Part shown: positions 1 to 59,543 of the stretch, one piece after another
How positions within the stretch are numbered: position 1 is the stretch's first letter
Layout: each line of letters begins with the position of its first letter
Source: Propionibacterium sp.
GTDB taxonomy: Bacteria > Actinomycetota > Actinomycetes > Propionibacteriales > Propionibacteriaceae
NCBI GenBank assembly: GCA_012838755.1
Contig: DUOQ01000286.1
Coordinates: 1-59,543 of the forward strand
Length of the DNA stretch: 59,543 bases
Direction of reading: 5' to 3'
Position numbers and translations under genes: made by a program
The notes under the pieces: generated by a model
The model's database searches: none
Told to the model about the DNA's origin: nothing
What the model saw: the letters and a program-made list of their open reading frames with translations, nothing else

Positions 1-132
1 GGCTCCCAACGGCCGATTCTCGGGGTCGGGCTCGTCAGCTATTCATGCCGCAGAGGTGCCGTGGTGCTTACGCAGCCAACGCATACGCAGTAGACTGAAG
101 GTACGAGAATCGGGTACCTCCCATTTGATTGT
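1..132 (-). mobile_element. Non-coding end of an inserted element, probably the left end of an IS110-family IS with a bridge-RNA-like region; continues beyond the window edge
   Basis: The ABC ATPase sequence stops abruptly after GACGAGCCGA (D-E-P). The 132 bp are ~58% GC (77/132), well below the flanks. The minus strand starts ACAATCAAATGGGAGG, forms hairpins and contains target-matching segments at 29-36 and 6-14. No transposase is visible in the window. Confidence 0.7.
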
Positions 133-694
133 TCGGCTCGTCGAGGACGAGCACCTCGGGGTCGGCCATCAGGGCCAGCGCCACGTCGAGGCGGCGGCGC
201 TCGCCGCCGGACAGCTTGCTGGTCTCGACGTCGGCGCGGCGGGCCAGGTCGACGGCCTCGAGCACGTCGGCGACCGCGATCGGGCGGGAGAGGGTGCCGT
301 GCCACATCCGGGCCATCTCGGCCACGGTGAGGGAGGACGGGAATCCGGAGGCCTGCAGCACCACGCCGGTGCGGTGCCGGACGAGGTGGCGCTCGGCGAC
401 CGGGTCGTGGCCCAGCACGCGGATCTCACCGGCGGCCGGACGAGCCAGCCCCTCGATGAGTTCGACCGTCGAGGTCTTGCCGGCACCGTTGGTGCCCAGC
501 AGGGCGAACAGCTCGCCGCGGCGGACGGTCAGGTCGATCCCGCGGACGGCCTCGAAGGACGCGGTCGGGGTGCGGCCTCCGGTCAGGGGGTTGCGCCGGG
601 TCGCCGTGGTGTAGGTGCGGCGCACGCCGGACAGGGTGATGGCCGCGTCGGCGGCGACCGCCGGGGTGCTGGGCTGGAGCGCTGTCGTCGTCAT
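68..694 (-). pseudogene. ABC transporter ATP-binding protein interrupted at Walker B (native part 133-694), read through into a foreign tail ending YALAA*
   Basis: Walker A GTNGAGKT, signature LSGGE and Walker B VLVLDEP are present. Unrelated NNQMGGTRFSYLQSTAYALAA follows; D-loop and H-loop are missing. Confidence 0.9.
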
Positions 695-749
695 GCATCC
701 AGACTCGCCCCGGATCGCCCCCGCCCCCAGTGCGTTGCCTCACCACCTG

Positions 750-769
750 CCCGTGACATCTGTCACGGG
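750..769. promoter_or_regulatory. Palindromic operator CCCGTGACA-TC-TGTCACGGG between the divergent ABC ATPase and aldehyde dehydrogenase genes
   Basis: Perfect 9-bp inverted repeat with a 2-bp spacer in a short divergent intergenic region. Confidence 0.55.
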
Positions 770-789
770 TGGCCTCCTACAGTGGAGGC

Positions 790-2355
790 ATGGCAGCCGT
801 GCACACCGATGTCCCCCGCCTCGTCGCGCCCGACCGGGTCGCCGACCTCGTCGCGCTCGTCACCGCGTCCGGTGGCGAGGTGGCCGAGACCGTGTCGCCG
901 TTGGACGGGTCGACGTTGGCCCGGATCCCGCAGAGCTCGCTCGTCGACGTCGACGGCGCCTTCGCCCGCGCGCGGGCGGCGCAGCCCGTCTGGGCCGCGC
1001 TCGGGGCGTCCGAGCGTGGACGCCGCCTGCTGGAGTTCCACGACCTCCTGCTGGCCGAGCAGGCGCAACTGGTCGACCTCATCATCACCGAGACCGGGAA
1101 GTCGCGACGCGACGCCACTGACGAGGTGTTCCACGCGGCCATGACCGCGCGCTACTACGGCGTGCATGCCGAGCGGTTCCTGCGCCGCGAGCGCCGGCTG
1201 GGGGCGATCCCGGTGCTGACGCGGGTCGACGTGAACCACGTGCCCAAGGGCGTGGTCGGCGTCATCTCGCCCTGGAACTACCCCCTGACCATGGGCTTCT
1301 CCGACGGTGTGGCCGCCTTGGCGGCCGGCAACACGGTGGTCGCCAAGCCCGACGCGCAGACCATGCTCACCGCCCTGGCCGCGCTCGAGGTGCTGCGCCG
1401 GGCGGGCGTCCCCGACGACGTGTGGCAGGTCGTCGCCGGGCCGGGGGGCGAGATCGGCACCGCGCTGGTCGAGCGCGCCGACCACATCACGTTCACCGGC
1501 TCGACCGCCACCGGCCGCAAGGTCGCCGCGGGGGCCGCGGAGCGCCTCATCAGCGCGTCGCTGGAGCTGGGTGGCAAGAACCCCATGGTCGTCCTCGAGG
1601 ACGCCGACCTCGACGCGGCCGTCGACGGCGCGATCCGCGGGTGCTTCGGCAACGCCGGGCAGTTGTGCGTGTCGTTCGAGCGCCTGTACGTGGCGCGGCC
1701 GGTGTACCACGCGTTCCGGTCCCGGTTCGTGGACGCCGTACGCGCCCTCGACCTGACCGTCGGCCTCGACTGGTCGTGTGACGTCGGCACCCTGACCAGC
1801 CCCGCCCAACTGGAGAAGGTGTCGGCCCACGTCGAGGACGCCCGCGCGAAGGGCGCCGTGGTGCTCGTGGGCGGGCACCCGCGCGAGGACCTCGCCCCGT
1901 GGTGTTACGCCCCGACCGTCCTTGAGGGCGTCACCGAATCCATGGACCTGTACCGCAACGAGACCTTCGGCCCGGTCGTGGCGCTATACCCGTTCGACAC
2001 CGACGACGAGGCGGTCGAACTGGCCAACGACTCCGTCTACGGGCTCAACGCCTCGGTCTGGAGCCGCGACGGGCACCGGGCCCGCGCGCTGGCGTCCCGG
2101 ATCAGGTCGGGCTCGGTCAACGTCAACGAGGCGCTCGCCGCGTCATTCGGCTCGCTGTCGGCCCCGATGGGCGGGTTCGGCGACTCGGGGCTTGGACGCC
2201 GCCAGGGCCCCGAGGGCCTGCTGCGGTTCACCGAGGTGCAGACGGTCGCGAGCCAGCGGGGGATGGGGGTGGGTGCCCCGGCGGGGGTGTCCCGGGAGAA
2301 GTTCGCCGCGGTGATGACCAGCGCGCTGAAGGTGATGCGGGCCCTGCGCCTCTGA
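790..2355 (+). CDS. NAD(P)-dependent aldehyde dehydrogenase, succinate-semialdehyde dehydrogenase-like
   Basis: ISPWNYP, FTGSTATG, LELGGKNP, catalytic NAGQLCVS, ETFGPV; GGAGG RBS before ATG 790. Confidence 0.9.
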   Translation: MAAVHTDVPRLVAPDRVADLVALVTASGGEVAETVSPLDGSTLARIPQSSLVDVDGAFARARAAQPVWAALGASERGRRLLEFHDLLLAEQAQLVDLIITETGKSRRDATDEVFHAAMTARYYGVHAERFLRRERRLGAIPVLTRVDVNHVPKGVVGVISPWNYPLTMGFSDGVAALAAGNTVVAKPDAQTMLTALAALEVLRRAGVPDDVWQVVAGPGGEIGTALVERADHITFTGSTATGRKVAAGAAERLISASLELGGKNPMVVLEDADLDAAVDGAIRGCFGNAGQLCVSFERLYVARPVYHAFRSRFVDAVRALDLTVGLDWSCDVGTLTSPAQLEKVSAHVEDARAKGAVVLVGGHPREDLAPWCYAPTVLEGVTESMDLYRNETFGPVVALYPFDTDDEAVELANDSVYGLNASVWSRDGHRARALASRIRSGSVNVNEALAASFGSLSAPMGGFGDSGLGRRQGPEGLLRFTEVQTVASQRGMGVGAPAGVSREKFAAVMTSALKVMRALRL

Positions 2356-2391
2356 GCGACGGGCTGTCGGCGGGGCGTCGGCTGCCGGCGC

Positions 2392-3366
2392 TCAGGCGAT
2401 CTGGCGGACCTGCACCGGAACGTCGGCGGCCTGGCCGGGGGTAGGCACCTCCGAGCCGGGCAGCGTGACGCACGCCGTGCCGTAGGCGACCGCGCGACGG
2501 AGGCGCGCGGCGGGGTCGTGCCCGGCGTGGCAGGCCAGCAGGTAGCCGGCGAGGGCGGCGTCCCCGGCGCCGACGACCGACACCATCTCGACGGGGTCGG
2601 CCTCGGCGTGCCACACGCCGTCGTCGCAAGCGAGGATCGCGCCGTTGGCACCGAGCGTGGCCAGCACGGAGGTGATCCCGTGGGCGCGCAGCTCCAGCGC
2701 CGCCGCGGTGGCCTGGTGCAGGTCACCCTGCTCGAGTGCGGTGCGGATCGGGCGCCCGGTGACCTGCTCGAGCTCGGTGACGTTGGGGGAGATCACGTCG
2801 GGTGCGCGGGCGCCGGCCCGCACCACGGAGTCCAGCGCCGGCCCGTGCGCGTCGACCGCCACCTGGACGCCGACCTGGCGGGCGATGTCGGTGAGGCGGA
2901 CGTACCAGTTGTCGGGGGTGCCGGGGGGCAGGCTGCCGCACAGGGCCAACCAGGCGGCGCCGGGCAGGGTGGCGTGCAGGGCGCTGACGAGCGCGGTCTG
3001 GTTCTCGGGCGTCAGGGGTTCACCGGGCTCGTTGAACCGGGTGATCTGGCCGTCGGGGTGGGTGATGCTCAGGTTGGTGCGCGCGCGGCGTCCGACCGGG
3101 ACCATGCGCGAGGGCACCCCGCGGACGCGCAGGGCCTCGGCGAGCGGGTCCATGGCGTCGACCGGGACGATCGCGCGGGTGGGGTGGCCGGCGGCGTGGA
3201 CCGCCGCGCTGACCACGACGCCCTTGCCCGCGGCGGCGGAGTACACCCGGCCCAGCCGGTTCAGGCTGCCCACGCGCAGTTCCCCGGACAGGGGCGCGCC
3301 TCGGTCCAGGCTCGGGTTCGCCGTGAACGTGATGATCACCGGGACAACGTACCCTCGGGGTGACAT
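2392..3366 (-). CDS. 1-phosphofructokinase family (PfkB) hexose kinase
   Basis: ITFTANPSLD, AAGKGV, CGSLPPG, VGAGDA; start uncertain. Confidence 0.85.
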   Translation of the reverse strand: MSPRGYVVPVIITFTANPSLDRGAPLSGELRVGSLNRLGRVYSAAAGKGVVVSAAVHAAGHPTRAIVPVDAMDPLAEALRVRGVPSRMVPVGRRARTNLSITHPDGQITRFNEPGEPLTPENQTALVSALHATLPGAAWLALCGSLPPGTPDNWYVRLTDIARQVGVQVAVDAHGPALDSVVRAGARAPDVISPNVTELEQVTGRPIRTALEQGDLHQATAAALELRAHGITSVLATLGANGAILACDDGVWHAEADPVEMVSVVGAGDAALAGYLLACHAGHDPAARLRRAVAYGTACVTLPGSEVPTPGQAADVPVQVRQIA

Positions 3367-3406
3367 CCCCTCCCGGGGGCGCCACAGTGCGGAAGGGGTG
3401 CTGCGG

Positions 3407-3541
3407 TCAGTCCGCGAACGTGCTGGTGTCGGTCACGTGGCGGTAGCGGACCTTCGCGCCGACCACGTCGTCATGGGCCCGGGTGATCTGGTCGCCGGCG
3501 ATGACCTCGCGCAGGGGGCTTCTCCTCTGGGCGTGTTGCAT
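3407..3541 (-). pseudogene. C-terminal remnant of a Zn/NADP-dependent alcohol dehydrogenase (AdhC/CAD-like)
   Basis: Translates to ..EVIAGDQITRAHDDVVGAKVRYRHVTDTSTFAD*, resembling the family C-terminus (EVI..DQINEAY..V....VRYRFVID). Confidence 0.6.
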
Positions 3542-3599
3542 CTCTGAGTGACGACTATGCCCCCTGGGAGGCACAAGGCGCACTCAGATTTGTCGCACG
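3532..3599. repeat. REP/REPIN-like inverted pair (TCTGAGTGACGA ... CGCACTCAGATTTGTCGCACG)
   Basis: Same unit and similar spacer as 7890-7957; overlaps the kinase stop codon. Confidence 0.8.
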
Positions 3600-5062
3600 G
3601 GGGCCAGTGGCACCCGCACGGTGAACTCGGTGTGGCCGGGGCGCGACCGCACGTCGACGTGGCCACCGTGGGCGGCGACGACGGCGGCCACGATCGCCAG
3701 GCCCAGGCCCGTCGACGGGACTCCGCCACCGGCCCGGGACCGGCTGGCGTCGGCGCGGGTGAACCGTTCGAACACGCGGTCGGCGACCTCCGGCGGGATG
3801 CCCGGGCCGTCGTCGGAGACCCGCACCACGGCCCAGCCCTGCTCGGCGGCCAGCGACGTGGTGACGCGCGTCCCGGCGGGGGTGTGCGTGCGCGCGTTGG
3901 CGAGCAGGTTCGCAACGACCTGGGTCAGGCGGTGCCGGTCGGCGAGGGCCACGACCTCGGCGTCCGGTAGCGAGAGCGCCCACGCGTGGTCGGGCCCGGC
4001 GGCGCGGGCGTCGGAGACGGCGTCCGCCACGAGGGTGCTCAGCGGCGTCGGGGCGATCTCCAGCGCCGGGCCGGAGTCGAGCCGGGCGAGCAGGAGCAGG
4101 TCCTCGACGAGGTGCGACATGCGCTCGGACTCCGACTCGATCCGCTCCAGGGCGTGCGCGGTCGTCGCGGGCACGTCGGGGCGTTCCCGGCGGGTGAGTT
4201 CGGCGTACCCCCGGATGGCGGCCAGCGGGTTGCGCAGCTCGTGCGAGGCGTCCGCGACGAACCGGCGCAGCTTGGTCTCGGAGCCCTCCCGCGCGCCCAA
4301 CGCCCCCTCGACATGGTCGAGCATGCGGTTGAACGCGATCCCGACCTGGCCGACCTCCGAGCGCGGGTCGGTGTCCTCGGCGGGGAAGCGCACGGGCACG
4401 TCCACCGCGCCGGACCCCAGCGGCAGCGCCGACACCTGGTGGGCGGTCGTCGCGAGCCGGGCGAGGGGGCGCAAGTTGCGCTCGACCACGGTCCGGGCGG
4501 CCAGGAAGGCGATGATGATCGCCATCAGCGTCAGCACCACGGCGGCGACCATGATCGAGGCCATGGACGCCGTGAGTCCGGCCAACGGCAGGCCGACCAC
4601 CATCACCTGCGACCCCTGGGCGATGCCCACGATGCGGTAGGGGCCCAGGCTCGGGAGGGCCCGGGTCTCGGGGCGTCCCGTCGGCACGACCCGCTCGAGC
4701 TCGGCGGCGACCTGCTCGCCCACCACGTTGCGGTCGTGCTCGACCTGGACGATCCCGCCCTGGCCCTGCCAGTAGAACAGCAGCCCCTGTGCCAGGCCGG
4801 GCCCGCCGCGTCCGGGGGACATGCCCTGGCCGCGGCCCTCGCCACGCGTCTGGGTGGCGCTCGCGAGCAGTTGCTCGTCGAGCTGGTCCTGCAGGATGCG
4901 GTGCATCGTCAGGGCGGTCAACCCCGACAGCAGCACCGCGATCACCGCGACCAGCGCGGTGGTGGACAGGATGAGGCGGCGGCTGAGGGTCCCCGCCCCC
5001 AGCGGCTCCGGGCGGGGGTGGGACGCCGCGGGCGCGGGCACCACGGGGCCGGGACCGGTCAT
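3584..5062 (-). CDS. HAMP-domain sensor histidine kinase (PhoR/TcrY-like)
   Basis: Two TM segments, FVADASHELRNPL H-box, NLLANA, DDGPGI, GLGLAIV. Confidence 0.95.
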   Translation of the reverse strand: MTGPGPVVPAPAASHPRPEPLGAGTLSRRLILSTTALVAVIAVLLSGLTALTMHRILQDQLDEQLLASATQTRGEGRGQGMSPGRGGPGLAQGLLFYWQGQGGIVQVEHDRNVVGEQVAAELERVVPTGRPETRALPSLGPYRIVGIAQGSQVMVVGLPLAGLTASMASIMVAAVVLTLMAIIIAFLAARTVVERNLRPLARLATTAHQVSALPLGSGAVDVPVRFPAEDTDPRSEVGQVGIAFNRMLDHVEGALGAREGSETKLRRFVADASHELRNPLAAIRGYAELTRRERPDVPATTAHALERIESESERMSHLVEDLLLLARLDSGPALEIAPTPLSTLVADAVSDARAAGPDHAWALSLPDAEVVALADRHRLTQVVANLLANARTHTPAGTRVTTSLAAEQGWAVVRVSDDGPGIPPEVADRVFERFTRADASRSRAGGGVPSTGLGLAIVAAVVAAHGGHVDVRSRPGHTEFTVRVPLAPVRQI

Positions 5063-5787
5063 GCGCCGGCCGGCTTCAGGACGTACCCCGCGCCGCGCAG
5101 GGTGTGGATCATGGGCTCGCGCCCGGCGTCGATCTTCTTGCGCAGGTAGGAGATGTAGAGCTCCACGACGTTGGCCTGGCCGCCGAAGTCGTAGTTCCAG
5201 ACGCGGTCGAGGATCTGCGCCTTGCTCAGCACCCGCCGCGGGTTGCGCATGAGGTAGCGCAGCAGCTCGAACTCGGTGGCGGTGAGGTGGATCTCCTCCC
5301 CGGCGCGGGTCACCTCGTGGGAGTCCTCGTCGAGGACGAGGTCGCCGACCACCAGTTCGCTGCCGGGCTTGGCCAGCGTCGCGCCCGAGCGGCGCAGCAG
5401 GCCGCGCAGCCGGGCGACGAGTTCCTCGAGCGAGAACGGCTTGGTGACGTAGTCGTCGCCCCCGGCCGTGAGCCCCTGGATGCGGTCGTCCACGGCGTCG
5501 CGGGCCGTCAGGAAGATCACCGGCACGTCGGGCTGCTCGGCGCGGACCCGCCGCATGACCTCCAGCCCGTCGAAGTCGGGCAGCATCATGTCGAGCACGA
5601 TCACGTCGGGGCGGGTGTCCCGGGCCGCCTGCACCGCGCCGAGGCCGGACGTCGCGGCCGTCACGTCCCAGCCCTCGTAGCGCAGCGCCATGCCGAGCAG
5701 CTCGGTGATGCTGGGCTCGTCATCGACGGTCAGCACCCGGATGGGTGTGCCGTCGGGACGGGTCAACTGCTCGTGCGGGGTGCTCAT
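5059..5787 (-). CDS. OmpR/PhoB-family response regulator (PhoP/TcrX-like)
   Basis: VDDE, LDMMLPD, DDYVTKPF, wHTH with IHTLRGAGY; overlaps the kinase start by 4 nt. Confidence 0.95.
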   Translation of the reverse strand: MSTPHEQLTRPDGTPIRVLTVDDEPSITELLGMALRYEGWDVTAATSGLGAVQAARDTRPDVIVLDMMLPDFDGLEVMRRVRAEQPDVPVIFLTARDAVDDRIQGLTAGGDDYVTKPFSLEELVARLRGLLRRSGATLAKPGSELVVGDLVLDEDSHEVTRAGEEIHLTATEFELLRYLMRNPRRVLSKAQILDRVWNYDFGGQANVVELYISYLRKKIDAGREPMIHTLRGAGYVLKPAGA

Positions 5788-5830
5788 GCACCCAGCGTGG
5801 CACCAACGCGTGGGTGATTTCCATGTGTTG

Positions 5831-5848
5831 GCTGTGCGTTCCCTGTGA
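5831..5848 (-). promoter_or_regulatory. Direct repeat TCACAGG-N4-GCACAGC, probable autoregulatory site of the response regulator
   Basis: 11-bp periodic repeat resembling the mycobacterial PhoP box (TCACAGC-N4-TCACAGC), about 45 bp upstream of the ATG. Confidence 0.5.
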
Positions 5849-5873
5849 ACCGGCTGGTTCCTGAGCCGGCGCG

Positions 5874-6164
5874 TCAGCGCATGTCGAAGTCGATGAGCCC
5901 CGGGTCGGGGGACCGCCGGTCCACGTGCCAGGTGGTGACGTGTCCCGGGCGTCCGGGGACGCGGCCACCGGTCAGCAGGCCCACCATCGCGTCCACGTCC
6001 TCGGGCAGCCCCTGGCAGTCGACCTCGACCGAGCCGTCGGGGTCGTTGGCGGCGTACCCGGCGAGCCCGAGGCGTCCGGCCCGGCGGGAGACCCACCAGC
6101 GGAACCCGACGCCCTGGACCAGCCCGTCGACCCGGACGACCGCGCGCGTGAGACCGTCGGTCAC
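5874..6164 (-). CDS. acyP: Acylphosphatase
   Basis: GLVQGVGFR and NDPDGSVE motifs. Confidence 0.92.
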   Translation of the reverse strand: MTDGLTRAVVRVDGLVQGVGFRWWVSRRAGRLGLAGYAANDPDGSVEVDCQGLPEDVDAMVGLLTGGRVPGRPGHVTTWHVDRRSPDPGLIDFDMR

Positions 6165-6592
6165 TGCGTGTGGAGGTAACCCAACAGGTGGTTGCGCTCG
6201 TCGGTGAGCTGCTCGATGCGGTACTTCACCACGTCACCGATCGAGACGATCGCGGTGAGCGAGCCGTCGACCTCGATCGGGACGTGGCGTACCCGCTTGT
6301 GGGTCATGGTGTGGGCGGTGTCCTCGATGCTGTCCTCGGGCTTGCCCGTGACGACGTCGACGGTCATCAGGTCGCGGACCGTGGCCTCGAGGAGCGAGCT
6401 GCCGGAGCCCGCCAGGCCGCGCACGACGTCGCGCTCGCTGATGATTCCCTCGATGTGCTGCCCGTCGGAGGAGACGACGAGCGCACCGATGTTGTTGTCC
6501 GCCATGAGCGAGACGAGTTCGGCCACGGTGGCGGTGGGTGCGATGGTCACCACGGAGGTGCCCTTGCTGCGGATCACGTCTTCGAGCTTCAT
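6161..6592 (-). CDS. CBS domain pair protein
   Basis: IGALVV, GIISERD, RVRHVP, IVSIGDVVK. Confidence 0.92.
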   Translation of the reverse strand: MKLEDVIRSKGTSVVTIAPTATVAELVSLMADNNIGALVVSSDGQHIEGIISERDVVRGLAGSGSSLLEATVRDLMTVDVVTGKPEDSIEDTAHTMTHKRVRHVPIEVDGSLTAIVSIGDVVKYRIEQLTDERNHLLGYLHTQ

Positions 6593-6702
6593 GCCCGGAC
6601 GCTACCCGGAACCTCTCGGGCGCGCCAGAGGGGGGCCCTATGATCTGTCCGACCGGCACGCGTGGCCCACGCGTGCGCACCGACCCTTCAGGGAGCAGCC
6701 CA

Positions 6703-7875
6703 GTGGAGCGATCCTGGCGCACCGCAGCCGTCCGCGCGGGCATCGACGCCGACACCGCCGAGGGCGCCGTCGTCCCCCCGATCTACCTGTCGACCAACTA
6801 CGGGTTCACCGGGCTGCGCGCCCCGCGCACCCACGACTACTCCCGTTCGGGCAACCCGACGCGCAGCCACCTCGCCGACGCGCTCGCGGAACTCGACGGC
6901 GCCGCGGGGGCCGTGGTCACGGCGTCCGGGATGGGGGCGATCACCACGACGCTCATGGCCCTGGTCTCGGCGGGGGACACGGTGGTGGCCCCGCACGACG
7001 CCTACGGCGGCACGTGGCGCCTGCTGGACGCGCTGGCCAGGCGGGTGGGCTTCGACCTGCACCTCCTCGACCTGGCGGCGCCGGACGCCGTGGAGCGGGT
7101 CCGCACCCTCGTCCCGGTCCTGACCTGGGTGGAGACACCGTCGAACCCCCTGCTGGCGATCAGCGACCTCGCGGCGCTGGCGGACGCGACCCACGCCGGT
7201 GGCGGCTTGCTGGTGGCCGACAACACCTTCTGCTCGCCGGTGCTGCAGCGTCCCCTCGAGTTCGGGGCGGACGCCGTGGTGCAATCGTCGACGAAGTACC
7301 TCAACGGGCACTCCGACGTGATCGGGGGCGTGGTGGCCTCGGCGACGGCCGAGATGGCCGAGCAGATGGCCTGGTGGGCGAACTGCCTGGGCGTCACCGG
7401 GGGAGCGTTCGACAGCTACCTCACGCTGCGCGGGTTGCGCACGCTGGGCGTGCGGATGGCCGCGCACCAGGAGAACGCCGCCGCGGTCGTGGACGCCCTG
7501 TGCGCCCACCCCGCCGTCGAGCGCGTGCACTACCCGGGGCTGGCCGACCACCCCGGGCACGAACTGGCGCAGCGCCAGATGGACGGGTTCGGGGCGATCG
7601 TGTCGTTCGAGGTCGTCGGGGGAGAGGACGCCGTGGCGGCCCTGGTCGACGGGCTCGCGCACTTCTCCTTGGCCGAGTCCCTCGGCGGCGTCGAGTCGCT
7701 CATCTGCCACCCGGGCTCGATGACCCACGCCGCGATGCCGCCCGAGGTGCAGGAGGCGGCCGGCCTGCGACCCGGCCTCGTGCGCCTGTCGGTGGGCATC
7801 GAGGACCCCGACGACCTCGTCACCGACCTGGTGGCCGGGCTGGATCGCGCCGGGGCGTGCGACGAATCTGAGTGA
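6703..7875 (+). CDS. metB: Cystathionine gamma-synthase
   Basis: YSRSGNPT, ETPSNP, DNTF, PLP lysine in SSTKYLNGHSD, AESLGGVESL; start GTG 6703 or ATG 6640. Confidence 0.9.
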   Translation: MERSWRTAAVRAGIDADTAEGAVVPPIYLSTNYGFTGLRAPRTHDYSRSGNPTRSHLADALAELDGAAGAVVTASGMGAITTTLMALVSAGDTVVAPHDAYGGTWRLLDALARRVGFDLHLLDLAAPDAVERVRTLVPVLTWVETPSNPLLAISDLAALADATHAGGGLLVADNTFCSPVLQRPLEFGADAVVQSSTKYLNGHSDVIGGVVASATAEMAEQMAWWANCLGVTGGAFDSYLTLRGLRTLGVRMAAHQENAAAVVDALCAHPAVERVHYPGLADHPGHELAQRQMDGFGAIVSFEVVGGEDAVAALVDGLAHFSLAESLGGVESLICHPGSMTHAAMPPEVQEAAGLRPGLVRLSVGIEDPDDLVTDLVAGLDRAGACDESE

Positions 7876-7990
7876 CGACTCGTCTGCGGCGTGCGACAAA
7901 TCTGAGTGACGAACATGCCCCTTGAGGCCGCGAAGACGCACTCAGATGTGTCGCACGGCTCGGAGCTTGCGCACTCAGATCTGCCACACG
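7856..7990. repeat. Nested REP/REPIN-like cluster: two forward copies (7856-7878, 7890-7912) and two inverted copies (7937-7957, 7970-7990) of CGTGCGACAAATCTGAGTG
   Basis: Directly visible; lies between convergent genes and overlaps the metB stop. Confidence 0.85.
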
Positions 7991-7995
7991 GGGGG

Positions 7996-8712
7996 TCAGA
8001 CCGTGCCCAGCCCAGTGCGCGGGAACTCGACGCGGGCCTGGTCGGCGATCCGCTTCATCATGGCGAGGTCGATGCCGGCGCCGAAGACGCCACCGGCGAG
8101 CGGGACGAGCTTGCCGACGCGGGCGAAGACCCGCTCGCCGACCGACCGCAGGATGCGGAAGCCGACGGCCTTCTGGATCACCATCAGGGCCGACTTGGGC
8201 AGGTTCTTGCCGGCCACGTTCAGCGCCGCGCCGCCGCCGACGGAGACGCCGGCCTTGGCCAGCACGTCGGAGGAGTTGGATCCGATCAGCGTCAGCAGCA
8301 CGGCGGTGCGGATGCGGTCGTCGGCGACGTCGTGCCCGCGCAGGTGTGCGATGGCCGCGGTCATGCGGGTCGCCTGCACGTAGAACTCGAAGACATTGGC
8401 CGGGATCGCCACGACCATCGTCAGGAAGCCGCCCAGCGAGGTGAGGAAGCCACCGGCGGCGCCGCCGACCAGGTGCTGCCTCACGACGGCGTCGACCGCC
8501 GCCTCGACGTCGCCGTTCGCTTTGGCGAGGGCCTTGTCGGCGACCTCGCGGGCCCCGCTGAACCGGCTGACGCCCTCGATGCCCACCCCGGTGAGCTGCT
8601 TGATCAGGTTGGTGATCGCGTCGTCGTTGCCGCTCGGGTCGTTCGCCTCATCCAGCGCGGAGCGCGTGATCTCGATCTCCTCGTCGCGGCGGAACATGTC
8701 GAACAGGCCCAT
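7996..8712 (-). CDS. EcsC-family protein
   Basis: GGFLTSLGG..VAIPANV..QATRMTAAIAHLRG, KLVPLAGGVFGAGID. Confidence 0.75.
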   Translation of the reverse strand: MGLFDMFRRDEEIEITRSALDEANDPSGNDDAITNLIKQLTGVGIEGVSRFSGAREVADKALAKANGDVEAAVDAVVRQHLVGGAAGGFLTSLGGFLTMVVAIPANVFEFYVQATRMTAAIAHLRGHDVADDRIRTAVLLTLIGSNSSDVLAKAGVSVGGGAALNVAGKNLPKSALMVIQKAVGFRILRSVGERVFARVGKLVPLAGGVFGAGIDLAMMKRIADQARVEFPRTGLGTV

Positions 8713-8810
8713 GGCTGCCCCTTTCGTCGGACGCCGCGCGCTCACGCGGCCACCCCCCGACCTTTCCGCACCTGGGCCCCCAACTCAAGGGCTGGCTACG
8801 AGATTCAGGG

Positions 8811-9734
8811 TCACCTCCGGGAAATCAGGGCCCTCCCCAGCAGCGCCAGGTTGGCCGGCTTCTCCGCGAGGCGACGCATGTAGTAGCCGTACCAGTCGAC
8901 CCCGTAGGGCACGTACACCCGGACGCGGTGGCCCTCGCGCGCCAGCCGCAACTGCTCCTCGGGCCGCACCCCGTACAGCATCTGGAACTCGTAGCTGCCC
9001 GGCTCACGCCCCGCGACCAGCAGCTGGCCCAGCGAAGCGGTGATCATCCGCGGGTCGTGGGTCGCGATCATCGGGTAGGCGCCCCCGTCGAGCAGCACCG
9101 TCAGGCACCGCTGGAACGCCTCGCCGATCGCCTGCGGCGTCTGGTGCGCGACCCGCTCGGGCTCGGCGTAGGCACCCTTGCACAGGCGGACGCGGGAGCC
9201 CTCCCCGCCGTAGCGCGCCGCGTCCGCCTCGGTGCGGAACAGCATCGCCTGCAGCACCAGCCCGGTGTCGGGGAACTCGCGGCGAAGCGCGTCCACCAGG
9301 CCGTGCATGCCGTCGAGGGTGGTGTGGTCCTCGGCGTCGAAGGTGACGGTCGTGCCGGCCTCGGCGGCGGCCGAGACGATGCGGCCGGCATTCTCGGCGG
9401 CGAGGTGGACCCCGCCGGGCAGTCCTTGGCCGATGGCGCTGGCCTTGACCGAGATCTCGGCCACGTCGGTCAGGCCCTCGTCGGCCATTCGGCGCACCAG
9501 CGCGATGTTCGACTCGGTGGCGGCGAGCGCGGCGGCCTGGCTGGTCGTGTCCTCACCGAGGTGGTCGATGGTTGCGAGGCGTCCGGACGCCCTGATCTCG
9601 CGGATGGCGCGCACCGCGTCGTCGACGTCCTCCCCCGGGACGAACCGGTCGACCGTGCGGCGCACCACGGGCATCCGGGTGGCCAGGTCGCGCACGACAT
9701 GGTTGCGCGAGGCGGCCAGCAGTAGGTTCTTCAT
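8811..9734 (-). CDS. Proline dehydrogenase (monofunctional)
   Basis: RFVPGE, DHLGE, VRLCKGAY, IATHD, EFQMLYG, RVYVPYG..WYGYYMRRLAE. Confidence 0.93.
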   Translation of the reverse strand: MKNLLLAASRNHVVRDLATRMPVVRRTVDRFVPGEDVDDAVRAIREIRASGRLATIDHLGEDTTSQAAALAATESNIALVRRMADEGLTDVAEISVKASAIGQGLPGGVHLAAENAGRIVSAAAEAGTTVTFDAEDHTTLDGMHGLVDALRREFPDTGLVLQAMLFRTEADAARYGGEGSRVRLCKGAYAEPERVAHQTPQAIGEAFQRCLTVLLDGGAYPMIATHDPRMITASLGQLLVAGREPGSYEFQMLYGVRPEEQLRLAREGHRVRVYVPYGVDWYGYYMRRLAEKPANLALLGRALISRR

Positions 9735-9810
9735 CGAGGCCTCCTGACAGGAAGAAGGTGGGCGCGGGGTTGCCGCGCCCACCCAATCTATCGCCTGTCG
9801 GCGGGGTCGT

Positions 9811-11133
9811 TCACTCCTGCGGCTTGGCGCCGTTCTCCTCGGCTGCGCGCTGCTCGGCGGCCCTGCGGATTGCGTGGGTGTCGAGCTTGTCCTGGCCCTG
9901 CAGACGGTCGTGGGACACGAACCGCTCGGGGTGCTGGTCGACGTAGCGGTCGTGGGTCTCGTGGGCTGCGTCGAGAAGGTCGAGGAGCTCCTGCTCGCGG
10001 AAGATCTCGTCCTTGTACTTCTCGTCCATGACGAGCAGCGCCGCCTCCTCCTTCAGCAGCGAGCGGTAGATCTTCTCGCGGTGGTCGGGGTCGGCGTCGA
10101 AACCGGTCTCGAGGTACTCCTTGGCGTGGCGGCGGGCGTTCTTGATCGTGGTGAGCGCCTTTCCGCGGGCCGACATCAGGGACATGACGATGACGACGAT
10201 CAGGGTGCCGACGATGACGCCGAGCGACAGCTCCGTGGTGACCTCGATCACCGGCACGTGCTCGCCACCGTTGATGAACGGGACGTTGTTCTCGTGCAGG
10301 GCGTGCAGGATGAGCTTCACGCCGATGAAGCCCAGGATGATTGCGAGGCCGTACTTGAGGTAGATCAGGCGGTCGAGCAGGCCGTCGATCAGGAAGTAGA
10401 GCTGGCGCAGGCCGAGCAGCGAGAACGCGACGGCGGTGAACACGATGTAGGTGTTCTGCGTGAGGCCGAAGATCGCGGGGATCGAGTCGAGGGCGAACAT
10501 GACGTCGGTGCCACCGATGGCGATCATGACCAGCAGCAGTGGGGTCATGGCCTTCTTGCCGTTCTCGATCGTGAACAGCTTGTCGCCATCGTAGTGGTCG
10601 GACGTGTGCATGACGCGCTTGGCCAACCGGATGATGAAGTTGTTCGCCTCGGCCGTCTCGGAGTCGTCCTCGTCCTTCTCGGGCTTGATCAGGTTGCCGG
10701 CGGTGACCAGCAGGATGAGGCCGAAGATGTAGAACACCCAGGCGAAGCTGTTGATCAGGGCCGCGCCCAGGAAGATGAAGCCGGTGCGGAAGATCAGGGA
10801 GACCACGATGCCGAACATCAGCACCAGCTGCTGGTTCTGCCGCGGCACCTTGAAGCTCGCCATGATGATCAGGAAGACGAACAGGTTGTCGACCGAGAGG
10901 CTCAGCTCGGTGATGTAGCCGGCGTAGTACTCGATGCCGGACTTCTGGCCCATCGAGAACCAGACCCACCCACCGAAAAGCATGGCGATCGAGACGTAGA
11001 TGGCCGTCCACTTCGCGGCCTCGCCGATCGTGGGGATATGGGCCTTGCGGACGTGGAAGATGAAGTCGAACGCCAGCAAGGCGATGATGAAGATGGCGGT
11101 GGCGATCCACACGGTCACTGACACGTCGGTCAT
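9811..11133 (-). CDS. TerC/Alx family membrane protein with a long charged C-terminal tail
   Basis: ELSLSVDNLFVF, DVMFALDSIPAIFG, LLGLRQLYF. Confidence 0.93.
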   Translation of the reverse strand: MTDVSVTVWIATAIFIIALLAFDFIFHVRKAHIPTIGEAAKWTAIYVSIAMLFGGWVWFSMGQKSGIEYYAGYITELSLSVDNLFVFLIIMASFKVPRQNQQLVLMFGIVVSLIFRTGFIFLGAALINSFAWVFYIFGLILLVTAGNLIKPEKDEDDSETAEANNFIIRLAKRVMHTSDHYDGDKLFTIENGKKAMTPLLLVMIAIGGTDVMFALDSIPAIFGLTQNTYIVFTAVAFSLLGLRQLYFLIDGLLDRLIYLKYGLAIILGFIGVKLILHALHENNVPFINGGEHVPVIEVTTELSLGVIVGTLIVVIVMSLMSARGKALTTIKNARRHAKEYLETGFDADPDHREKIYRSLLKEEAALLVMDEKYKDEIFREQELLDLLDAAHETHDRYVDQHPERFVSHDRLQGQDKLDTHAIRRAAEQRAAEENGAKPQE

Positions 11134-11282
11134 GGAGGCCCTTTCCGGTTGGACGAGCAAGGGGCGCTGTTTCCCGTCCGTGGCGGGGCCCGCTATCGGA
11201 GCAGTCTAACGACGGGGAGCAACGGACGGCGGCAGGTTGCCAAACCTGCCGCCATCCTCGGGGAATTGCGCCCGGACACGCG

Positions 11283-13007
11283 TCAGAGGCGCGCCTGCCA
11301 CTTGTCGGCCCACACGAGGTCGTTGGGCGTCCCGTGGAACTCGCTGCGGCCCTCGAGCTTGTCGATGGTGGCCAGCACGTTGGCGTCGTTGGGGTGGTAC
11401 GCGTTCACGTAGCACTTGACCATCGTCGCGTCGTGCAGGTGGGTGGTGAAGTTGTGGCTGACCATGAAGGTCGGCACCTCCCAGACGTACCAGGGCACCT
11501 CATTGCTCATGGCCGTCTTCCACTGGATCCGGTAGTTGTTCTGTGCGCCGTAGCCGATCACCTCGGCGAGCACGATCGCGGCGTCCACCTCGTCGCGGTA
11601 CGTCAGGGTCGGTCCCTTGACGCGCGTGGAGCCGTCGTTGACGGTCACCTCGTAACCGCGCTCGGTGAGCACCTCGATGTACTTGTTCAGCATCGCGGGG
11701 TCGCCGCCGCCGGTGATGCCGCCGACCTCGCCGGTCAGGTGGTACAGCCGGATCCGCTTGTGGTCGGTCGGGTTGAGCGGCAGCTGGTCGAGGGTGTTCT
11801 TGACCAGGGTGATGCCCTTGTCGGCGGCGTCCGAGCGCATCGCGAGGTGCTCGTCGCAGCCCACGACCTCGAGGTCGGACGCCGTGCGCAGCAGGGTGCC
11901 GGCCTCCCGCTTCTCGTGCAGGCGGAGCTTGGCCTTGAGGCCGAGGATGCGCCGGTTGGCGTCGTCGAGGCGTTCCTTGGTGATGACTCCCTTCTCGACG
12001 CCCGCCTTCATGAACCCGAAGTCCTCCTCCAGGTTGTTGAAGAACAGGAAGCAGTCGCAGCCGGCGGCGATCGCTGCGGGCACGTAGTCCTCGCGGCGCA
12101 TGGCCGAGGTCATGCCGAGCATGTGCGAGGCGTCCGTGATGACCGCGCCGTTGAAGCCCAGCTGGGTCTTGAGCAGCCCGTTGATGAGTTCGGACGCCAG
12201 CGTGGCGGGCAGGATGTCGGCGTCCGCCAGCGACGGGTCGAGCTTCTGCTGGTAGTGGGGCAGGGCGATGTGCCCGGCCATGACCATCTCCACGCCGTTG
12301 TCGATGTGGGCGCGGTAGACCTTGCCGAAGGACTCGTCCCACTCGTCCGGCTGCAGCTCGTTGACGCCGAGGACGAGGTGCTGGTCGCGCTCCTCGGTGC
12401 CGTCACCGGGCCAGTGCTTGACACAGGTGAGGATCCCCGACTCCCGCTGGCCCTCCACGAACGGGATCGTGTACTTGATCACGTCGTCGGCGGTGGTGCC
12501 GTAGGCGCGGGTGTTCACGATCGTGTTGCGCCAGTTGACCAGGATGTCGACGCACGGGTCGAAGTTGAGGTTGGCGCCGATGGCGTCCATCTCGCGCCCC
12601 GACACGTAGCCGGCGTTGCGGGCCACCTCGACCGACCCCGACGCCTCGGTCTGGGCGCCCGAGGCGATGTAGGTGCCGTCCTTCATGGCGCCGTTGCCGC
12701 CGGAGTCGCAGTTGGCCGCGATCAGCAGCGGGATCTTCGATGCGGTCTGCAGCCGGTTGAGCAGCTCCTGCACCTGGTCGGACGTGCCGCCGTGGTAGCG
12801 GGCCACGCCGACGGGGAACTTCTCGAGGATCTGCTCGGCGGTGTAGGAGTTGCCCGAGAACGAGTCCTCCCCGAAGAAGAACAGGTTGGTGAACAGCTGC
12901 CCGACCTGCTCGTCGAGGGTCATGGATGCGAGGGTCTCCTCGACCCAGGCCACCTGGCCCTCGTCGAGGTCGTACGGGCTGGCGGTGAGGTCAACGAGTT
13001 CGGCCAT
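11283..13007 (-). CDS. Glycoside hydrolase family 3 (beta-hexosaminidase-like)
   Basis: KHWPGDG, LLKTQLGFNGAVITDA, RLDDANRRILGLK. Confidence 0.9.
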   Translation of the reverse strand: MAELVDLTASPYDLDEGQVAWVEETLASMTLDEQVGQLFTNLFFFGEDSFSGNSYTAEQILEKFPVGVARYHGGTSDQVQELLNRLQTASKIPLLIAANCDSGGNGAMKDGTYIASGAQTEASGSVEVARNAGYVSGREMDAIGANLNFDPCVDILVNWRNTIVNTRAYGTTADDVIKYTIPFVEGQRESGILTCVKHWPGDGTEERDQHLVLGVNELQPDEWDESFGKVYRAHIDNGVEMVMAGHIALPHYQQKLDPSLADADILPATLASELINGLLKTQLGFNGAVITDASHMLGMTSAMRREDYVPAAIAAGCDCFLFFNNLEEDFGFMKAGVEKGVITKERLDDANRRILGLKAKLRLHEKREAGTLLRTASDLEVVGCDEHLAMRSDAADKGITLVKNTLDQLPLNPTDHKRIRLYHLTGEVGGITGGGDPAMLNKYIEVLTERGYEVTVNDGSTRVKGPTLTYRDEVDAAIVLAEVIGYGAQNNYRIQWKTAMSNEVPWYVWEVPTFMVSHNFTTHLHDATMVKCYVNAYHPNDANVLATIDKLEGRSEFHGTPNDLVWADKWQARL

Positions 13008-13008
13008 G

Positions 13009-13947
13009 TCACTTCACCTTCGGCATCGGGACGGCCTTGTCGCCGGAGATGGTCTCCCAGGGGACCTCGCCGGGCAGGTAGCTGTTGAACTCCTCGATGA
13101 GCTTGGCCTGGTACTCGCCCTCGAATGTGCCGTCGAGGAACTTGCCCAGCGCCTCGTCCTTGAAGCGGGCCCACGAGTACTTCTCGTTGCCCGGCAGGAT
13201 CGGGTAGTACAGGCACTCGGCCTTGGCGGCAGCGTCGCGGTCACCCGGGGCGTCACCGATCAGCATGATCTTGTCGGCGTCGTACTTGCCCTTCGCCGCG
13301 TACTGGACGTGCTCGGCCTTGGAGCCCATCTCCTGGCCGGCGATGACCTTCACGTACTTGGCGAGGTCATGGGCGTTCCACTCGTAGGTGAGCGCGTGCA
13401 GCGGCGTGGCCGAGACGGTTATCTGGTCCACGCCGACCTCTTGCATGGCCTCCATGGCCTCGCGGACGCCGGGGAACGGGCCACAGCCGTGCACCATGTC
13501 GGCGATGCGCTGGTTCACGTCGTCGCCCCACGCGATCATGCGGTCGACCGTCGGGGACGGGTTCTTCTCGGCGAACGCGGCCAGGCCCTTGTCGGAGAGC
13601 GGGAACTCGGAGTTGATGAAGTCGTCGAGCTCGGGGTACGGCGGGACCTTCACGCCACGTTCCTCCACCTCGACCCGGTCGCGCAGCAGGTTGAGCAGTT
13701 GGCGCAGGGCCAGCCAGCGGTTGAGGCCGCGGGTGATCGACCCGAGGTTGACGAACAGGGCCGTCTGGCGCGCCAGCGTCGAGACCGGCTGGAGGTCCCA
13801 GGCCTGGATGGAGGCGGGGGTGAAGCACTCGAGGTGCTTGATGTCCATGGCGTCCATGGCGCACCCGTCGGAGTCGATGCCGACGAAGTACTTCTCGGTC
13901 GGGACGAAGTCGACGAGCACCTGGGCGGCTTCGGGATGCTGGCTCAC
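13009..13947 (-). CDS. HAD-superfamily hydrolase
   Basis: GIDSDG motif I, VSAT, K, LIGDAPGD. Confidence 0.85.
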   Translation of the reverse strand: MSQHPEAAQVLVDFVPTEKYFVGIDSDGCAMDAMDIKHLECFTPASIQAWDLQPVSTLARQTALFVNLGSITRGLNRWLALRQLLNLLRDRVEVEERGVKVPPYPELDDFINSEFPLSDKGLAAFAEKNPSPTVDRMIAWGDDVNQRIADMVHGCGPFPGVREAMEAMQEVGVDQITVSATPLHALTYEWNAHDLAKYVKVIAGQEMGSKAEHVQYAAKGKYDADKIMLIGDAPGDRDAAAKAECLYYPILPGNEKYSWARFKDEALGKFLDGTFEGEYQAKLIEEFNSYLPGEVPWETISGDKAVPMPKVK

Positions 13948-14054
13948 TGAGGCTCTCCTTTGGCAGGCGGAAATATGGCTTCATTGTCGCCAAGGGGCCG
14001 GGACCCCGCTGGGGTTCCGTGGTATTGCCTCGGGGGGCCCGGGGGCGCGCCCGG

Positions 14055-14720
14055 TCAGAAGAGGCCGTGGACCAGCTCGACGGTGAGGGCGTCGAGGTCG
14101 TCGATGACCGCGTGCGCGCGGTCGAGCACCTCGGCGGCCGGCGGGTGGAACCGCGGCGGCACCACGACGGTGCGCATCCCCGCGGCGAGGGCCGACTTCA
14201 CGCCGTTGGTGGAGTCCTCGATCGCCACGCACGTCGTGGGGTCGACACCCAGCCGTGACGCGGCCTCCAAGAACCCGTCCGGGTGCGGCTTGCCGCGCTC
14301 GACCTCCTCGGTCGACACCACGACGCCCACCAGGTCGCGGACGCCCAGCAGGTCCAGCCCGGCCTCGATCAGTTCCGGCGGGGAGCTCGATGCCACCGCG
14401 AGCGGGGCGATCGCGGCCATGCGGCGCACGGCGTCCACGGCCCCGGGCAGCACCGGGATGCGACCGGAGCGGTAGGCGTCCGCCATGCCGTCGATGGTGC
14501 GGCGACCCGCCTCGTGGGCGGTCCCGCGCAGGCCGACGGCCTCGACGAGGTACGCCGTCCATTCGGGGGTGCTCATGCCCATCATCGCCTGCGTGGCCTC
14601 CCCCGGCCACGGGACGCCGTCGGCCTCGGCCAGGCCGCGGCGCACGACGTCCCACTCCTCCTCGGAGTCGGTGAGAGTGCCGTCCATGTCGAAGACGATC
14701 GCGTGGGGCAGGGCTTCCAT
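14055..14720 (-). CDS. HAD-family phosphatase (subfamily IA)
   Basis: FDMDGTL, ASSS, GKPHPD, IEDSTNG. Confidence 0.92.
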   Translation of the reverse strand: MEALPHAIVFDMDGTLTDSEEEWDVVRRGLAEADGVPWPGEATQAMMGMSTPEWTAYLVEAVGLRGTAHEAGRRTIDGMADAYRSGRIPVLPGAVDAVRRMAAIAPLAVASSSPPELIEAGLDLLGVRDLVGVVVSTEEVERGKPHPDGFLEAASRLGVDPTTCVAIEDSTNGVKSALAAGMRTVVVPPRFHPPAAEVLDRAHAVIDDLDALTVELVHGLF

Positions 14721-14730
14721 GGACGCCAGC

Positions 14731-15408
14731 CTAGGACAGCCGCCAGTCGATGGGGGCGGCCCCCTGGGCCTCGAGGGCGGCGTTGGCCCGGGAGAAGGGC
14801 CGCGAGCCGAAGAAGCCCGAGCGGGCCGACAGGGGGGAGGGGTGCGCCGACGCGATGACGGGCACCTGTCCCAGGCGCGGGGTGAGGGACTGGGCGTCGC
14901 GTCCCCACAGGATCGCCACGAGCGGGCCGCCCCGTTCGACGAGCGCGTCGATGGCCCGGTCGGTGACCACCTCCCAGCCCTTGCCGCGGTGGGACGCCGG
15001 CGCCCCCGGTCGAACGGTCAGGCAGCGGTTGAGCAGCAGGACGCCCCGCTCGAACCAGGCGCTGAGGTCGCCGTGCTCGGCCGGGGGGATGCCCAGGTCG
15101 GTGGACACCTCGGCGTAGATGTTCCGCAGGGAGCGGGGGATCGGCCGGACCTCCCCGGCCACCGAGAACGACAGCCCGACCGCGTGGCCCGGGGTGGGGT
15201 AGGGGTCCTGCCCGATGATCAGGACGCGGACGTCGGCGAGCGGCCGGGTGAAGGCGCGCAGCACGTTCTCCCCGGCGGGCAGGTAGGACCGGCCAGCGGC
15301 GACCTCCGCGCGGAGGAACGCGCCCATCGTGGACACCTGGTCCGCGACGGGGGCCAGGGCCTCGGCCCAGTCGGGGGCGACGAGTTCGGCGAGTGGGCGA
15401 GCGGTCAC
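14731..15408 (-). CDS. ung: Uracil-DNA glycosylase
   Basis: GQDPYP, GVLLLN, HPSPLS. Confidence 0.96.
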
Positions 15409-15461
15409 GCAGATCAGGCTAGCCCGGCAGTAGGCTGTGCCCCGCCCGGAAGGAGCACCCC

Positions 15462-16649
15462 GTGCCGTTGATCCCCACCCTCCGCCGTCTGCTGGGGCCT
15501 GAACCCACCCCTCGGCCCGCCGAGCCGGTGGTCGTCCAGGTCCCCGTCCCCGAGCAGGACCGTCGGGCCGACCTCGAGCCCGACATCCCGCGCGGCCTGA
15601 CCGTCGCCGCCGGCTACGCCTGGCGGCTGGCAGCCCTCGCCGTGGGCGTGTACGGGCTCTACTGGCTCCTGTCGTACTTCAGCCAGATCACGGTCCCGGT
15701 CGGGATCGCGATCCTCCTCGCCGCCATGCTGTACCCCCTGACCCAGATCCTGCGGCGGCTGAAGTGGCCGCCCGCGCTGGCTGCGATCACGGCGCTGTTC
15801 GTGCTGGTCCTGGTGGTCGTCGGCCTGCTGGGCTTCGTCGGGCAGCAGGTCGCCGCCGAGTGGCCCGAACTGCTCGAGCAGTCGCGGGAGGGGTTCCAGG
15901 CGCTGGTGGCCTGGCTGGGCACGCTGCCGTTCGGCATCGACGACGCCCGCCTCAACGAGTGGATCGCGCAGGGCACCGCGTGGCTGCAGACCCAGGCGTC
16001 GGTGCTGGCGGGCGCCGCCGCGAGCTTCGGTGCCGCCTTCGGCAGCTTCTTCGCCGGGTTGGCCACCGCTCTCGTGGCCGCCTTCTTCTTCGCCTACCAG
16101 GGCCGACAGATCTTCGCCGGCTCGGTCAACGTGCTCGTCCCGCGCCACTACCGCACCTCGGTCGACTCCGCGGCCCTGAGGGGTTGGACGTCCCTGGTCG
16201 CCTACATGCGCTCGGCCGTGATCGTCGCCGCCGTGGACGCCTCCGGCGTCGCCCTGGCCGCGTTCATCCTGCAGGTGCCGCTGGTCGCGGCGCTGTTCGC
16301 GCTGACGTTCTTCCTGTCGTTCATCCCGATCGTGGGTGCCACCCTCGCGGGTGCCGTCGCCGTCGCGCTGGCCCTGGTCAGCCACGGCTGGGTGACGGCG
16401 CTGATCATGCTGGGAGCGGTCATCGTGGTCATGCAGTTGGAGAGCACCTTCCTCCAGCCGCTGGTCATGGGCAAGGCGGTCGACCTGCACCCGCTCGCGG
16501 TGCTGCTCGGCATCACCGCCGGCGCGATCATCTCGGGCATCCTGGGCGCGCTCGTCGCGATCCCGGTGCTGGCCTTCGGCGTCGCCTTCGTGCGCGCGCT
16601 GCGCAACCCGCAATCCTCATCGGACGCTTCGCCGCACACCCCGGCCTGA
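15462..16649 (+). CDS. AI-2E family transporter
   Basis: Multi-TM; [21 protein letters not shown]. Confidence 0.9.
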
Positions 16650-16757
16650 GGGCTGCCCGGCGCGTTGGCGGGACGCGGGCAGGCCACCCACCCCGATCAG
16701 GGTCTGGTCAGGGGCGAGGGGCTTTCGCGAATGTAAAGGCGCCCTTATCATTTTGGC

Positions 16758-17549
16758 ATGAGCGACCCCGACCTCAGTCAGATCCTCGCCGACCTCGCCG
16801 CCGGCACCATCGACGCCGCCGAGGCCGCCCGCCGCATCGAGGCGGCCCAGATGGCCCACGCCCCCCAGGACGCCGAGCGCGACCCCATCGACGAGCCCGC
16901 GGGCCCCACCGGCGTGAAGGGCACCGAGCGCCTCACCATCCGCGCCGTCGGACGCCGGGTCACCGTCGTCGGGGACGCGGGCGTCGCCACCGCCTCGGTC
17001 ACCGGGGAGCACGTGCTGCGCCGCCAGGGCGACGTGATGGAGATCTCCGCCGACGGGGAGGTCGGTCCGAAGCTCGAGGGGTTCAGCGTGCTGAACCCGC
17101 CCAAGAGCCTCGACGACCTCCGCGGCCTCACCTTCGCGCGCGGGCTGACCGTGCGGGTGAACCCCGCCATCGAGGTCGACATCGAGCTCACCGCCGGCAG
17201 CCTCAACGTGAGCGGTGTCCCGTTCCTGGGTCGCGTCCGGGTGACGGCCGGCGGCGTGGCCGTCACCGGCGTCCGGCGCGTGGTGGACGCCCTTGTGCAG
17301 GCCGGGTCGGGCACCTTCGAGGGCCCGATCAACACGGGGCGTTCGCGGATCAAGATCGAGTCCGGTTCGCTGACCCTGGGGCTGGAGAAGCGTGCCTCGG
17401 TGACCGTGCGGTCCCAGACCCAGCTCGGCCGGGTCGTGTGGCCCGACGACGGGGGGGCCCCGGACGAGGTCGTGTTCGGCAACGGCTCCGCCCGGCTCGA
17501 CCTGGAGGTCGTCATGGGCAGCGCCACGGTGAGGAAGGTCGACGCGTGA
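16758..17549 (+). CDS. Hypothetical protein with beta-repeat (DUF4097/adhesin-like) C-terminus
   Basis: Coding-like ORF; N-terminal 'ILADLAAGTIDAAEA' motif; coupled to the DUF2089 gene. Confidence 0.7.
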   Translation: MSDPDLSQILADLAAGTIDAAEAARRIEAAQMAHAPQDAERDPIDEPAGPTGVKGTERLTIRAVGRRVTVVGDAGVATASVTGEHVLRRQGDVMEISADGEVGPKLEGFSVLNPPKSLDDLRGLTFARGLTVRVNPAIEVDIELTAGSLNVSGVPFLGRVRVTAGGVAVTGVRRVVDALVQAGSGTFEGPINTGRSRIKIESGSLTLGLEKRASVTVRSQTQLGRVVWPDDGGAPDEVVFGNGSARLDLEVVMGSATVRKVDA

Positions 17550-18022
17550 GCGCCCCGCACACCCACCGAGCCCTCGCCGACTGCCCGGTCTGCGGGGAGG
17601 ACCTGGCCACCACGCGCCTCGGGTGTGCGTCGTGCGGCACCGAGCTGGTCGGGCACTTCGCGCCGTGCCCGTTCTGCGCGCTCGACGACGCCGACCTCGA
17701 GGCCCTGAAGGTCTTCCTGGTCTCGCGCGGCAACCTCAAGGAGCTGCAGGCGCACCTCGGCGTCAGCTATCCGACCGCCCGGGCGCGGTTCAACGACCTG
17801 CTCGAGCGCCTCGGCTGGCTGGCGGAGGCCGACCCGGATCCCGAGGTGGCCGAGCAGGGCACCGAAGCAGGTCAGGACGCCGAACCGGACGCACCCGTCG
17901 ACCAGGCCGAGCCCGCGGCGGCCGGGACGCCCGACAGCATCCGCGACCAAGTGCTGGCGCAGGTGGCGTCCGGGGTGCTCTCGCCGGCCACGGCGGCCGA
18001 CCTGCTCAGCAAGCTGCGCTGA
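17546..18022 (+). CDS. DUF2089-family zinc-ribbon/HTH protein
   Basis: CPVCG..CASC, RGNLKEL..LGVSYPT; GTG overlaps the upstream stop. Confidence 0.85.
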   Translation: MSAPHTHRALADCPVCGEDLATTRLGCASCGTELVGHFAPCPFCALDDADLEALKVFLVSRGNLKELQAHLGVSYPTARARFNDLLERLGWLAEADPDPEVAEQGTEAGQDAEPDAPVDQAEPAAAGTPDSIRDQVLAQVASGVLSPATAADLLSKLR

Positions 18023-18031
18023 GCCCGCGGT

Positions 18032-18541
18032 TCAGCCGGAGAAGACGGAGAAGTCCAGGACGGTGACCTCGATGGTCTTGCCGTTGGGGGCCTCGTAGCT
18101 CACGGTCTCGCCCTTGCGCGCGCCGACCACGGCGCCGCCGAGCGGGGACTGGGGGCTGAAGACCTCGACCGCGGTGTCGGTCACGCCCATCAGCTCGCGC
18201 GAGCCGAGCAGGAAGATGTCGGTGTCGTCCTCGTCGCCGTCGTAGCAGATGGTGACGGTCATACCGGGGGTGACGGCATCCGCGGCCTCGGAGGGCTCGC
18301 CGATCTGGGCATCGCGCAGCATGGCCTCGAGCTGGCGGATCCGCGCCTCCTGCTGCCCTTGTTCCTCGCGCGCGGCGTGGTAGCCGCCGTTCTCGGAGAG
18401 GTCGCCCTCGTCGCGGGCCTGGGCGATCTTGGCCGTCACGGTCTCGCGGCCTTCGCCCTTGAGGAACTCGAGCTCGCCGGAGAGCTTGTCGTACGCCTCC
18501 TGGGTGAGCCACACGGTGGCCTGTGCTGCTGCTTCAGACAT
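18032..18541 (-). CDS. greA: Transcription elongation factor GreA
   Basis: EGDLSENGGYHAA, SPQSPLG. Confidence 0.96.
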   Translation of the reverse strand: MSEAAAQATVWLTQEAYDKLSGELEFLKGEGRETVTAKIAQARDEGDLSENGGYHAAREEQGQQEARIRQLEAMLRDAQIGEPSEAADAVTPGMTVTICYDGDEDDTDIFLLGSRELMGVTDTAVEVFSPQSPLGGAVVGARKGETVSYEAPNGKTIEVTVLDFSVFSG

Positions 18542-18553
18542 TCGACCAGCTTA

Positions 18554-18958
18554 TCAGCGGGGTGTGCAGCTCGAGATCTTGACCGAGGTGGCGCGCTGGA
18601 ACGTCTTGATGACGATGTCGTGGTCCTCGAGTTCCTCGGTGCCAGGACCGAGCTCGAGGTCGTACTGGCCGACGGTCTCGTACGACTCCGCCTGCGCGGT
18701 GATCGTGCACACGGCCGGACGCCCCGGGTCGGGCCGCTGGGTGGTCACCCGGACGTCCACGCTGGAGTCGGAGGTCACGGTCCACGTCACGATCTTGGCG
18801 CTGATCGGCGGGTTGGCCCCGTACAGCGCCGACCACGTCAGCCACGTGCCGCCGACCCCGGCCAGGACGACGGCGAGCACGACCCACAGCCAGCGCGGCG
18901 TCCGGCTCGGGGGGTAGCGGCGCGCGATGCGCTGGGCGTCGGTCTCGGTGGTGGACAT
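18554..18958 (-). CDS. DUF4307-family membrane protein
   Basis: Single TM; typical position between greA and mca in actinobacteria. Confidence 0.75.
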   Translation of the reverse strand: MSTTETDAQRIARRYPPSRTPRWLWVVLAVVLAGVGGTWLTWSALYGANPPISAKIVTWTVTSDSSVDVRVTTQRPDPGRPAVCTITAQAESYETVGQYDLELGPGTEELEDHDIVIKTFQRATSVKISSCTPR

Positions 18959-19017
18959 GGGTCCATTGTGCCGGGGCGTCGCCGGGGGCGGCGAACCGGG
19001 GTGGTTGAATGGGAAAC

Positions 19018-19950
19018 ATGGCAACGCAGGTGAGATTGGACAGGGCGGGGGAGCCGCTGCGGCTCATGGCCGTGCACGCGCACCCCGACGACGAGTCCAG
19101 CAAGGGTGCGGCGACCATGGCCAAGTACGTGGCCGAGGGCGTCGAGGTGATGGTCGTGACGTGCACCGGTGGCGAGCGCGGCGACATCCTGAACCCGGCG
19201 GTCGACAACCCCGAGACCCTGGCGAACATCACCGAGGTCCGCCTGGCCGAGATGGCGCGCGCGGTCGAGATCCTCGGCGTCCAGCACCGGTGGCTGGGGT
19301 ACGAGGACTCGGGCCTGCCGCAGGGCGACCCGCTCCCGCCGCTGCCCGAGGGCTGCTTCGCGCTGGCCAGCGTCAGCGAGGCCGGTGCTGCGCTGGCGAG
19401 GATCATCCGTGAGTTCCGGCCGCACGTGGTGACGACCTACGACGAGAACGGTGGCTACCCCCACCCCGACCACATCATGACCCACCAGGTCACGATGCGG
19501 GCCGTCGACCTCGCCGCCGAGGAGCGCACCGACATGGCCGGGAACCCCTGGCCGGTGGCGAAGGTGTACTACCACATGACCTTCCACCGGCAGCGGGCCG
19601 TGGCCCTGGACGAGGCCATGCACGAGCACGGCCTCGAGTCGCCCTACCGCGAGCGGCTGGCGAACTGGCCGGAGGACCCGTCCCAGGCCGAGCGGCTCAC
19701 CACGTTCGTTGCCTGCGCCGAGTACTACCCGGTCCGCGACGACGCCCTGCGCGCCCACGCGACCCAGGTGGACCCCGAAGGGTTCTGGTTCGCGGTCCCG
19801 CTCACCGTGCAGCAGATGGCGTGGCCCACCGAGGACTACCAGCTCGCCCGCTCCCGCGTCGCGACGACGCTGCCCGAGGACGACCTCTTCGCCGGGGTCG
19901 AGTGCTGCCACGAGACCGACCGCGTCGCCGACTGGGACTACTCGATCTAG
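19018..19950 (+). CDS. mca: Mycothiol conjugate amidase
   Basis: AHPDDESSKGAAT, YDENGGYPHPDH, ALRAHATQVDP. Confidence 0.95.
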   Translation: MATQVRLDRAGEPLRLMAVHAHPDDESSKGAATMAKYVAEGVEVMVVTCTGGERGDILNPAVDNPETLANITEVRLAEMARAVEILGVQHRWLGYEDSGLPQGDPLPPLPEGCFALASVSEAGAALARIIREFRPHVVTTYDENGGYPHPDHIMTHQVTMRAVDLAAEERTDMAGNPWPVAKVYYHMTFHRQRAVALDEAMHEHGLESPYRERLANWPEDPSQAERLTTFVACAEYYPVRDDALRAHATQVDPEGFWFAVPLTVQQMAWPTEDYQLARSRVATTLPEDDLFAGVECCHETDRVADWDYSI

Positions 19951-19973
19951 GACCCGTTCCCCGGCGGGATAGG

Positions 19974-20204
19974 GTGGGCCCCGTGCTCCTCCTCGATCTC
20001 GGGCGCGACCTGGCGCCCAGCTGGTCGCCCCTCGCGACCGCCCTCGTCCTGCTCGTCGTCCTCCTGCTGCTGTGGTTCAGCATGCGCCGGCACCTGAAGC
20101 GTGCCGCGAAGTTCTCCGCCGAGGAGGGCGTCGACATCCACGCCCCCCGGATCGACACGCCACGTCCGGACGCGCCCCGGCCGGACGGCGACCCGAAGAA
20201 CTGA
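19974..20204 (+). CDS. Small single-pass membrane protein
   Basis: TM followed by [10 protein letters not shown]; typical gene downstream of mca. Confidence 0.7.
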
Positions 20205-22387
20205 TGGCGAACCGTCTCGCGAGCCAGACCAGCCCGTACCTGCTGCAGCACGCCACCAACCCGGTCGACTGGTGGCCGTGGGGCCCCGAGGCCTTCGAGG
20301 AGGCCCGGCGCCGCAACCTGCCCGTCCTGGTCTCGGTCGGCTACTCGGCGTGCCACTGGTGCCACGTCATGGCCCACGAGTCGTTCGAGGACGCCGAGGT
20401 GGCCGCGCTGGTCAACGAGCTGTTCGTGCCGATCAAGGTCGACCGTGAGGAACGCCCCGACGTCGACGCCGTCTACATGCGCGCCACGCAGGCGCTGACC
20501 GGCCACGGTGGCTGGCCGATGACGGTCTTCGCCACCCCCGACGGGGACCCGTTCTTCGCCGGCACCTATTACCCGCCCGAGCCCGCACAGGGGCTGCCGT
20601 CCTTCACGCAGGTCGTGACCGCCCTCGGCGAGGCCTGGCGCGACCGCCGGGGCGAGGTGCTGGAGTCCGCGTCCGCGATCGTCGGGCAGCTGGCCCAGAT
20701 CAACGCGCTGCCCGCGGCGTCCGAGGCCCCCGGGGTCTGGGAGCTGCTGGACGCCGTGAGCGCTGACTTCGACCTGCTGCACGGTGGGTTCGGCGGCGCG
20801 CCGAAGTTCCCCGCCCCGATGCTCGTGGACGCCCTGCTCGTCAAGGGGGAGGCCGGGACGCTCGACCTCGCCCAGCGCACGCTCGAGGCGATGGCGCGCG
20901 GTGGCATCCACGACCAGGTGGGCGGTGGGTTCCACCGGTACGCCGTGGACGCGGGCTGGGTCGTGCCCCACTTCGAGAAGATGCTCTACGACAACGCCCT
21001 GCTGCTCGGCTCGTACGTGCGTGGCTGGCGCCGGACGCCCCAGCACGAGGTCGGCCTGCGCTGGCTGTTCGAGCGGGTCGTCCGCGGCGTCGTCGGCTGG
21101 CTCGAGCGCGAGATGGTCGTCGAGGGCGGCGGGTTCGCCGCCTCGCTGGACGCCGACTCCGCCGACATCCGCGGCATGGCCCACGAGGGCGTCTACTACG
21201 TGTGGAACCCCTCGCTGCTCGCCGACGCGCTCGGCGAGGAGGACGCCGACTGGGCCGGCAAGGTCTTCCACGTCACCAACGACGGCACCTTCGAGCACGG
21301 GTTGTCGACCCTGCAGCTGCGTGGCGCCCCCGACGGTGCCCGGCTCGAGGCCATCGCCGCCCGCCTGCTCGAGGTGCGCGCCAACCGCTTCGCGCCGCCG
21401 CGCGACGGCAAGGTCGTCGCCTCCTGGAACGGCTGGGCGATCGAGTCCCTGCTCTGGGCCGGCCTGATCTTCGGCGAGCCGTCGTGGATCGAGCTCGCCC
21501 GCCGTGCGGCCGCCTACGTGTGGGACACCCACTGGGTCGACGGCGCGCTGCGCCGTACCTCCCTGGACGGGGTCGCCGGGGACGCCGCCGGCGTCGCCGA
21601 GGACCACGGCGCCCTCGCGTCGGCCTTCGCGCGGCTGGCGGGTGTGCTGGGCGAGTCGGTGTGGCTCGAGCGTGCGGTGGAGCTGGTGGACGCCGCCGTG
21701 GAGCTCTTCGGCGACGAGGACGGCGGCTTCCACGACGCCGCGGCGGGGGAGCTGTTCACCCGCCCGCGCGACGTCCAGGACAACCCGACCCCGTCGGGCA
21801 CGATGACGCTGGTCTCCGCCCTGCGCGTGGTGGGCCTGCTGGCCGACCGCCGCGACCTCGCCGAGCGCGCCGACCGCGCGGCCCGGACGACGTGGGGGAC
21901 CCTCGCGATCGCCCCGCGGCACGCCTCGGCCGCGCTGACCGACCTGTTGGTGTCCGACGAGGCCCGCAAGGGGCTCCGCCCGGCCGTGGCCGTGGTCGTG
22001 GACGCCGACGGTGACCCCCTCAACGACGCCGCCCGCGCGGTCTGGCGGATGGCGCCGGCCGGCACCGTCGTGGTGTCGGGGCGTCCCGGGACCGAGGGCT
22101 TCGGCGCGTGGTTCGAGGGCCGCACGGTCGCCGAGCCTGTCGACACCCCGCCGGGGGCCGAGCCTGTCGAGGCCCCGGCGTCCCCGCTCGCCAAGCTCAC
22201 CCACGCGAGGATCGGCGGCTCGGGCCAGGTGTCCGAGGTCGAGGCCCACGACGGGGACGAGAACGAGTACGACGAGCACGAGGTGGTGCCGTTCGAGCAG
22301 ACGGTGTATGTCTGCCGTGGCGAGGTCTGCTTCGCGCCGGCCAACACCGTCCAGGAGGCCCGCACGGCCCTGTGGAGCCGCGCGTAG
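20204..22387 (+). CDS. Thioredoxin domain-containing protein (YyaL/DUF255, SPATA20-like)
   Basis: [40 protein letters not shown]. Confidence 0.93.
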
Positions 22388-22393
22388 GGGCGA

Positions 22394-23035
22394 TCAGCGC
22401 AGGACGACCAGCGTGATCGCCGCGAAGTGGCACAGGGCTGCGACGACGGTGGCCACGTGGAAGACCTCGTGGTAGCCGAACCAGGCCGGGGCCGGGTCCG
22501 GCTTCTTGAGCGCGTAGACGACCGCGCCCGCGGAGTAGATCAGGCCGCCGAGCACGATCAGGGCGACGATGAGGGGCCCGCCGGCGTTCCAGAACGGGAC
22601 CATCCACCCGACGGCCACCCAGCCCATGGCGATGTAGAGGCCGGTGTAGAGCCAGCGCGGGGCCGCCATCCAGCCGAGCTTGAAGGCGATGCCGAGGGCG
22701 GCGACGGACCAGATGAGGGCCAGCAGCAGCGTGGCGTTGCGGCCGTCGAGCAGCAGCAGGGCCAGCGGGGTGTAGGTGCCGGCGATGAAGATGAAGATGT
22801 TGGCGTGGTCGAGGCGGCGCAGGAAGGCGGCCATCCGGGGCGACCAGGTCCCGCGGTGGTAGGCGGCCGAGGTGGCGAACAGCAGCGTGGCGCCGACGAG
22901 GTAGATCGCGATGCTGACGCGGGCGACGAGGGTGGGCGCCACGACGATCAGGATCAGCCCCGCGAGTTGGACGAAGGGGGCCATCCCGAGGTGGAACCAG
23001 CCGCGCAACCGGGGCTTGGTGATGGGGTCGTCCAT
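22394..23035 (-). CDS. trhA: Hemolysin III / PAQR family membrane protein
   Basis: KPRLRGWFH, SAAYH, RRLDHANIF, YHEVFH. Confidence 0.9.
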   Translation of the reverse strand: MDDPITKPRLRGWFHLGMAPFVQLAGLILIVVAPTLVARVSIAIYLVGATLLFATSAAYHRGTWSPRMAAFLRRLDHANIFIFIAGTYTPLALLLLDGRNATLLLALIWSVAALGIAFKLGWMAAPRWLYTGLYIAMGWVAVGWMVPFWNAGGPLIVALIVLGGLIYSAGAVVYALKKPDPAPAWFGYHEVFHVATVVAALCHFAAITLVVLR

Positions 23036-23062
23036 GGGAGACACCTTACTTGACTCTCCGTA

Positions 23063-23080
23063 AGTTACGGTCACGTAGGT
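23063..23080. promoter_or_regulatory. Operator-like imperfect palindrome AGTTACGGTCACGTAGGT upstream of trhA
   Basis: 15/18 identical to the palindrome at 33858-33875. Confidence 0.6.
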
Positions 23081-23146
23081 AAGGATAACGCAGGTGCTGG
23101 GGGCGCACAACGCAGGCCGTGGGGCGGGGGTCCGGTGCTCCGTTGC

Positions 23147-23260
23147 GTCATCCTCCCCCACGTCGCCGGCGGGGTCGCCCACGGCAGCAACGAGCTCTTC
23201 AACGACAACCTCGCCCGCCTGCGGTCAGGGGAGACGCTGCGCAACGTGATGCACCGATAG
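23147..23260 (+). pseudogene. C-terminal remnant of a D-2-hydroxyacid dehydrogenase
   Basis: VILPHVAG...ELFNDNLARLRSGETLRNV resembles the family end (TPHVAG...LF..NL.R...GEPL.NV). Confidence 0.6.
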
Positions 23261-23269
23261 GATTTCGCC

Positions 23270-24076
23270 ATGTCGTGGGTGGAGCAGGCACGTGAGTGGG
23301 CCGATCGGCTGCACCCGGCCGGGTTGCTGTACTCGACCTACGAGCAGCGGCTGCTCGCCGAGCTGGACCGCGACCGCCTGCCCCGCCACGTGGCCGTCCT
23401 GGCCGACGGCAACCGTCGCTGGGCCCGGCTGAACGCCCCGGGGCAGCCCTACGAGGTCGGCTACCAGGCGGGCGCCGACAAGCTCAAACAGTTCGTGGAG
23501 TGGTGTGACGAGGTGGGCCTCGGCGTGGTGACTCTGTGGGTGCTCTCCACCGAGAACCTGGCCCGCAACTCCGACGACGTGGGGCCGCTGCTCGGCGTCA
23601 TCGAGCGGCTGTTCCTCGACCTCGCCGCGACCGGGCGGTGGCGCGTCAAGCTGGTCGGTGACCCGACGCTGCTGCCCGAGGACATGACCGACGCCCTGCG
23701 CGCCGCCGAGTTCGACACCGCCTCGGTGGAGGGGCTCAAGGTCAACGTCGCCATCGCCTACGGCGGGCGCCACGAGCTGCGCGACGCCGTGCGCAAGCTG
23801 CTGGCCACGCAGGCCGCGAACGGGGCATCGCTGGGCGAGGTGGCCCAGAACCTCGAGATCGAGGACATCGCCTCGCACCTCTACACCGCCGGCGACCCCG
23901 ACCCCGACCTGATCATCCGCACGTCCGGCGAGCAGCGCCTGTCGGGCTTCCTGATGTGGCAGTCGGCCCACAGCGAGTTCTATTTCTGCGAGGCGCTGTG
24001 GCCCGACTTCCGGCGCGTCGACTTCCTGCGCGCCCTGCGCAGCTACGCCACGCGCGAGCGTCGCTACGGGCGCTGA
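23270..24076 (+). CDS. cis-isoprenyl transferase (short-chain Z-isoprenyl diphosphate synthase, UppS family)
   Basis: HVAVLADGNRRWA, STENL, YGGR, IRTSGEQRLSGF. Confidence 0.93.
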   Translation: MSWVEQAREWADRLHPAGLLYSTYEQRLLAELDRDRLPRHVAVLADGNRRWARLNAPGQPYEVGYQAGADKLKQFVEWCDEVGLGVVTLWVLSTENLARNSDDVGPLLGVIERLFLDLAATGRWRVKLVGDPTLLPEDMTDALRAAEFDTASVEGLKVNVAIAYGGRHELRDAVRKLLATQAANGASLGEVAQNLEIEDIASHLYTAGDPDPDLIIRTSGEQRLSGFLMWQSAHSEFYFCEALWPDFRRVDFLRALRSYATRERRYGR

Positions 24077-26479
24077 TCAGGCCTCCGGCACCTCCACCTC
24101 GGCGAGCAGCACCTCACTGACGGCGTCCTTGAGGTCGTCGGCGATCGGCAGGGCGGGCAGCCCCGCGACGCGGGCCGGCGTCGACGGGTTGGCCTGCAGG
24201 AACCCCCACAGGGCGTGCTTGTCGATGTAGCCCACCTGCAGGTCGTTCACGAGGGCGAACAGCCGCTCGTCCAGCCGCGGGTCGGACGCCGTGGGCAGCA
24301 GCGCGACGTCGCACGACGCGCCGGTGGCCGGGTCCACGACGCCGAGGTCGACCGTGATCGTGCCGGTGGCGTGGTCGTAGCTCGTGCGGGCCTCGGAGGC
24401 GGCGCCGGTGTCGCTGGGCGCCAGCCCGGTCACCGACACCCGCCAGCGGCGTTCCCCGGGCAGCACCGAGGCGTCGCCCACGACGGGGTCGATCGTGAAC
24501 AGGCCGGCGGCCTGGTCCCAGGTGAGGCGGGTGGTGCAGGTGCGCGGGGTGCCGGCGTCGTCGTCCTCGTAGAGGATGAACTCGCCGTCCGCGCCCGCGA
24601 ACACGCGCACGTGCAGCGCGGCCGGGTTGGCCACGGACAGGTCGTCACCGTCGACGAGCGGGACGATGGTGCCCGACCGGGCGAGCACCGGGTAGGTCTC
24701 CAGCGGGCGGCGCAGCGTGACGAAGCGCCCGCCGGTGTAGCGCAGCCCGGAGTACCAGTCGTGCCAGGTGCCCTCGGGCAGCCACGTGGTGACCGCGGCC
24801 CGGCGGGTGCGCCGGTCGGCCGGGGTGGTGAGCGGCGCCACGAGGAGCCCCGAGCCGAACAGGAACGCCCCCGACCCGTGCAGCACCGACTCGGGGCGCG
24901 GGTCCGCGTGGTAGACCGGGCGGACCAGGGGCTCCCCGAGCCGGTGCGCCCGCTCGTTCATGGTGTGCAGCCAGGGCAGGAGGCGGTGCCGCAGGCGCAG
25001 GGCGTCCGTCATGGCCTGACGGGCGGCGACGCCGAAGTTCCAGGGTTCCTTGCCTTGGAAGGGGCTCGACGTCGAGTGCAGGCGGTTGATCGGCGACCAT
25101 GTGCCGAGCTGCACCCAGCGGGCCACCATCTCGTCGTCGCGCTCGCCGAACATGTGCCCGCCGATGTCGTGGCTCCACCAGCCGTAGCCGATGTTGGCGG
25201 CGGTGGCGGTGAACCAGGGCTGGAAGTGCAGCGAGTCCCAGGAGGTCACCGTGTCGCCGGAGAACCCGACGGGGTAGCGGTGCGAGCCCGGGCCCGCGTA
25301 TCGGCTGAAGGTGATCGGACGACGGCCGTCGCGGGCGGAGTCGAGGAAGTGCAGGTGGTTGAGCAGCCAGAGCGGGTCGAGCCCGGGGATGCCCGAGGAG
25401 GTGCCCTGCTGCCAGTCGACCCACCAGAAGTCGACGCCCTGGTCCTCCAGCGGGTGCAGGACCTCCTCGAAGTAGGCCTGCATGAACTCCGGGGAGGCGA
25501 CGTCGAAGCGGATCGGGTCGCCGGCGTCCGGGTCGAGGCCGAGCCGGCGCGCGAGGGCCGGGTAGGCGTCCTCGAAGGACCGGATGCCGTCGGCGGGGTG
25601 GAGGTTGAGCGAGACCCGCAGTCCGCGGTCGTGCAACTCGGCCAGGAACGCCTGGGGGTCGGGGACGAGCTGGGTGTTCCAGGAGAAGCCGGTCCAGCCC
25701 GACCCGTGGCGGGGGTCGACGTCGACCCAGTGCCAGTCCATGTCGAGGACGGCCACCGAGAACGGCAGCCCCTCGGCGTCGAAGCGGTCCATGAGGGCGG
25801 TGTACTCGCCGGCGGTGTAGGCGTGGTACCGGCTCCACCAGTTGCCCAGCGCCCAGCGGGGGAGCAGCGGGGTCGGCCCGGTGAGGGCGTACAGGTCGCG
25901 CAGCGCGGCCGGGGCGTCGTGGCCGTGCACGAACAGGTACAGGTCGACGTCGCCGTGGCGCGCGGTGGGCCAGCCGTCCTCGTCGAGGGCCAGCGACCCC
26001 GAGTCGTCCAGGGTCGCCCAGCCCAGGGCGCTGACCACGCCGGGCTCGAGCGGGACGCCGCCGTCGGCCTCGTCGAGGGTGCGGGCGGTGCCGCCCAGGT
26101 TCCCCACGTGCCAGCCCGGCTCGCGGTCCTGGACGCGGTCGGTCATCCCGTAGCGCCAGGCGGTGTGCCAGCCCGCGGCGTCCGGCTGGGTGACCGCCAG
26201 GCCGCCGGAGGAGAACCGCTGCCCGTCGAAGAACAGCTTGAGGGCGCGCGTGCTGAGCTGCAGCTCCTCGCCGTGGCGGACCAGGTCGTGGGGGACCGGG
26301 TCGAAGTCGCGGTTCCACACGACCTGGGTGGGGCGGTCCTCGAAGACGCCGTCGTCGGACCACTCCAGGCGCAGCAGGCGCTCGGTGAGGATGGTGATCC
26401 GCCAGTTCGGACCGGTCAACACCTGGGCGGGGTCGGACAGCGGTCGGGTGGTCGGGCGGAGTCGCTCGGGCAGGGCCAT
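24077..26479 (-). CDS. Glycoside hydrolase family 31
   Basis: WALGNWWSRY, VLDMDWH, FWWVDWQ, FSGD, WSHDIGG. Confidence 0.92.
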   Translation of the reverse strand: MALPERLRPTTRPLSDPAQVLTGPNWRITILTERLLRLEWSDDGVFEDRPTQVVWNRDFDPVPHDLVRHGEELQLSTRALKLFFDGQRFSSGGLAVTQPDAAGWHTAWRYGMTDRVQDREPGWHVGNLGGTARTLDEADGGVPLEPGVVSALGWATLDDSGSLALDEDGWPTARHGDVDLYLFVHGHDAPAALRDLYALTGPTPLLPRWALGNWWSRYHAYTAGEYTALMDRFDAEGLPFSVAVLDMDWHWVDVDPRHGSGWTGFSWNTQLVPDPQAFLAELHDRGLRVSLNLHPADGIRSFEDAYPALARRLGLDPDAGDPIRFDVASPEFMQAYFEEVLHPLEDQGVDFWWVDWQQGTSSGIPGLDPLWLLNHLHFLDSARDGRRPITFSRYAGPGSHRYPVGFSGDTVTSWDSLHFQPWFTATAANIGYGWWSHDIGGHMFGERDDEMVARWVQLGTWSPINRLHSTSSPFQGKEPWNFGVAARQAMTDALRLRHRLLPWLHTMNERAHRLGEPLVRPVYHADPRPESVLHGSGAFLFGSGLLVAPLTTPADRRTRRAAVTTWLPEGTWHDWYSGLRYTGGRFVTLRRPLETYPVLARSGTIVPLVDGDDLSVANPAALHVRVFAGADGEFILYEDDDAGTPRTCTTRLTWDQAAGLFTIDPVVGDASVLPGERRWRVSVTGLAPSDTGAASEARTSYDHATGTITVDLGVVDPATGASCDVALLPTASDPRLDERLFALVNDLQVGYIDKHALWGFLQANPSTPARVAGLPALPIADDLKDAVSEVLLAEVEVPEA

Positions 26480-26708
26480 TCCCCCACGCTAGCCGGACGC
26501 CGGGGCGAGCCCGGGTGAACATCGCGTGAATGCGCGTGTCCCTGCCCCCACCAGCGGGTTCGCCGACCTACTGTCGGGGACAGGAAGCCCCCCACGGGCG
26601 ACCTGCGAGAGGACTCCATGAGACTTCTTCCCCCACGGGATGCCCTCGGCTGAACCACACGGACCGGCCGGGTGGAGAGCCCACACGGCCCTGACGACAA
26701 GGACCGAC

Positions 26709-28058
26709 GTGACCGACCTCGCCACCGACGCCAAGCTCCGGCCCGCGGACTCCGTGGACACCCCCACCGCCCTGCGCACCTACGTCATCGACACCTCGGT
26801 GCTGCTGTCCGACCCCAACGCGCTGCTCTACTTCGCCGAGCACGAGGTGGTCGTGCCGCTGGTGGTGATCACCGAGCTGGAGGGCAAGCGGCACCACCCC
26901 GAGCTGGGCTTCTTCGCGCGCAAGGCGCTGCGCTTCCTCGACGACCTGCGGATCAGCTACGGGCGCCTCGACGCCCCCGTGCCGGTCAACGACGCGGGAG
27001 GGCGCATCCACGTGGAACTGAACCACACGGACCCCGAGGTGCTGCCGCCCGGGTTCCGGCTGGGGGACAACGACTCCCGCATCCTCGCCGTGGCGGCGAA
27101 CTTCGCCCGCGAGGGCCGCGACGTCGTGCTGGTCACCAAGGACCTCCCCCTGCGCGTCAAGGCCGCCTCCGTCGGCCTGGCCGCCGAGGAGTACCGCCAC
27201 GAGATTCCGCGCGAGACCGGCTGGACGGGCATGGCGTCCCTCGACCTCGAGGCCGCCGAGGTCGACGAGCTGTACGACACGGGCTCGACCGCCCCGATGG
27301 AGGCCCTCGACCTGCCCTGCCACACCGGCGTGATCGTCAAGGGCGGCGGGTCGACCGCGCTCGCCCGCGTGCACGCCGACAAGACCCTGCGCCTGATCAA
27401 GAGCGACCGGGACGCCTTCGGCCTCCACGGCCGCTCCGCCGAGCAGCGCGTGGCGCTCGACCTGCTGCTGGACGAGTCGGTCGGCATCGTGAGCCTGGGG
27501 GGCAAGGCGGGCACCGGCAAGTCGGCGCTGGCGCTGGCTGCCGGCCTCGAGGCCGTGATGGAGCGCCGCCAGCACGACAAGGTGATCGTGTTCCGGCCGC
27601 TGTACGCCGTGGGCGGCCAGGAACTGGGCTTCCTGCCCGGCACCGAGCACGAGAAGATGTCGCCCTGGGGCCAGGCCGTGTTCGACACGCTGGGCTCGGT
27701 GGTGCACCGCAACGTGCTCGAGGAGGTCCTCAGCCGCGAGCTGATCGAGGTGCTGCCCCTGACGCACATCCGCGGGCGCTCGCTGCACAATGCGTTCGTG
27801 ATCGTGGACGAGGCCCAGTCGCTGGAGCGCAACGTCCTGCTCACCGTGCTCAGCCGCATCGGCCAGAACTCGCGGGTCGTGCTCACCCACGACGTGGCCC
27901 AGCGCGACAACCTGCGGGTCGGTCGGCACGACGGCGTCGCGGCGGTGGTGGAGAAGCTGAAGGGCAACCCGTTGTTCGGGCACGTGACGCTCACCCGCTC
28001 GGAGCGCTCGCCGATCGCCGCGCTGGTCACGGACATGTTGGAGGACATCTCGCTCTGA
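26709..28058 (+). CDS. PIN-PhoH (PhoH2) family ATPase
   Basis: [19 protein letters not shown]; Walker A GKAGTGKS; IRGRSL, VDEAQ. Confidence 0.93.
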
Positions 28059-28076
28059 CGTGGGAAGATCTCCCGC

Positions 28077-28634
28077 ATGGCCACGACCAAGAAGAAGAGG
28101 AACGACTCCGTCATCCACATGTTGGTGGCCATGGTGGTGCTCTTCATCCCGGTGATCCTGGTCACGCAGGTGTTCACGCGTGACCCCGAGCCGCCGATCA
28201 AGGCCCTCGACTGGCAGCCGGTGGCCGCGCGGGCCGCGGCCGAGGCGTCCTACGAGGTGCTGGCGCCGACGAACCTGCCCGAGGGCTGGGTGGCGACGCG
28301 AGCCCGCTTCACCGGGATCGGCAAGCCGCTGCTCGGCGGCGACCCGGCGCCGGGGGACACCTTCCAGCTCGGCTTCCTCAGCCCCGAGCGGCGCTACTTC
28401 GCGCTCGACCAGCGTGACGTCGCGCCCGAGCCGTTCGTGACCGCGGTGACGCGGCAGGGGCGTCCGGACGGGGAGTCGGACGTGGGCGGGCAGCCGTGGG
28501 TGCGCTACGTGTCCGAGGACGGGCGCACGCGCTCGCTGGTGGTCCAGGGCGAGGACGTCGCGACCGTCGTGTCGGGCGACCTGCCGTACGAGGCGCTGGA
28601 GGCGTTCGCGACGACCCTGGAGCCGGTCGCCTGA
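28077..28634 (+). CDS. DUF4245-family membrane-anchored protein
   Basis: N-terminal TM; P.LPEGWVAT; actinobacterial pattern. Confidence 0.75.
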   Translation: MATTKKKRNDSVIHMLVAMVVLFIPVILVTQVFTRDPEPPIKALDWQPVAARAAAEASYEVLAPTNLPEGWVATRARFTGIGKPLLGGDPAPGDTFQLGFLSPERRYFALDQRDVAPEPFVTAVTRQGRPDGESDVGGQPWVRYVSEDGRTRSLVVQGEDVATVVSGDLPYEALEAFATTLEPVA

Positions 28635-28650
28635 GGCCCGTGCGGGCAAG

Positions 28651-28687
28651 AAAAAAGCCCGCCGCCACCGCGTTGTGGGGTACGGGC
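28651..28687 (-). terminator. Intrinsic terminator (GCCCG..CGGGC followed by T6) after the small ORF
   Basis: Hairpin followed by TTTTTT on the minus strand. Confidence 0.75.
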
Positions 28688-28703
28688 CTCGGGTGTGGCT
28701 CGG

Positions 28704-28775
28704 TCAGAGCTGGTGCGCGTCGGCCATCAGCTCGGAGACCTCGTTCCACTTCTCGATGATGTCCTTGATGTTCAT
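28704..28775 (-). CDS. Small protein, 23 aa, MNIKDIIEKWNEVSELMADAHQL
   Basis: Strong SD AAGGAGGTGG, host-like codons, TTGATA-N16-TAGACT promoter (28831-28804), downstream terminator. Confidence 0.75.
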   Translation of the reverse strand: MNIKDIIEKWNEVSELMADAHQL

Positions 28776-28860
28776 GCGTTCCACCTCCTTCCTTACGCGA
28801 CCCAGTCTATGCCACGACGACCAATTATCAAGAATTCAACGAGTTGGTTGAGGTCACACG

Positions 28861-28914
28861 CACTTCCGGGTGGCAGGACCCCAAGAATCCTTGGGGTCCC
28901 GCCACCCGGAAGTG
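28861..28914 (-). terminator. Long hairpin (~25-bp stem) downstream of the SH3 gene
   Basis: CACTTCCGGGTGGC.GGACCCCAAG ... CTTGGGGTCC.GCCACCCGGAAGTG. Confidence 0.7.
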
Positions 28915-28929
28915 CTGGTGGAGCAGGGG

Positions 28930-30306
28930 TCAGTCGCGCACCGAGATGTGGACGTGGTCGTAGTGGTTGGCCGTGTAGCCGCCACGGTCCTCCATCCAGC
29001 GCCACCCGCGGTCGGGGTAGGAGGCGTTCCAGATCTGCTGGCGCCAGATGATGTAGGTGATCTTGTACTTCGCGGCGTTGGCCTGGAAGTCGCGCGCGAT
29101 CGCCCAGCCGTAGTCGATGCTCGACTGCTGCGACCAGTTCGACACCATGATGTCGACCGCACGCCCGTTCGGGTGGTCGGAGGAGTAGCTGCTCGAGGCG
29201 CGGTAGCCACCGATCGTCCGGATCTTCGGGTAGGTGTCCAGCACGTGCTGCACGACAGCCTTGGAGTTGGCGTTGAGCCGGTCGTAGCCCGGCAGCGACA
29301 CCGACGTCGAGGGCGCGGGCGCCGGGCTCGTGCTCGGGGCGGTCGAGGTCGTGTAGGCCTTGAACACCCAGCGGGCGGCGCCGTTGTGGAGGATCTCCTG
29401 GCGGTCACCGATGACCCGGCCGGTGGTCGGCAGGGCGGCACCGCGGTAGACGGTCGCGACGACGGTGCTGTCGGGGGCCGACGTGGCCCGGACGTACAGG
29501 GAACCCACGTTCACGTAGATCGTGCCCGAGGCGGCCGGGGCCGGCGTCGGTGCCGGGGCGGTCGTCGAGACGGTCGTGGTGTAGCGGGTGGCGATCCAGC
29601 GGTTCTTCCCGCCGTGGATGATCTCGGTGTAGTCCCTCGTCGTGTTGCCGGTGGTCTCGACGATCGAGTTCGCGGGCAGGACGCCGCTGTACGGGTGGCT
29701 CAGGCTGCCGCCCGAACGCAGGTAGAGGTTCGCGGTCGTGCGGACCTGCCCGGCCGGCTTGCTGGTCGACACGGTGCCGGTGGTCAGGTAGTTGGTCGAG
29801 ATCCAGCGGGACTGGCCCGCGTGGATGACCTCGGTCCACCCTCCCGACGTCTTCCCCGTCGTCGGGAGGGTGGTGCCCTTGGCTGCCACCGCGACCGCGG
29901 TGTAGCTGGTTCCGGGGCCGGTGCGCACGTTGACGGCGGCGATCGTCGTGGCCGAGCCGGACGCCGTGGGCGTGGTCGGGCCGGACGGTGCCGACGGCGC
30001 GGGGGCCGAGGACTCGCTGGCCTTGAGGTAGTTCTGGTAGACCCAGCCGGCCCGGCCGGACGCCGTGGTGACCTGGTACCAGCCACCGCTGACCTGCCCG
30101 GACGCCGTGACGGCCTCGGACGGCGCGAGGACCGCGACCACACCGTTGGACGTCGAGGGGCCCGACCGCATGTTCACCCAGGTCGTCGCGGTCATGGTCT
30201 GGCTCGCGTTCGCGGTCGCGGCGATCACCAGACCGCTCGCCCCCAGCGTCGTGAGGGCCAGGCAGCCCCCCACCAGTGCGGTGGCCAACCTGCCAGCTCG
30301 CTTCAC
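28930..30306 (-). CDS. Secreted multi-SH3b (4 repeats) cell-wall protein with a C-terminal Zn-peptidase-like (LAS/M15-like) domain
   Basis: Signal peptide; repeats VNMRSGP/VNVRTGP/LYLRSG/LYVRA; DHPNGRAVD...HYDHVHIS. Confidence 0.85.
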   Translation of the reverse strand: MKRAGRLATALVGGCLALTTLGASGLVIAATANASQTMTATTWVNMRSGPSTSNGVVAVLAPSEAVTASGQVSGGWYQVTTASGRAGWVYQNYLKASESSAPAPSAPSGPTTPTASGSATTIAAVNVRTGPGTSYTAVAVAAKGTTLPTTGKTSGGWTEVIHAGQSRWISTNYLTTGTVSTSKPAGQVRTTANLYLRSGGSLSHPYSGVLPANSIVETTGNTTRDYTEIIHGGKNRWIATRYTTTVSTTAPAPTPAPAASGTIYVNVGSLYVRATSAPDSTVVATVYRGAALPTTGRVIGDRQEILHNGAARWVFKAYTTSTAPSTSPAPAPSTSVSLPGYDRLNANSKAVVQHVLDTYPKIRTIGGYRASSSYSSDHPNGRAVDIMVSNWSQQSSIDYGWAIARDFQANAAKYKITYIIWRQQIWNASYPDRGWRWMEDRGGYTANHYDHVHISVRD

Positions 30307-30561
30307 GTGAATCTCCCCCTGTTGCACAGTTGCCTAGGTCAGTAGAAGCCGACGCGCGGGGTTGCAGCAAGCGGTTCCTGAGAGTTCCTTCAGGGTTCCC
30401 CGGGTGACACGCGAGGGCGCGGGGCGGTAATCCCACGGGTGTCATTTGGCGTAGTCGGAAGCGTTTGCCACTGTCAGGCCGCACTTCGCCCCCCTCGGGG
30501 TGGCGCGGGCCGGGGACGCCTTCCCGGGTCGGAGGTGACCCCAAGAGTCCCCTGAGAGATC

Positions 30562-31191
30562 TCAACCAGAGGTTGAGGGTGTGTCGACCCACGAGTTGTC
30601 CAGGTCGGCGACCCAGGACGAGCAGGTCCCGCGGTGCGACTCGGGCCACCAGCCGGAGCGCAGGTCGGCGTCCGGGACCACCACCGTCCCGCACAGCGAC
30701 GCCGCCCGTGCGAGGAGGTCGGGGTCGGCCAGTTCGAGGGGGACGGTCGTGACCCGGCCCGTGCGGTGGTTGGCACGCAGGGTGCCGAGCAGCCCGAAAC
30801 CGAAGGTGGGGGCGACGAGGACCAGTGCCTGTCCCCGGGCCTGCGCCGAGTCGAGCAGCGGCAGGATCAGGCGCTCGTCGTCGAGGGCGGCGTCGGTGAC
30901 GACCACCAACGGGTCGCGGACCGCCGCCACGCCACGAGCCGGGTGCGTCAGGAACTCGCGGTCGGCCAGGGCCGCCGGGAGCGTCGGCTCGGGGCTGCGT
31001 CCTGCCAGCAGGGTGGAGAGTTCGGCATCCGGCAGGCCGGGTGGGGGAGCGGTCGACGCCAGGGCGTCCTCGGTCGTGAAACCCCCGGAGGCCGCCAGGC
31101 GTTGCCGGCGGCGGTCCCACCACCAGCCGCCGAGGATGACCGCGGCGCCGAGCACCAGCACCACCGGGATGCCCCACCACGGAGGGTTCAT
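30562..31191 (-). CDS. Membrane-anchored protein with a GroEL apical-domain-like region
   Basis: N-terminal TM; AAVRDPLVVVTD..LILPLLD..GQALVLVA..LLGTLRAN..G. Confidence 0.65.
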   Translation of the reverse strand: MNPPWWGIPVVLVLGAAVILGGWWWDRRRQRLAASGGFTTEDALASTAPPPGLPDAELSTLLAGRSPEPTLPAALADREFLTHPARGVAAVRDPLVVVTDAALDDERLILPLLDSAQARGQALVLVAPTFGFGLLGTLRANHRTGRVTTVPLELADPDLLARAASLCGTVVVPDADLRSGWWPESHRGTCSSWVADLDNSWVDTPSTSG

Positions 31192-31228
31192 GCGCCCACT
31201 GTACGGGCGCCGCTAGAGTTGTCCGCCG

Positions 31229-31301
31229 GGGCCTATAGCTCAACTGGCAGAGCAACGGACTTTTAATCCGTGGGTTCTGGGTTCGATCCCCAGTGGGCCC
31301 A
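31229..31301 (+). tRNA. tRNA-Lys (anticodon UUU), CCA not encoded
   Basis: GGGCCTA/TGGGCCC acceptor stem, D arm GCTC..GAGC, anticodon loop CTTTTAA, GGTTCGATCC. Confidence 0.97.
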
Positions 31302-31638
31302 CCTCACCACGCGTGTTGCCTCGCTGGGGGCCGCTCGGCCCACCACCCCGACTCCGAGTTCGTCCACGATGGCCGGCTTGCCGATGGCGGGCGCAGGTCG
31401 GCGTCCGGTACCCCGGTGACACCAACCGCGCGGCGCGCGCACGCGCTCCTGTACGGCTACACCGACGCCGACTGGGACTTCCACCCCACCCCGGACGCCG
31501 CAACCGCGGCCACGCTGGGCAAGGACCCGGGCCTGGCCCGCGGGCGCCGACACCCCTTCTACGACCGCCTCACCGGGCCGATCAGCCAGCGCGAGGTGGA
31601 CGCCGTCCTGACTGGTTCGCCCACCCGACGGGCGCCCC

Positions 31639-32763
31639 TCAGCGCGCGACGGCCAGGCGGTCGGGCAGGCTGAGCCGGGCGATGGTCCGCCAGGTCTGGG
31701 CGATCTGGCGGTGCAGCGGCCCGGCGGTGTACTTCAGTCCGTAGCGCTCGCAGATCTCCTGCACCTTGGGCGCCACCTGGGCATACCGGTTCGACGGCAT
31801 GTCGGGGAACAGGTGGTGCTCGATCTGGTGGCTGAGGTTGCCGGTCATGATGTGGAACAGCTTCCCGCCGGTCAGGTTGGCCGAGCCGAGCATCTGCCGG
31901 ATGTACCAGTCGCCCCGGTTCTCGCCCTCGATGGACTCCTCGGGGAACGACTCGACCTCGTCGGGGAAGTGCCCGCAGAAGATCACCGTGTGGGCCCAGA
32001 TGTTGCGGATCGTGTTGGCCAGGAACGTACCCAGCAGCGCCGTCGGCCCCGACCGGGTGGCCAGGTGGGCCAACAGGGGGGTGCCCGCGTAGTCCTTGCC
32101 GACCATGCGGGCGAACTTCACGCCGACGGCCTTGAGGTCGTCGACCAGTGACTTCTTCGACTTGCGCCCGGCCTTGACCTCGTCGAGTTCGAGGTCGTAG
32201 ATCGCGATGCCCCATTCGAAGAACGGCGCCAGGATCGCGTTGATCGGAACGTTGAGCAGGAACCGCGGCTCCCACGGCTGCTCGCGGCTCACGCGCAGCA
32301 CCGAGTAGCCGACGTCGCGGTCCTTGCCGACGACGTTGGTCCACGTGTGGTGCACGTCGTTGTGGGTGTGCTTCCAGCCCTTCGCCGGCGCGACGAAGTC
32401 CCACTCCCAGGTGGTCGAGTGGATGTCGGGGTCGCGCATCCAGTCCCACTGCCCGTGGATCACGTTGTGCCCGATCTCCATGTTCTCCAAGATCTTCGAC
32501 AGCGCGAGCATGCCGGTGCCCACCACGAACGCGGCCGGACGCCGTGCGCCCAGCAGCACCGCCCGGCCACCGACCTCGAGCATGCGCTGCATCTGGATGA
32601 CCCGCTTGATGTAGGCCGCGTCGGCCGAGCCGAGCGAGTCCATCACCTCGGCGCGGATGGCGTCCAGCTCGCGGCCCAGTTCGTCGACCTGGGCGCGGGT
32701 CAGGTGGGACGCCCCCGGGATGCGGGCGATGTCGTGGGCGTCGGGCAGCGCGATCGTGGTCAT
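31639..32763 (-). CDS. Acyl-CoA fatty acid desaturase (DesA3-like)
   Basis: His boxes HNVIH, HNDVHH, QIEHHLFP. Confidence 0.93.
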   Translation of the reverse strand: MTTIALPDAHDIARIPGASHLTRAQVDELGRELDAIRAEVMDSLGSADAAYIKRVIQMQRMLEVGGRAVLLGARRPAAFVVGTGMLALSKILENMEIGHNVIHGQWDWMRDPDIHSTTWEWDFVAPAKGWKHTHNDVHHTWTNVVGKDRDVGYSVLRVSREQPWEPRFLLNVPINAILAPFFEWGIAIYDLELDEVKAGRKSKKSLVDDLKAVGVKFARMVGKDYAGTPLLAHLATRSGPTALLGTFLANTIRNIWAHTVIFCGHFPDEVESFPEESIEGENRGDWYIRQMLGSANLTGGKLFHIMTGNLSHQIEHHLFPDMPSNRYAQVAPKVQEICERYGLKYTAGPLHRQIAQTWRTIARLSLPDRLAVAR

Positions 32764-32775
32764 GGGGCCTCCGGT

Positions 32776-33831
32776 TCAGGCATCGAGTTGGACGTCGCCC
32801 GCGGGAGCGGACACGCAGGTACGGATGAGGTCGCCGGGGTCGCCGTGCACCTCACCGGTGGTGAGGTCACGGACCCGGCCGGCGTCCAGCTTGGTCAGGC
32901 AGGTGCGGCAGATGCCCATGCGGCAGCCGCTGGGCAGGGCCACGCCGTCGGCCTCGCCCGCCTCGAGGAGGGTGGTGGCGCCGTCGACGGCCACCTCGCG
33001 GTCGGACCGCGTGAACGTGACCGTGCCGCCCTCTCCGGCGGGTCCGTCGACACGGGAGACGTTGAAGCGCTCCATCGTGAGGTGGTCGCCCGCGCCCTCA
33101 TCGGCCCACAGGCGCTCGGCGTCGGCCACCATTCCCTCGGGGCCGCAGACATAGGCCGCTCGGTCCCTCCAGTCGGGGCACAGGCGGTCGAGGGTGTCCA
33201 CCGTGGTGAGGTCGAGGCGTCCCTGCTCGCCCGACAGCCACAGCATGTGCTGGACATTCGGGGCCGACTGGGCGAGGGCGTCCAGCTCGTCGACGAACAG
33301 GGCGTCGGCCCGGGTGCGGGCCGCGTGCAGCACGACCACGTCGGCGTCGGCGCGGCGCCCGGCGAGCGTGCGCAGCATCGACATGACCGGGGTGATGCCG
33401 CTACCGCCGGTGATCATCAGCAGCGGGCGCGGGTGCTCGGGCAGGACGAACTCCCCCTGCGGGGGGTCGAGGTAGAGGATGTCGCCGCGGCGCACCCGGC
33501 GGACCAGCTCGCCGGACACCTGGCCGATGTCGGTCACGGTGATGGCCGGGTCCTGGCCCGGCGCGGTCGACAGGGAGTACGAGCGCCAGTGCCGCACGCC
33601 GTCGATCTCGACCCCGACCCGCACCCACTGGCCGGCCTGGTGCTCCCGCCAGCCGGGCGGCGCGTGGAACCGGATCGTGGCCGTGCGGGGCCCCTCGCGG
33701 ACCACCTTGGTCACCCGGGCGCGTGGCTGCTTGCTCGAGTAGCGGGGGTCGAAGAGGGCGGTGATGTCGTCCACGTGCAGGGGGTAGGTGAGTGCAGAGA
33801 TGATCTCGGCCAGTGGCCGTCGTCGGCGCAT
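32776..33831 (-). CDS. Ferredoxin reductase (FAD/NAD + 2Fe-2S), desaturase partner
   Basis: RSYSLS, GGSGITP, YVCGP, GCRMGICRTC. Confidence 0.93.
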   Translation of the reverse strand: MRRRRPLAEIISALTYPLHVDDITALFDPRYSSKQPRARVTKVVREGPRTATIRFHAPPGWREHQAGQWVRVGVEIDGVRHWRSYSLSTAPGQDPAITVTDIGQVSGELVRRVRRGDILYLDPPQGEFVLPEHPRPLLMITGGSGITPVMSMLRTLAGRRADADVVVLHAARTRADALFVDELDALAQSAPNVQHMLWLSGEQGRLDLTTVDTLDRLCPDWRDRAAYVCGPEGMVADAERLWADEGAGDHLTMERFNVSRVDGPAGEGGTVTFTRSDREVAVDGATTLLEAGEADGVALPSGCRMGICRTCLTKLDAGRVRDLTTGEVHGDPGDLIRTCVSAPAGDVQLDA

Positions 33832-33857
33832 CCACTTCCTCCCTCCGGGAAGACTTC

Positions 33858-33875
33858 ACCTACGGTCCCGTAGGT
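33858..33875. promoter_or_regulatory. Palindromic operator ACCTACGG-TC-CCGTAGGT upstream of the desaturase operon
   Basis: Perfect 8-bp inverted repeat. Confidence 0.7.
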
Positions 33876-34003
33876 ATGTGGGTCAGTCTACCCGGCCCCG
33901 CGGGTCCCCGGTCGGTCCCATGTGCGCGAATGGGGTCGATGCGGAAACATGGGTCATGGAATTGCGCGCCGGATCGGCCGCGCCGCGACGAGGAGGTCAT
34001 TCA

Positions 34004-34999
34004 ATGGAGAAGTTCATGCTGGCGGGGCACAACCTCGGGCTGGACTTGATGCGCGCCACCGAGGCCGCGGCCCTGGCCGCCGGCCGCTGGGCCGGGCGTG
34101 GTGACAAGGAGTCGGGCGACAAGGCGGCGGTGGACGCGATGCGCCACATCCTGAACCAGGTCCGCATGGCCGGCACGATCGTGATCGGTGAGGGCGAGAA
34201 GGACGAGGCCCCCATGCTCGCCAACGGCGAGAAGGTCGGCAACGGCTGGGGCGACCGCATCGACATCGCCGTTGACCCGGTCGACGGCACGCGCCTGCTG
34301 GCGTGGGGCATGCGCAACTCGATCGCGGTGCTCGCCGCGGCCGAGGGCGGCACGATGTACGACCCGCACATGTGCTTCTACATGGAGAAGCTCGTGGTCA
34401 GCGCCAACGCCGCCGACGTGATCGACCTGGACGCCCCGATCGCCGACAACATCGCCAAGGTCGCCAAGGCCGAGGGCAAGGACGTCTCCGAGATCGTCGT
34501 CGGCGTGTTGAACCGCGAGCGCCACAACGACCTGGTCCGGGAGATCCGCGAGGCCGGCGCCGCGACCCGCATGTTCACCGACGGTGACGTGGCCGCCGCC
34601 GTGGCCGCCGCGACCCCCGGTGTGAAGATCGACATGCTCGCCGGCATCGGTGGCAGCCCCGAGGGCGTCGTCACCGCGTGCGCCATGAAGAGCCTGGGTG
34701 GCCGCATCCTGGCCCGCCTGCACCCGACCACCGACGAGGAGCGCGCGAAGACCGCCGAGGCCGGCTTCGACGTCGACAAGGTGCTCGACACCAGCGACCT
34801 CGTGGGTTCGGACAAGACCCTGTTCGTCGCCACCGGCATCACCGACGGCGACCTGGTCGACGGCGTCCGCTACCTGCCCAACGGCAGCGCGCGCACCCAC
34901 TCGGTCGTCATGCGCTCCGAGTCCGGCACGGTCCGCTGGGTCGAGGCGCACCACCAGCTCGAGAAGGTCCGCAGCTGGCGCGAGCACCACGGCGGCTGA
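34004..34999 (+). CDS. glpX: Class II fructose-1,6-bisphosphatase
   Basis: VIGEGEKDEAPML, DPVDGT, DGDV, GIGGSPEG, ATGITDG. Confidence 0.96.
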   Translation: MEKFMLAGHNLGLDLMRATEAAALAAGRWAGRGDKESGDKAAVDAMRHILNQVRMAGTIVIGEGEKDEAPMLANGEKVGNGWGDRIDIAVDPVDGTRLLAWGMRNSIAVLAAAEGGTMYDPHMCFYMEKLVVSANAADVIDLDAPIADNIAKVAKAEGKDVSEIVVGVLNRERHNDLVREIREAGAATRMFTDGDVAAAVAAATPGVKIDMLAGIGGSPEGVVTACAMKSLGGRILARLHPTTDEERAKTAEAGFDVDKVLDTSDLVGSDKTLFVATGITDGDLVDGVRYLPNGSARTHSVVMRSESGTVRWVEAHHQLEKVRSWREHHGG

Positions 35000-35409
35000 T
35001 GTTCTCCCGACGCGCAGCGCTCGCGCTGCTCGGACTCGGCCTCGTCGGCTGCGCGGCCCCTGCGCAGCCGGCATCCGGGGCGGCCGGCGGCTACGGCCAG
35101 ACGCTGGACGCCGCGGGCTTCGCCGAGCTCGTGGCCCGGCCGGGCGTGGTCGTCCTCGACGTCCGCACCCCGGCCGAGTTCGCGGCCGGGCACCTGCCCG
35201 ACGCCGTGAACATCGACGTCCAGGCGGCCGACTTCGCCGAGCGGATCGGCACCCTCGACCCACAGGCGACCCACGCCGTGTACTGCCGCTCGGGCAACCG
35301 GTCCCAGGTCGCGCTCGACACCCTGCGGCAGGCCGGGTTCGTCGACGCCCACCACCTCGGCGGTGGCATCGGCGCCTGGCAGGCTGCTGGCGGCGACGTC
35401 GTCCGGTGA
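34999..35409 (+). CDS. Rhodanese-domain lipoprotein (twin-Arg + lipobox)
   Basis: MFSRRAAL..LVGC; LDVRT..F..GHLP; VYCRSGNRS. Confidence 0.88.
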   Translation: MFSRRAALALLGLGLVGCAAPAQPASGAAGGYGQTLDAAGFAELVARPGVVVLDVRTPAEFAAGHLPDAVNIDVQAADFAERIGTLDPQATHAVYCRSGNRSQVALDTLRQAGFVDAHHLGGGIGAWQAAGGDVVR

Positions 35410-35474
35410 ACTGTCGACACGCTCGTCCCCCTAGTCTCCCGTCGGGCCCCCGTCGCGGGCGTCACCGCAGACGC

Positions 35475-35624
35475 CCGGAGGCCACGGGCACCGGGACGAT
35501 GATGTCGGTCAACTCCTACAGCTACTCCGGCTCGAGCGGCATGCACGGTCCGAAGCTGAATTCGCTGGCCCAGTCGCTGTACTCGGCCTCCCAGGGCGCC
35601 AGCGCCAACCGCGTGGTGGGCTGA
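35475..35624 (+). pseudogene. Possible C-terminal remnant of a secreted trypsin/V8-like serine protease, or a small ORF from ATG 35499
   Basis: EATGTGTMMSVNSYSY..MHGPKLNSLAQSLY resembles actinobacterial protease C-termini; no N-terminus present. Confidence 0.4.
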
Positions 35625-35662
35625 CGCGGCACGAACGCCCGGCTCCCCGGGCACCGTGACCC

Positions 35663-35706
35663 AGCGCTCCCGCTCTGATGCACACGTGCATCAGAGCGGG
35701 AGCGCT
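35663..35706. terminator. Perfect 21-bp inverted repeat (terminator-like)
   Basis: AGCGCTCCCGCTCTGATGCAC-AC-GTGCATCAGAGCGGGAGCGCT. Confidence 0.65.
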
Positions 35707-35829
35707 TCGCTTCCCGTCCCCTGCGGCCCCGACCCACCGTCCGCAGGGCGGGGCAGAAAGTGAAGAATCAAAGGCAGGTCTCGGATTCAGGCATAGATTT
35801 TCCTGTCTATGCCGGGGTATCGTCCCGGA

Positions 35830-37158
35830 ATGGTTGACACGATCTCGCCCGCAACGATCACGCCTGACCAGGTCTTCGCCTCGCTCGGACGCCACATCCT
35901 CGTGGACGGCATGCCCCTGGTCCTGGACCTCAAGCGCTCCCGGGGCACGACCCTGGTCGACGAGGCCACCGGCGACGAGTTCCTCGACATGTTCACGTTC
36001 TTCGCCAGCAACGCGCTGGGCATGAACCACCCCGGCCTGACCGAGGACGCGGCCTTCAAGGAGGAACTGCTCGAGGCCGCCCTCAACAAGCCCTCGAACT
36101 CCGACATCTACACCGTGGCGATGGCCCGCTTCGTCGACACGTTCGCCCGCGTCATGGGCACCGACGAGATGCCCCACTACTTCTTCATCGAGGGCGGCAG
36201 CCTCGCGGTCGAGAACGCCCTCAAGACGGCCTTCGACTGGAAGTCCCGCCAGAACGAGGCCGCGGGTCGCAGCCCCGAGCTCGGCACGAAGATCATGCAC
36301 CTGCAGGAGGCCTTCCACGGCCGCTCCGGCTACACGATGAGCCTCACCAACACCGACCCGAACAAGGTCGCGCGCTTCCCGAAGTTCGACTGGCCGCGCC
36401 TGTCGACCCCGTACTGGGCCGCCGAGCGCGACATGGACGCCGTCGAGGCGGCGACCCTGGCCGAGGCCGCTGCGGCCTTCGAGGCGAACCCGCACGACAT
36501 CGCGGCCTTCATCATGGAGCCGATCCAGGGCGAGGGCGGCGACCACCGCTTCCGCCAGGGGTTCCTCGAGAAGATGAAGGAGCTGTGCCACGCCAACGAT
36601 GCCCTGTTCCTGTTCGATGAGGTGCAGACCGGCGGCGGCATGACCGGCACGCCGTGGGCCTGGCAGCACTACGGGGTGGCCCCCGACGTGATGAGCTTCG
36701 GCAAGAAGCTGCAGGTCTGCGGCATCACCGCCGGTGGTCGCGTCGACGAGGTCGAGCAGAACGTGTTCAAGGTCTCCAGCCGGATCAACTCGACCTGGGG
36801 CGGCAACCTGACCGACATGGTCCGCTCGCGCCGCATCATGGAGGTCATCGAGTCCGAGGACCTGATGGGCCGCGCCCGCAGCGAGGGCGAGCACCTGCTG
36901 GCCCGCCTCGAGGACGTCCAGGCCCGTCACGGCATCGTCAGCAACGCGCGCGGCCTCGGTCTCATGTGCGCCATCTCGCTGCCCGACACCGCCACGCGGG
37001 ACGAGGCGATCCGCCGCCTGTCCGCCGACGAGCGCGTCCTCATGCTGGGCTGCGGCCGCCGGTCGCTGCGCGTCCGCCCGCCGCTGACGGTCGAGCGTGC
37101 GGCCATCGACCGCGCCGTGGACGCCATCGACCGAGTCCTCACGGGGCTGGAGGCCTGA
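35830..37158 (+). CDS. lat: L-lysine 6-aminotransferase
   Basis: NKPSNSD, AVENALK.AFDWK, FHGRSGYT, EPIQGEGGD, DEVQTG, FGKK, SRINSTWGG. Confidence 0.93.
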   Translation: MVDTISPATITPDQVFASLGRHILVDGMPLVLDLKRSRGTTLVDEATGDEFLDMFTFFASNALGMNHPGLTEDAAFKEELLEAALNKPSNSDIYTVAMARFVDTFARVMGTDEMPHYFFIEGGSLAVENALKTAFDWKSRQNEAAGRSPELGTKIMHLQEAFHGRSGYTMSLTNTDPNKVARFPKFDWPRLSTPYWAAERDMDAVEAATLAEAAAAFEANPHDIAAFIMEPIQGEGGDHRFRQGFLEKMKELCHANDALFLFDEVQTGGGMTGTPWAWQHYGVAPDVMSFGKKLQVCGITAGGRVDEVEQNVFKVSSRINSTWGGNLTDMVRSRRIMEVIESEDLMGRARSEGEHLLARLEDVQARHGIVSNARGLGLMCAISLPDTATRDEAIRRLSADERVLMLGCGRRSLRVRPPLTVERAAIDRAVDAIDRVLTGLEA

Positions 37159-37159
37159 C

Positions 37160-38467
37160 GTGTACGACACCCACGCCCTGCGTGCCGCCTTCGCACGGCA
37201 CCTGTCGGCCATGTACGGCACGGAGGTGCCGGCCTACAACACGCTGGTCGACACCTCGACCGCCGTGAACACCGACCACCTCACGGCCCACCCCGGCACC
37301 GCCGAGCGCCTCGGCACGATCGACCGGGTGACCGCGGAGCGGCACGGCGCCATCCGCGTCGGCACCGCCCGCGAGCTCGCCCGGGTGGCGCAGATCTTCG
37401 CCGCGCTCGGCATGGAGCCCGTGGGCTTCTACGACCTGCGCGGGGACGCCGCCACGAGCCTGCCCATCGTCTCGACGGCGTTCCGCCCGACGACCCCGGA
37501 GGCCCTGGCGCTGAACCCCTTCCGGGTGTTCACCTCCGTGCTCGTCACGGACGACCGCCGCTATTTCGACGCCGACCTGCAGGAGGAGCTGGACGCCTTC
37601 CTCGCCTCCCGCGAGCTGTTCCCCGATCCCGTGGTGGAGCTGGCGGCGAAGGCCGAGGCCGAGGGCGGGCTCGAGGACGACGAGGCCGAGCGCTTCCTGC
37701 GCGAGGCCACGGCCTGCTTCGAGCTCACCACCGAGCCGGTGGACCGCGCCTGGTACCAGCGCCTGGCCGCCATCTCGGGGGTGGCCGCCGACATCGGCGG
37801 GGTGCCGCGCACGCACATCAACCACCTCACCCCGCGGGTGCTCGACATCGACGACCTCTACGTCCGGATGACCGAGCAGGGCATCACGATGATCGACGAG
37901 ATCCAGGGCCCGCCCGCCTGGGAGGGCCCCGACGTGCTACTGCGGCAGACCTCGTTCAAGGCCCTGGCCGAGCGCCGCCGCTTCCGCGAGGAGGACGGAT
38001 CGGTCGTCGACGGCACCCTGTCGGTCCGCTTCGGCGAGGTCGAGCAGCGCGGCATCGCGCTCACCCCGGCCGGCCGCGAGCTGTACGACCGCATGGTCGT
38101 CGAGGTCGATGAGCGCGCCGCCGGCGTGACTCCCGAGGAGCGCGACGCCATCAAGAAGGACGTCTGGCGCGCCCACCTGCCGCCCACCGAGGACGGGCTC
38201 GAGGAACAGGGCCTGGCCTTCTTCGAGTGGAAGGTCGTCGATGGCGAGGTCGTCCGGACGCCCATCGTCTACGAGGACTTCCTGCCGCGCTCGGCGGCCG
38301 GGATCTTCGCCTCCAACCTCGACGACGCCGGCAGCCGCGACACCACGCTCGAGGGCAGCCAGCGCGACGAGCACTGGCTCGCCGAGGCGATGCAGCGCAC
38401 CGTCCACGACCCCATGGCCCTGTACCGGGCCCAGTCCGACGCGTCCAGGAAGGACATCGACCGATGA
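37160..38467 (+). CDS. hglS: DUF1338 2-oxoadipate dioxygenase/decarboxylase (HglS/YdcJ)
   Basis: MY..EVP.Y, ERHGAIRVG, NPFRVFTS, HINHLTPR, LLRQTSF, RFGEVEQRG, YEDFLPRSAAGIF. Confidence 0.88.
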   Translation: MYDTHALRAAFARHLSAMYGTEVPAYNTLVDTSTAVNTDHLTAHPGTAERLGTIDRVTAERHGAIRVGTARELARVAQIFAALGMEPVGFYDLRGDAATSLPIVSTAFRPTTPEALALNPFRVFTSVLVTDDRRYFDADLQEELDAFLASRELFPDPVVELAAKAEAEGGLEDDEAERFLREATACFELTTEPVDRAWYQRLAAISGVAADIGGVPRTHINHLTPRVLDIDDLYVRMTEQGITMIDEIQGPPAWEGPDVLLRQTSFKALAERRRFREEDGSVVDGTLSVRFGEVEQRGIALTPAGRELYDRMVVEVDERAAGVTPEERDAIKKDVWRAHLPPTEDGLEEQGLAFFEWKVVDGEVVRTPIVYEDFLPRSAAGIFASNLDDAGSRDTTLEGSQRDEHWLAEAMQRTVHDPMALYRAQSDASRKDIDR

Positions 38468-39975
38468 GGACCACCGACGACCTGACCACCCTCGCCCGCG
38501 AGGCGCTCGGACGCCTCGGCGTCGACGAAGCGCTCCTCGAGGGCGACCTGGTGGCGCGCTCGCCGTTGACCGGCGCGGACCTGTTCGGCGTCCGGCAGCA
38601 CACCACGGCCGGCGTGGCGGACGCCGTCGGCCGCGCCCATGACGCCTTCGGCACTTGGCGGACCACGCCCGGCCCCGTGCGTGGCGCGCTGGTCAAGCGG
38701 CTGGGGGAACTGATCGCCGAGCACAAGGAGGACCTCGCCGCCCTCGTCACCATCGAGGCCGGCAAGATCCACACCGAGGCCCTCGGCGAGGTCCAGGAGA
38801 TGGTCGACATCTGCGACTTCGCGGTCGGCCTGTCCCGCCAGCTGTACGGCCGCACCATGCCCTCGGAGCGCTCCGGCCACCGGCTCCAGGAGACCTGGCA
38901 GCCCCTCGGCGTGGTCGGCGTCATCTCGGCGTTCAACTTCCCCGTGGCCGTCTGGTCGTGGAACACCGCCGTCGCCCTCGTCTGCGGCGACGCCGTTGTG
39001 TGGAAGCCGTCCGAGCTGACCCCGCTGTGCGCCCTGGGCTGCGACGCCCTGCTGCGCCGGGCGATGGCCGACTGCGGCGCCCCCGAGGGCCTCCACGAGC
39101 TGGTGCTGGGCGCCCGCGACGTCGGGGAGGCCCTGGTCGACGACGCGCGCGTGGCGCTGCTCTCGGCCACCGGGTCGACCCGGATGGGTCGTGAGGTCGG
39201 GCCGAGGGTGGCCGCCCGCTTCGGCCGCTCGCTGCTCGAGCTCGGCGGCAACAACGCCGTCATCGTGACCCCGAGCGCCGACCTCGACCAGGCGGTCAGC
39301 TCGATCGTCTTCGGCGCGGCCGGCACGGCGGGCCAGCGGTGCACCAGCACCCGGCGCCTGGTCGTCCACGAGTCCGTCGCCGACGAGGTCGTCGCCCGCG
39401 TCGCCCGCGCCTTCGAGTCGCTGCAGGCCGGGGACCCGTTCGCCGACGGCGTCCTGCTCGGCCCGCTGGTGAACGAGCGTGCCTGGCAGGCCATGGAGGC
39501 GTCCGTCGAAGCGGCCGTCGCGCAGGGCGGTGAGCTGGTCAGCGGCGGCGTCCGAGCCGACGTGGACGCCGGGGGCGTCTGGGTGCGCCCGGCCCTGCTG
39601 CGCATGCCCGCTCAGGAGGGCGTCGTGTTCACCGAGACCTTCGCGCCGATCCTGTACGTGCTGACGTACCGCGACTTCGACGAGGCGCTGGACCTGCACA
39701 ACGCGGTCCCCCAGGGGTTGAGCAGCGGCCTGTTCAGCAACGACGTGCGTGAGGCGGAGCGCTACCTCGGGCCCGACGGGGCCGACACCGGCATCGCCAA
39801 CGTCAACGCCGGCACCTCGGGCGCCGAGATCGGTGGGGCGTTCGGCGGCGAGAAGGAGACCGGCGGCGGGCGCGAGTCCGGGTCGGACGCCTGGCGTGCC
39901 TACATGCGCCGGGCGACCAACACCATCAACTACTCAGGGTCGGTCCAGCTGGCCCAGGGGGTCGACTTCGGGTGA
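38464..39975 (+). CDS. pcd: Piperideine-6-carboxylate / aminoadipate semialdehyde dehydrogenase (ALDH7)
   Basis: GEVQEMVDICDFAVGLSRQL, AFNFPVAV, GTAGQRCT, GAEIGGAFGGEKETGGGRESGSD. Confidence 0.92.
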   Translation: MRTTDDLTTLAREALGRLGVDEALLEGDLVARSPLTGADLFGVRQHTTAGVADAVGRAHDAFGTWRTTPGPVRGALVKRLGELIAEHKEDLAALVTIEAGKIHTEALGEVQEMVDICDFAVGLSRQLYGRTMPSERSGHRLQETWQPLGVVGVISAFNFPVAVWSWNTAVALVCGDAVVWKPSELTPLCALGCDALLRRAMADCGAPEGLHELVLGARDVGEALVDDARVALLSATGSTRMGREVGPRVAARFGRSLLELGGNNAVIVTPSADLDQAVSSIVFGAAGTAGQRCTSTRRLVVHESVADEVVARVARAFESLQAGDPFADGVLLGPLVNERAWQAMEASVEAAVAQGGELVSGGVRADVDAGGVWVRPALLRMPAQEGVVFTETFAPILYVLTYRDFDEALDLHNAVPQGLSSGLFSNDVREAERYLGPDGADTGIANVNAGTSGAEIGGAFGGEKETGGGRESGSDAWRAYMRRATNTINYSGSVQLAQGVDFG

Positions 39976-39981
39976 TGTCCG

Positions 39982-40875
39982 ATGTCCGCCCTCGCAGGGG
40001 GTAGGGTTCGCCGGGTGACAACGCGACACAGCAGGGCGCGCTGGGCGGCAGCCAGCGCGGTCCTCGTGCTCGCCGGGTGCGTCGGCCCCGCGGCGCTGTC
40101 GCTGTCGCCGCCCAGGGCGTCCGGCCCGTCGGCCGACATCGTGGACGCCGCCCTGGAACCCACCGCCGCCACCGCCGTGACCGAGGGCACGCCCCCGGCG
40201 GCGGTGGAGCCGTCGGCGACGGCCCCGCTGAGGGAGTGGCGCACCGGTGAGGGGGTGGCCGGGGTCGATGTCTCGCGCTACCAGCGGAGCGTGGACTGGC
40301 CGGGCCTGGTCGCGTCCGGGCACGCCTTCGCCTTCGTCAAGGCCACCGAGGGCACGAACCACCGCAGCCCGACCCACGACGAGCAGCGCGACGGCGCGCG
40401 CGAGGCGGGCATCCTGCAGGGCGCCTACCACTACGCGCGCCCCGGCCAGTCGTCGGGGACGCTGCAGGCGCGGTTCTTCCACGCCAACGGGGGTGCCTGG
40501 GCCCCCGACGGGCTGACGCTGCCCGGCGCCCTCGACCTCGAGGCCGCCGAGGAGGGCGACACCTGCCACGGCCTGACACCGGCCGAGATGACCGCGTGGG
40601 TCCGCGCGTTCTCCGACGAGTACCGACGCCTGTCCGGCCGCGTCCCGGTCATCTACACCAAGGCCGAGCTGTGGGACGAGTGCACCGGCGCCGACACCTC
40701 GTTCGGCGACCACCCCCTGTGGCTCTACGACCACGGCAACGCCCCCGGCGACCTCCCCGCCGGGTGGGACCGGCCCACCCTGTGGCAGCGCGCCGTCGAG
40801 AACCACCTCGACCGCAACGTCTTCTTCGGGACCGGGGAGCAGCTGATCTCCTGGGTCTCCGCGCCCGTGCGCTAG
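39982..40875 (+). CDS. GH25 lysozyme/muramidase, probable lipoprotein
   Basis: GVDVSRYQ, VKATEG, GAYHYA, LDLE; VLAGC lipobox; start uncertain. Confidence 0.88.
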   Translation: MSALAGGRVRRVTTRHSRARWAAASAVLVLAGCVGPAALSLSPPRASGPSADIVDAALEPTAATAVTEGTPPAAVEPSATAPLREWRTGEGVAGVDVSRYQRSVDWPGLVASGHAFAFVKATEGTNHRSPTHDEQRDGAREAGILQGAYHYARPGQSSGTLQARFFHANGGAWAPDGLTLPGALDLEAAEEGDTCHGLTPAEMTAWVRAFSDEYRRLSGRVPVIYTKAELWDECTGADTSFGDHPLWLYDHGNAPGDLPAGWDRPTLWQRAVENHLDRNVFFGTGEQLISWVSAPVR

Positions 40876-40895
40876 GCTGGCCCGCGAACACACAC

Positions 40896-41021
40896 ACGTG
40901 CTCCGGGGTCGGTGAGAATCCGAACCGGCGGTTACAGTCCGCGACCCGGCGGCCGCAAGGCCAATGGTTGATCCGGTGGAATTCCGGGACCGACGGTCAA
41001 AGTCCGGATGGGAGGCGCACG
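40896..41021 (+). ncRNA. FMN riboswitch (RFN element)
   Basis: CTCCGGGGTCGGTG..CCGAACCGGCGGT..AGTCCGCGA..GATCCGGTG..TCCGGGACCGACGGT..AGTCCGGATGGGAG. Confidence 0.96.
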
Positions 41022-41111
41022 AGGCGTGTCCGTCACACGCGCACTCGCGGTGGCGGGCCCGTTGGCATCCTCCCAGTCCTGCCCCGGCGCAGAGCGAGAG
41101 GGGAGGGGCCG

Positions 41112-41921
41112 ATGTCCGGCAGCGCACCACGCGAGCGACGACGTCCTCGCCCGACCGGACTGCTCGCCGCCGCCCCGTGGGTCTTCGGTGTGGGCCTCAT
41201 CGCCGCTTGGGTCCTGGTCGTCGCCGTGGTCGCCCCGCCGCCCTACATGCTCCCCTCGCCGCTGGCCGTCGCCGACCGCCTGGTCACCGGACTCACCACC
41301 CCCGCGTTCTGGCCGGCGATCCGCGAGACCTTCGTCGAGGCCGTCGGCGGCAGCCTGCTCGGCGCCGCGGTCGCGCTGACGCTGGCCATCGCGATCCACC
41401 GCAGCCGCGTGCTCAGCGCCGCCGTCACCCCCTTCCTGGGCGCGACCCAGGCGATCCCCGCCATCGCGCTGGCGCCCCTGCTGGCGATCTGGGTGGGCTA
41501 CGGCATCGGGCCGATCATCCTGCTGTGCGCGCTCATGGTGTTCTTCCCGATCCTCGTGTCGTCGGTGGTCGGGCTGCGGCACGTCGACCCCCACGTGGTC
41601 GACGCCGCCCGGATGGACGGCGCGGGCAGCGTCGCCCTGCTGCGGCACGTCGAGCTCCCGCTGGCCCTGCCCAACGTCCTGGCCGGCCTGCGCAACGGCT
41701 TCACGCTGTCGGTCACCGGCGCCGTCGTCGGCGAGATGGTGATGGGCGGCTCGGGCCTGGGGCAGCTGCTCACCGTCCAGCGTGACGCGGTCGACACCGC
41801 CGGCATGTTCGCCTCCATCCTCGTGCTCTGTGCGATGGCCTCGGGCCTGTATGGCCTGATCCACCTCATCGAACGGCGCAGTCGCACCGTCGCGTCCCTG
41901 CTCCGCACCGAGTCGTCGTGA
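41112..41921 (+). CDS. ABC permease (SsuC/TauC type), riboflavin transporter RibX-like
   Basis: EAA-like DAARMDGA loop; directly under the FMN riboswitch. Confidence 0.85.
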   Translation: MSGSAPRERRRPRPTGLLAAAPWVFGVGLIAAWVLVVAVVAPPPYMLPSPLAVADRLVTGLTTPAFWPAIRETFVEAVGGSLLGAAVALTLAIAIHRSRVLSAAVTPFLGATQAIPAIALAPLLAIWVGYGIGPIILLCALMVFFPILVSSVVGLRHVDPHVVDAARMDGAGSVALLRHVELPLALPNVLAGLRNGFTLSVTGAVVGEMVMGGSGLGQLLTVQRDAVDTAGMFASILVLCAMASGLYGLIHLIERRSRTVASLLRTESS

Positions 41922-41935
41922 ACGAAAGGAATCCC

Positions 41936-42952
41936 ATGAACCACACCGCTCGACGCGTCCTTGCCCTCGTGGCGCTCCTGACCCTGGTGCTGACCGGCTG
42001 CGCGCGCACCGCCCCGCCGGGGAGCCAGGACGACGGCCCCGCGACGGCCACCATCGGCCTCACCTACATCCCCGACATCCAGTTCGCCCCGTTCTACGTG
42101 GCCGCCGAGGAGGGCATCTTCACCGAGCAGGGGCTGGACGCGACGCTGCGCCACCACGGCGCCCAGGAGGGCCTGTTCACCGCGCTGGTCGCCGGGCAGG
42201 AGCAGTACGTGATCGCCGGGGGCGACGAGCTGGTGCAGGCCCGCGCCCAGGGCATGGACCTCGTGGCGATCGCGCAGTACTACCACCGCTACCCGGTCGT
42301 CCTGATCGTCCCGGACACCTCGCCGGCGCAGTCGGTGGCCGACCTCGCCGGGATGCGCATCGGGCTCCCGGGCAAGTTCGGTGAGTCCTGGTTCGGCCTG
42401 CAGGCGGCCCTCGACGGAGCCGGACTCGCCGAGTCCGACGTCGAGGTCGTGGAGATCGGCTACACCGCGCACGCCGCCCTCACCACCGGCAAGGTGGACG
42501 CCGTGGTCGGCTTCGCCAACAACGACCAGGTCCAGTTCGAGCTGGCCGGCGTGCCCACCCGCACGGTGCCCCTCGCGGCCGACGGGGACGTCCCGCTCGT
42601 CAGCATCGTCCTGGCCACCACCACCGACCACCTGGCGAGCAACCCCGAGACCTCCGCGAAGGTCGCCCGCGCGATGGTCGCCGGGATGGAACGGGTCGTC
42701 GCCGAGCCCGCCAGCGCCGTCGCCGCGGGCAAGGAGCACATCCCGACCCTGGACGAGGCCGGCGCCGAGGCGTCCGCCCTCGCGACGCTGGAGGCCACCA
42801 TTCCGTTGTGGACGGCACAGCAGGGGCGCGCCACGGGCACAATGGACGAGCAGGAATGGCGTGCGATGACGGACTTCATGCTCGAGGCCGGTCTGGTGAC
42901 CACGGAGGTCGACCCGGCCGAGGCCATGACGAACGAGCACGTCACCGGGTGA
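41936..42952 (+). CDS. NMT1/THI5-like substrate-binding lipoprotein, RibY-like
   Basis: LTGC lipobox; GLTYIPDIQFAPFYVA. Confidence 0.85.
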   Translation: MNHTARRVLALVALLTLVLTGCARTAPPGSQDDGPATATIGLTYIPDIQFAPFYVAAEEGIFTEQGLDATLRHHGAQEGLFTALVAGQEQYVIAGGDELVQARAQGMDLVAIAQYYHRYPVVLIVPDTSPAQSVADLAGMRIGLPGKFGESWFGLQAALDGAGLAESDVEVVEIGYTAHAALTTGKVDAVVGFANNDQVQFELAGVPTRTVPLAADGDVPLVSIVLATTTDHLASNPETSAKVARAMVAGMERVVAEPASAVAAGKEHIPTLDEAGAEASALATLEATIPLWTAQQGRATGTMDEQEWRAMTDFMLEAGLVTTEVDPAEAMTNEHVTG

Positions 42953-42966
42953 ACCAGGGGGCAGAC

Positions 42967-43422
42967 GTGACCGACCACGTGGGCGTGCCGGGTTGGGACG
43001 ACTACTTCCTCGGCATCGCCGAGGCAGTGGCGCGCCGGGCCAAGTGCACGCGCCGCCGGGTCGGGGCCGTCCTCGTCCTCGACCGCCGGATCATCGCCAC
43101 CGGGTACAACGGGGCGGCCCCGGGGCGTCCCGACTGCCTCGAGGGCGCCTGCCCGCGCGGTCAGCTCGGCTACGACGCGGTGCCCGGCCTGGGCGACTAC
43201 GACCGCCCGGGGACGCCGGGGTTCTGCATCGCCATCCACGCCGAGGTGAACGCCCTGCTGTTCTCTACACGGGACACCAAGGGCGCGACCGCCTACATCA
43301 CCGACCCGCCCTGCCCGGGCTGCCGCAAGGCCCTCGCTGCGGCCGGGATCGTCCGGGCGGTCTGGCCCGGGGGCTCCCACGACGCCGACGGCCTCGTGGA
43401 CTGGGCCGGGACCGGGGCGTGA
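42967..43422 (+). CDS. dCMP deaminase / ComEB-like zinc deaminase
   Basis: WDDYF, VGAV, TGYNG, HAEVNA, PCPGC. Confidence 0.9.
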   Translation: MTDHVGVPGWDDYFLGIAEAVARRAKCTRRRVGAVLVLDRRIIATGYNGAAPGRPDCLEGACPRGQLGYDAVPGLGDYDRPGTPGFCIAIHAEVNALLFSTRDTKGATAYITDPPCPGCRKALAAAGIVRAVWPGGSHDADGLVDWAGTGA

Positions 43423-43541
43423 GCCGACGCTCCCCGCGCAGGATGGCCGAGGCCACGCGCGGGACCGTCGGGACGCCGCGCCGCCCGGCTACGCCTGGCG
43501 TGCCGCCCATCGAGCCGCGCTACTGACGCCGGGACGCGGGC

Positions 43542-43796
43542 TCAGAGCCGCCGCAGGAAGTCGGGGTCGTCGTCGGGGGCGATCGGCGGGCGGTGCCCGC
43601 CGCCCTGCAGGCCACCGGACTGGGGGCGTCCGAGCGCGAACCAGCCGACGGGCCCGATGATGGGCAGCGCCACGATCGCGACGAACCACAACCAGCGCGG
43701 CATGAGGCGGGTGCGGTTGGGGGGCGTCTGGACGGCCTCGACCAACGCGTACACCGTGACGGCGACGATGACGAGGACGAGGAGGACGCGAGGCAT
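43542..43796 (-). CDS. PLDc N-terminal domain small membrane protein
   Basis: Two TMs, LPIIGPVGW, APDDDPDFL. Confidence 0.85.
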   Translation of the reverse strand: MPRVLLVLVIVAVTVYALVEAVQTPPNRTRLMPRWLWFVAIVALPIIGPVGWFALGRPQSGGLQGGGHRPPIAPDDDPDFLRRL

Positions 43797-43875
43797 GGGT
43801 TCCAATCTACCCGGCCGTGGTCGTGGAAGGATGGGCGATGGGCGCCGGTGGGCGGCCGGGCGAGGAGGAACGTAC

Positions 43876-44751
43876 GTGGCGACGGTGGCCGAGTGGGTCG
43901 AGGGGGCGCGGGTGCGCACCCTGCCGGCGGCGTTGGCGCCGGTGCTCGTGGGCACCGCGGTCGCCCTCCACCTCGGGAAGTTCGACCCGCTGCGCGCCGC
44001 CCTGGCGGGCGTGGTGGCCCTGGCGCTGCAGCTCGCCGTCAACTACGCCAACGACTATTCCGACGGGGTGCGGGGCACGGACGCCGAGCGGGTCGGCCCG
44101 ATGCGCCTGGTCGGCTCCGGCGCGGCCTCCCCGGGGGCGGTCAAGGCCGCCGCCTTCGCCTGCTTCGGCCTCGCGGGCCTCGCCGGCCTCGCGCTCGTGG
44201 TGCTCACCGGCCAGTGGTGGCTCATCGCCGTCGGCATCGCCTGCATCCTTGCCGGGTGGTACTACACCGGGGGACGCCGCCCCTACGGCTACGCCGGACT
44301 GGGTGAGCTGTTCGTCTTCGTGTTCTTCGGCCTGGTGGCCACCATCGGCACGACCTACGTGCAGACGCTCTCGGTCCCGTTCGCCGCGGTCGCCGGTGGC
44401 GTCGCGACGGGTGCCCTGGCGTCCGCCATCCTGGTCGCCAACAACCTGCGCGACCGCGCGGGGGACGCCGCCTCCGGCAAGCACACCCTGGCCGTACGGC
44501 TGGGGGACCGGGGGACCCGCTGGTTCTACCTCGCGCTCGTCCTGCTCGGCGCCGCCGGCCTGGTGGGCGTGGCCGCTGGCACCACGTGGTGGGCGCTCCT
44601 CGGGCTCGTGGGCCTCATCATCCTCGTCGGCCCGGTGCTGCGCATCCTCGACGACGCACGCGGCCCCGAACTCATCCGCGTGCTGAAGGTGACCGGCATC
44701 GCCGAGGTCCTGGCGGCCGTCGGCGTCCTGGTCGGGACGGTGCTGGGCTGA
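43876..44751 (+). CDS. menA: 1,4-dihydroxy-2-naphthoate polyprenyltransferase
   Basis: NYANDYSDGVRGTD, NNLRD..D..GK.TLAV. Confidence 0.95.
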   Translation: MATVAEWVEGARVRTLPAALAPVLVGTAVALHLGKFDPLRAALAGVVALALQLAVNYANDYSDGVRGTDAERVGPMRLVGSGAASPGAVKAAAFACFGLAGLAGLALVVLTGQWWLIAVGIACILAGWYYTGGRRPYGYAGLGELFVFVFFGLVATIGTTYVQTLSVPFAAVAGGVATGALASAILVANNLRDRAGDAASGKHTLAVRLGDRGTRWFYLALVLLGAAGLVGVAAGTTWWALLGLVGLIILVGPVLRILDDARGPELIRVLKVTGIAEVLAAVGVLVGTVLG

Positions 44752-45215
44752 TGGACGGGCAGGCACGCATCATCTCGGGTCCGATGGTGGCGGTGACCGG
44801 GCTGGTCGCCGTCGGCTGGGTCGTCCTGGGGGTGCTGTCCTTCGTCGGTCTGCCGCGCCCGGGCGGGCTGCTGCTCGGTGTCGCCGGGCTCCTGGGTGGC
44901 CTGCTGACGACCTGGCTGGCGCTGGGCATGCGGGTCCGCTACGACGAGGCGGGCATCGTCCTGCCCCGCCTGGGCCAGGTGGCCTGGGAGCAGGTGCAGG
45001 GCGTCCAGGTGCAGCCGGGCCTGGTCTCGGTGCCCTACGTTGTGGTGCGCCAGGGCCGGGTGCTCACCGACGTCCCGCTCGACGGGCTGGGCTGGTTCGG
45101 CGGACCCGACGGCGTGGCGCGCACCCTCGCGGACACGATCGCGGAGGCGGCCGGTGGGGCGGACGTCGGCGTCCGGGAGCACCGGGCGCGCGCCCGCGGC
45201 CGGCGCGCCGCCTGA
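44751..45215 (+). CDS. Hypothetical membrane protein (2 TM + PH-like)
   Basis: ATG overlaps the menA stop; hydrophobic N-terminus. Confidence 0.65.
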   Translation: MDGQARIISGPMVAVTGLVAVGWVVLGVLSFVGLPRPGGLLLGVAGLLGGLLTTWLALGMRVRYDEAGIVLPRLGQVAWEQVQGVQVQPGLVSVPYVVVRQGRVLTDVPLDGLGWFGGPDGVARTLADTIAEAAGGADVGVREHRARARGRRAA

Positions 45216-45219
45216 ACCG

Positions 45220-46914
45220 TCACGCCTGCTCGCGCAGCCACCGGCGCAGGTGCCAGGTCGCGCGCACGTCGTCCTCGTTGTACTGCAGCACCCGCACCCG
45301 GGCCAGTTCCCGGACGCGGTCGTCGGGGTCGCCGACCGCCTCGGCGAACCAGCGCTGGGAGTTGAGGCCGCCCGGGTCCTCGTCGCGCCAGGCGAAGCCG
45401 GTGACGGCGGCCGTGACCACCTTGAGCCCGAGCCCGTTGGCGCCGAAGAAGTTGCGACGCACGACGTCGAACAGGTCGACGAAGCCCTCCTGCGCCCACG
45501 CGGAGGCCCACGCGCCCACGTCGCCGAGCCGCGGGGCCAGGCGGTTGACCCGGACGACCTCGTAGTCGGAGTAGTGGTACACCGCGGCGTCCCGCCCCGC
45601 CACCGTCTGGCGGAGCCAGCCCAGTGCGCGCCGCGCCAGGTCGAGTTCGGCGGCGTCGTCGAGGTCGGCGAACGTGGCGAACTGGCGGCAGTACGGCTCG
45701 CCGCGGGAGGGGTCGTGGACCCAGAACCCCCACAGGTACACGCGGTCGTCGGAGGACGTCTCGATGTCGACGTCGATCTCCAGGTCGTGCGTCGGCAGGT
45801 CGAGCGGGCCCTGCGTCTGGCGCTCGAGCTCGACCCCGGCGTCGATGAGCGTGGCCCGGTGGTGCGCGCGGCGCAGCCGCTGCTCGCTGCCCACCCGGTG
45901 GCTCGCCCGGGGGAGGTACTGCTCCAGGAGCGTGTCGAGGTCGGCGTGGGCGAGTTCGGCGACCGTGCTGATGCCCAGGCGGCGCAGCGTGCGCACCTCG
46001 TGGACGTCCAGCGGCGCCTTGGTGATGCGCAGGGACAGGTCGTCGGCGTCCAGTTGCGCCTGGCAGTGTTCCTGCCACTCGCAGCCCCGGCACTCGCTCG
46101 ACAGGATCGGGGTCAGCAGCTTGTCCTGCCCCGAGGACGCGAGGGCGGCCTCGGCGAGCTCGACGCGGTAACGGTGCTCCTGGTCGTAGCGGGCCAGGGT
46201 GCTGAGCGGGTCGGCCTGGTCGGGCCACTCCACCGTGCGCGGGTCGGGCGGCATGCGCTCCTCGGCCAGGTTGAGCCAGGTGATGACCTCCTCGACCGCC
46301 CCCGGCCGGTCGGGGTGGAGCGGGATCTGGTCGATGCCCACCAGGCCCGCCCACGGCACCTCGGCGGCGTGGCCGCAGGCCTCGAGCAGTCGCCAGTAGT
46401 GAGCGACCTGCAGGGCGGCGTTGGGGCGGCTGGTCCAGCGGAACCGGCGTCCCGCCACGGGTAGCGGCCGGCGCGGGGCGGCCAGGGACGCCACGAAGAG
46501 GTCGTCGGACTCGGGGTTGCAGGACTCGAGCACCCGGTGGAACTTCACCTGGACCGGGTGGTAGCCACCCGACTCGGCCCGCGAGCGCACGAGCATCGAC
46601 GGGCGGCCGCGGCGGTGGGCGGCCTCGTCGCGGGGGAGCAGGCCGCCGATCACGACGTCGGCGCCGGACGCCATCGCCTCCAGGCAGGCGCGCTCGGCGT
46701 CCGCGCTGGGTGCCTCGCGAAGGTGGCGCAGGTCGACGACCCGGCCGGGGGAGGAGAGCACCGCGCCGAACACCTTCGCCTCGGTGGCGTCGGGGTCACG
46801 GAAGAACGGCGGGTCCGGCGGGGTGAGGCTCGGCGCGACCAGGTTCGGGGTGAACCGGTTGACCGTCTTCAGCGGGCAGCTGCGGGCGGCGTAGGCGTCC
46901 AGGGTGAACGACAT
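45220..46914 (-). CDS. TM0106-family RecB-like nuclease with RNase H-like C-terminal domain
   Basis: C..C.W..HC, DVDIE, VYHYS.YE, FVDL, GLKVV, YNEDDV.AT. Confidence 0.88.
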   Translation of the reverse strand: MSFTLDAYAARSCPLKTVNRFTPNLVAPSLTPPDPPFFRDPDATEAKVFGAVLSSPGRVVDLRHLREAPSADAERACLEAMASGADVVIGGLLPRDEAAHRRGRPSMLVRSRAESGGYHPVQVKFHRVLESCNPESDDLFVASLAAPRRPLPVAGRRFRWTSRPNAALQVAHYWRLLEACGHAAEVPWAGLVGIDQIPLHPDRPGAVEEVITWLNLAEERMPPDPRTVEWPDQADPLSTLARYDQEHRYRVELAEAALASSGQDKLLTPILSSECRGCEWQEHCQAQLDADDLSLRITKAPLDVHEVRTLRRLGISTVAELAHADLDTLLEQYLPRASHRVGSEQRLRRAHHRATLIDAGVELERQTQGPLDLPTHDLEIDVDIETSSDDRVYLWGFWVHDPSRGEPYCRQFATFADLDDAAELDLARRALGWLRQTVAGRDAAVYHYSDYEVVRVNRLAPRLGDVGAWASAWAQEGFVDLFDVVRRNFFGANGLGLKVVTAAVTGFAWRDEDPGGLNSQRWFAEAVGDPDDRVRELARVRVLQYNEDDVRATWHLRRWLREQA

Positions 46915-46929
46915 CGAGGATCCCGCGGG

Positions 46930-47631
46930 TCAGGCGACCGCCCGGTGGAGGGCCACGATGCCGCCGGAGAGGTTCTTCCACTCCACGTCACGCCAGCCGG
47001 CCCCGCGGATGAGCTGCGCGAGGGCGGCCTGGTCGGGCCACGCCAGGATGGATTCGGCCAGGTAGTCGTACGCCCGGGGGTTCGAGCTGAGGATCCCCGA
47101 CACCGTGGGGAGCATCCGGACCAGGTAGCGCCGGTACACCTCCCGGAACGGCCCCCACGTCGGGGTGGAGAACTCGGCGATCACCAGGACGCCGCCGGGC
47201 GCGGTCACGCGACGCATCTCGGCCAGGGCGGCCGCGGTGTCCTCGACGTTGCGCAGCCCGTAGCTGATCGTGACGGCGTCGAAGGTGTCGTCGGCGAAGG
47301 GCAGCTGGAGGCCGTCGGCGTTCACGAAGCCGAGGTCGGGCTGGCGCTTCTTTCCCTCGGTCACCATGCCGAGGCTCAGGTCGACGGGCACGACGAGGGC
47401 GCCGGCGTCCGCGAAGTCCCGCGACGAGGTGCCGGTCCCCGCCGCCAGGTCGAGGATTCGGTGGCCCGGGCGCGGGTCGACGGCCCGCAACGCCTCGGCG
47501 CGCCACTGGCGCACCTGGCCCAGGGAGAGGAGGTCGTTCATCAGGTCGTAGCGGCCCGCCACACCGTCGAACATGGTCGCCACATCCGCGCGGCGCTTGG
47601 CCAGCGTGGCGCGGGCATCGAACTTCTGCAC
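46930..47631 (-). CDS. menG: Demethylmenaquinone methyltransferase
   Basis: [34 protein letters not shown]. Confidence 0.95.
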
Positions 47632-47657
47632 CTGATGATCCTGCCAGACTGGGGGAC

Positions 47658-48362
47658 ATGGCGTCCCGCGCACCGGTCCTGACCGCGACCAGCATCTCCA
47701 AGTCCTACGGCCCCGCACGCATCGTCGACGACTTCTCGTTGACGGTGCACGCCGGCGAGGCCGTGGCCATCACCGGGCGCAACGGTGCGGGCAAGTCGAC
47801 CATCCTCCGCATGCTCGTCGGCGCCGTGCGCCCTGATGAGGGACGCGTCGAGTTCGAGGGCACCCGGATGAGCGAGACGAATGCCGACATCCGGCGCGGC
47901 ATGGCCTCGGTCATCGACGACCTGGACTTCTTCCCCGACCTCTCGGTGGTCGAGCACCTCGACCTGCTGGCCCGCGCCCACGGCGTCCCCGACCCGGAGG
48001 CGATCGTCGACGAGGTGCTCGCCGAGGTCCAGCTGGTGCCGCAGTCGGGCCAGCTCCCCGGCACGCTGAGCTCGGGCCAGCGCCGACGGCTCGCGCTGGG
48101 CACCGCGTTCGTCCGGCCCCGGCGGTTGCTGGTGCTCGACGAGCCCGAGCAGCGCCTCGACGTCGAGGGCGTCGCCTGGCTCGCCGCGCGGCTGAAGGCC
48201 GAGCGCCAGCGGGGCCTGGCCATCGTGTTCGCCTCCCACGAGCCCTACCTCGTCGGCCAGGTCGCCACCCGCATCGTCAAGGTCGAGAACCCCGTCCCGG
48301 ACGCCGTGGCCGCCGACGGCACCGACGGTGCGGGCGCGACGGACGCCGGGGGGGACGCCTGA
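47658..48362 (+). CDS. ABC transporter ATP-binding protein
   Basis: [26 protein letters not shown]. Confidence 0.92.
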
Positions 48363-50056
48363 TGGCACGCGCACGTCGCAAGGGGACGAAGAACAAGCAG
48401 CAGGCACCGCAGTCGGTCGCGCCCGACCCCGTGGTGGTCCCGAGCGACCCCTACGAGGAGTTCGCCGACCGGGAGTGGGACTTCGCCTGGCTCCCCGACG
48501 ACGAGCCCGAGGTCGTCGACGAGCGGGCCCTGCACGCGATGGCGAAGTCGTGGCGCCACGGCCGGGCCACGCGCTCGTTCCTCGACGTCTTCCAGGACGC
48601 CTACATCGCGCTCTTCAGCGTGCTGATGATCGGCGCGATGATCGTGAACGTCATCATCGGCAGCCAGACCCAGTCGGCGACCTGCGACACCGCCGCCTGC
48701 CTCAACGGGCGCCTGCTCGTCCCGTGGGGCGTGTTCTTCGCCGTCTCGGCGCTCACGGTGTCGACCGCCCGGCTCTTCGGACCGGTGCTCGCCTCGGCCG
48801 CCGAGGGTTTCTGGCTGATGGAGGCCCCCATCGGGCGCAAGCGGATCCTGCGCGGGCGCCTGTGGGCCGTCGTGGCCGGGGCGCTCGTCGTGGCGGCCGC
48901 CGTGGCCGCCGGGGTGGCCGGCATCGCGGGGGAACCCCCGGTCGTCATCGTGGCCTGGGTCGTGGCGTCCGGCCTCGTGGCGTCCGGGCTGGTGGCCTGG
49001 TCTGCGTGGGAGCAGTCGATTGAGCGCGTTCGGTTGCTGCGCGTCGTGCAGGCCGTGCTGGCGGCGCTCGCCGCGCTGGTGCTCGGCACGATGGTGGCCG
49101 TGGCCGCGGGCTGGGTGCGCATCGACCCGCCGGCGTGGCTGGGCGTCGTCCCATGGGGCCTCGCTGCCGTCGGCCTCGTCATGACGATCGTGTTCACCCT
49201 CGGCGCACACCGGCGCCTGGACCAGTTCGCCCGCACCCGCCTCACCTCGGGTGGCTCGCTCGTGTCGGGCCTGCAGGGTGCGATGTTCGGCCTCGACCTG
49301 GGGTTGGCCCGCGACATCCTCGTCGACCGCGAGGCGATCGAGCGCGGCCACGTCAAGCCGACGCCGGGGCGGGGACTGGGCACCTCGGCCCTCGTCTGGC
49401 GCGACCTCCAGCGGCTGCGCCGCTTCCCCCGGCCGCTGCTCGGGCTGGCCGGCGCGGTCCTGGCCCCCTACGCCTCGGACGCCGTCGGCCTCACCCTGCT
49501 CACCCCGTTCCTGTCGGCGGTCGCGCTGATGTTCGCGCTGGTGCCGACCCTGGGGGCCCTGCGCGTGCTGTCGCGGTCCACGGGGCTGGCGCGTACCCTG
49601 CCGTTCACCACCGCGCAACTGCGCACGGCGAGCTTCACCGTGCCGGCGATCCTGGCTGCCGTGTGGGCCGTGGCCACCCTCCCCGCGTTCACGGGGATCA
49701 CCGGCGGCCTGGAGCGCCACCCCGTCGTGGCGCTGGCCGTGGCCGTCGCCTGTGGCCTGGGCGGGTTGCTCGGGGCCATCCGGTGGCAGACCGCCAAGCC
49801 GGTGAACTTCGCCGTCCCCATGATGGCGACCACCGCCGGCGCGGTGCCGCCGACCCTGATCTTCAACCTGATGCGCGGCTTCGACGTCGCCGCCCTCGTG
49901 ACCGCGCCGATCCTGCTCAACGTCGACCCCATCTGGTCCCTCGGCATCGGGGTCGTCCTGCTGCTCATCCTGCGGACGGGCTTCAACATGGAGGAGATGT
50001 CCGAGCAGGCCAAGGAACAGCAGAAACTCCTCGAGGCCGAGAAGGCCCGCCGCTGA
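48362..50056 (+). CDS. Multi-TM ABC exporter permease (DUF6297-like)
   Basis: About 12 hydrophobic segments; coupled to the ATPase. Confidence 0.75.
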   Translation: MARARRKGTKNKQQAPQSVAPDPVVVPSDPYEEFADREWDFAWLPDDEPEVVDERALHAMAKSWRHGRATRSFLDVFQDAYIALFSVLMIGAMIVNVIIGSQTQSATCDTAACLNGRLLVPWGVFFAVSALTVSTARLFGPVLASAAEGFWLMEAPIGRKRILRGRLWAVVAGALVVAAAVAAGVAGIAGEPPVVIVAWVVASGLVASGLVAWSAWEQSIERVRLLRVVQAVLAALAALVLGTMVAVAAGWVRIDPPAWLGVVPWGLAAVGLVMTIVFTLGAHRRLDQFARTRLTSGGSLVSGLQGAMFGLDLGLARDILVDREAIERGHVKPTPGRGLGTSALVWRDLQRLRRFPRPLLGLAGAVLAPYASDAVGLTLLTPFLSAVALMFALVPTLGALRVLSRSTGLARTLPFTTAQLRTASFTVPAILAAVWAVATLPAFTGITGGLERHPVVALAVAVACGLGGLLGAIRWQTAKPVNFAVPMMATTAGAVPPTLIFNLMRGFDVAALVTAPILLNVDPIWSLGIGVVLLLILRTGFNMEEMSEQAKEQQKLLEAEKARR

Positions 50057-50063
50057 CGGAGCC

Positions 50064-50115
50064 GGCTGGGCTGATCCGGGCTGGCCTGATCCGGGCTGGG
50101 CTGATCCGGGCTGGG
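50064..50115. repeat. Tandem repeat, ~3.5 x 15 bp GGCTGGGCTGATCCG
   Basis: Units start at 50064, 50079, 50094 and 50109 (partial). Confidence 0.9.
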
Positions 50116-50229
50116 GGCGCGACACTCACCGATGTCACTCGGGAGACGCGTGAGGAAGCCGCTCAGATGTGACTAACCCGCGTGTCGGGGCGGGCGAGGC
50201 CGCGAAGCCCAGCAGATCCGCCAGCGACG

Positions 50230-50266
50230 TGTGGACAACGGTCAGCGCCGGCGCGGGTTGTCCACA
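50230..50266. promoter_or_regulatory. Two inverted DnaA-box sequences TGTGGACAA (50230-50238) and TTGTCCACA (50258-50266)
   Basis: Exact match to the high-GC actinobacterial DnaA box TTGTCCACA. Confidence 0.6.
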
Positions 50267-50317
50267 GGTGGTGATCCGGGTGACCGGAATCGAGGACACG
50301 TGCCGACAACTCAGGGC

Positions 50318-51226
50318 ATGGAAGAAGTTCTCGATCTGGCCCACCGACAGGGGTACGTGACCACGGCCCAAGCGGCCAACCTCGGCGTCGGGCGCATGTC
50401 CCTGCACCGTCTCGTGGGCGCGGGGGTGTTCCTCCACACCGCGCAGGGCGTCTACGTCCCGCGCGACGACAGCACCCGCGAGGGACGCCACGCGGCGGTC
50501 ACGCGCGCGATCCTCGATGCCGACCCGTGGTCGGTCGCGAGCCACCACTCGGCCTTGGTCCTGCACGGCATCAACCTGTACGGCGTCCCGTTCGACCAAG
50601 TCCAGGTCGCCGATCCGCGGTGCAGCAGTCGCAGCCACCGATCGCTGCACCGCCACGTCCTGCGCGATGGCGACCCCGTCGTCACGATCGGCGAGCACAG
50701 GGCCATCGGCCTCCCCCTGGCCCTGTGCCAGACGGCGAGCCGGTGGGGCATGGTGGCCGGCCTCGTCTCCATGGACCACGCGCTCCGCTTGGGCGAGGTG
50801 GCCAAGGATGACCTCCAGTCCGTGATCGACTCCGGACGCCTCAGGCGCGGCATCCGAGCCGCCCGGCGGGCCGCGGCCCTGGCGGACGGACGGGCCGAGT
50901 CGCCGGGGGAGTCGCGCCTGCGTGCCATCGTCCACGGTGGGTCCTTCGACTACGACCTCCAGGCGAACGTGGGTGGACCGGGCTCGGGATACGTCGCAGA
51001 CCTCCTCATCGATGGACGCGTCGTGCTCGAGTTCGACGGCGAGTTGAAGTACGACGGGCCGGAGGGCAGGAAGGCCATCGTCGCCGAGAAGCGTCGTGAG
51101 GACTGGATTCGGTCCCGGGGATACGGATTCATGCGCGTCATGTGGCCCGAACTCGACTACCCGGCCACGGTCCAGCGCGTGCTCCACGGGCACGTGCTGG
51201 CCACGCGTGCAGCTCGTGCCGCCTGA
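50318..51226 (+). CDS. AbiEi-like wHTH + Vsr/DUF559-like PD-(D/E)XK nuclease domain protein
   Basis: QGYVTTAQA..G..GVY N-terminus; ASH.SA; AESPGESRLR; ADL..VVLEFDG..KY; EKRRED. Confidence 0.8.
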   Translation: MEEVLDLAHRQGYVTTAQAANLGVGRMSLHRLVGAGVFLHTAQGVYVPRDDSTREGRHAAVTRAILDADPWSVASHHSALVLHGINLYGVPFDQVQVADPRCSSRSHRSLHRHVLRDGDPVVTIGEHRAIGLPLALCQTASRWGMVAGLVSMDHALRLGEVAKDDLQSVIDSGRLRRGIRAARRAAALADGRAESPGESRLRAIVHGGSFDYDLQANVGGPGSGYVADLLIDGRVVLEFDGELKYDGPEGRKAIVAEKRREDWIRSRGYGFMRVMWPELDYPATVQRVLHGHVLATRAARAA

Positions 51227-51561
51227 CGTGGTGACGACTCCGGCCTGACGTTGGTCGGGGCTGGGTGCCCCACGCGCACCCACCCCCAGCCTCCCGACAC
51301 GCGGGTTCGTCACATCTGAGTGGCTTCCTCACGCGCGTCTGGCGTGACATCGGTGAGTGTCGGCGCGGCCCGACCGCGCACCATCCCCCAGAGGTTGCCC
51401 CGAGTATTTCCGCAACTCCTCCCTTGCCAATATGGGATCCTGGATGAGCGCCTGACTAGGGTGAATGTGGGGGCGGGCGCAAAATGGCGCTTGTCTGATG
51501 AGTTCCCTAGACTGGCCCGGAGTTGGGCGCCGCGTGGTGCCCGCAGGAGGGGTGTGATTCG

Positions 51562-52848
51562 ATGACCGAGCAGCGCGCGGCGCAGTCGGTGGTCGAATCC
51601 GACGTCATCGTCGTGGGCGCCGGCCCGGGCGGCTCGACGGCCGCCAAGTGGCTGGCCGACCGGGGCCTGACGGTCACCCTCCTGGAGAAGTCCACCTTCC
51701 CCCGCGACAAGGTCTGTGGCGACGGCCTGACCCCGCGCGCGACCAAGCAGCTCGTGCGCCTGGGCGTCGACGTCTCCGAGGAGGCGGGCTGGGTGCACAA
51801 CCACGGCCTGCGCACCTACGCCGGCCACCCCGAGCCCTTCGAGTTCCGTTGGCCCGAGCTGGCCGAGTTCCCCAGCTACGGCCTCACCCGCCGCCGCGGT
51901 GACTTCGACGAGATGCTGGCACGCCTGGCCGTGGACGCCGGGGCCAACCTGATCGAGGGCGCCAACGTCTCCGACCCCGTGATCGACCCGAACAGCGACC
52001 GCATCGTCGGCGTCCGCACCAAGGACGGCACCGAGTACCGCGCGCCCGTCACCATCGCCGCCGACGGCAACTCCAGCCGCCTGGCGCTCGCGATGGGGCT
52101 GGAGAAGAACCGCCAGCGTCCCATGGGGGTCGCTGCCCGCGCGTACTTCCGCAGCGAGGCGCGCACGCACGACGACATGATGGAGAGCCACCTCGAGTTG
52201 TGGGACGGCAAGCCCGGCGAGTCGAACCTCCTGCCCGGCTACGCGTGGCTGTTCGCCCTGGGTGACGGCACGGTCAACTTCGGCCTCGGCACCGTCAGCA
52301 GCACCGCGGCGTCGGCCAAGATGAACTTCCGCGACCTGATGTGGAAGGTCGTGGCGAACTTCCCGGCCGAGTGGGGCCTGACCCAGGAGAACATGGTCGG
52401 CACGATCGGCTCGGCCGCACTCCCGATGAGCTTCAACCGCAAGCCCGCCTACCACCGGGGCCTCGTCCTGGTGGGGGACTCCGCGGGCATGGTCAGCCCC
52501 TTCAACGGCGAGGGCATCCCCTACGCGATGGAGGCCGCCGACTTCGCGGCCGACGCGATCGCGGACGCCCGCAGCCGCGGCTTCGGCACCCCCGGGGCGG
52601 AGAAGGCGCTGCACGGCTACCGCACGCGGCTGGAGGCGGAATGGGGCGGTTATTACCGCCTCGGACAAGTATTCGTGTCCCTCATCGAGCGTCCTGAGAT
52701 CATGCGCCTCTGCACGCGATACGGTTTGCCCAGGCCGACCTTGATGAAGTTCACGATGAAGCTGCTGGCCCATCTGTACGACACCAAGGACGGTGACTGG
52801 ATGGACAGGACCATCACGTCGTTGACGAAGGTGGTGCCGTCGGCATGA
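51562..52848 (+). CDS. menJ: Geranylgeranyl reductase family, menaquinone reductase
   Basis: VVGAGPGG, FPRDKVCGDGLTP, AADG, GD.AGMVSPFNGEGI; near menG and directly upstream of nuoA. Confidence 0.85.
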   Translation: MTEQRAAQSVVESDVIVVGAGPGGSTAAKWLADRGLTVTLLEKSTFPRDKVCGDGLTPRATKQLVRLGVDVSEEAGWVHNHGLRTYAGHPEPFEFRWPELAEFPSYGLTRRRGDFDEMLARLAVDAGANLIEGANVSDPVIDPNSDRIVGVRTKDGTEYRAPVTIAADGNSSRLALAMGLEKNRQRPMGVAARAYFRSEARTHDDMMESHLELWDGKPGESNLLPGYAWLFALGDGTVNFGLGTVSSTAASAKMNFRDLMWKVVANFPAEWGLTQENMVGTIGSAALPMSFNRKPAYHRGLVLVGDSAGMVSPFNGEGIPYAMEAADFAADAIADARSRGFGTPGAEKALHGYRTRLEAEWGGYYRLGQVFVSLIERPEIMRLCTRYGLPRPTLMKFTMKLLAHLYDTKDGDWMDRTITSLTKVVPSA

Positions 52849-52873
52849 CGTACAACCAGAAGGGAAGGGTGCG

Positions 52874-53233
52874 ATGAGCCCCTACATTCCGATCCTCGGG
52901 GTGCTGTTCTTCTCGGCAGCCCTGCTGGGGGTCATGGTCCTCGCCTCTTTGTTCATCGGGCCCAAGCGGTACAACCGGGCCAAGTACATGCCGTACGAGT
53001 GCGGCATCGACCCGACGCCCCGTGCGGCGGGGGGCGGGCGGTTCCCGGTGAAGTTCTACATCACCGCCATGATGTTCCTCGTCTTCGATGTCGAGATCGC
53101 GTTCCTGTACCCCTGGGTTGTCGCGTTCGACCAGCTGAGCATGTTCGTCGTGCTCGCCATGATCGTCTTCCTCCTGCTGCTGTGCATCGCGTACTACTAC
53201 GAGTACAAGCGCGGCGGCATGGAGTGGGACTGA
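52874..53233 (+). CDS. nuoA: NADH-quinone oxidoreductase subunit A
   Basis: YECG, FDVEIAFLYPW. Confidence 0.96.
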   Translation: MSPYIPILGVLFFSAALLGVMVLASLFIGPKRYNRAKYMPYECGIDPTPRAAGGGRFPVKFYITAMMFLVFDVEIAFLYPWVVAFDQLSMFVVLAMIVFLLLLCIAYYYEYKRGGMEWD

Positions 53234-53256
53234 GCCGGTAGAAAGGAAGTCCAGGC

Positions 53257-53814
53257 ATGGGTATCGAGGACGCACTGCCCGAGGAGGGCATCCTCACCAC
53301 CACCGTCGAAGCCGTTGCCGGCTGGATGCGTCGCACGTCGTTCTGGCCGGCCACGTTCGGCATCGCGTGCTGCGCGATCGAGATGATGGCCTTCGGCACG
53401 CCGCGCTTCGACGCCGGCCGCTGGGGCCAGGAGGTCTTCCGCGCGTCGCCGCGCCAGGCCGACCTGATGATCATCTCCGGTCGCGTGAGCCAGAAGTTCG
53501 CCCCGGTCATGCGCCAGGTGTACGACCAGATGCCGAACCCCAAGTGGGTCATGGCGATGGGCGTGTGCGCCAGCTCGGGCGGCATGTTCAACAACTACGC
53601 GATCGTGCAGGGCGGTGACCACATCGTCCCGGTCGACATCTACGTCCCCGGTTGCCCGCCGCGCCCCGACATGCTGATCGACGGCATGTTCAAGCTGCGC
53701 GAGATCGTGCTGAAGGACCCGATGGGGGCCCACCGCGCCAAGGTGCTCGAGGACCTCGAGCAGCTGGCCCTGATCGCGACGCCCACCCTCGAGCAGAAGG
53801 GCCTCATGCGATGA
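53257..53814 (+). CDS. nuoB: NADH-quinone oxidoreductase subunit B
   Basis: ACCAIEM, SPRQAD, PGCPPRP. Confidence 0.97.
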
Positions 53815-54548
53815 GCGACGAGAAGCTCCCCGGCGAGGAGAAGACCATCGACGTCCCGGTCGAGGGCCAGGATTCCGCCCCCTCGGCCGGCCTCGAGCGC
53901 GAGGACACCCAGCCCAGCCCGCCGGTCACCCGCACGGGCATGTGGTCGGACGGCTCGCCCGACACCTCCGGCTACGGCGGCATCGTCCGCCAGTACCTGC
54001 CGAAGCAGTCGTCGGTGCGTCCCCTCGAGGACGCCCAGGAGCGGGTCGTCTCCCGGCTCGAGCAGCTGGTCGACGGCGCCTTCAGCAGCGTCCTGTTCGA
54101 CCGCGGCGAGCTCACGATCTTCGTGCCGCGCGAGAAGCTGCTCGAGGTCGTGTCCGCGCTGCGCGACGACGCCCACCTGCGCTACGAGGGCTTCATGGGC
54201 GTCAACGGCGTCCACTACCCCAGCGATGCGGGCGCCGAGCTCCACGCCGTGTACGCGCTGCAGTCGTTCACCCACAACCGACGCCTGCGCGTCGAGGTGA
54301 CCTGCCCGGACGCCGACCCCCACATCCCGTCCGTGTGCGCGACCTACCCGGCCGCCGACTGGCACGAGCGCGAGACCTGGGACATGTTCGGGATCATCTT
54401 CGACGACCACCCGTCGCTCACACGCATCCTCATGCCGGACGACTGGGTCGGCCACCCGCAGCGCAAGGACTACCCGCTCGGCGGGATTCCTGTCGAGTAC
54501 AAGGGCGCGGTCGTGCCGCCCCCGGACCAGCGGAGGAACTACCGATGA
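53811..54548 (+). CDS. nuoC: NADH-quinone oxidoreductase subunit C
   Basis: [18 protein letters not shown]. Confidence 0.96.
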
Positions 54549-55906
54549 CTGCATCGAGCACCGACTTCTACGCGCAGCCCGGCGAGGAGGCCACCGGCAC
54601 GGTCTACACGTCGATGGGCGGCGACTGGGCCGAGATCGCCCAGGAGCAGGCCGAGCGCGGGGATGAGACCCTCGTCATCAACATGGGCCCGCAGCACCCC
54701 TCGACCCACGGCGTCCTCCGCCTGATCCTGGAGTGCGACGGCGAGACCGTGACGAGCATCCGCCCGGGCATCGGCTTCCTGCACACGGGCATCGAGAAGA
54801 ACATGGAGTACCGCACGTTCACGCAGGGCACGACCTTCGTGACCCGCATGGACTACGTGGCCCCCTTCTTCAACGAGGTCGCCTACTGCCTGTCCGTCGA
54901 GCGCCTGCTCGGCATCGAGGACCAGATCCCCGAGCGCGCCAACGACATCCGCGTCCTGATGATGGAGCTGTGCCGTATCGCCAGCCACCTCATCGCGATC
55001 GGTACCGGTGGCATGGAGATCGGCGCCCTCACCGTCATGACGATCGGCTTCCGCGAGCGCGAGATGATCCTCGACTTCTTCGAGGCCGTCACCGGCCTGC
55101 GCATGAACCACGCCTACATCCGCCCGGGTGGTGTCGCGACCGACCTGCCCGAGAACGCGATGGAGCAGCTGCGCGAGGTCATCAAGTGGCTCGAGGACCA
55201 CCTCCCCGAGTACGCCGCGTTCTGCAACGAGAACCCGATCTTCAAGGGCCGCATGATCGGCGTGGGCCACATGGACCTCGCCGCGTGCATGGCGCTGGGC
55301 GTCACCGGCCCGATGCTCCGCTCCACCGGCTACGACTGGGACCTGCGCAAGAAGCAGCCCTACTGCGGCTACGAGAACTACGACTTCGAGTCGAAGTACT
55401 GGAAGCCGAGCGACGGCTGGGAGGGCTCCGAGTCCTACTCCCGGTTCCGCATCCGCCTGGATGAGATGTGGGAGTCGTTGCACATCGTCAAGCAGGCCGC
55501 CGACCGCCTCGAGGCGTCCGTGGGCGAGCCCACGATGGTCGCCGACAAGAAGATCGCGTGGCCGTCGCAGCTGGCCGTGGGTCCTGATGGCCAGGGCAAC
55601 AGCAACGAGCACATCAAGCACATCATGGGTGACTCCATGGAGGCGCTGATCCACCACTTCAAGATCGTGACCGAGGGCTTCCGCGTCCCGGCCGGCCAGG
55701 CGTACGTGCCGATCGAGTCGCCCAAGGGCGAGATCGGGTGCCACGTCGTCTCCGACGGTGGCACCCGCCCGTACCGCGCCCACATGCGCGACCCAGGGTT
55801 CCACCACCTGCAGACCGTCCCGATCCAGTGCGAGGGCGGCATGATCTCGGATGTCGTCGTCGCGGTCGGCTCGATCGACCCCGTCATGGGAGGTGTTGAC
55901 CGGTGA
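54545..55906 (+). CDS. nuoD: NADH-quinone oxidoreductase subunit D
   Basis: [27 protein letters not shown]. Confidence 0.97.
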
Positions 55907-56637
55907 GCGGTCACGAGTTCCAGTCGTACTTCCCCGAGTCGGGGGGCGTCGACCTCACCGACCAGGGCACGAACATCACCGACGGGACCATCGAGGAGAT
56001 GCGCCAGCTCGCTGGGCGCTACCCCGAGTCCCGCTCGGCGCTGCTGCCGATGCTGCACCTGGTGCAGTCGGTGGACGGCCGCGTGTCCCCGCGGGGCATC
56101 GAGGCCTGCGCCGACGTGCTCGGCATCTCGGCCGCCCAGGTGTCCGGTGTCGCGACGTTCTACACGATGTACAAGCGGCGTCCGGCGGGTAAGCACCACG
56201 TCGGCGTCTGCACCACCGCGCTGTGCGCGGTCATGGGTGGGGACGCGCTGCTCGACCACGTCTCCGACAAGCTCGGCATCGCCGAGGGCGAGACGACGGC
56301 CGACGGCACGTTCAGCCTCGAGCGCCTCGAGTGCAACGCCGCCTGCGACTTCGCCCCGGTGATGATGGTCAACTGGGAGTTCATGGACAACATGGACCCC
56401 GACAAGGCCAACCAGTTGCTGGACGACCTGGCCGCGGGCAACCCCGTCCAGTCGTCCCGTGGCGCCACGATCACCAGTTGGAAGGAGGCCGAGCGTGTCA
56501 TCGCCGGCTTCCCCGACGGCCGTGCTGACGAGGGTCCCGCCGCCGGTGACGCCTCGCTCGTGGGCCTCAGGATCGCCAACGAGCGTGGTTGGACGGCCCC
56601 GGACGCCCCCGCAGCGAGCCAGGAGGAGGAGAAGTGA
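55903..56637 (+). CDS. nuoE: NADH-quinone oxidoreductase subunit E
   Basis: VATFY, CTTALC, ECNAACD.AP. Confidence 0.96.
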
Positions 56638-57953
56638 CCGACACCCTGACCCCGGTGCTCTCGGCCAACTGGGCGGACGAGCGGGCCTGGAAGATCACCA
56701 ACTATGAGCGCCGCGGCGGCTACCAGGCGCTGCGCAAGGCGCTCAAGATGACCCCCGACGAGGTCATCAACGAGGTGAAGGACTCCGGGCTGCGCGGCCG
56801 AGGCGGCGCAGGCTTCCCGACCGGCATGAAGTGGAGCTTCGTGCCGCAGGACAACCCGAACCCGAAGTACCTCGTGGTCAACGCCGACGAGTCCGAGCCG
56901 GGCACGTGCAAGGACATCCCGCTGATGATGGCCAACCCGCACGTGCTGGTCGAGGGCATCATCATCAGCGCCTACGCGATCCGCTCGAAGTTCGCCTTCA
57001 TCTACATCCGCGGCGAGGTGCTCCACGTCATCCGCCGCCTGCAGCAGGCGGTCCGCGAGGCCTACTCCGCCGGCTACCTGGGCAAGAACATCCTGGGCAC
57101 CGGCCACGACCTCGACCTCGTCGTCCACGCCGGTGCGGGCGCCTACATCTGTGGTGAGGAGACCGCGCTGCTCGACTCGCTCGAGGGACGCCGCGGCCAG
57201 CCCCGCCTCCGCCCGCCGTTCCCGGCGGTCGCCGGCCTGTACGCCTCGCCGACGGTCGTCAACAACGTCGAGTCGATCGCCTCGGTCCCGGCCATCATCG
57301 ACAAGGGTGCGGGCTGGTTCCAGTCGATGGGCACCGAGAAGAGCAAGGGCCACGGCATCTTCTCCCTCTCGGGCCACGTCGCCAAGCCGGGCCAGTTCGA
57401 GGCACCGCTCGGCATCACCCTGCGGCAGCTCATCGACCTGGCCGGCGGCATGCGCGACGGCCACGAGCTGAAGTTCTTCACCCCGGGTGGGTCGTCGACG
57501 CAGATCCTGACCAGCGAGCACCTCGACATGCCCCTCGACTTCGAGTCGGTCATGTCGGCCGGCTCGCTGCTGGGCACACGCGCGCTGCAGATCTTCGACG
57601 AGACCACCTCGGTGGTCCGCACCACCCTGCGGTGGATCGAGTTCTACAAGCACGAGTCGTGCGGCAAGTGCACCCCGTGCCGTGAGGGCAACTGGTGGCT
57701 CGTCCAGATGCTCAAGAAGTTCGAGGCCGGGCAGGCCGAGGAGGGCGACATCGAGAAGATGCTCGACGTCTCCGAGAACATCGGCGGACGGTCGTTCTGC
57801 GCCCTGGCCGACGGTGCCGTCGCCTGCGTGCAGTCGGCCGTGAAGGAGTTCCGCTCCGAGTTCGAGGCCGGCTACCACACGCCCGCCTGGGAGCTGTTCC
57901 CCTACGCCAAGAGCGCCCTGTTCCCCGTCAAGACCGCTGGAGGCCACGCATGA
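56634..57953 (+). CDS. nuoF: NADH-quinone oxidoreductase subunit F
   Basis: [37 protein letters not shown]. Confidence 0.97.
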
Positions 57954-59543
57954 GCGTCGACGCCAAGGCTGGAGCCGTCGAGAAGAGCGACCTGATCTCG
58001 GTGTTCATCGACGGCACCGAGGTGCAGGTGCCCAAGGGCACCCTCGCCATCCGCGCCGCCGAGATGATCGGCATCGACATCCCGCGGTTCTGCGACCACC
58101 CGCTGCTCGACCCTGTCGGCGCCTGCCGCCAGTGCATGGTCGAGGTGCCCGACATGGGCAACGGACGCGGCATGCCGAAGCCGCAGGCGTCCTGCACGCT
58201 CGAGGTGGCGCCGAACATGCAGATCCAGACGCAGGTGAGTTCCCCGGTGGCCGAGAAGGCCCAGAAGGGCATGCTCGAGTTCCTGCTGATCAACCACCCG
58301 CTGGACTGCCCCATCTGCGACAAGGGTGGCGAGTGCCCCCTGCAGAACCAGGCGATGTCGCACGGGTACGGCGAGTCCCGCTACGACGGCGTGAAGCGCA
58401 CGTTCCCCAAGCCGATCTCGGTGTCCGCCCAGGTCCTGCTCGACCGCGAGCGCTGCGTGCTGTGCGCGCGCTGCACCCGTTTCTCCGAGCAGATCTCCGG
58501 CGACCCGTTCATCGCCCTGGTCGAGCGCGGCGCGCTGCAGCAGGTCGGCTTCTACGAGGACGACCCCTACGACAGCTACTTCTCGGGCAACGTCATCCAG
58601 ATCTGCCCGGTGGGTGCGCTGACCAGCGCCGACTACCGCTTCCAGGCCCGCCCGTTCGACCTCGTGTCGACGCCGGTCACCTGCGAGCTCTGCGCGTCGG
58701 GTTGCCAGCTGCGGTCCGACCACCGTCACTACCAGGTCAAGCGTCGCCTCGCCGGCAACGCCCCCGAGGTCAACGAGGAGTGGAACTGCGACCGCGGTCG
58801 CTTCGCCTTCTACTACGGCCGCCAGGGCGACCGGCTCACGACCCCCCTGGTGCGTGACGGTGACGTCCTGCGCCCGGCGTCATGGCCCGAGGCCATCGAC
58901 GCCGCCGTGGCCGGCCTGAGGGCGGCCGGCAGCAACGTCGGCGTCCTGACCGGCGGACGCCTCACGCTCGAGAACGCCTACGGCTACGCGAAGTTCGCCC
59001 GCGCCGTCCTCGGCACGAACAACGTCGACTTCCGCAGCCGCCAGCACACGCTGGAGGAGGGGCAGTTCCTGGCCCACGCGGTGGCTGGCAAGCAGCTCGG
59101 TGACGGGGTCACGTACACCGAACTCGAGAACGCCAAGCAGGTCATCTGCGTCGGCTTCGAGCCCGAGGAGGAGAGCCCGATCGTCTTCCTCCGCCTGCGC
59201 AAGGCGGCCCGGAAGAAGGGCCTCAAGGTCGTCGCGGTCGCGCCGTACCTGACCAACGGCCAGACCAAGCTGGACGCCCACCTCGTCCCCACCGTGCCCG
59301 GCACGGAGGCCGAGGTCGTCTCCAAGCTCGACGCGGACGCCGACACGATCATCCTCGTCGGCGAGCGTGCGGCGGGCTCCCGTGGCGCCCTGTCCGCGGT
59401 GCTCGACCTGGCCGGCCGGACCGGCGCCCGCCTCGCGTGGGTCCCGCGTCGGGCCGGTGACCGGGGTGCCATCGAGGCCGGCTGCCTGCCGAACCTGCTG
59501 CCGGGCGGTCGCCCGGTGGCGGACGCCGGCGCCCGTGTCGACA
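57950..59543 (+). CDS. nuoG: NADH-quinone oxidoreductase subunit G (runs off the window end)
   Basis: [37 protein letters not shown]; no stop before the window end. Confidence 0.96.

Follow-up and report, generated by a model that had tools for sequence, protein, structure and literature searches.

Serine integrases such as Bxb1, phiC31, SPbeta SprA and Listeria LI (A118) combine Resolvase and Recombinase domains with a zinc ribbon and a helical C-terminus, recombine attP arms that are symmetric about a central dinucleotide, and are described with one main attB. In the parts covered of the study of large serine recombinase (LSR) classes by Durrant et al. (2023; PMC10083194), gene-disrupting integration is reported, and “multi-targeting” denotes close LSRs found in several target gene clusters (<50% identity). 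The main multi-targeting clade mostly carries DUF4368 (63%), an AT-rich TT site serves as the worked example, and ABC_tran makes up 31 of 1069 target clusters in the supplement, without enrichment, while “ABC” occurs 0 times in the main text. Serine-recombinase ICEs and IMEs (Tn4451/TndX and the rumA-targeting IMEs; PMC5704250, in the sections covered) have a 2-bp crossover, disrupt dispensable genes and carry a relaxase and a coupling protein; they enter one gene or AT-rich DNA. Elements of the IS110/IS1111 group (IS621; PMC11208160, in the sections covered) have a short core and a circle-junction promoter, with subterminal repeats in IS1111.

The locus described here is like the serine integrases in both domain order and attP symmetry, and, unlike them, its clade enters many paralogous genes at one and the same codon. 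Gene disruption is common to it and the classes of Durrant et al., whose site database may already contain the clade, and with serine-recombinase ICEs and IMEs it has the 2-bp crossover and the gene disruption in common, a relaxase and a coupling protein being encoded in relatives; the target is the catalytic motif of a gene superfamily, and the hosts are Actinomycetota according to record titles. The likeness to IS110/IS1111 extends to a short core, subterminal repeats as in IS1111 and a predicted circle-junction promoter, whereas no DEDD/Transposase_20 gene is seen at the ends, the cargo is large, no RNA is conserved and the supposed guide mismatches the true target. A search of titles and abstract openings, covering few subscription papers, returned no paper on an integrase aimed at Walker B codons (further literature, covered in part: PMC12884075, PMC12286644). 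We consider it highly probable that positions 1–139 of the window (the whole stretch of 59,543 nucleotides analyzed) form the attL side of an integrative element, at least 16 kb in size, whose opposite end is occupied by an LSR gene and whose insertion divides an ABC ATPase gene within the Walker B Glu codon, at GA; the LSR itself likely reads this site without RNA.

Contig C212 of a 332-contig assembly with 71% GC (G000) begins with the window. A minus-strand ABC ATPase open reading frame in it departs from ABC sequence after Walker B D-E-P, and the 132 foreign bases beyond have 58% GC vs 75% for the ABC ATPase gene. The C-terminal half of orthologues, used as a query, located the missing part on contig C205, where 122 foreign bases are followed by GAGCCGA and the T-T-G-L-D codons. 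Intact orthologues in four genomes of the same genus (L009 to L012) read D-E-P-T-T-G-L-D; because two of them (L009 and L010) span the flank in the window and the flank on C205 contiguously, the two pieces represent one ABC gene split between these contigs. A first-pass annotation, made from the letters of the window, had proposed that an ABC gene was broken at its Walker B D-E-P codons by a mobile element, and the second half on C205 bears this out. The break after D-E-P also stood, but not the point 132/133, as the crossover is the GA at 138–139, and positions 133–137 are element arm identical to the target. The distal flank, which had been expected to read T-N-G-L, is CC ACC GGG CTC GAC (T-T-G-L-D), as in the four orthologues.

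A junction at the end of a contig in an assembly of 332 pieces could be a chimera. Against this, sequencing run X1, which may be the source of the assembly, carries window positions 1–400 on one contig with 0 differences, positions 1–154 are also present in run X9, the counterpart of this end is present on C205, and the same arrangement is seen within single contigs of relatives; an assembly chimera was thus ruled out as having next to no probability. The stretch is present in 12 studies, with 0 RNA runs among them. Contigs of run X12 diverge at C205:123, as a mix of filled and empty alleles would, and in run X9 the flank at the element end departs after base 154, which is a hint only. G000 holds no second copy of either element end, and exact end patterns had no match in metagenome, genome or viral contigs or in plasmids.

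At the C205 end of the element, a ribosome-binding site and the start of an open reading frame are directed into the element. Among 201 family genomes, this end matches G454 (85%) and G020 (84%), and in both the reading frame in the corresponding place encodes a 517- to 518-aa protein with Resolvase and Recombinase domains. The G000 protein has 518 aa, with its N-terminus on C205 and the PF07508 remainder on C225, and a database protein (P0004) joins both in one sequence. PF00239 and PF07508, the resolvase and Recombinase domains of LSRs, scored above cut-off in P0004 and in the homologue P0001, which has the catalytic Ser motif YGRAS at residues 41–45 and a CHYC...CMFRGC pattern. The four Cys of this zinc ribbon are invariant in 72 aligned homologues, although PF13408 fell below cut-off in P0004. 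The AlphaFold model of P0001 (72 sequences; pLDDT 81.5, pTM 0.44) has long helices at 398–452, and its top Foldseek matches are serine integrase complexes including Bxb1 and phiC31 (16–18% identity over the full length; 16–23% across solved integrases), so that the zinc ribbon and helical C-terminal region expected of LSRs are both in place. DUF4368 had no Pfam match in P0001 or P0004, which sets the clade apart by its Pfam domains from the DUF4368/TndX-like multi-targeting clade. The recombinase at the far end is an LSR, where the first-pass annotation had anticipated an IS110-family transposase with DEDD. Its relatives comprised 332 proteins with E < 1e-20 among 7,997 candidates, and targets were examined for the closer ones. 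The 33-aa N-terminal piece gave no match as a query, and no relatives were found in viral contigs. Since the LSR matched G000 alone among 401 genomes of the phylum, and the junction pattern G000 alone among 401 genomes of the order, the clade is sparse.

Both ends could be paired for nine elements (G000, G454, G020, G496, G499, G897, G899, G901 and G902); leaving out the unpublished G899 turns counts of 9/9 into 8/8. In four of the nine (G496, G897, G899 and G902), as in G000, the ends lie on different contigs, and the link between the window end and the LSR end rests on the split gene, attP symmetry and the relatives. Far ends were located with patterns demanding D-E-P codons, so target conservation there is partly by construction, whereas the LSR-side junctions of a 13-locus set were selected without that demand; no far ends were found for G495, G497, G498, G898, G903 and G904. 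When the ends were rejoined, the inverted arms were best centered on a GA dinucleotide in 9/9 elements and the ABC gene was restored in frame, in keeping with the attP of LSRs, in which, over about 50 bp, inverted arms flank a 2-bp crossover shared with attB. The crossover is fixed at GA because the target and the element of G496 have GA alone in common. In G000 the seven-base repeat GAGCCGA is this GA plus five bases in which the attP arm copies the target, and in Solirubrobacterales elements the attP arm itself reads R-I-L-D-E-P. A tyrosine recombinase acting on the GAGCCGA repeat was also considered and was ruled out once an LSR had been identified and G496 showed an overlap of GA alone. 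The Walker B Glu, in whose codon the crossover falls, has a catalytic role in ABC ATPases. On either side of GA in G000, a gap of 12 nt precedes the 11-nt repeat, which occupies positions 14–24, compared with positions 16–24 for the ZD motif in the attP of LI integrase (PMC3783163, in the part covered). In the P' arm, these positions would agree with those at which the recombinase and zinc-ribbon domains of LSRs bind. Coordinates of the features are given in Table 1.

Table 1. Features of the split ABC ATPase locus and its integrative element (window coordinates unless a contig or locus is named)
Feature	Position	Strand	Basis or remark
Element interior	1..65		Unique to the G000 lineage among ends seen; continues at least 7,107 nt in run X1
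Guide-like segment (8-mer, hairpin, 9-mer)	6..36	-	Unconserved, likely chance
Promoter-like block, -10-like TAGACT at 91–96	66..98	+	Conserved in G496, L058, G454, G020, G499
P' arm of attL: 12 nt + 11-nt repeat (115–125)	115..137	-	Inverted partner C205:100–110
Crossover dinucleotide GA (bases 1 and 2 of the Walker B Glu codon)	138..139	-	attP symmetry center in 9/9; G496
5' half of ABC ATPase gene, to Walker B D-E	138..694	-	PF00005, E 1e-27; contiguous mapping of L009/L010
3' half of ABC ATPase gene (E-P-T-T-G-L-D onward)	G000:C205 from base 123		Orthologue mapping
Small convergent ORF	G000:C225 (L049:1217–1387); G454 L026:16231–16416	+	11/11 elements

To establish where related elements insert, LSR-side junctions were collected at 16 loci (the 13-locus set plus G000, G454 and G020), after dropping loci that were due to chance or unparsed (L045, L048, L051, L060, L005 to L007 and L025) and leaving three repeats of L050 (L057, L059 and L061) out of the counts. 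At 14 of the 16, the junction falls between D and E of the Walker B D-E-P of an ABC ATPase; of the other two, one matches up to the point where its contig stops, and one is an exception (L038). The LSRs at these loci are 68–100% identical, and nine rebuilt ABC targets are 35–69% identical, which places the clade in part within the “multi-targeting” definition. The LSRs of G497 and G498 are 99% identical and sit in different paralogues (E-P-V-N-G-L-D vs E-P-T-T-G-L-D). In G900, a metagenome-assembled genome that may mix strains, identical 70-nt ends occur on two ABC genes that agree at 18 of 40 residues (L053 and L056). Record titles for the clade name Brevibacterium linens, Cumulibacter and Solirubrobacterales. 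G000 itself has 65 ABC ATPase matches, with 14 intact sites fitting the family consensus. Of the earlier proposal that a guide is programmed to a motif present in many paralogues, the use of the motif in many paralogues therefore stands, and the RNA guide does not. A tree of the targets had 0/5 starred branches and no claim on coevolution is made because it is unresolved.

At the exceptional locus (L038:2880–2960, in G898), the end is joined at GAC/GT (slash at the junction) to a degenerate sequence that looks purU-like by reading; this may be a secondary site or a later rearrangement. It is also worth noting that the native D-E-P-T-T-G-L-D codons (window 134–142 and C205 130–144) form a pseudo-palindrome, with two 9-nt arms that are 7/9 complementary around 6 nt, centered away from the crossover.

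The first-pass annotation had read positions 1–132 as the left end of an IS110-type element with a bridge RNA programmed to D-E-P-T-N-G-L, and parts of that description are accurate: GACGAGCC is present at both 29–36 and 135–142, GGCCGTTGG is present at 6–14, and a short hairpin lies between the two segments. The 8-mer, hairpin and 9-mer are arranged and oriented as has been described for target-binding loops, only one of the 480 GACGAGCC sites in G000 has the exact pair (its second half was chosen without the flank in view), and G000 holds two IS110-family genes, both 5' truncated. However, GGCCGTTGG is not the complement of the right flank: against the true target the left segment matches 8/8 and the right segment 7/9, which is short of the two matching guides of IS110, and the two segments do not spell the sequence at the junction, as the assembly has 0 D-E-P-T-N-G sites. 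An LSR gene begins at the other end, window positions 66–139 are homologous to LSR element ends, the two ends rebuild an LSR attP, the element has at least 16 kb, and the guide-like segment is unconserved. Neither element end as seen has a gene with DEDD (PF01548) and Transposase_20 (PF02371), and the truncated IS110 genes, on C192 and C99, have no sequence in common with either end. An IS110 element as the cause of the junction is refuted by the LSR gene, the LSR-type end, the flank mismatch and the size, and we assign it a negligible probability. As labeled by reading, the C192 copy of the truncated genes (L001 to L003 for both) is followed by the start of an IS3-like element.

The statistics of the guide-like segment were mixed. 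An exact 8-mer with a 9-mer of ≤2 mismatches arose in 48 of 5000 dinucleotide shuffles, a mild point in favor of the proposed guides; a pair of the same grade was present in 382 of 5000 random 107-nt windows of G000, which offers no such support. The whole 135 nt folded no better than shuffles (z 0.07), and an Rfam search of the 135 nt gave one match, below its cut-off. Alignment of the four closest ends (G000, G496, L058 and G454) showed conservation from about 66 to 139 and none in 1–65, and a guide-like pair was absent from the same place in 8/8 other paired elements, including that of G496, whose LSR is 90% identical to that of G000. An obligatory guide would be expected to persist. An RNA of conserved structure whose guides covary with the target, as in IS110, was found neither among the three closest ends nor in the 8/8 others. 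Window positions 6–36 had no homologue in 400 family genomes.

Two further origins of this segment deserve weighing. In one, the G000-lineage LSR element would have gained an RNA at positions 6–36, or a nested IS110 with an RNA would begin there, and bias or aid Walker B targeting. The shuffle result favors this, the 9-mer would match 8/9 in an E-P-V-N-G-L target like that of L034, the stretch is kept in 12 studies and is thus stable, and the DNA past window base 1 lies outside the recovered sequence. On the other hand, the pair is missing at this place from G496, with its nearly identical promoter block, as from all other paired elements; same-grade pairs occur in the first 300 nt of two of the eight other far ends, at other distances and once inside a relaxase gene, and 72 times in the 43.5-kb G454 element; the random windows pass as often as stated above; and a nested IS110 would be expected to match its own flanks, with no such match seen. 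We therefore think a gained RNA or nested IS110 very unlikely, and the same low standing applies to an RNA-assisted serine integrase, in which a short two-armed RNA from the attL end would pair with Walker B codons and steer the LSR among ABC paralogues. Alternatively, positions 6–36 might be the degenerate remnant of an ABC gene, or a former att site acquired through imprecise excision. The minus strand reads I-A-D-E-P-D-P-E-N-R, the target motif minus T-T-G-L, homologues read D-E-P-T-A-G-L-D-P-E-N-R (L014), and such an origin would account for the better-than-shuffle match while being compatible with the attL reading. It requires a clean 12-nt loss within only about 30 nt, though, and has to contend with the lack of a homologue in the family genomes; overall it seems improbable to us, if a fair alternative to pure chance for this stretch. 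The match behind the supposed guide RNA probably arose by chance, and the sequences point to an LSR protein that likely reads the site itself.

The size of the element also differs from that of an insertion sequence. Contigs of run X1 reach 9,443 nt past C205 base 1 and 7,107 nt past window base 1, so that the element has at least about 16.5 kb if these contigs do not overlap, far more than the IS-type element that had been suggested. Relatives span about 35 to 47 kb. The G454 element is complete on a closed chromosome, with 43.6 kb between its ends and genes inside for the relaxase TrwC and for a type IV coupling protein; 34.6 kb, including TrwC, separate the ends in G020, and the elements of G499, G901 and G900 have ∼47, 41 and 36 kb (contig coordinates). 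In G000, contig C225 encodes a coupling-protein homologue (66% identical), and two TrwC relaxase genes lie on the short contigs C267 and C97 (L064 and L065), unlinked to the element; either may belong to it. Elements of this group are likely ICEs or IMEs, and that of G000 may be one. Labeled by reading open reading frames, the G454 cargo (L027 to L028) includes further ABC transporter and TetR-like genes, with intact Walker B sites inside the element, and that of G020 looks like a small biosynthetic cluster with several insertion sequences.

A -10 box had been proposed in ACAAT at the element end. ACAAT lies inside the attP arm, and the conserved -10-like hexamer is TAGACT on the plus strand, in place of which G902 has TATAAT; a sigma-70 scan scored 0 sites, TAGACT included. 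After excision, the TAGACT block would point across attP into the LSR gene. Behind the LSR gene, a conserved stretch was considered as an RNA and proved to be a small open reading frame (45–66 aa, helix-FPPM-helix), which is convergent to the LSR gene in 11/11 elements checked. It matched no Pfam family above cut-off, and the ESM Atlas gave no usable name; it may encode a recombination directionality factor (excision factor).

Starting from what is directly observed, namely the two gene halves, the LSR gene, a symmetric attP and the same codon in many paralogues, a tentative sequence of events can be drawn. The LSR would recombine attP, whose arms appear to copy target codons, with any ABC gene in which the codons for hydrophobic-D-E-P-T/S-x-x-L-D (cut between D and E) resemble those arms. 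From LSR biology, a tetramer would be expected to synapse attP with the Walker B site and to exchange strands at GA, with specificity probably residing in protein contacts to bases held nearly fixed by the motif codons in GC-rich genomes. The element would spread by conjugation or mobilization, and excision would restore the gene exactly and place the LSR gene behind the TAGACT promoter, with the small convergent gene as a possible excision factor. As far as sequence comparison goes, this is a motif-targeting LSR clade that is likely guided by protein.

The address of such an element is a protein motif rather than any one gene. Since few bacterial paralogues are as numerous as the ABC ATPases, a dispensable landing site is likely in most GC-rich hosts, from the G000 family to Brevibacterium and Solirubrobacterales. 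The clade thereby falls between LSRs with a single site and relaxed ones. Its natural targets form a series from which the tolerance of an LSR for codon variation could be learned, and its integrase is a candidate for use at native sites of Actinomycetota that have not been engineered. If excision is exact, the transporter would be restored and the element could act as a switch. For sequence scans the locus carries a warning, as GC-rich Walker B codons easily mimic bridge-RNA guides. Elsewhere in the window, a short inverted repeat (GTGACA...TGTCAC, positions 716–760) lies where the ABC ATPase gene and an aldehyde dehydrogenase-like gene diverge and is a possible operator or promoter element.

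Follow-up and report, generated by a model that had tools for sequence, protein, structure and literature searches.

A serine-recombinase element whose attachment arm adds a putative SsrA-like degron to the host ABC ATPase that it truncates

Several described systems share features with the locus reported here, and the statements on them draw on the available portions of the cited reports. In the integration-dependent immunity of mycobacteriophage BPs and its relatives, as here, an ssrA-like C-terminal tag lies just past an attachment site and is joined or separated by site-specific recombination; there the tag is carried by the phage's own repressor and is removed by integration (PMC4557955). 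In ORBIT degron plasmids, a serine integrase likewise joins a gene to a plasmid in which an ssrA tag sits just downstream of attP and is read in frame through the att linker, although these plasmids are engineered, and they enter an intact gene ahead of its stop codon, at an attB placed there (PMC13228577). Gene-disrupting large serine recombinases have in common with our case the Resolvase and Recombinase domains, a dinucleotide core, insertion into coding sequence and many targets per cluster (PMC10083194). ABC_tran was not enriched among recombinase targets in that survey (31/1069 vs 25/908), a comparison that covers part of its rows, the others of which could include the family described below (PMC10083194). 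Finally, tmRNA (SsrA) tagging with degradation by ClpXP involves the same C-terminal ending on an incomplete protein (PMC7652416, PMC3613350). ClpX recognises the terminal Ala-Ala with lesser contributions from Leu at -3 and Tyr at -5, and GFP-YALAA is degraded while a GFP-LAA tag is too short (PMC7652416). In a mycobacterium, an LAA tag reduces LacZ levels (PMC3613350). The available portion of a further report, PMC4701971, holds nothing relevant.

The split ATPase gene and the inserted element

The window analysed is a stretch of 59,543 nucleotides from a Propionibacterium sp. genome (GCA_012838755.1, contig DUOQ01000286.1, positions 1 to 59,543). An open reading frame at 694..68 (-) encodes an ABC ATPase (PF00005 match) that is cut at Walker B. 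The frame reads across a junction into element DNA, with the translation ...VLVLDEPNNQMGGTRFSYLQSTAYALAA-stop, and ends STAYALAA-stop (C-terminal end DEPNNQMGGTRFSYLQSTAYALAA-stop), confirming the in-frame tail on a truncated ATPase that the initial annotation had described. The 5' part of the host gene, 74-83% identical in DNA to its orthologues, occupies 140..694 (-) and comprises Walker A, the signature motif and Walker B as far as the Asp codon at 142-140; the encoded fragment retains Walker A and the signature motif and lacks everything beyond D-E-P. Because the orthologues in 5/5 fetched relatives are intact, reading on as DEPTTGLDPES, and because the lost C-terminal half is found on another contig of the same genome (C205, from position 123 on), we conclude that the host gene has been split by an insertion. 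In one sequencing run (X4) the contigs branch at the junction, as would be seen with filled and empty alleles or with two strains. Window 1-900 shows no consensus promoter or terminator.

The left junction (attL) has as its core a GA dinucleotide at 138..139 (-), which supplies the first two bases of the Glu codon. From there the attachment arm of the element continues in frame over 68..137 (-), completing E-P and adding 21 residues up to YALAA and the stop codon (68..85 (-)). Within the arm lies a sub-terminal inverted repeat at 115..125 (-), partnered by C205:100-110. This 11-nt pattern was searched over 401 genomes, a search that is informative for the own genome only, where it occurs exactly twice, once per junction, each copy 12 nt from the central GA. 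A DNA-level motif behind the Q-S-T codons, at 90..97 (-), is probably a protein-binding site. The element interior beyond the stop (1..67 (-)) is not conserved, and the contig (C212 in this genome) ends at window position 1.

A search of the genome collection returned 20 related recombinase loci (73-90% identity). In 18/20 of these, an ABC ATPase gene is interrupted at the same Glu codon and its C-terminal half adjoins the recombinase; of the two exceptions, L064 lies outside any ABC gene and L063 is truncated at the end of its contig. The targets at the 18 loci are diverse ABC ATPases, entered within the D-E-P codons of Walker B in one frame and one orientation, so that the codon-phased target proposed earlier is upheld. 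At the 18 right junctions, the bases preceding GA are those of the element; the base that follows it differs from one host gene to another, even among near-identical elements. Since element and host bases sort at GA in this way, the crossover is most likely there (window 139-138) and not at 132/133, where the initial annotation had placed the junction; five more bases are common to element and target. The arms flanking the dinucleotide core are symmetric, with a repeat 12 nt to each side. At the right junctions (C205:84-124, and upstream of the recombinase in L058-L077) the element also gives hydrophobic residues and D or A before E-P. These residues rebuild a Walker B-like string on the C-terminal half, with no conserved start codon seen, and the string is probably a result of attP resembling attB.

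The element encodes a large serine recombinase with Resolvase and Recombinase domains adjoining the attachment site. Its open reading frame begins 43 nt inside the C205 junction (start codon to core) and carries on in contig C225. The two Pfam families are the only ones matched, and the absence of DUF4368 places the enzyme outside the DUF4368 multi-targeting clade of large serine recombinases. Cargo on C225 includes a type IV coupling protein (above cut-off), a MerR regulator and a weak SSB match; relaxase and secretion-system genes were not seen on the linked part of the element, the remaining part being unlinked. A contig of run X1, which may be the source of this DNA, spans C225 from position 98 to its end and extends 2,179 nt beyond. 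Outside the window start, contigs of runs X1 and X3 continue for 7.1 and 5.5 kb, respectively; no link was established between C225 and window position 1. With its large serine recombinase and at least 9.5 kb of cargo, and with relatives of ~23-48 kb (six cases with both ends on one contig), this is a serine-recombinase integrative element and not an insertion sequence, the small transposase-only kind of element for which it had been taken.

No second copy was found in the own genome. There was no real DNA match in 60 relatives, plasmids or phages, viral scans were empty, and all six matches from a metagenome scan (6/6) were attributable to chance. No recombinase exceeded 36% identity in 400 class-level genomes and the best among plasmids was 33.5%, so the family is rare in the collections searched.

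At window 5-37, immediately within the element end, there is a near duplicate of the target's left flank; it is without conservation in relatives. An IS110 bridge-RNA reading, built on this flank copy and a seeming right guide within the same interval, was rejected, as neither is kept in relatives and the enzyme is a serine recombinase. The genome does have two partial IS110-family transposases, at the ends of contigs C99 and C192 (L025, L026), which are unrelated to the element. Elsewhere in the window there are two families of ~70-nt repeats (50120-50189 with 51293-51362, and 3530-3600 with 7888-7958), which have 20 and 14 BLAST hits in the genome, respectively; the first pair flanks, in inverted arrangement, a gene with an AbiEi_4 domain (50231-51226).

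Conservation of the tail among related elements

Left junctions of the related elements were sought from the recombinase, using walks along contigs and junction patterns that exclude the tag. They were located in 15/20 genomes (16 junctions) and were not found in G420, G425, G430, G436 and G437 (5/20 genomes), nor in G1005. In a recombinase tree of 26 rows, a clade of 11 rows (support 100/99) unites the own element, G419 and nine Brevibacterium genomes. The left junction is known in 10/11 genomes of this clade, the own included, and 9/10 of them end in frame in [Y/F]xLAA-stop: YALAA in the own element and G434, YGLAA in G438, and FKLAA in six near-identical elements. In 5/9 relatives within the clade, the left junction is on another contig than the recombinase, and the two were paired by host-gene fit. 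The tenth junction, from the closest relative G419, retains QSTAYAVAA-stop, shifted out of frame by two nucleotides where eight G occur in a row, and was counted as a miss; the start of the recombinase is frameshifted in this assembly too, indicating either assembly error or decay.

Across five nucleotide lineages, the numbers of variable columns at codon positions 1, 2 and 3 of the ten codons from Q to the stop are 2, 5 and 7 of 10, and after the stop 15/15 columns vary. Pairwise identity is 17-27/30 in the tag block vs 5-11/30 in the following 30 nt. The edge of the conserved module thus appears to lie at the stop codon, where the fall in identity may partly reflect exchange of cargo. The stop codon itself is TAA, TAG or TGA depending on the lineage. 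The spacing is 45 or 48 in the in-frame tagged ends, a 3-nt difference, with a 3-nt insertion in one lineage, and 43 in the untagged ends (6/6 measured). A hand count over the last three codons and the stop gives six silent changes and one L-to-V, for which P is roughly 0.004 if 30% of changes are silent, the lineages being few and related by ancestry. The ending is also rare: among the 63,691 stop-terminated segments of at least eight residues in the six frames of the own genome, 23 end LAA and two end [YF]xLAA, these two being the element tail and the host tmRNA tag, ADNNRADFALAA. Conservation of the tag and its frame with synonymous variation had been set beforehand as the test of the initial proposal, and the tail passed it, with 9/10 tagged-clade junctions in frame, silent changes, three stop codons and a 3-nt indel. 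The tag is a real feature, maintained by selection within one clade of this rare family of serine-recombinase elements. Separately, identical recombinases were seen with different tails (YALAA in L073 and L114 of G434 vs FKLAA in L070-L072 and L074), which suggests that the far end is swapped between elements while a tag is kept.

Two neighbouring clades with the same target are untagged (0/10 junctions). The nearest, from six genomes of which five are Solirubrobacterales or Solirubrobacteraceae, has recombinases 73-75% identical to that of the own element, and 7/7 of its left junctions end DEPRMRLGGI-stop; the one host tmRNA checked encodes a YALAA tag. A sister clade (47-50% identity) targets Walker B as well, and the 3/3 left junctions found carry long untagged tails. 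The idea that every insertion would put the tag in frame therefore holds within one clade (9/10) and fails in these two related clades, and the tag is dispensable for the lifestyle of the element. In the nearest untagged clade (L125, L127, L131, L138, L139, L141, L149) the stop is fixed inside the inverted repeat, and the 7-residue tail ending LGGI could be a different non-polar C-terminal signal, or a mere stop. The three sister-clade elements with a known left end each have an intact ABC-F gene (~600 aa) near that end (L168:18134-19945, L185:16202-17980, L203 near 13800-15650), and two of the three have broken a host ABC-F gene; the copy in the element may be a spare of the favoured target and so an alternative to tagging.

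Protein database searches, which used tagged queries and so over-count tags, returned 39 ATPases that bear the tail signature. Of these, 28 end LAA, six LAE (two tails) and two LPA, two run on to SAGV and one is cut, such that 10/38 complete tails are without LAA. Of 13 distinct complete tails, nine end [YF]xLAA, and new lineages include QSTDFALAA and SGYHLAA. The two separate LAE tails come from Corynebacterium records (P0121, P0124, P0127-P0130); the change is expected to weaken recognition by ClpX and may reflect decay or tuning.

These comparisons bear on two readings in which the peptide is not a degron. Selection might have favoured the tail as a brief read-through that stops cleanly, ending translation before the element interior for example, with LAA serving another role. 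It is consistent with this that the nearest untagged clade also fixes an early stop, seven residues past E-P (7/7 junctions), and that the LAE and LPA variants retain length and stop. A stop alone, however, leaves unexplained a fixed aromatic-x-L-A-A that shows silent changes and is found at the end of so few segments (2/63,691), and we regard this reading as improbable. Alternatively, conservation could act on the DNA, at an accessory site used by the recombinase or by a directionality factor, with the peptide as a by-product. Untagged elements keep both the inverted repeat and the motif behind Q-S-T, and on this basis there is constraint at the DNA level on the first part of the tail. The last five codons behave otherwise, varying mostly at silent positions and using three stop codons, and they are not kept in the clade that shares the target and has a 73-75% identical recombinase; a DNA site as the whole explanation is therefore quite improbable.

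A putative degron and its possible role

On sequence grounds the tail resembles an SsrA degron and is best described as a putative one. It has a free C-terminal Ala-Ala with Leu at -3 and an aromatic residue at -5 (YALAA), and residues 189-208 have pLDDT <50 in a structure model, so the tail is predicted to be unstructured. The positions conserved across the tagged clade (aromatic at -5, L at -3 and AA, with -4 free) are those that ClpX reads. The host encodes clpX (contig C5, above the family cut-off), and the tmRNA tags end FALAA or YALAA in 6/6 genomes examined.

A hairpin placing the stop codon in a loop (TGC-GTAA-GCA), earlier thought to mimic tmRNA, is present in the predicted fold, yet 151/200 shuffles fold as well and 0/4 homologous ends stand out (28 to 180 of 200 shuffles as good); the 135-nt element end folds like its shuffles (z 0.07). 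Descent of the DNA from ssrA fares no better, in that 809/1000 shuffles align with the host gene as well as the segment does, and there was no tmRNA call, Rfam match or other RNA family at the element end. A tmRNA gene or remnant was accordingly rejected as an annotation of the segment, which is without a tRNA-like domain, structure or DNA likeness to ssrA. The related proposal, in which the segment derives from a tmRNA gene at a former host site and is a remnant that now has no role, can point to peptide endings close to the host tags (TDFKLAA and TDFALAA vs RTDFALAA). Against it, beyond the searches and alignment above, the L-A-A codons differ from those of the host ssrA and a dead remnant would not keep frame; this proposal is largely refuted already and we give it almost no credence. 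In another genome (L160, G432), ARAGORN makes additional permuted tmRNA calls that overlap the real gene, and Rfam finds a short partial match immediately upstream, a pattern as expected of a tmRNA end duplicated by an integrated element.

The attachment site also invites a reading after phage BPs, a real precedent (PMC4557955), in which an element gene running across the site in the excised circle ends in the tag, and the tagging of a host protein is incidental. In the own genome, indeed, no stop interrupts this frame in any of the 40 codons upstream of the core on C205. The frame is, however, antisense to the recombinase gene, its open stretch in tagged-clade relatives is 12, 33, 53 or 193 codons long (L067 stops 12 codons up and has no start codon), and no conserved ORF crosses the site (16/18 loci tested). 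We consider a spanning element gene very unlikely.

Tagging of the host protein is the reading that we consider probable: a serine-recombinase element inserts in Walker B, and the [Y/F]xLAA tail from its arm likely serves as a ClpXP tag that would clear the half-made ATPase and so likely lower the cost of insertion. The element enters ABC ATPase genes at a fixed codon position in Walker B, and the host promoter would go on producing the fragment. The attachment arm appends to this fragment an in-frame [Y/F]xLAA-stop tail that is likely a ClpXP degradation tag, recognition by ClpX being inferred from studies of this ending in E. coli and mycobacteria. An ABC ATPase fragment without the region beyond D-E-P could misfold or occupy docking sites on the permease. 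Its clearance would spare the host a misfolded or permease-blocking subunit, with a likely reduction in the cost of insertion. Direct support for dominant-negative truncated ABC domains was not found in the literature searched.

A broader version of this reading, which we hold in even balance, is that the arm module constitutes a natural gene-trap degron. The element could enter any of the many ABC ATPase genes of a genome, and each disruption would become a clean null, with the poisoned fragment delivered to ClpXP, and excision would restore the transporter free of leftover dead subunits; untagged relatives would deal with the same problem by stopping at once or by bringing a spare ABC-F gene. 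Mobile elements inserted within genes are known to restore the gene, to splice out or to excise. If the proposal is true, tag-driven destruction of the broken product adds another means of making insertion less costly, and would recommend a screen of all gene-disrupting integrases for hidden in-frame tails. The tagged, untagged and LAE variants are ready for comparison as a natural test of the toxicity of half an ABC ATPase, and the recombinase recognises a single protein motif, in frame, in many paralogous genes.

Comparison with known systems

No description of a natural element that tags the host protein broken by it was found in the literature searched, which covered few subscription journals. 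Unlike in phage BPs, no conserved element gene lies across the site here, and integration adds the tag to a host protein. Unlike the ORBIT plasmids, this is a natural element that uses a native motif as its target and truncates the gene. In comparison with the gene-disrupting recombinases, as far as the available portion of that survey describes them (PMC10083194), the enzyme has no DUF4368 and its target is a protein motif common to paralogues, entered in one frame and orientation; no tags were noted in that portion of the survey. Unlike in tmRNA tagging, the tag is hard-coded in the DNA and needs neither a stalled ribosome nor tmRNA, and the segment has no DNA likeness to ssrA. The locus thus appears to combine parts that are each known into a behaviour that we have not found described.

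What the first reader, a model, noticed from the sequence alone, without database searches (positions are those of the whole stretch)
50116..51366. Transposon-shaped cassette whose only gene is an AbiEi-like/DUF559-like nuclease: candidate mobile element class without a recognised transposase
Seen: GGCGC | 69-bp IR | gene | 69-bp IR | GGCGC, with the IRs 62/69 identical, placed between an ABC permease and menJ-nuo. The protein has a wHTH N-terminus and a Vsr-like D..(E)FDG..KY nuclease C-terminus. No AbiEii toxin partner is present, so the usual 'type IV antitoxin' label does not explain it. The IR core recurs as gene-free hairpins elsewhere in the window. Inference: an autonomous element or REP-associated enzyme with non-autonomous derivatives. 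A 5-bp GC-only duplication can arise by chance in this genome.
Basis: partly seen in the sequence, partly recalled or inferred. Interest (0 to 1): 0.8.

Follow-up and report, generated by a model that had tools for sequence, protein, structure and literature searches.

The report
Replication-linked nuclease with its own repeats
A gene for a predicted DNA-binding nuclease sits between two copies of a 68-base repeat that is scattered 26 times through this bacterium's chromosome, and related genes across actinobacteria mostly carry repeats of their own and a DnaA-box-like promoter motif, so this is likely not a jumping transposon but an undescribed repeat-and-enzyme partnership that would parallel the known REP/RAYT systems with an unrelated enzyme.

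Summary
The inverted arms (62/69) and the gene are real, but the transposon reading fails. The arms are 2 of 26 copies of a dispersed 68-bp repeat (REP-A). GGCGC overlaps the repeat's end and arises from its usual leader (14% of random pairs; also around a gene-free pair and absent in the sister species). The gene has stayed at this site since two sister species split (dS like its neighbour, dN/dS 0.28), and the 'empty' relative keeps a hairpin from inside the cassette. The window's gene-free hairpins belong to another family, which frames another paralogue. What stands: an AbiEi-fold plus Vsr/I-Bth0305I-fold protein; 68 of 97 homologous loci have a shared repeat on both sides (1 of 300 control genes); four large repeat families here each sit beside their own paralogue; arms evolve in concert; 79 of 97 promoters carry a DnaA-box-like motif (5 of 300 controls). 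Best reading (0.55): a REPtron-like system whose nuclease likely binds and cuts its repeats so that host repair copies them. Binding, cutting and expression are untested. Not found in the papers searched; this scan has noted the same system on other genomes.

The parts
50120..50187 (+). Left arm: 68-bp REP-A unit (dyad blocks CGACAC..GTGTCG at the ends and GTCAC..GTGAC at positions 15-19/50-54)
50230..50238 (-). DnaA-box-like 9-mer (TTGTCCACA on the minus strand), 88 bases before the start
   Evidence: box sequence from PMC4285127 passage
50258..50266 (+). Second DnaA-box-like 9-mer TTGTCCACA, 60 bases before the start; both boxes kept in G013 (one with a mismatch)
50318..51226 (+). Gene, 302 aa: AbiEi-like fold (about 1-190) fused to a Vsr/I-Bth0305I-like nuclease fold (about 195-298); invariant E198 Q215 D228 E238 D240 G241 K244 E257; Tyr245 where Vsr-type enzymes have His
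51257..51292 (+). GC hairpin between the stop and the right arm; homologous to the sequence in the gene-less perm-menJ gap of G002
51295..51362 (-). Right arm: 68-bp REP-A unit in inverted orientation
50116..50120 (+). GGCGC claimed as target duplication; overlaps the repeat's first base and is a common repeat leader (not a TSD)
51362..51366 (+). Second GGCGC; overlaps the repeat's last base (not a TSD)
50064..50115 (+). 15-bp tandem repeat (3.5 copies) abutting the left arm; one more copy in two strains
3532..3600 (.). Family-B hairpin (not part of this cassette; family B frames paralogue G000:C321)
7890..7958 (.). Family-B hairpin with partial copies on both sides (not part of this cassette)

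Best explanation
The gene encodes a predicted DNA-binding nuclease that sits between two copies of a 68-bp repeat family dispersed through the chromosome, and the protein likely binds these repeats and likely nicks or cuts at them, so that host recombination would copy and overwrite repeats at intergenic sites, as RAYT is thought to do for REPINs but with an unrelated enzyme. Shown: the anatomy, the dispersed family, the one-gene-one-family pairing among paralogues, concerted change of the arms, vertical inheritance at this site with rare relocation, and DnaA-box-like motifs in the promoter. Inferred: that the AbiEi-like part reads the dyad blocks at fixed spacing in double-stranded DNA (length 68 in 22 of 26 copies, variable middle, arms fold no better than shuffles); that the Vsr-like part cuts; that spread is by break repair/conversion in the manner of a homing endonuclease rather than cut-and-paste with a target duplication; that the gene itself moves rarely when it is copied between repeats; and that DnaA ties expression to replication.
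For: Cognate flanking repeats at 68 of 97 homologous loci against 1 of 300 control genes. In G000, 6 of 14 paralogue loci have a repeat pair on both sides, and the four large families (A 26, B 28, C 18, D 31 copies) each adjoin their own paralogue (C212, C321, C90 one side only because the contig ends, C270). No Y1/RAYT transposase (PF01797) found in the assembly that could serve them. REP-A found in 4 of 25 genus genomes, all near kin: many copies in the two that hold the gene (27 and 19 half-site matches), few in the two that lack it (8 and 1), like REPIN decay after RAYT loss (10.1101/2021.07.10.451892, passages). Arms within a species are more alike (61/68, 58/68) than orthologous arms (50/68, 52/68), and species-specific variants run through dispersed copies too (mid-motif in 17 of 22 G000 units, 1 of 19 G013 rows, 0 of 9 G002 rows). 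Seven of the nine closest proteins have repeats ending CGACAC(T/G)CA although they lie at five or more sites; the other two are sisters and share another end (read by eye). L079 has the gene where G000 has a gene-free REP-A pair. Nuclease fold best matches I-Bth0305I (Z 12.1, rmsd 3.0, 97 aligned), a dimeric homing endonuclease that contacts up to 60 bp (PMC3239194 passages). dN 0.20, dS 0.72. DnaA-box-like motif within 170 bp upstream in 79 of 97 homologues against 5 of 300 controls and 1 of 97 downstream.
Against: No binding, cleavage, expression or movement was observed. The histidine that is the proposed general base in Vsr and I-Bth0305I (PMC3239194 passages) appears replaced by Tyr245 in this clade (motif position), so activity is open. 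All 19 pairs of loci with similar repeats are also syntenic, so repeat-protein co-variation is confounded with kinship. 29 of 97 homologues and several G000 paralogues show no repeat pair. Five of 20 fetched REP-A regions of relatives have a REP-A at the same site in G000: copies are long-lived, and no clean fresh insertion was caught. Six DNA runs carry the cassette in place with no same-species empty or inverted allele. Concerted change could also come from selection for binding rather than from copying.
Confidence: 0.55

Rival explanations
1. Domesticated host function: the protein is a DnaA-regulated DNA-processing or chromosome-organising factor, the repeats are its binding sites kept by selection, and their spread is a side effect or due to ordinary recombination.
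For: DnaA-box-like motifs otherwise lie before dnaA, in the dnaA-dnaN gap and before ORFs that look like nrdH, ssb and mfd (the last three named from recalled sequence likeness); purifying selection; a REP-A unit lies in the dnaA-dnaN gap; no match in 72,556 plasmids or 50,697 phages; fixed-length dyad sites.
Against: Patchy presence (this clade in a minority of 25 genus genomes), 14 paralogue loci of which at least three are broken, a different private repeat for each paralogue, and repeats always bracketing the gene are easier to explain by a selfish partnership. The two readings are not exclusive.
Confidence: 0.25
2. Autonomous IS-like transposon with 69-bp terminal inverted repeats and a 5-bp target duplication, the nuclease acting as a TnsA-like transposase.
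For: Insertion absent from 16 syntenic relatives; inverted arms; closest clade at five or more sites; TnsA appears among fold matches, at Z 7.2.
Against: TSD explained by the repeat leader and missing in G013; a head-out pair with a direct repeat at its ends also brackets the RNase P RNA gene; single copy; 17 of 17 pairs above 70% identity syntenic; G002 keeps a hairpin from inside the unit (score reached by 0 of 3000 random and 0 of 1971 post-stop windows); flanking repeats are direct rather than inverted in 23 of 68 loci.
Confidence: 0.07
3. Catalytically dead regulator: an AbiEi-type repressor whose repeats are operators.
For: Full AbiEi fold (Z 10.8); His replaced by Tyr; AbiEi autorepression at inverted repeats is established knowledge (recalled).
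Against: Acidic nuclease residues E198, D228, E238, D240 invariant in 87 sequences; one arm lies downstream of the gene and many copies lie just after stop codons, not at promoters.
Confidence: 0.09
4. Orphan type IV antitoxin, as automatic annotation says; repeats incidental.
For: PF13338 and PADLOC AbiEi hits; database names.
Against: No AbiEii gene next to it or found in the assembly; extra nuclease domain; repeat pairing 68 of 97 versus 1 of 300.
Confidence: 0.04

Closest known systems
REPIN-RAYT systems / REPtrons and TIRtrons (10.1101/2021.07.10.451892, passages; PMC3733652, passages)
   Same: Single-copy, vertically inherited enzyme gene flanked by members of a dispersed intergenic repeat family; several paralogues each with its own family; fewer repeats where the gene is missing; TIRtrons also have long inverted flanks.
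   Different: Enzyme is AbiEi + Vsr-like fold, not HUH/Y1; host is Actinomycetota (PMC3733652 has 0 occurrences of 'Actinobacteria' in its main text); no GTAG/CGTC tag; unit is 68 bp of fixed length and often a poor single-strand hairpin; DnaA-box-like promoter.
EDxHD homing endonuclease I-Bth0305I (PDB 3r3p; PMC3239194, passages)
   Same: Best structural match of the C-terminal domain; N-terminal DNA-binding part plus Vsr-like catalytic part; long pseudo-palindromic target of about 60 bp.
   Different: Intron-encoded, cuts the allele that lacks it; here free-standing and flanked by its putative target; NUMOD versus AbiEi N-terminus; His replaced by Tyr.
AbiEi type IV antitoxin (PDB 6y8q; PF13338)
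   Same: Fold of residues 1-190.
   Different: No toxin partner found; extra nuclease domain; dispersed repeats.
Insertion sequences / MITEs; Tn7 TnsA
   Same: Inverted flanks, one gene, lineage-restricted insertion; TnsA shares the restriction-enzyme-like fold (Z 7.2).
   Different: No true target duplication, single copy, no DDE partner, long residence, internal sequence shared with an 'empty' site.
Predicted programmed-inversion targets annotated 'DUF559 domain-containing protein' (PMC9881135, one table passage: odds ratio 14.3)
   Same: An independent survey found DUF559 genes associated with long inverted repeats.
   Different: Read there as inversion targets; no strand-changing joint was seen here in 8 runs, and the repeats are dispersed families.

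Membership tests
REPIN-RAYT / REPtron | HUH/Y1 transposase (RAYT) | tested here: not met
   Only PF13338 matched; fold is AbiEi + Vsr-like; PF01797 not found in G000
REPIN-RAYT / REPtron | Gene flanked by members of a dispersed intergenic repeat family | tested here: met
   26 copies; 68 of 97 homologues versus 1 of 300 controls
REPIN-RAYT / REPtron | Single-copy gene, vertical inheritance at one site | tested here: met
   G000 and G013 syntenic, dS 0.72 versus 0.66 and 0.35 for neighbours; 17 of 17 close pairs syntenic; older relocations exist
REPIN-RAYT / REPtron | Repeat forms a single-strand hairpin, short REP with GTAG/CGTC tag | tested here: not met
   Arms z about 0; only the symmetric copies and a few others fold well; no tag in the consensus
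REPIN-RAYT / REPtron | Enzyme binds and cleaves the cognate repeat | not testable with these tools
   needs biochemistry
IS / MITE | Target-site duplication outside the terminal repeats | tested here: not met
IS / MITE | Clean empty site in relatives | tested here: not met
   16 gene-less sites exist but show no clean junction; G002 keeps an internal hairpin
IS / MITE | Near-identical copies at several sites or on plasmids/phages | tested here: not met
   single copy
Type IV toxin-antitoxin (AbiE/MenAT) | AbiEi-like fold | tested here: met
Type IV toxin-antitoxin (AbiE/MenAT) | Adjacent nucleotidyltransferase toxin gene | tested here: not met
   neighbours are DUF6297 and MenJ-like; PF08843 not found in G000 (only this family was searched)
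EDxHD / Vsr-like endonuclease | Vsr-like catalytic fold | tested here: met
   3r3p Z 12.1, 3hrl Z 11.8, 1cw0 Z 10.1
EDxHD / Vsr-like endonuclease | Complete active site including the histidine | tested here: inconclusive
   Acidic residues invariant, Tyr245 at the motif position of the His; mapping is by motif, not by residue-level superposition
Homing endonuclease | Cuts the allele lacking the gene and is copied into it | not testable with these tools
   needs a cleavage and homing assay

The most novel reading that the evidence does not exclude
A widespread actinobacterial class of selfish repeat systems run by an AbiEi-Vsr nuclease: each enzyme recognises its own ~60-70-bp dyad repeat in double-stranded DNA, is switched by DnaA in step with replication, and spreads and overwrites its repeats (and rarely its own gene) by homing-like break repair, with no transposase at all; the family would also be a natural library of paired long-site nucleases and targets.
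Probability: 0.35. Interest if true: 0.87.

Novelty: new variant of a known kind. Interest (0 to 1): 0.7.

Why it matters
How REP-like repeats arise and spread in genomes without RAYT is an open question (PMC3733652 names repeat families that lack a dedicated transposase). This gives a candidate enzyme for actinobacteria with a direct test: four enzyme-repeat pairs in one genome that serve as each other's specificity controls. It would also correct a very common automatic label ('type IV antitoxin' or 'very-short-patch endonuclease') and, if the enzymes cut, supply many natural nuclease/long-target pairs.

Tried and rejected
Target-site duplication: rejected. Window hairpins as derivatives of the arms: rejected, family B. 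Known RNA family: none at the cassette. Fresh REP insertion sites between species: intergenic DNA too diverged to read a junction. Same-species empty or inverted alleles: none in 8 runs; the joints 50138-51339 and 50153-51344 are other REP-A copies (their inner letters match C115 and C331); the joint 50047-51471 in X14 (one contig, depth 3.9, 88% threshold) is most likely a related species without the gene, not resolved. Expression: RNA run X19 does not cover the gene and X18 is probably DNA: no evidence either way. PafBC-like and LexA-like promoter motifs (recalled patterns): 1 or 0 of 97 and 0 of 97, so the earlier 'damage-induced' lead was not supported by these patterns. Tandem duplications beside repeats: 4 of 184 and 8 of 133 flanks against 19 of 1971 controls, too weak to use. 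A 9-base end motif across the genus was swamped by background. Sequence search of PDB: no match. Metagenome scan: nothing. Recalled M. tuberculosis locus tags as literature leads: unreliable (Rv2100 is a 13E12-family gene, PMC3381160 passages), dropped.

Full report
Setting. The window is contig C212 of G000 (3.04 Mb, 332 contigs, 71% G+C, 100% complete). Titles of the closest named records place the family in Propionibacteriaceae.

The observation. The arms 50121-50189 and 51293-51361 are inverted and 62/69 identical, GGCGC stands outside both, and one gene lies between them. The protein (302 aa from ATG 50318) matches only PF13338 AbiEi_4 at residues 2-47 and PADLOC AbiEi models; Pfam DUF559 is not matched. 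An AlphaFold model from 87 sequences (pLDDT 96.4) aligns residues 1-190 to AbiEi 6y8q (Z 10.8, rmsd 7.0, 178 aligned) and 195-298 to I-Bth0305I (Z 12.1, rmsd 3.0, 97 aligned), ngo0050 and Vsr. E198, Q215, D228, E238, D240, G241, K244 and E257 are invariant. By motif position Tyr245 stands where Vsr-type enzymes have the histidine proposed as general base (PMC3239194, passages), so cutting is predicted, not shown. Neither AbiEii (PF08843) nor a Y1 transposase (PF01797) was found in the assembly.

The arms are copies of a dispersed family. A profile search finds 26 copies in G000, 22 of 68 nt and 4 of 67 nt. Conserved are the terminal hexamer dyad, a pentamer dyad at 15-19/50-54 and, in most G000 copies, a middle motif; the rest varies while the length does not. 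The two arms fold no better than shuffles; the six copies scored as symmetric and a few others fold well. Copies lie mostly alone or as pairs between genes; one pair brackets the RNase P RNA gene and one copy lies in the gap after dnaA.

The target duplication is not one. The repeat begins at C50120 and ends at G51362, inside the claimed pentamers. GCGCC precedes GACAC in 11 of 26 copies and GGCGC in 4, so 92 of 650 ordered pairs set head-out give a 5-bp direct repeat; the gene-free pair on C327 shows the very same GGCGC/GGCGC. The orthologous cassette in G013 has GTGCC and GCGCC. The hairpins at 3532 and 7890 share at most a 12-base word with the arm and belong to family B (28 copies, no overlap with A), which frames the paralogue on C321.

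History of the site. Of 24 genus genomes with the menJ-like gene, 16 have the DUF6297 gene directly upstream with no nuclease, 2 (G000, G013) have nuclease and arms, 5 have another upstream gene and 1 ends at a contig. G000 and G013 are sisters (100/100), next to G002+G015 and G011. Between G000 and G013 the nuclease has dN 0.20 and dS 0.72, the left neighbour dS 0.66, the right 0.35: residence since the split, under purifying selection. The gap in G002 holds a 30-base match to 51257-51286, inside the arms, a score reached by 0 of 3000 random and 0 of 1971 post-stop windows; so either G002 lost the gene and arms or the right arm landed separately; neither is a clean transposon insertion. REP-A was found in 4 of 25 genus genomes: 27 half-site matches in G000, 19 in G013 (72% complete), 8 in G002 (four symmetric units, none near a homologue) and 1 in G015, with 0 for the reversed control. 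Arms within a species are 61/68 and 58/68 alike, orthologous arms 50/68 and 52/68; species-specific variants extend to dispersed copies, also at shared sites (the G013 and G002 rows include both readings of symmetric units and some half-sites). Five of 20 regions fetched from relatives have a REP-A at the same site in G000, so copies persist for long. Six DNA runs hold the cassette in place; no same-species empty or inverted allele was seen, one low-depth contig of uncertain origin skips it.

The pattern is general. Of 104 homologous loci given to (79, 25; L002-L006 were left out to avoid double counting, 7 dropped for short flanks, L084/L085 are near-duplicates), 68 of 97 share a repeat of 25 bases or more between the 400 bases up- and downstream (45 best read inverted, 23 direct), against 1 of 300 control genes drawn from 643 mechanically called ORFs. 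The repeats differ from locus to locus: similar in 10 of 13 pairs at 70% protein identity or more, 8 of 33 at 55-70%, 1 of 144 at 45-55% and 0 of 2088 below; all similar pairs are also syntenic, so kinship confounds this. Synteny holds in 17 of 17 pairs at 70% or more, 58 of 71 at 55-70% and 35 of 317 at 45-55%. The nine closest proteins lie at five or more sites; seven have repeats with the same end as here and the other two, sisters, share a different one (by eye). L079 has the gene where G000 has the gene-free pair on C281. G000 holds 14 paralogue loci, at least three broken and two cut by contig ends; 6 have a repeat pair on both sides; families A, B, C and D (26, 28, 18, 31 copies) each adjoin one paralogue. 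No relative was found in the plasmid or phage collections.

Promoter. TTGTCCACA, listed as the high-affinity DnaA box of Mycobacterium and Streptomyces (PMC4285127, passage), occurs twice before the gene. With one mismatch allowed it lies within 170 bases upstream of 79 of 97 homologues, against 5 of 300 controls and 1 of 97 downstream; exact 38 of 97 against 2 of 300 (controls include genes inside operons). In G000 10 of 35 exact boxes precede 8 of 13 paralogues; four of these paralogues were first noticed through their boxes, and among the nine found first with upstream DNA 4 have one, against 0.002 expected per 200 bases. Other boxes precede dnaA and lie in the gap after it. DnaA binding is inferred; self-binding by the protein is not excluded but the motif is shared across 30%-identical paralogues whose repeats differ.

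Mechanism. Shown: anatomy, pairing, concerted change, vertical residence with rare relocation, promoter motif. Inferred: the AbiEi-like part reads the dyad blocks, the Vsr-like part nicks or cuts, host repair copies or overwrites repeats, and the gene is rarely carried along between repeats; DnaA times it to replication. I put this at 0.55, a domesticated host function at 0.25, a dead regulator at 0.09, an IS-like transposon at 0.07, an orphan antitoxin at 0.04.

Relation to what is known. It works like a REPtron (10.1101/2021.07.10.451892 and PMC3733652, passages read) but fails membership on the enzyme and on the repeat's form. Nine literature searches (listings and abstract starts) returned no paper describing this pairing; the nearest is a table row in PMC9881135 showing DUF559 genes enriched among predicted inversion targets. 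The library lacks most subscription papers, and no supplements were read, so prior description there is not excluded. Earlier notes of this scan report the same system on other genomes; they are not independent evidence. My reading was formed before and the DnaA motif was noticed and counted.

Verdict. A real feature, not a transposon with a target duplication, but a well-supported member of an apparently undescribed repeat-plus-nuclease system of actinobacteria. New variant of a known kind; interest 0.7.

Noticed in passing
G000:C93:3518-3585: A REP-A unit lies in the gap after dnaA next to DnaA-box-like motifs, the probable replication origin.
   Followed up: partly
G000:C228:6035-6656 (L154): A head-out REP-A pair brackets the RNase P RNA gene.
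   Followed up: yes
window 28861-28916: A near-perfect palindrome of repeat family C (18 copies), which adjoins the paralogue on C90.
   Followed up: partly
window 7850-7995: Family-B hairpin with partial copies on both sides, a small cluster.
   Followed up: partly
window 50064-50115: 15-bp tandem repeat abutting the left arm, with an extra copy in runs X15 and X16; similar short tandems beside repeats in some homologous loci, only weakly enriched.
   Followed up: partly
L079 versus G000:C281:2771-2992: A 47%-identical homologue sits at the site where G000 has a gene-free REP-A pair; its record is titled Micrococcus but its flank is 79% identical to G000 DNA.
   Followed up: partly
G000:C216:5033-5136: A degenerate REP-A-like stretch lies where L022 carries a distant homologue with long tandem repeats.
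   Followed up: no
G000:C260, C234, C183: Paralogues split over two frames or truncated; C183 keeps its repeat pair.
   Followed up: no
window 45220-46914 (-): 564-aa protein with only a C-terminal RNase_H_2 domain (PF13482) beside the methyltransferase gene.
   Followed up: no
window 40895-41023 and 31229-31301: FMN riboswitch and a tRNA.
   Followed up: no
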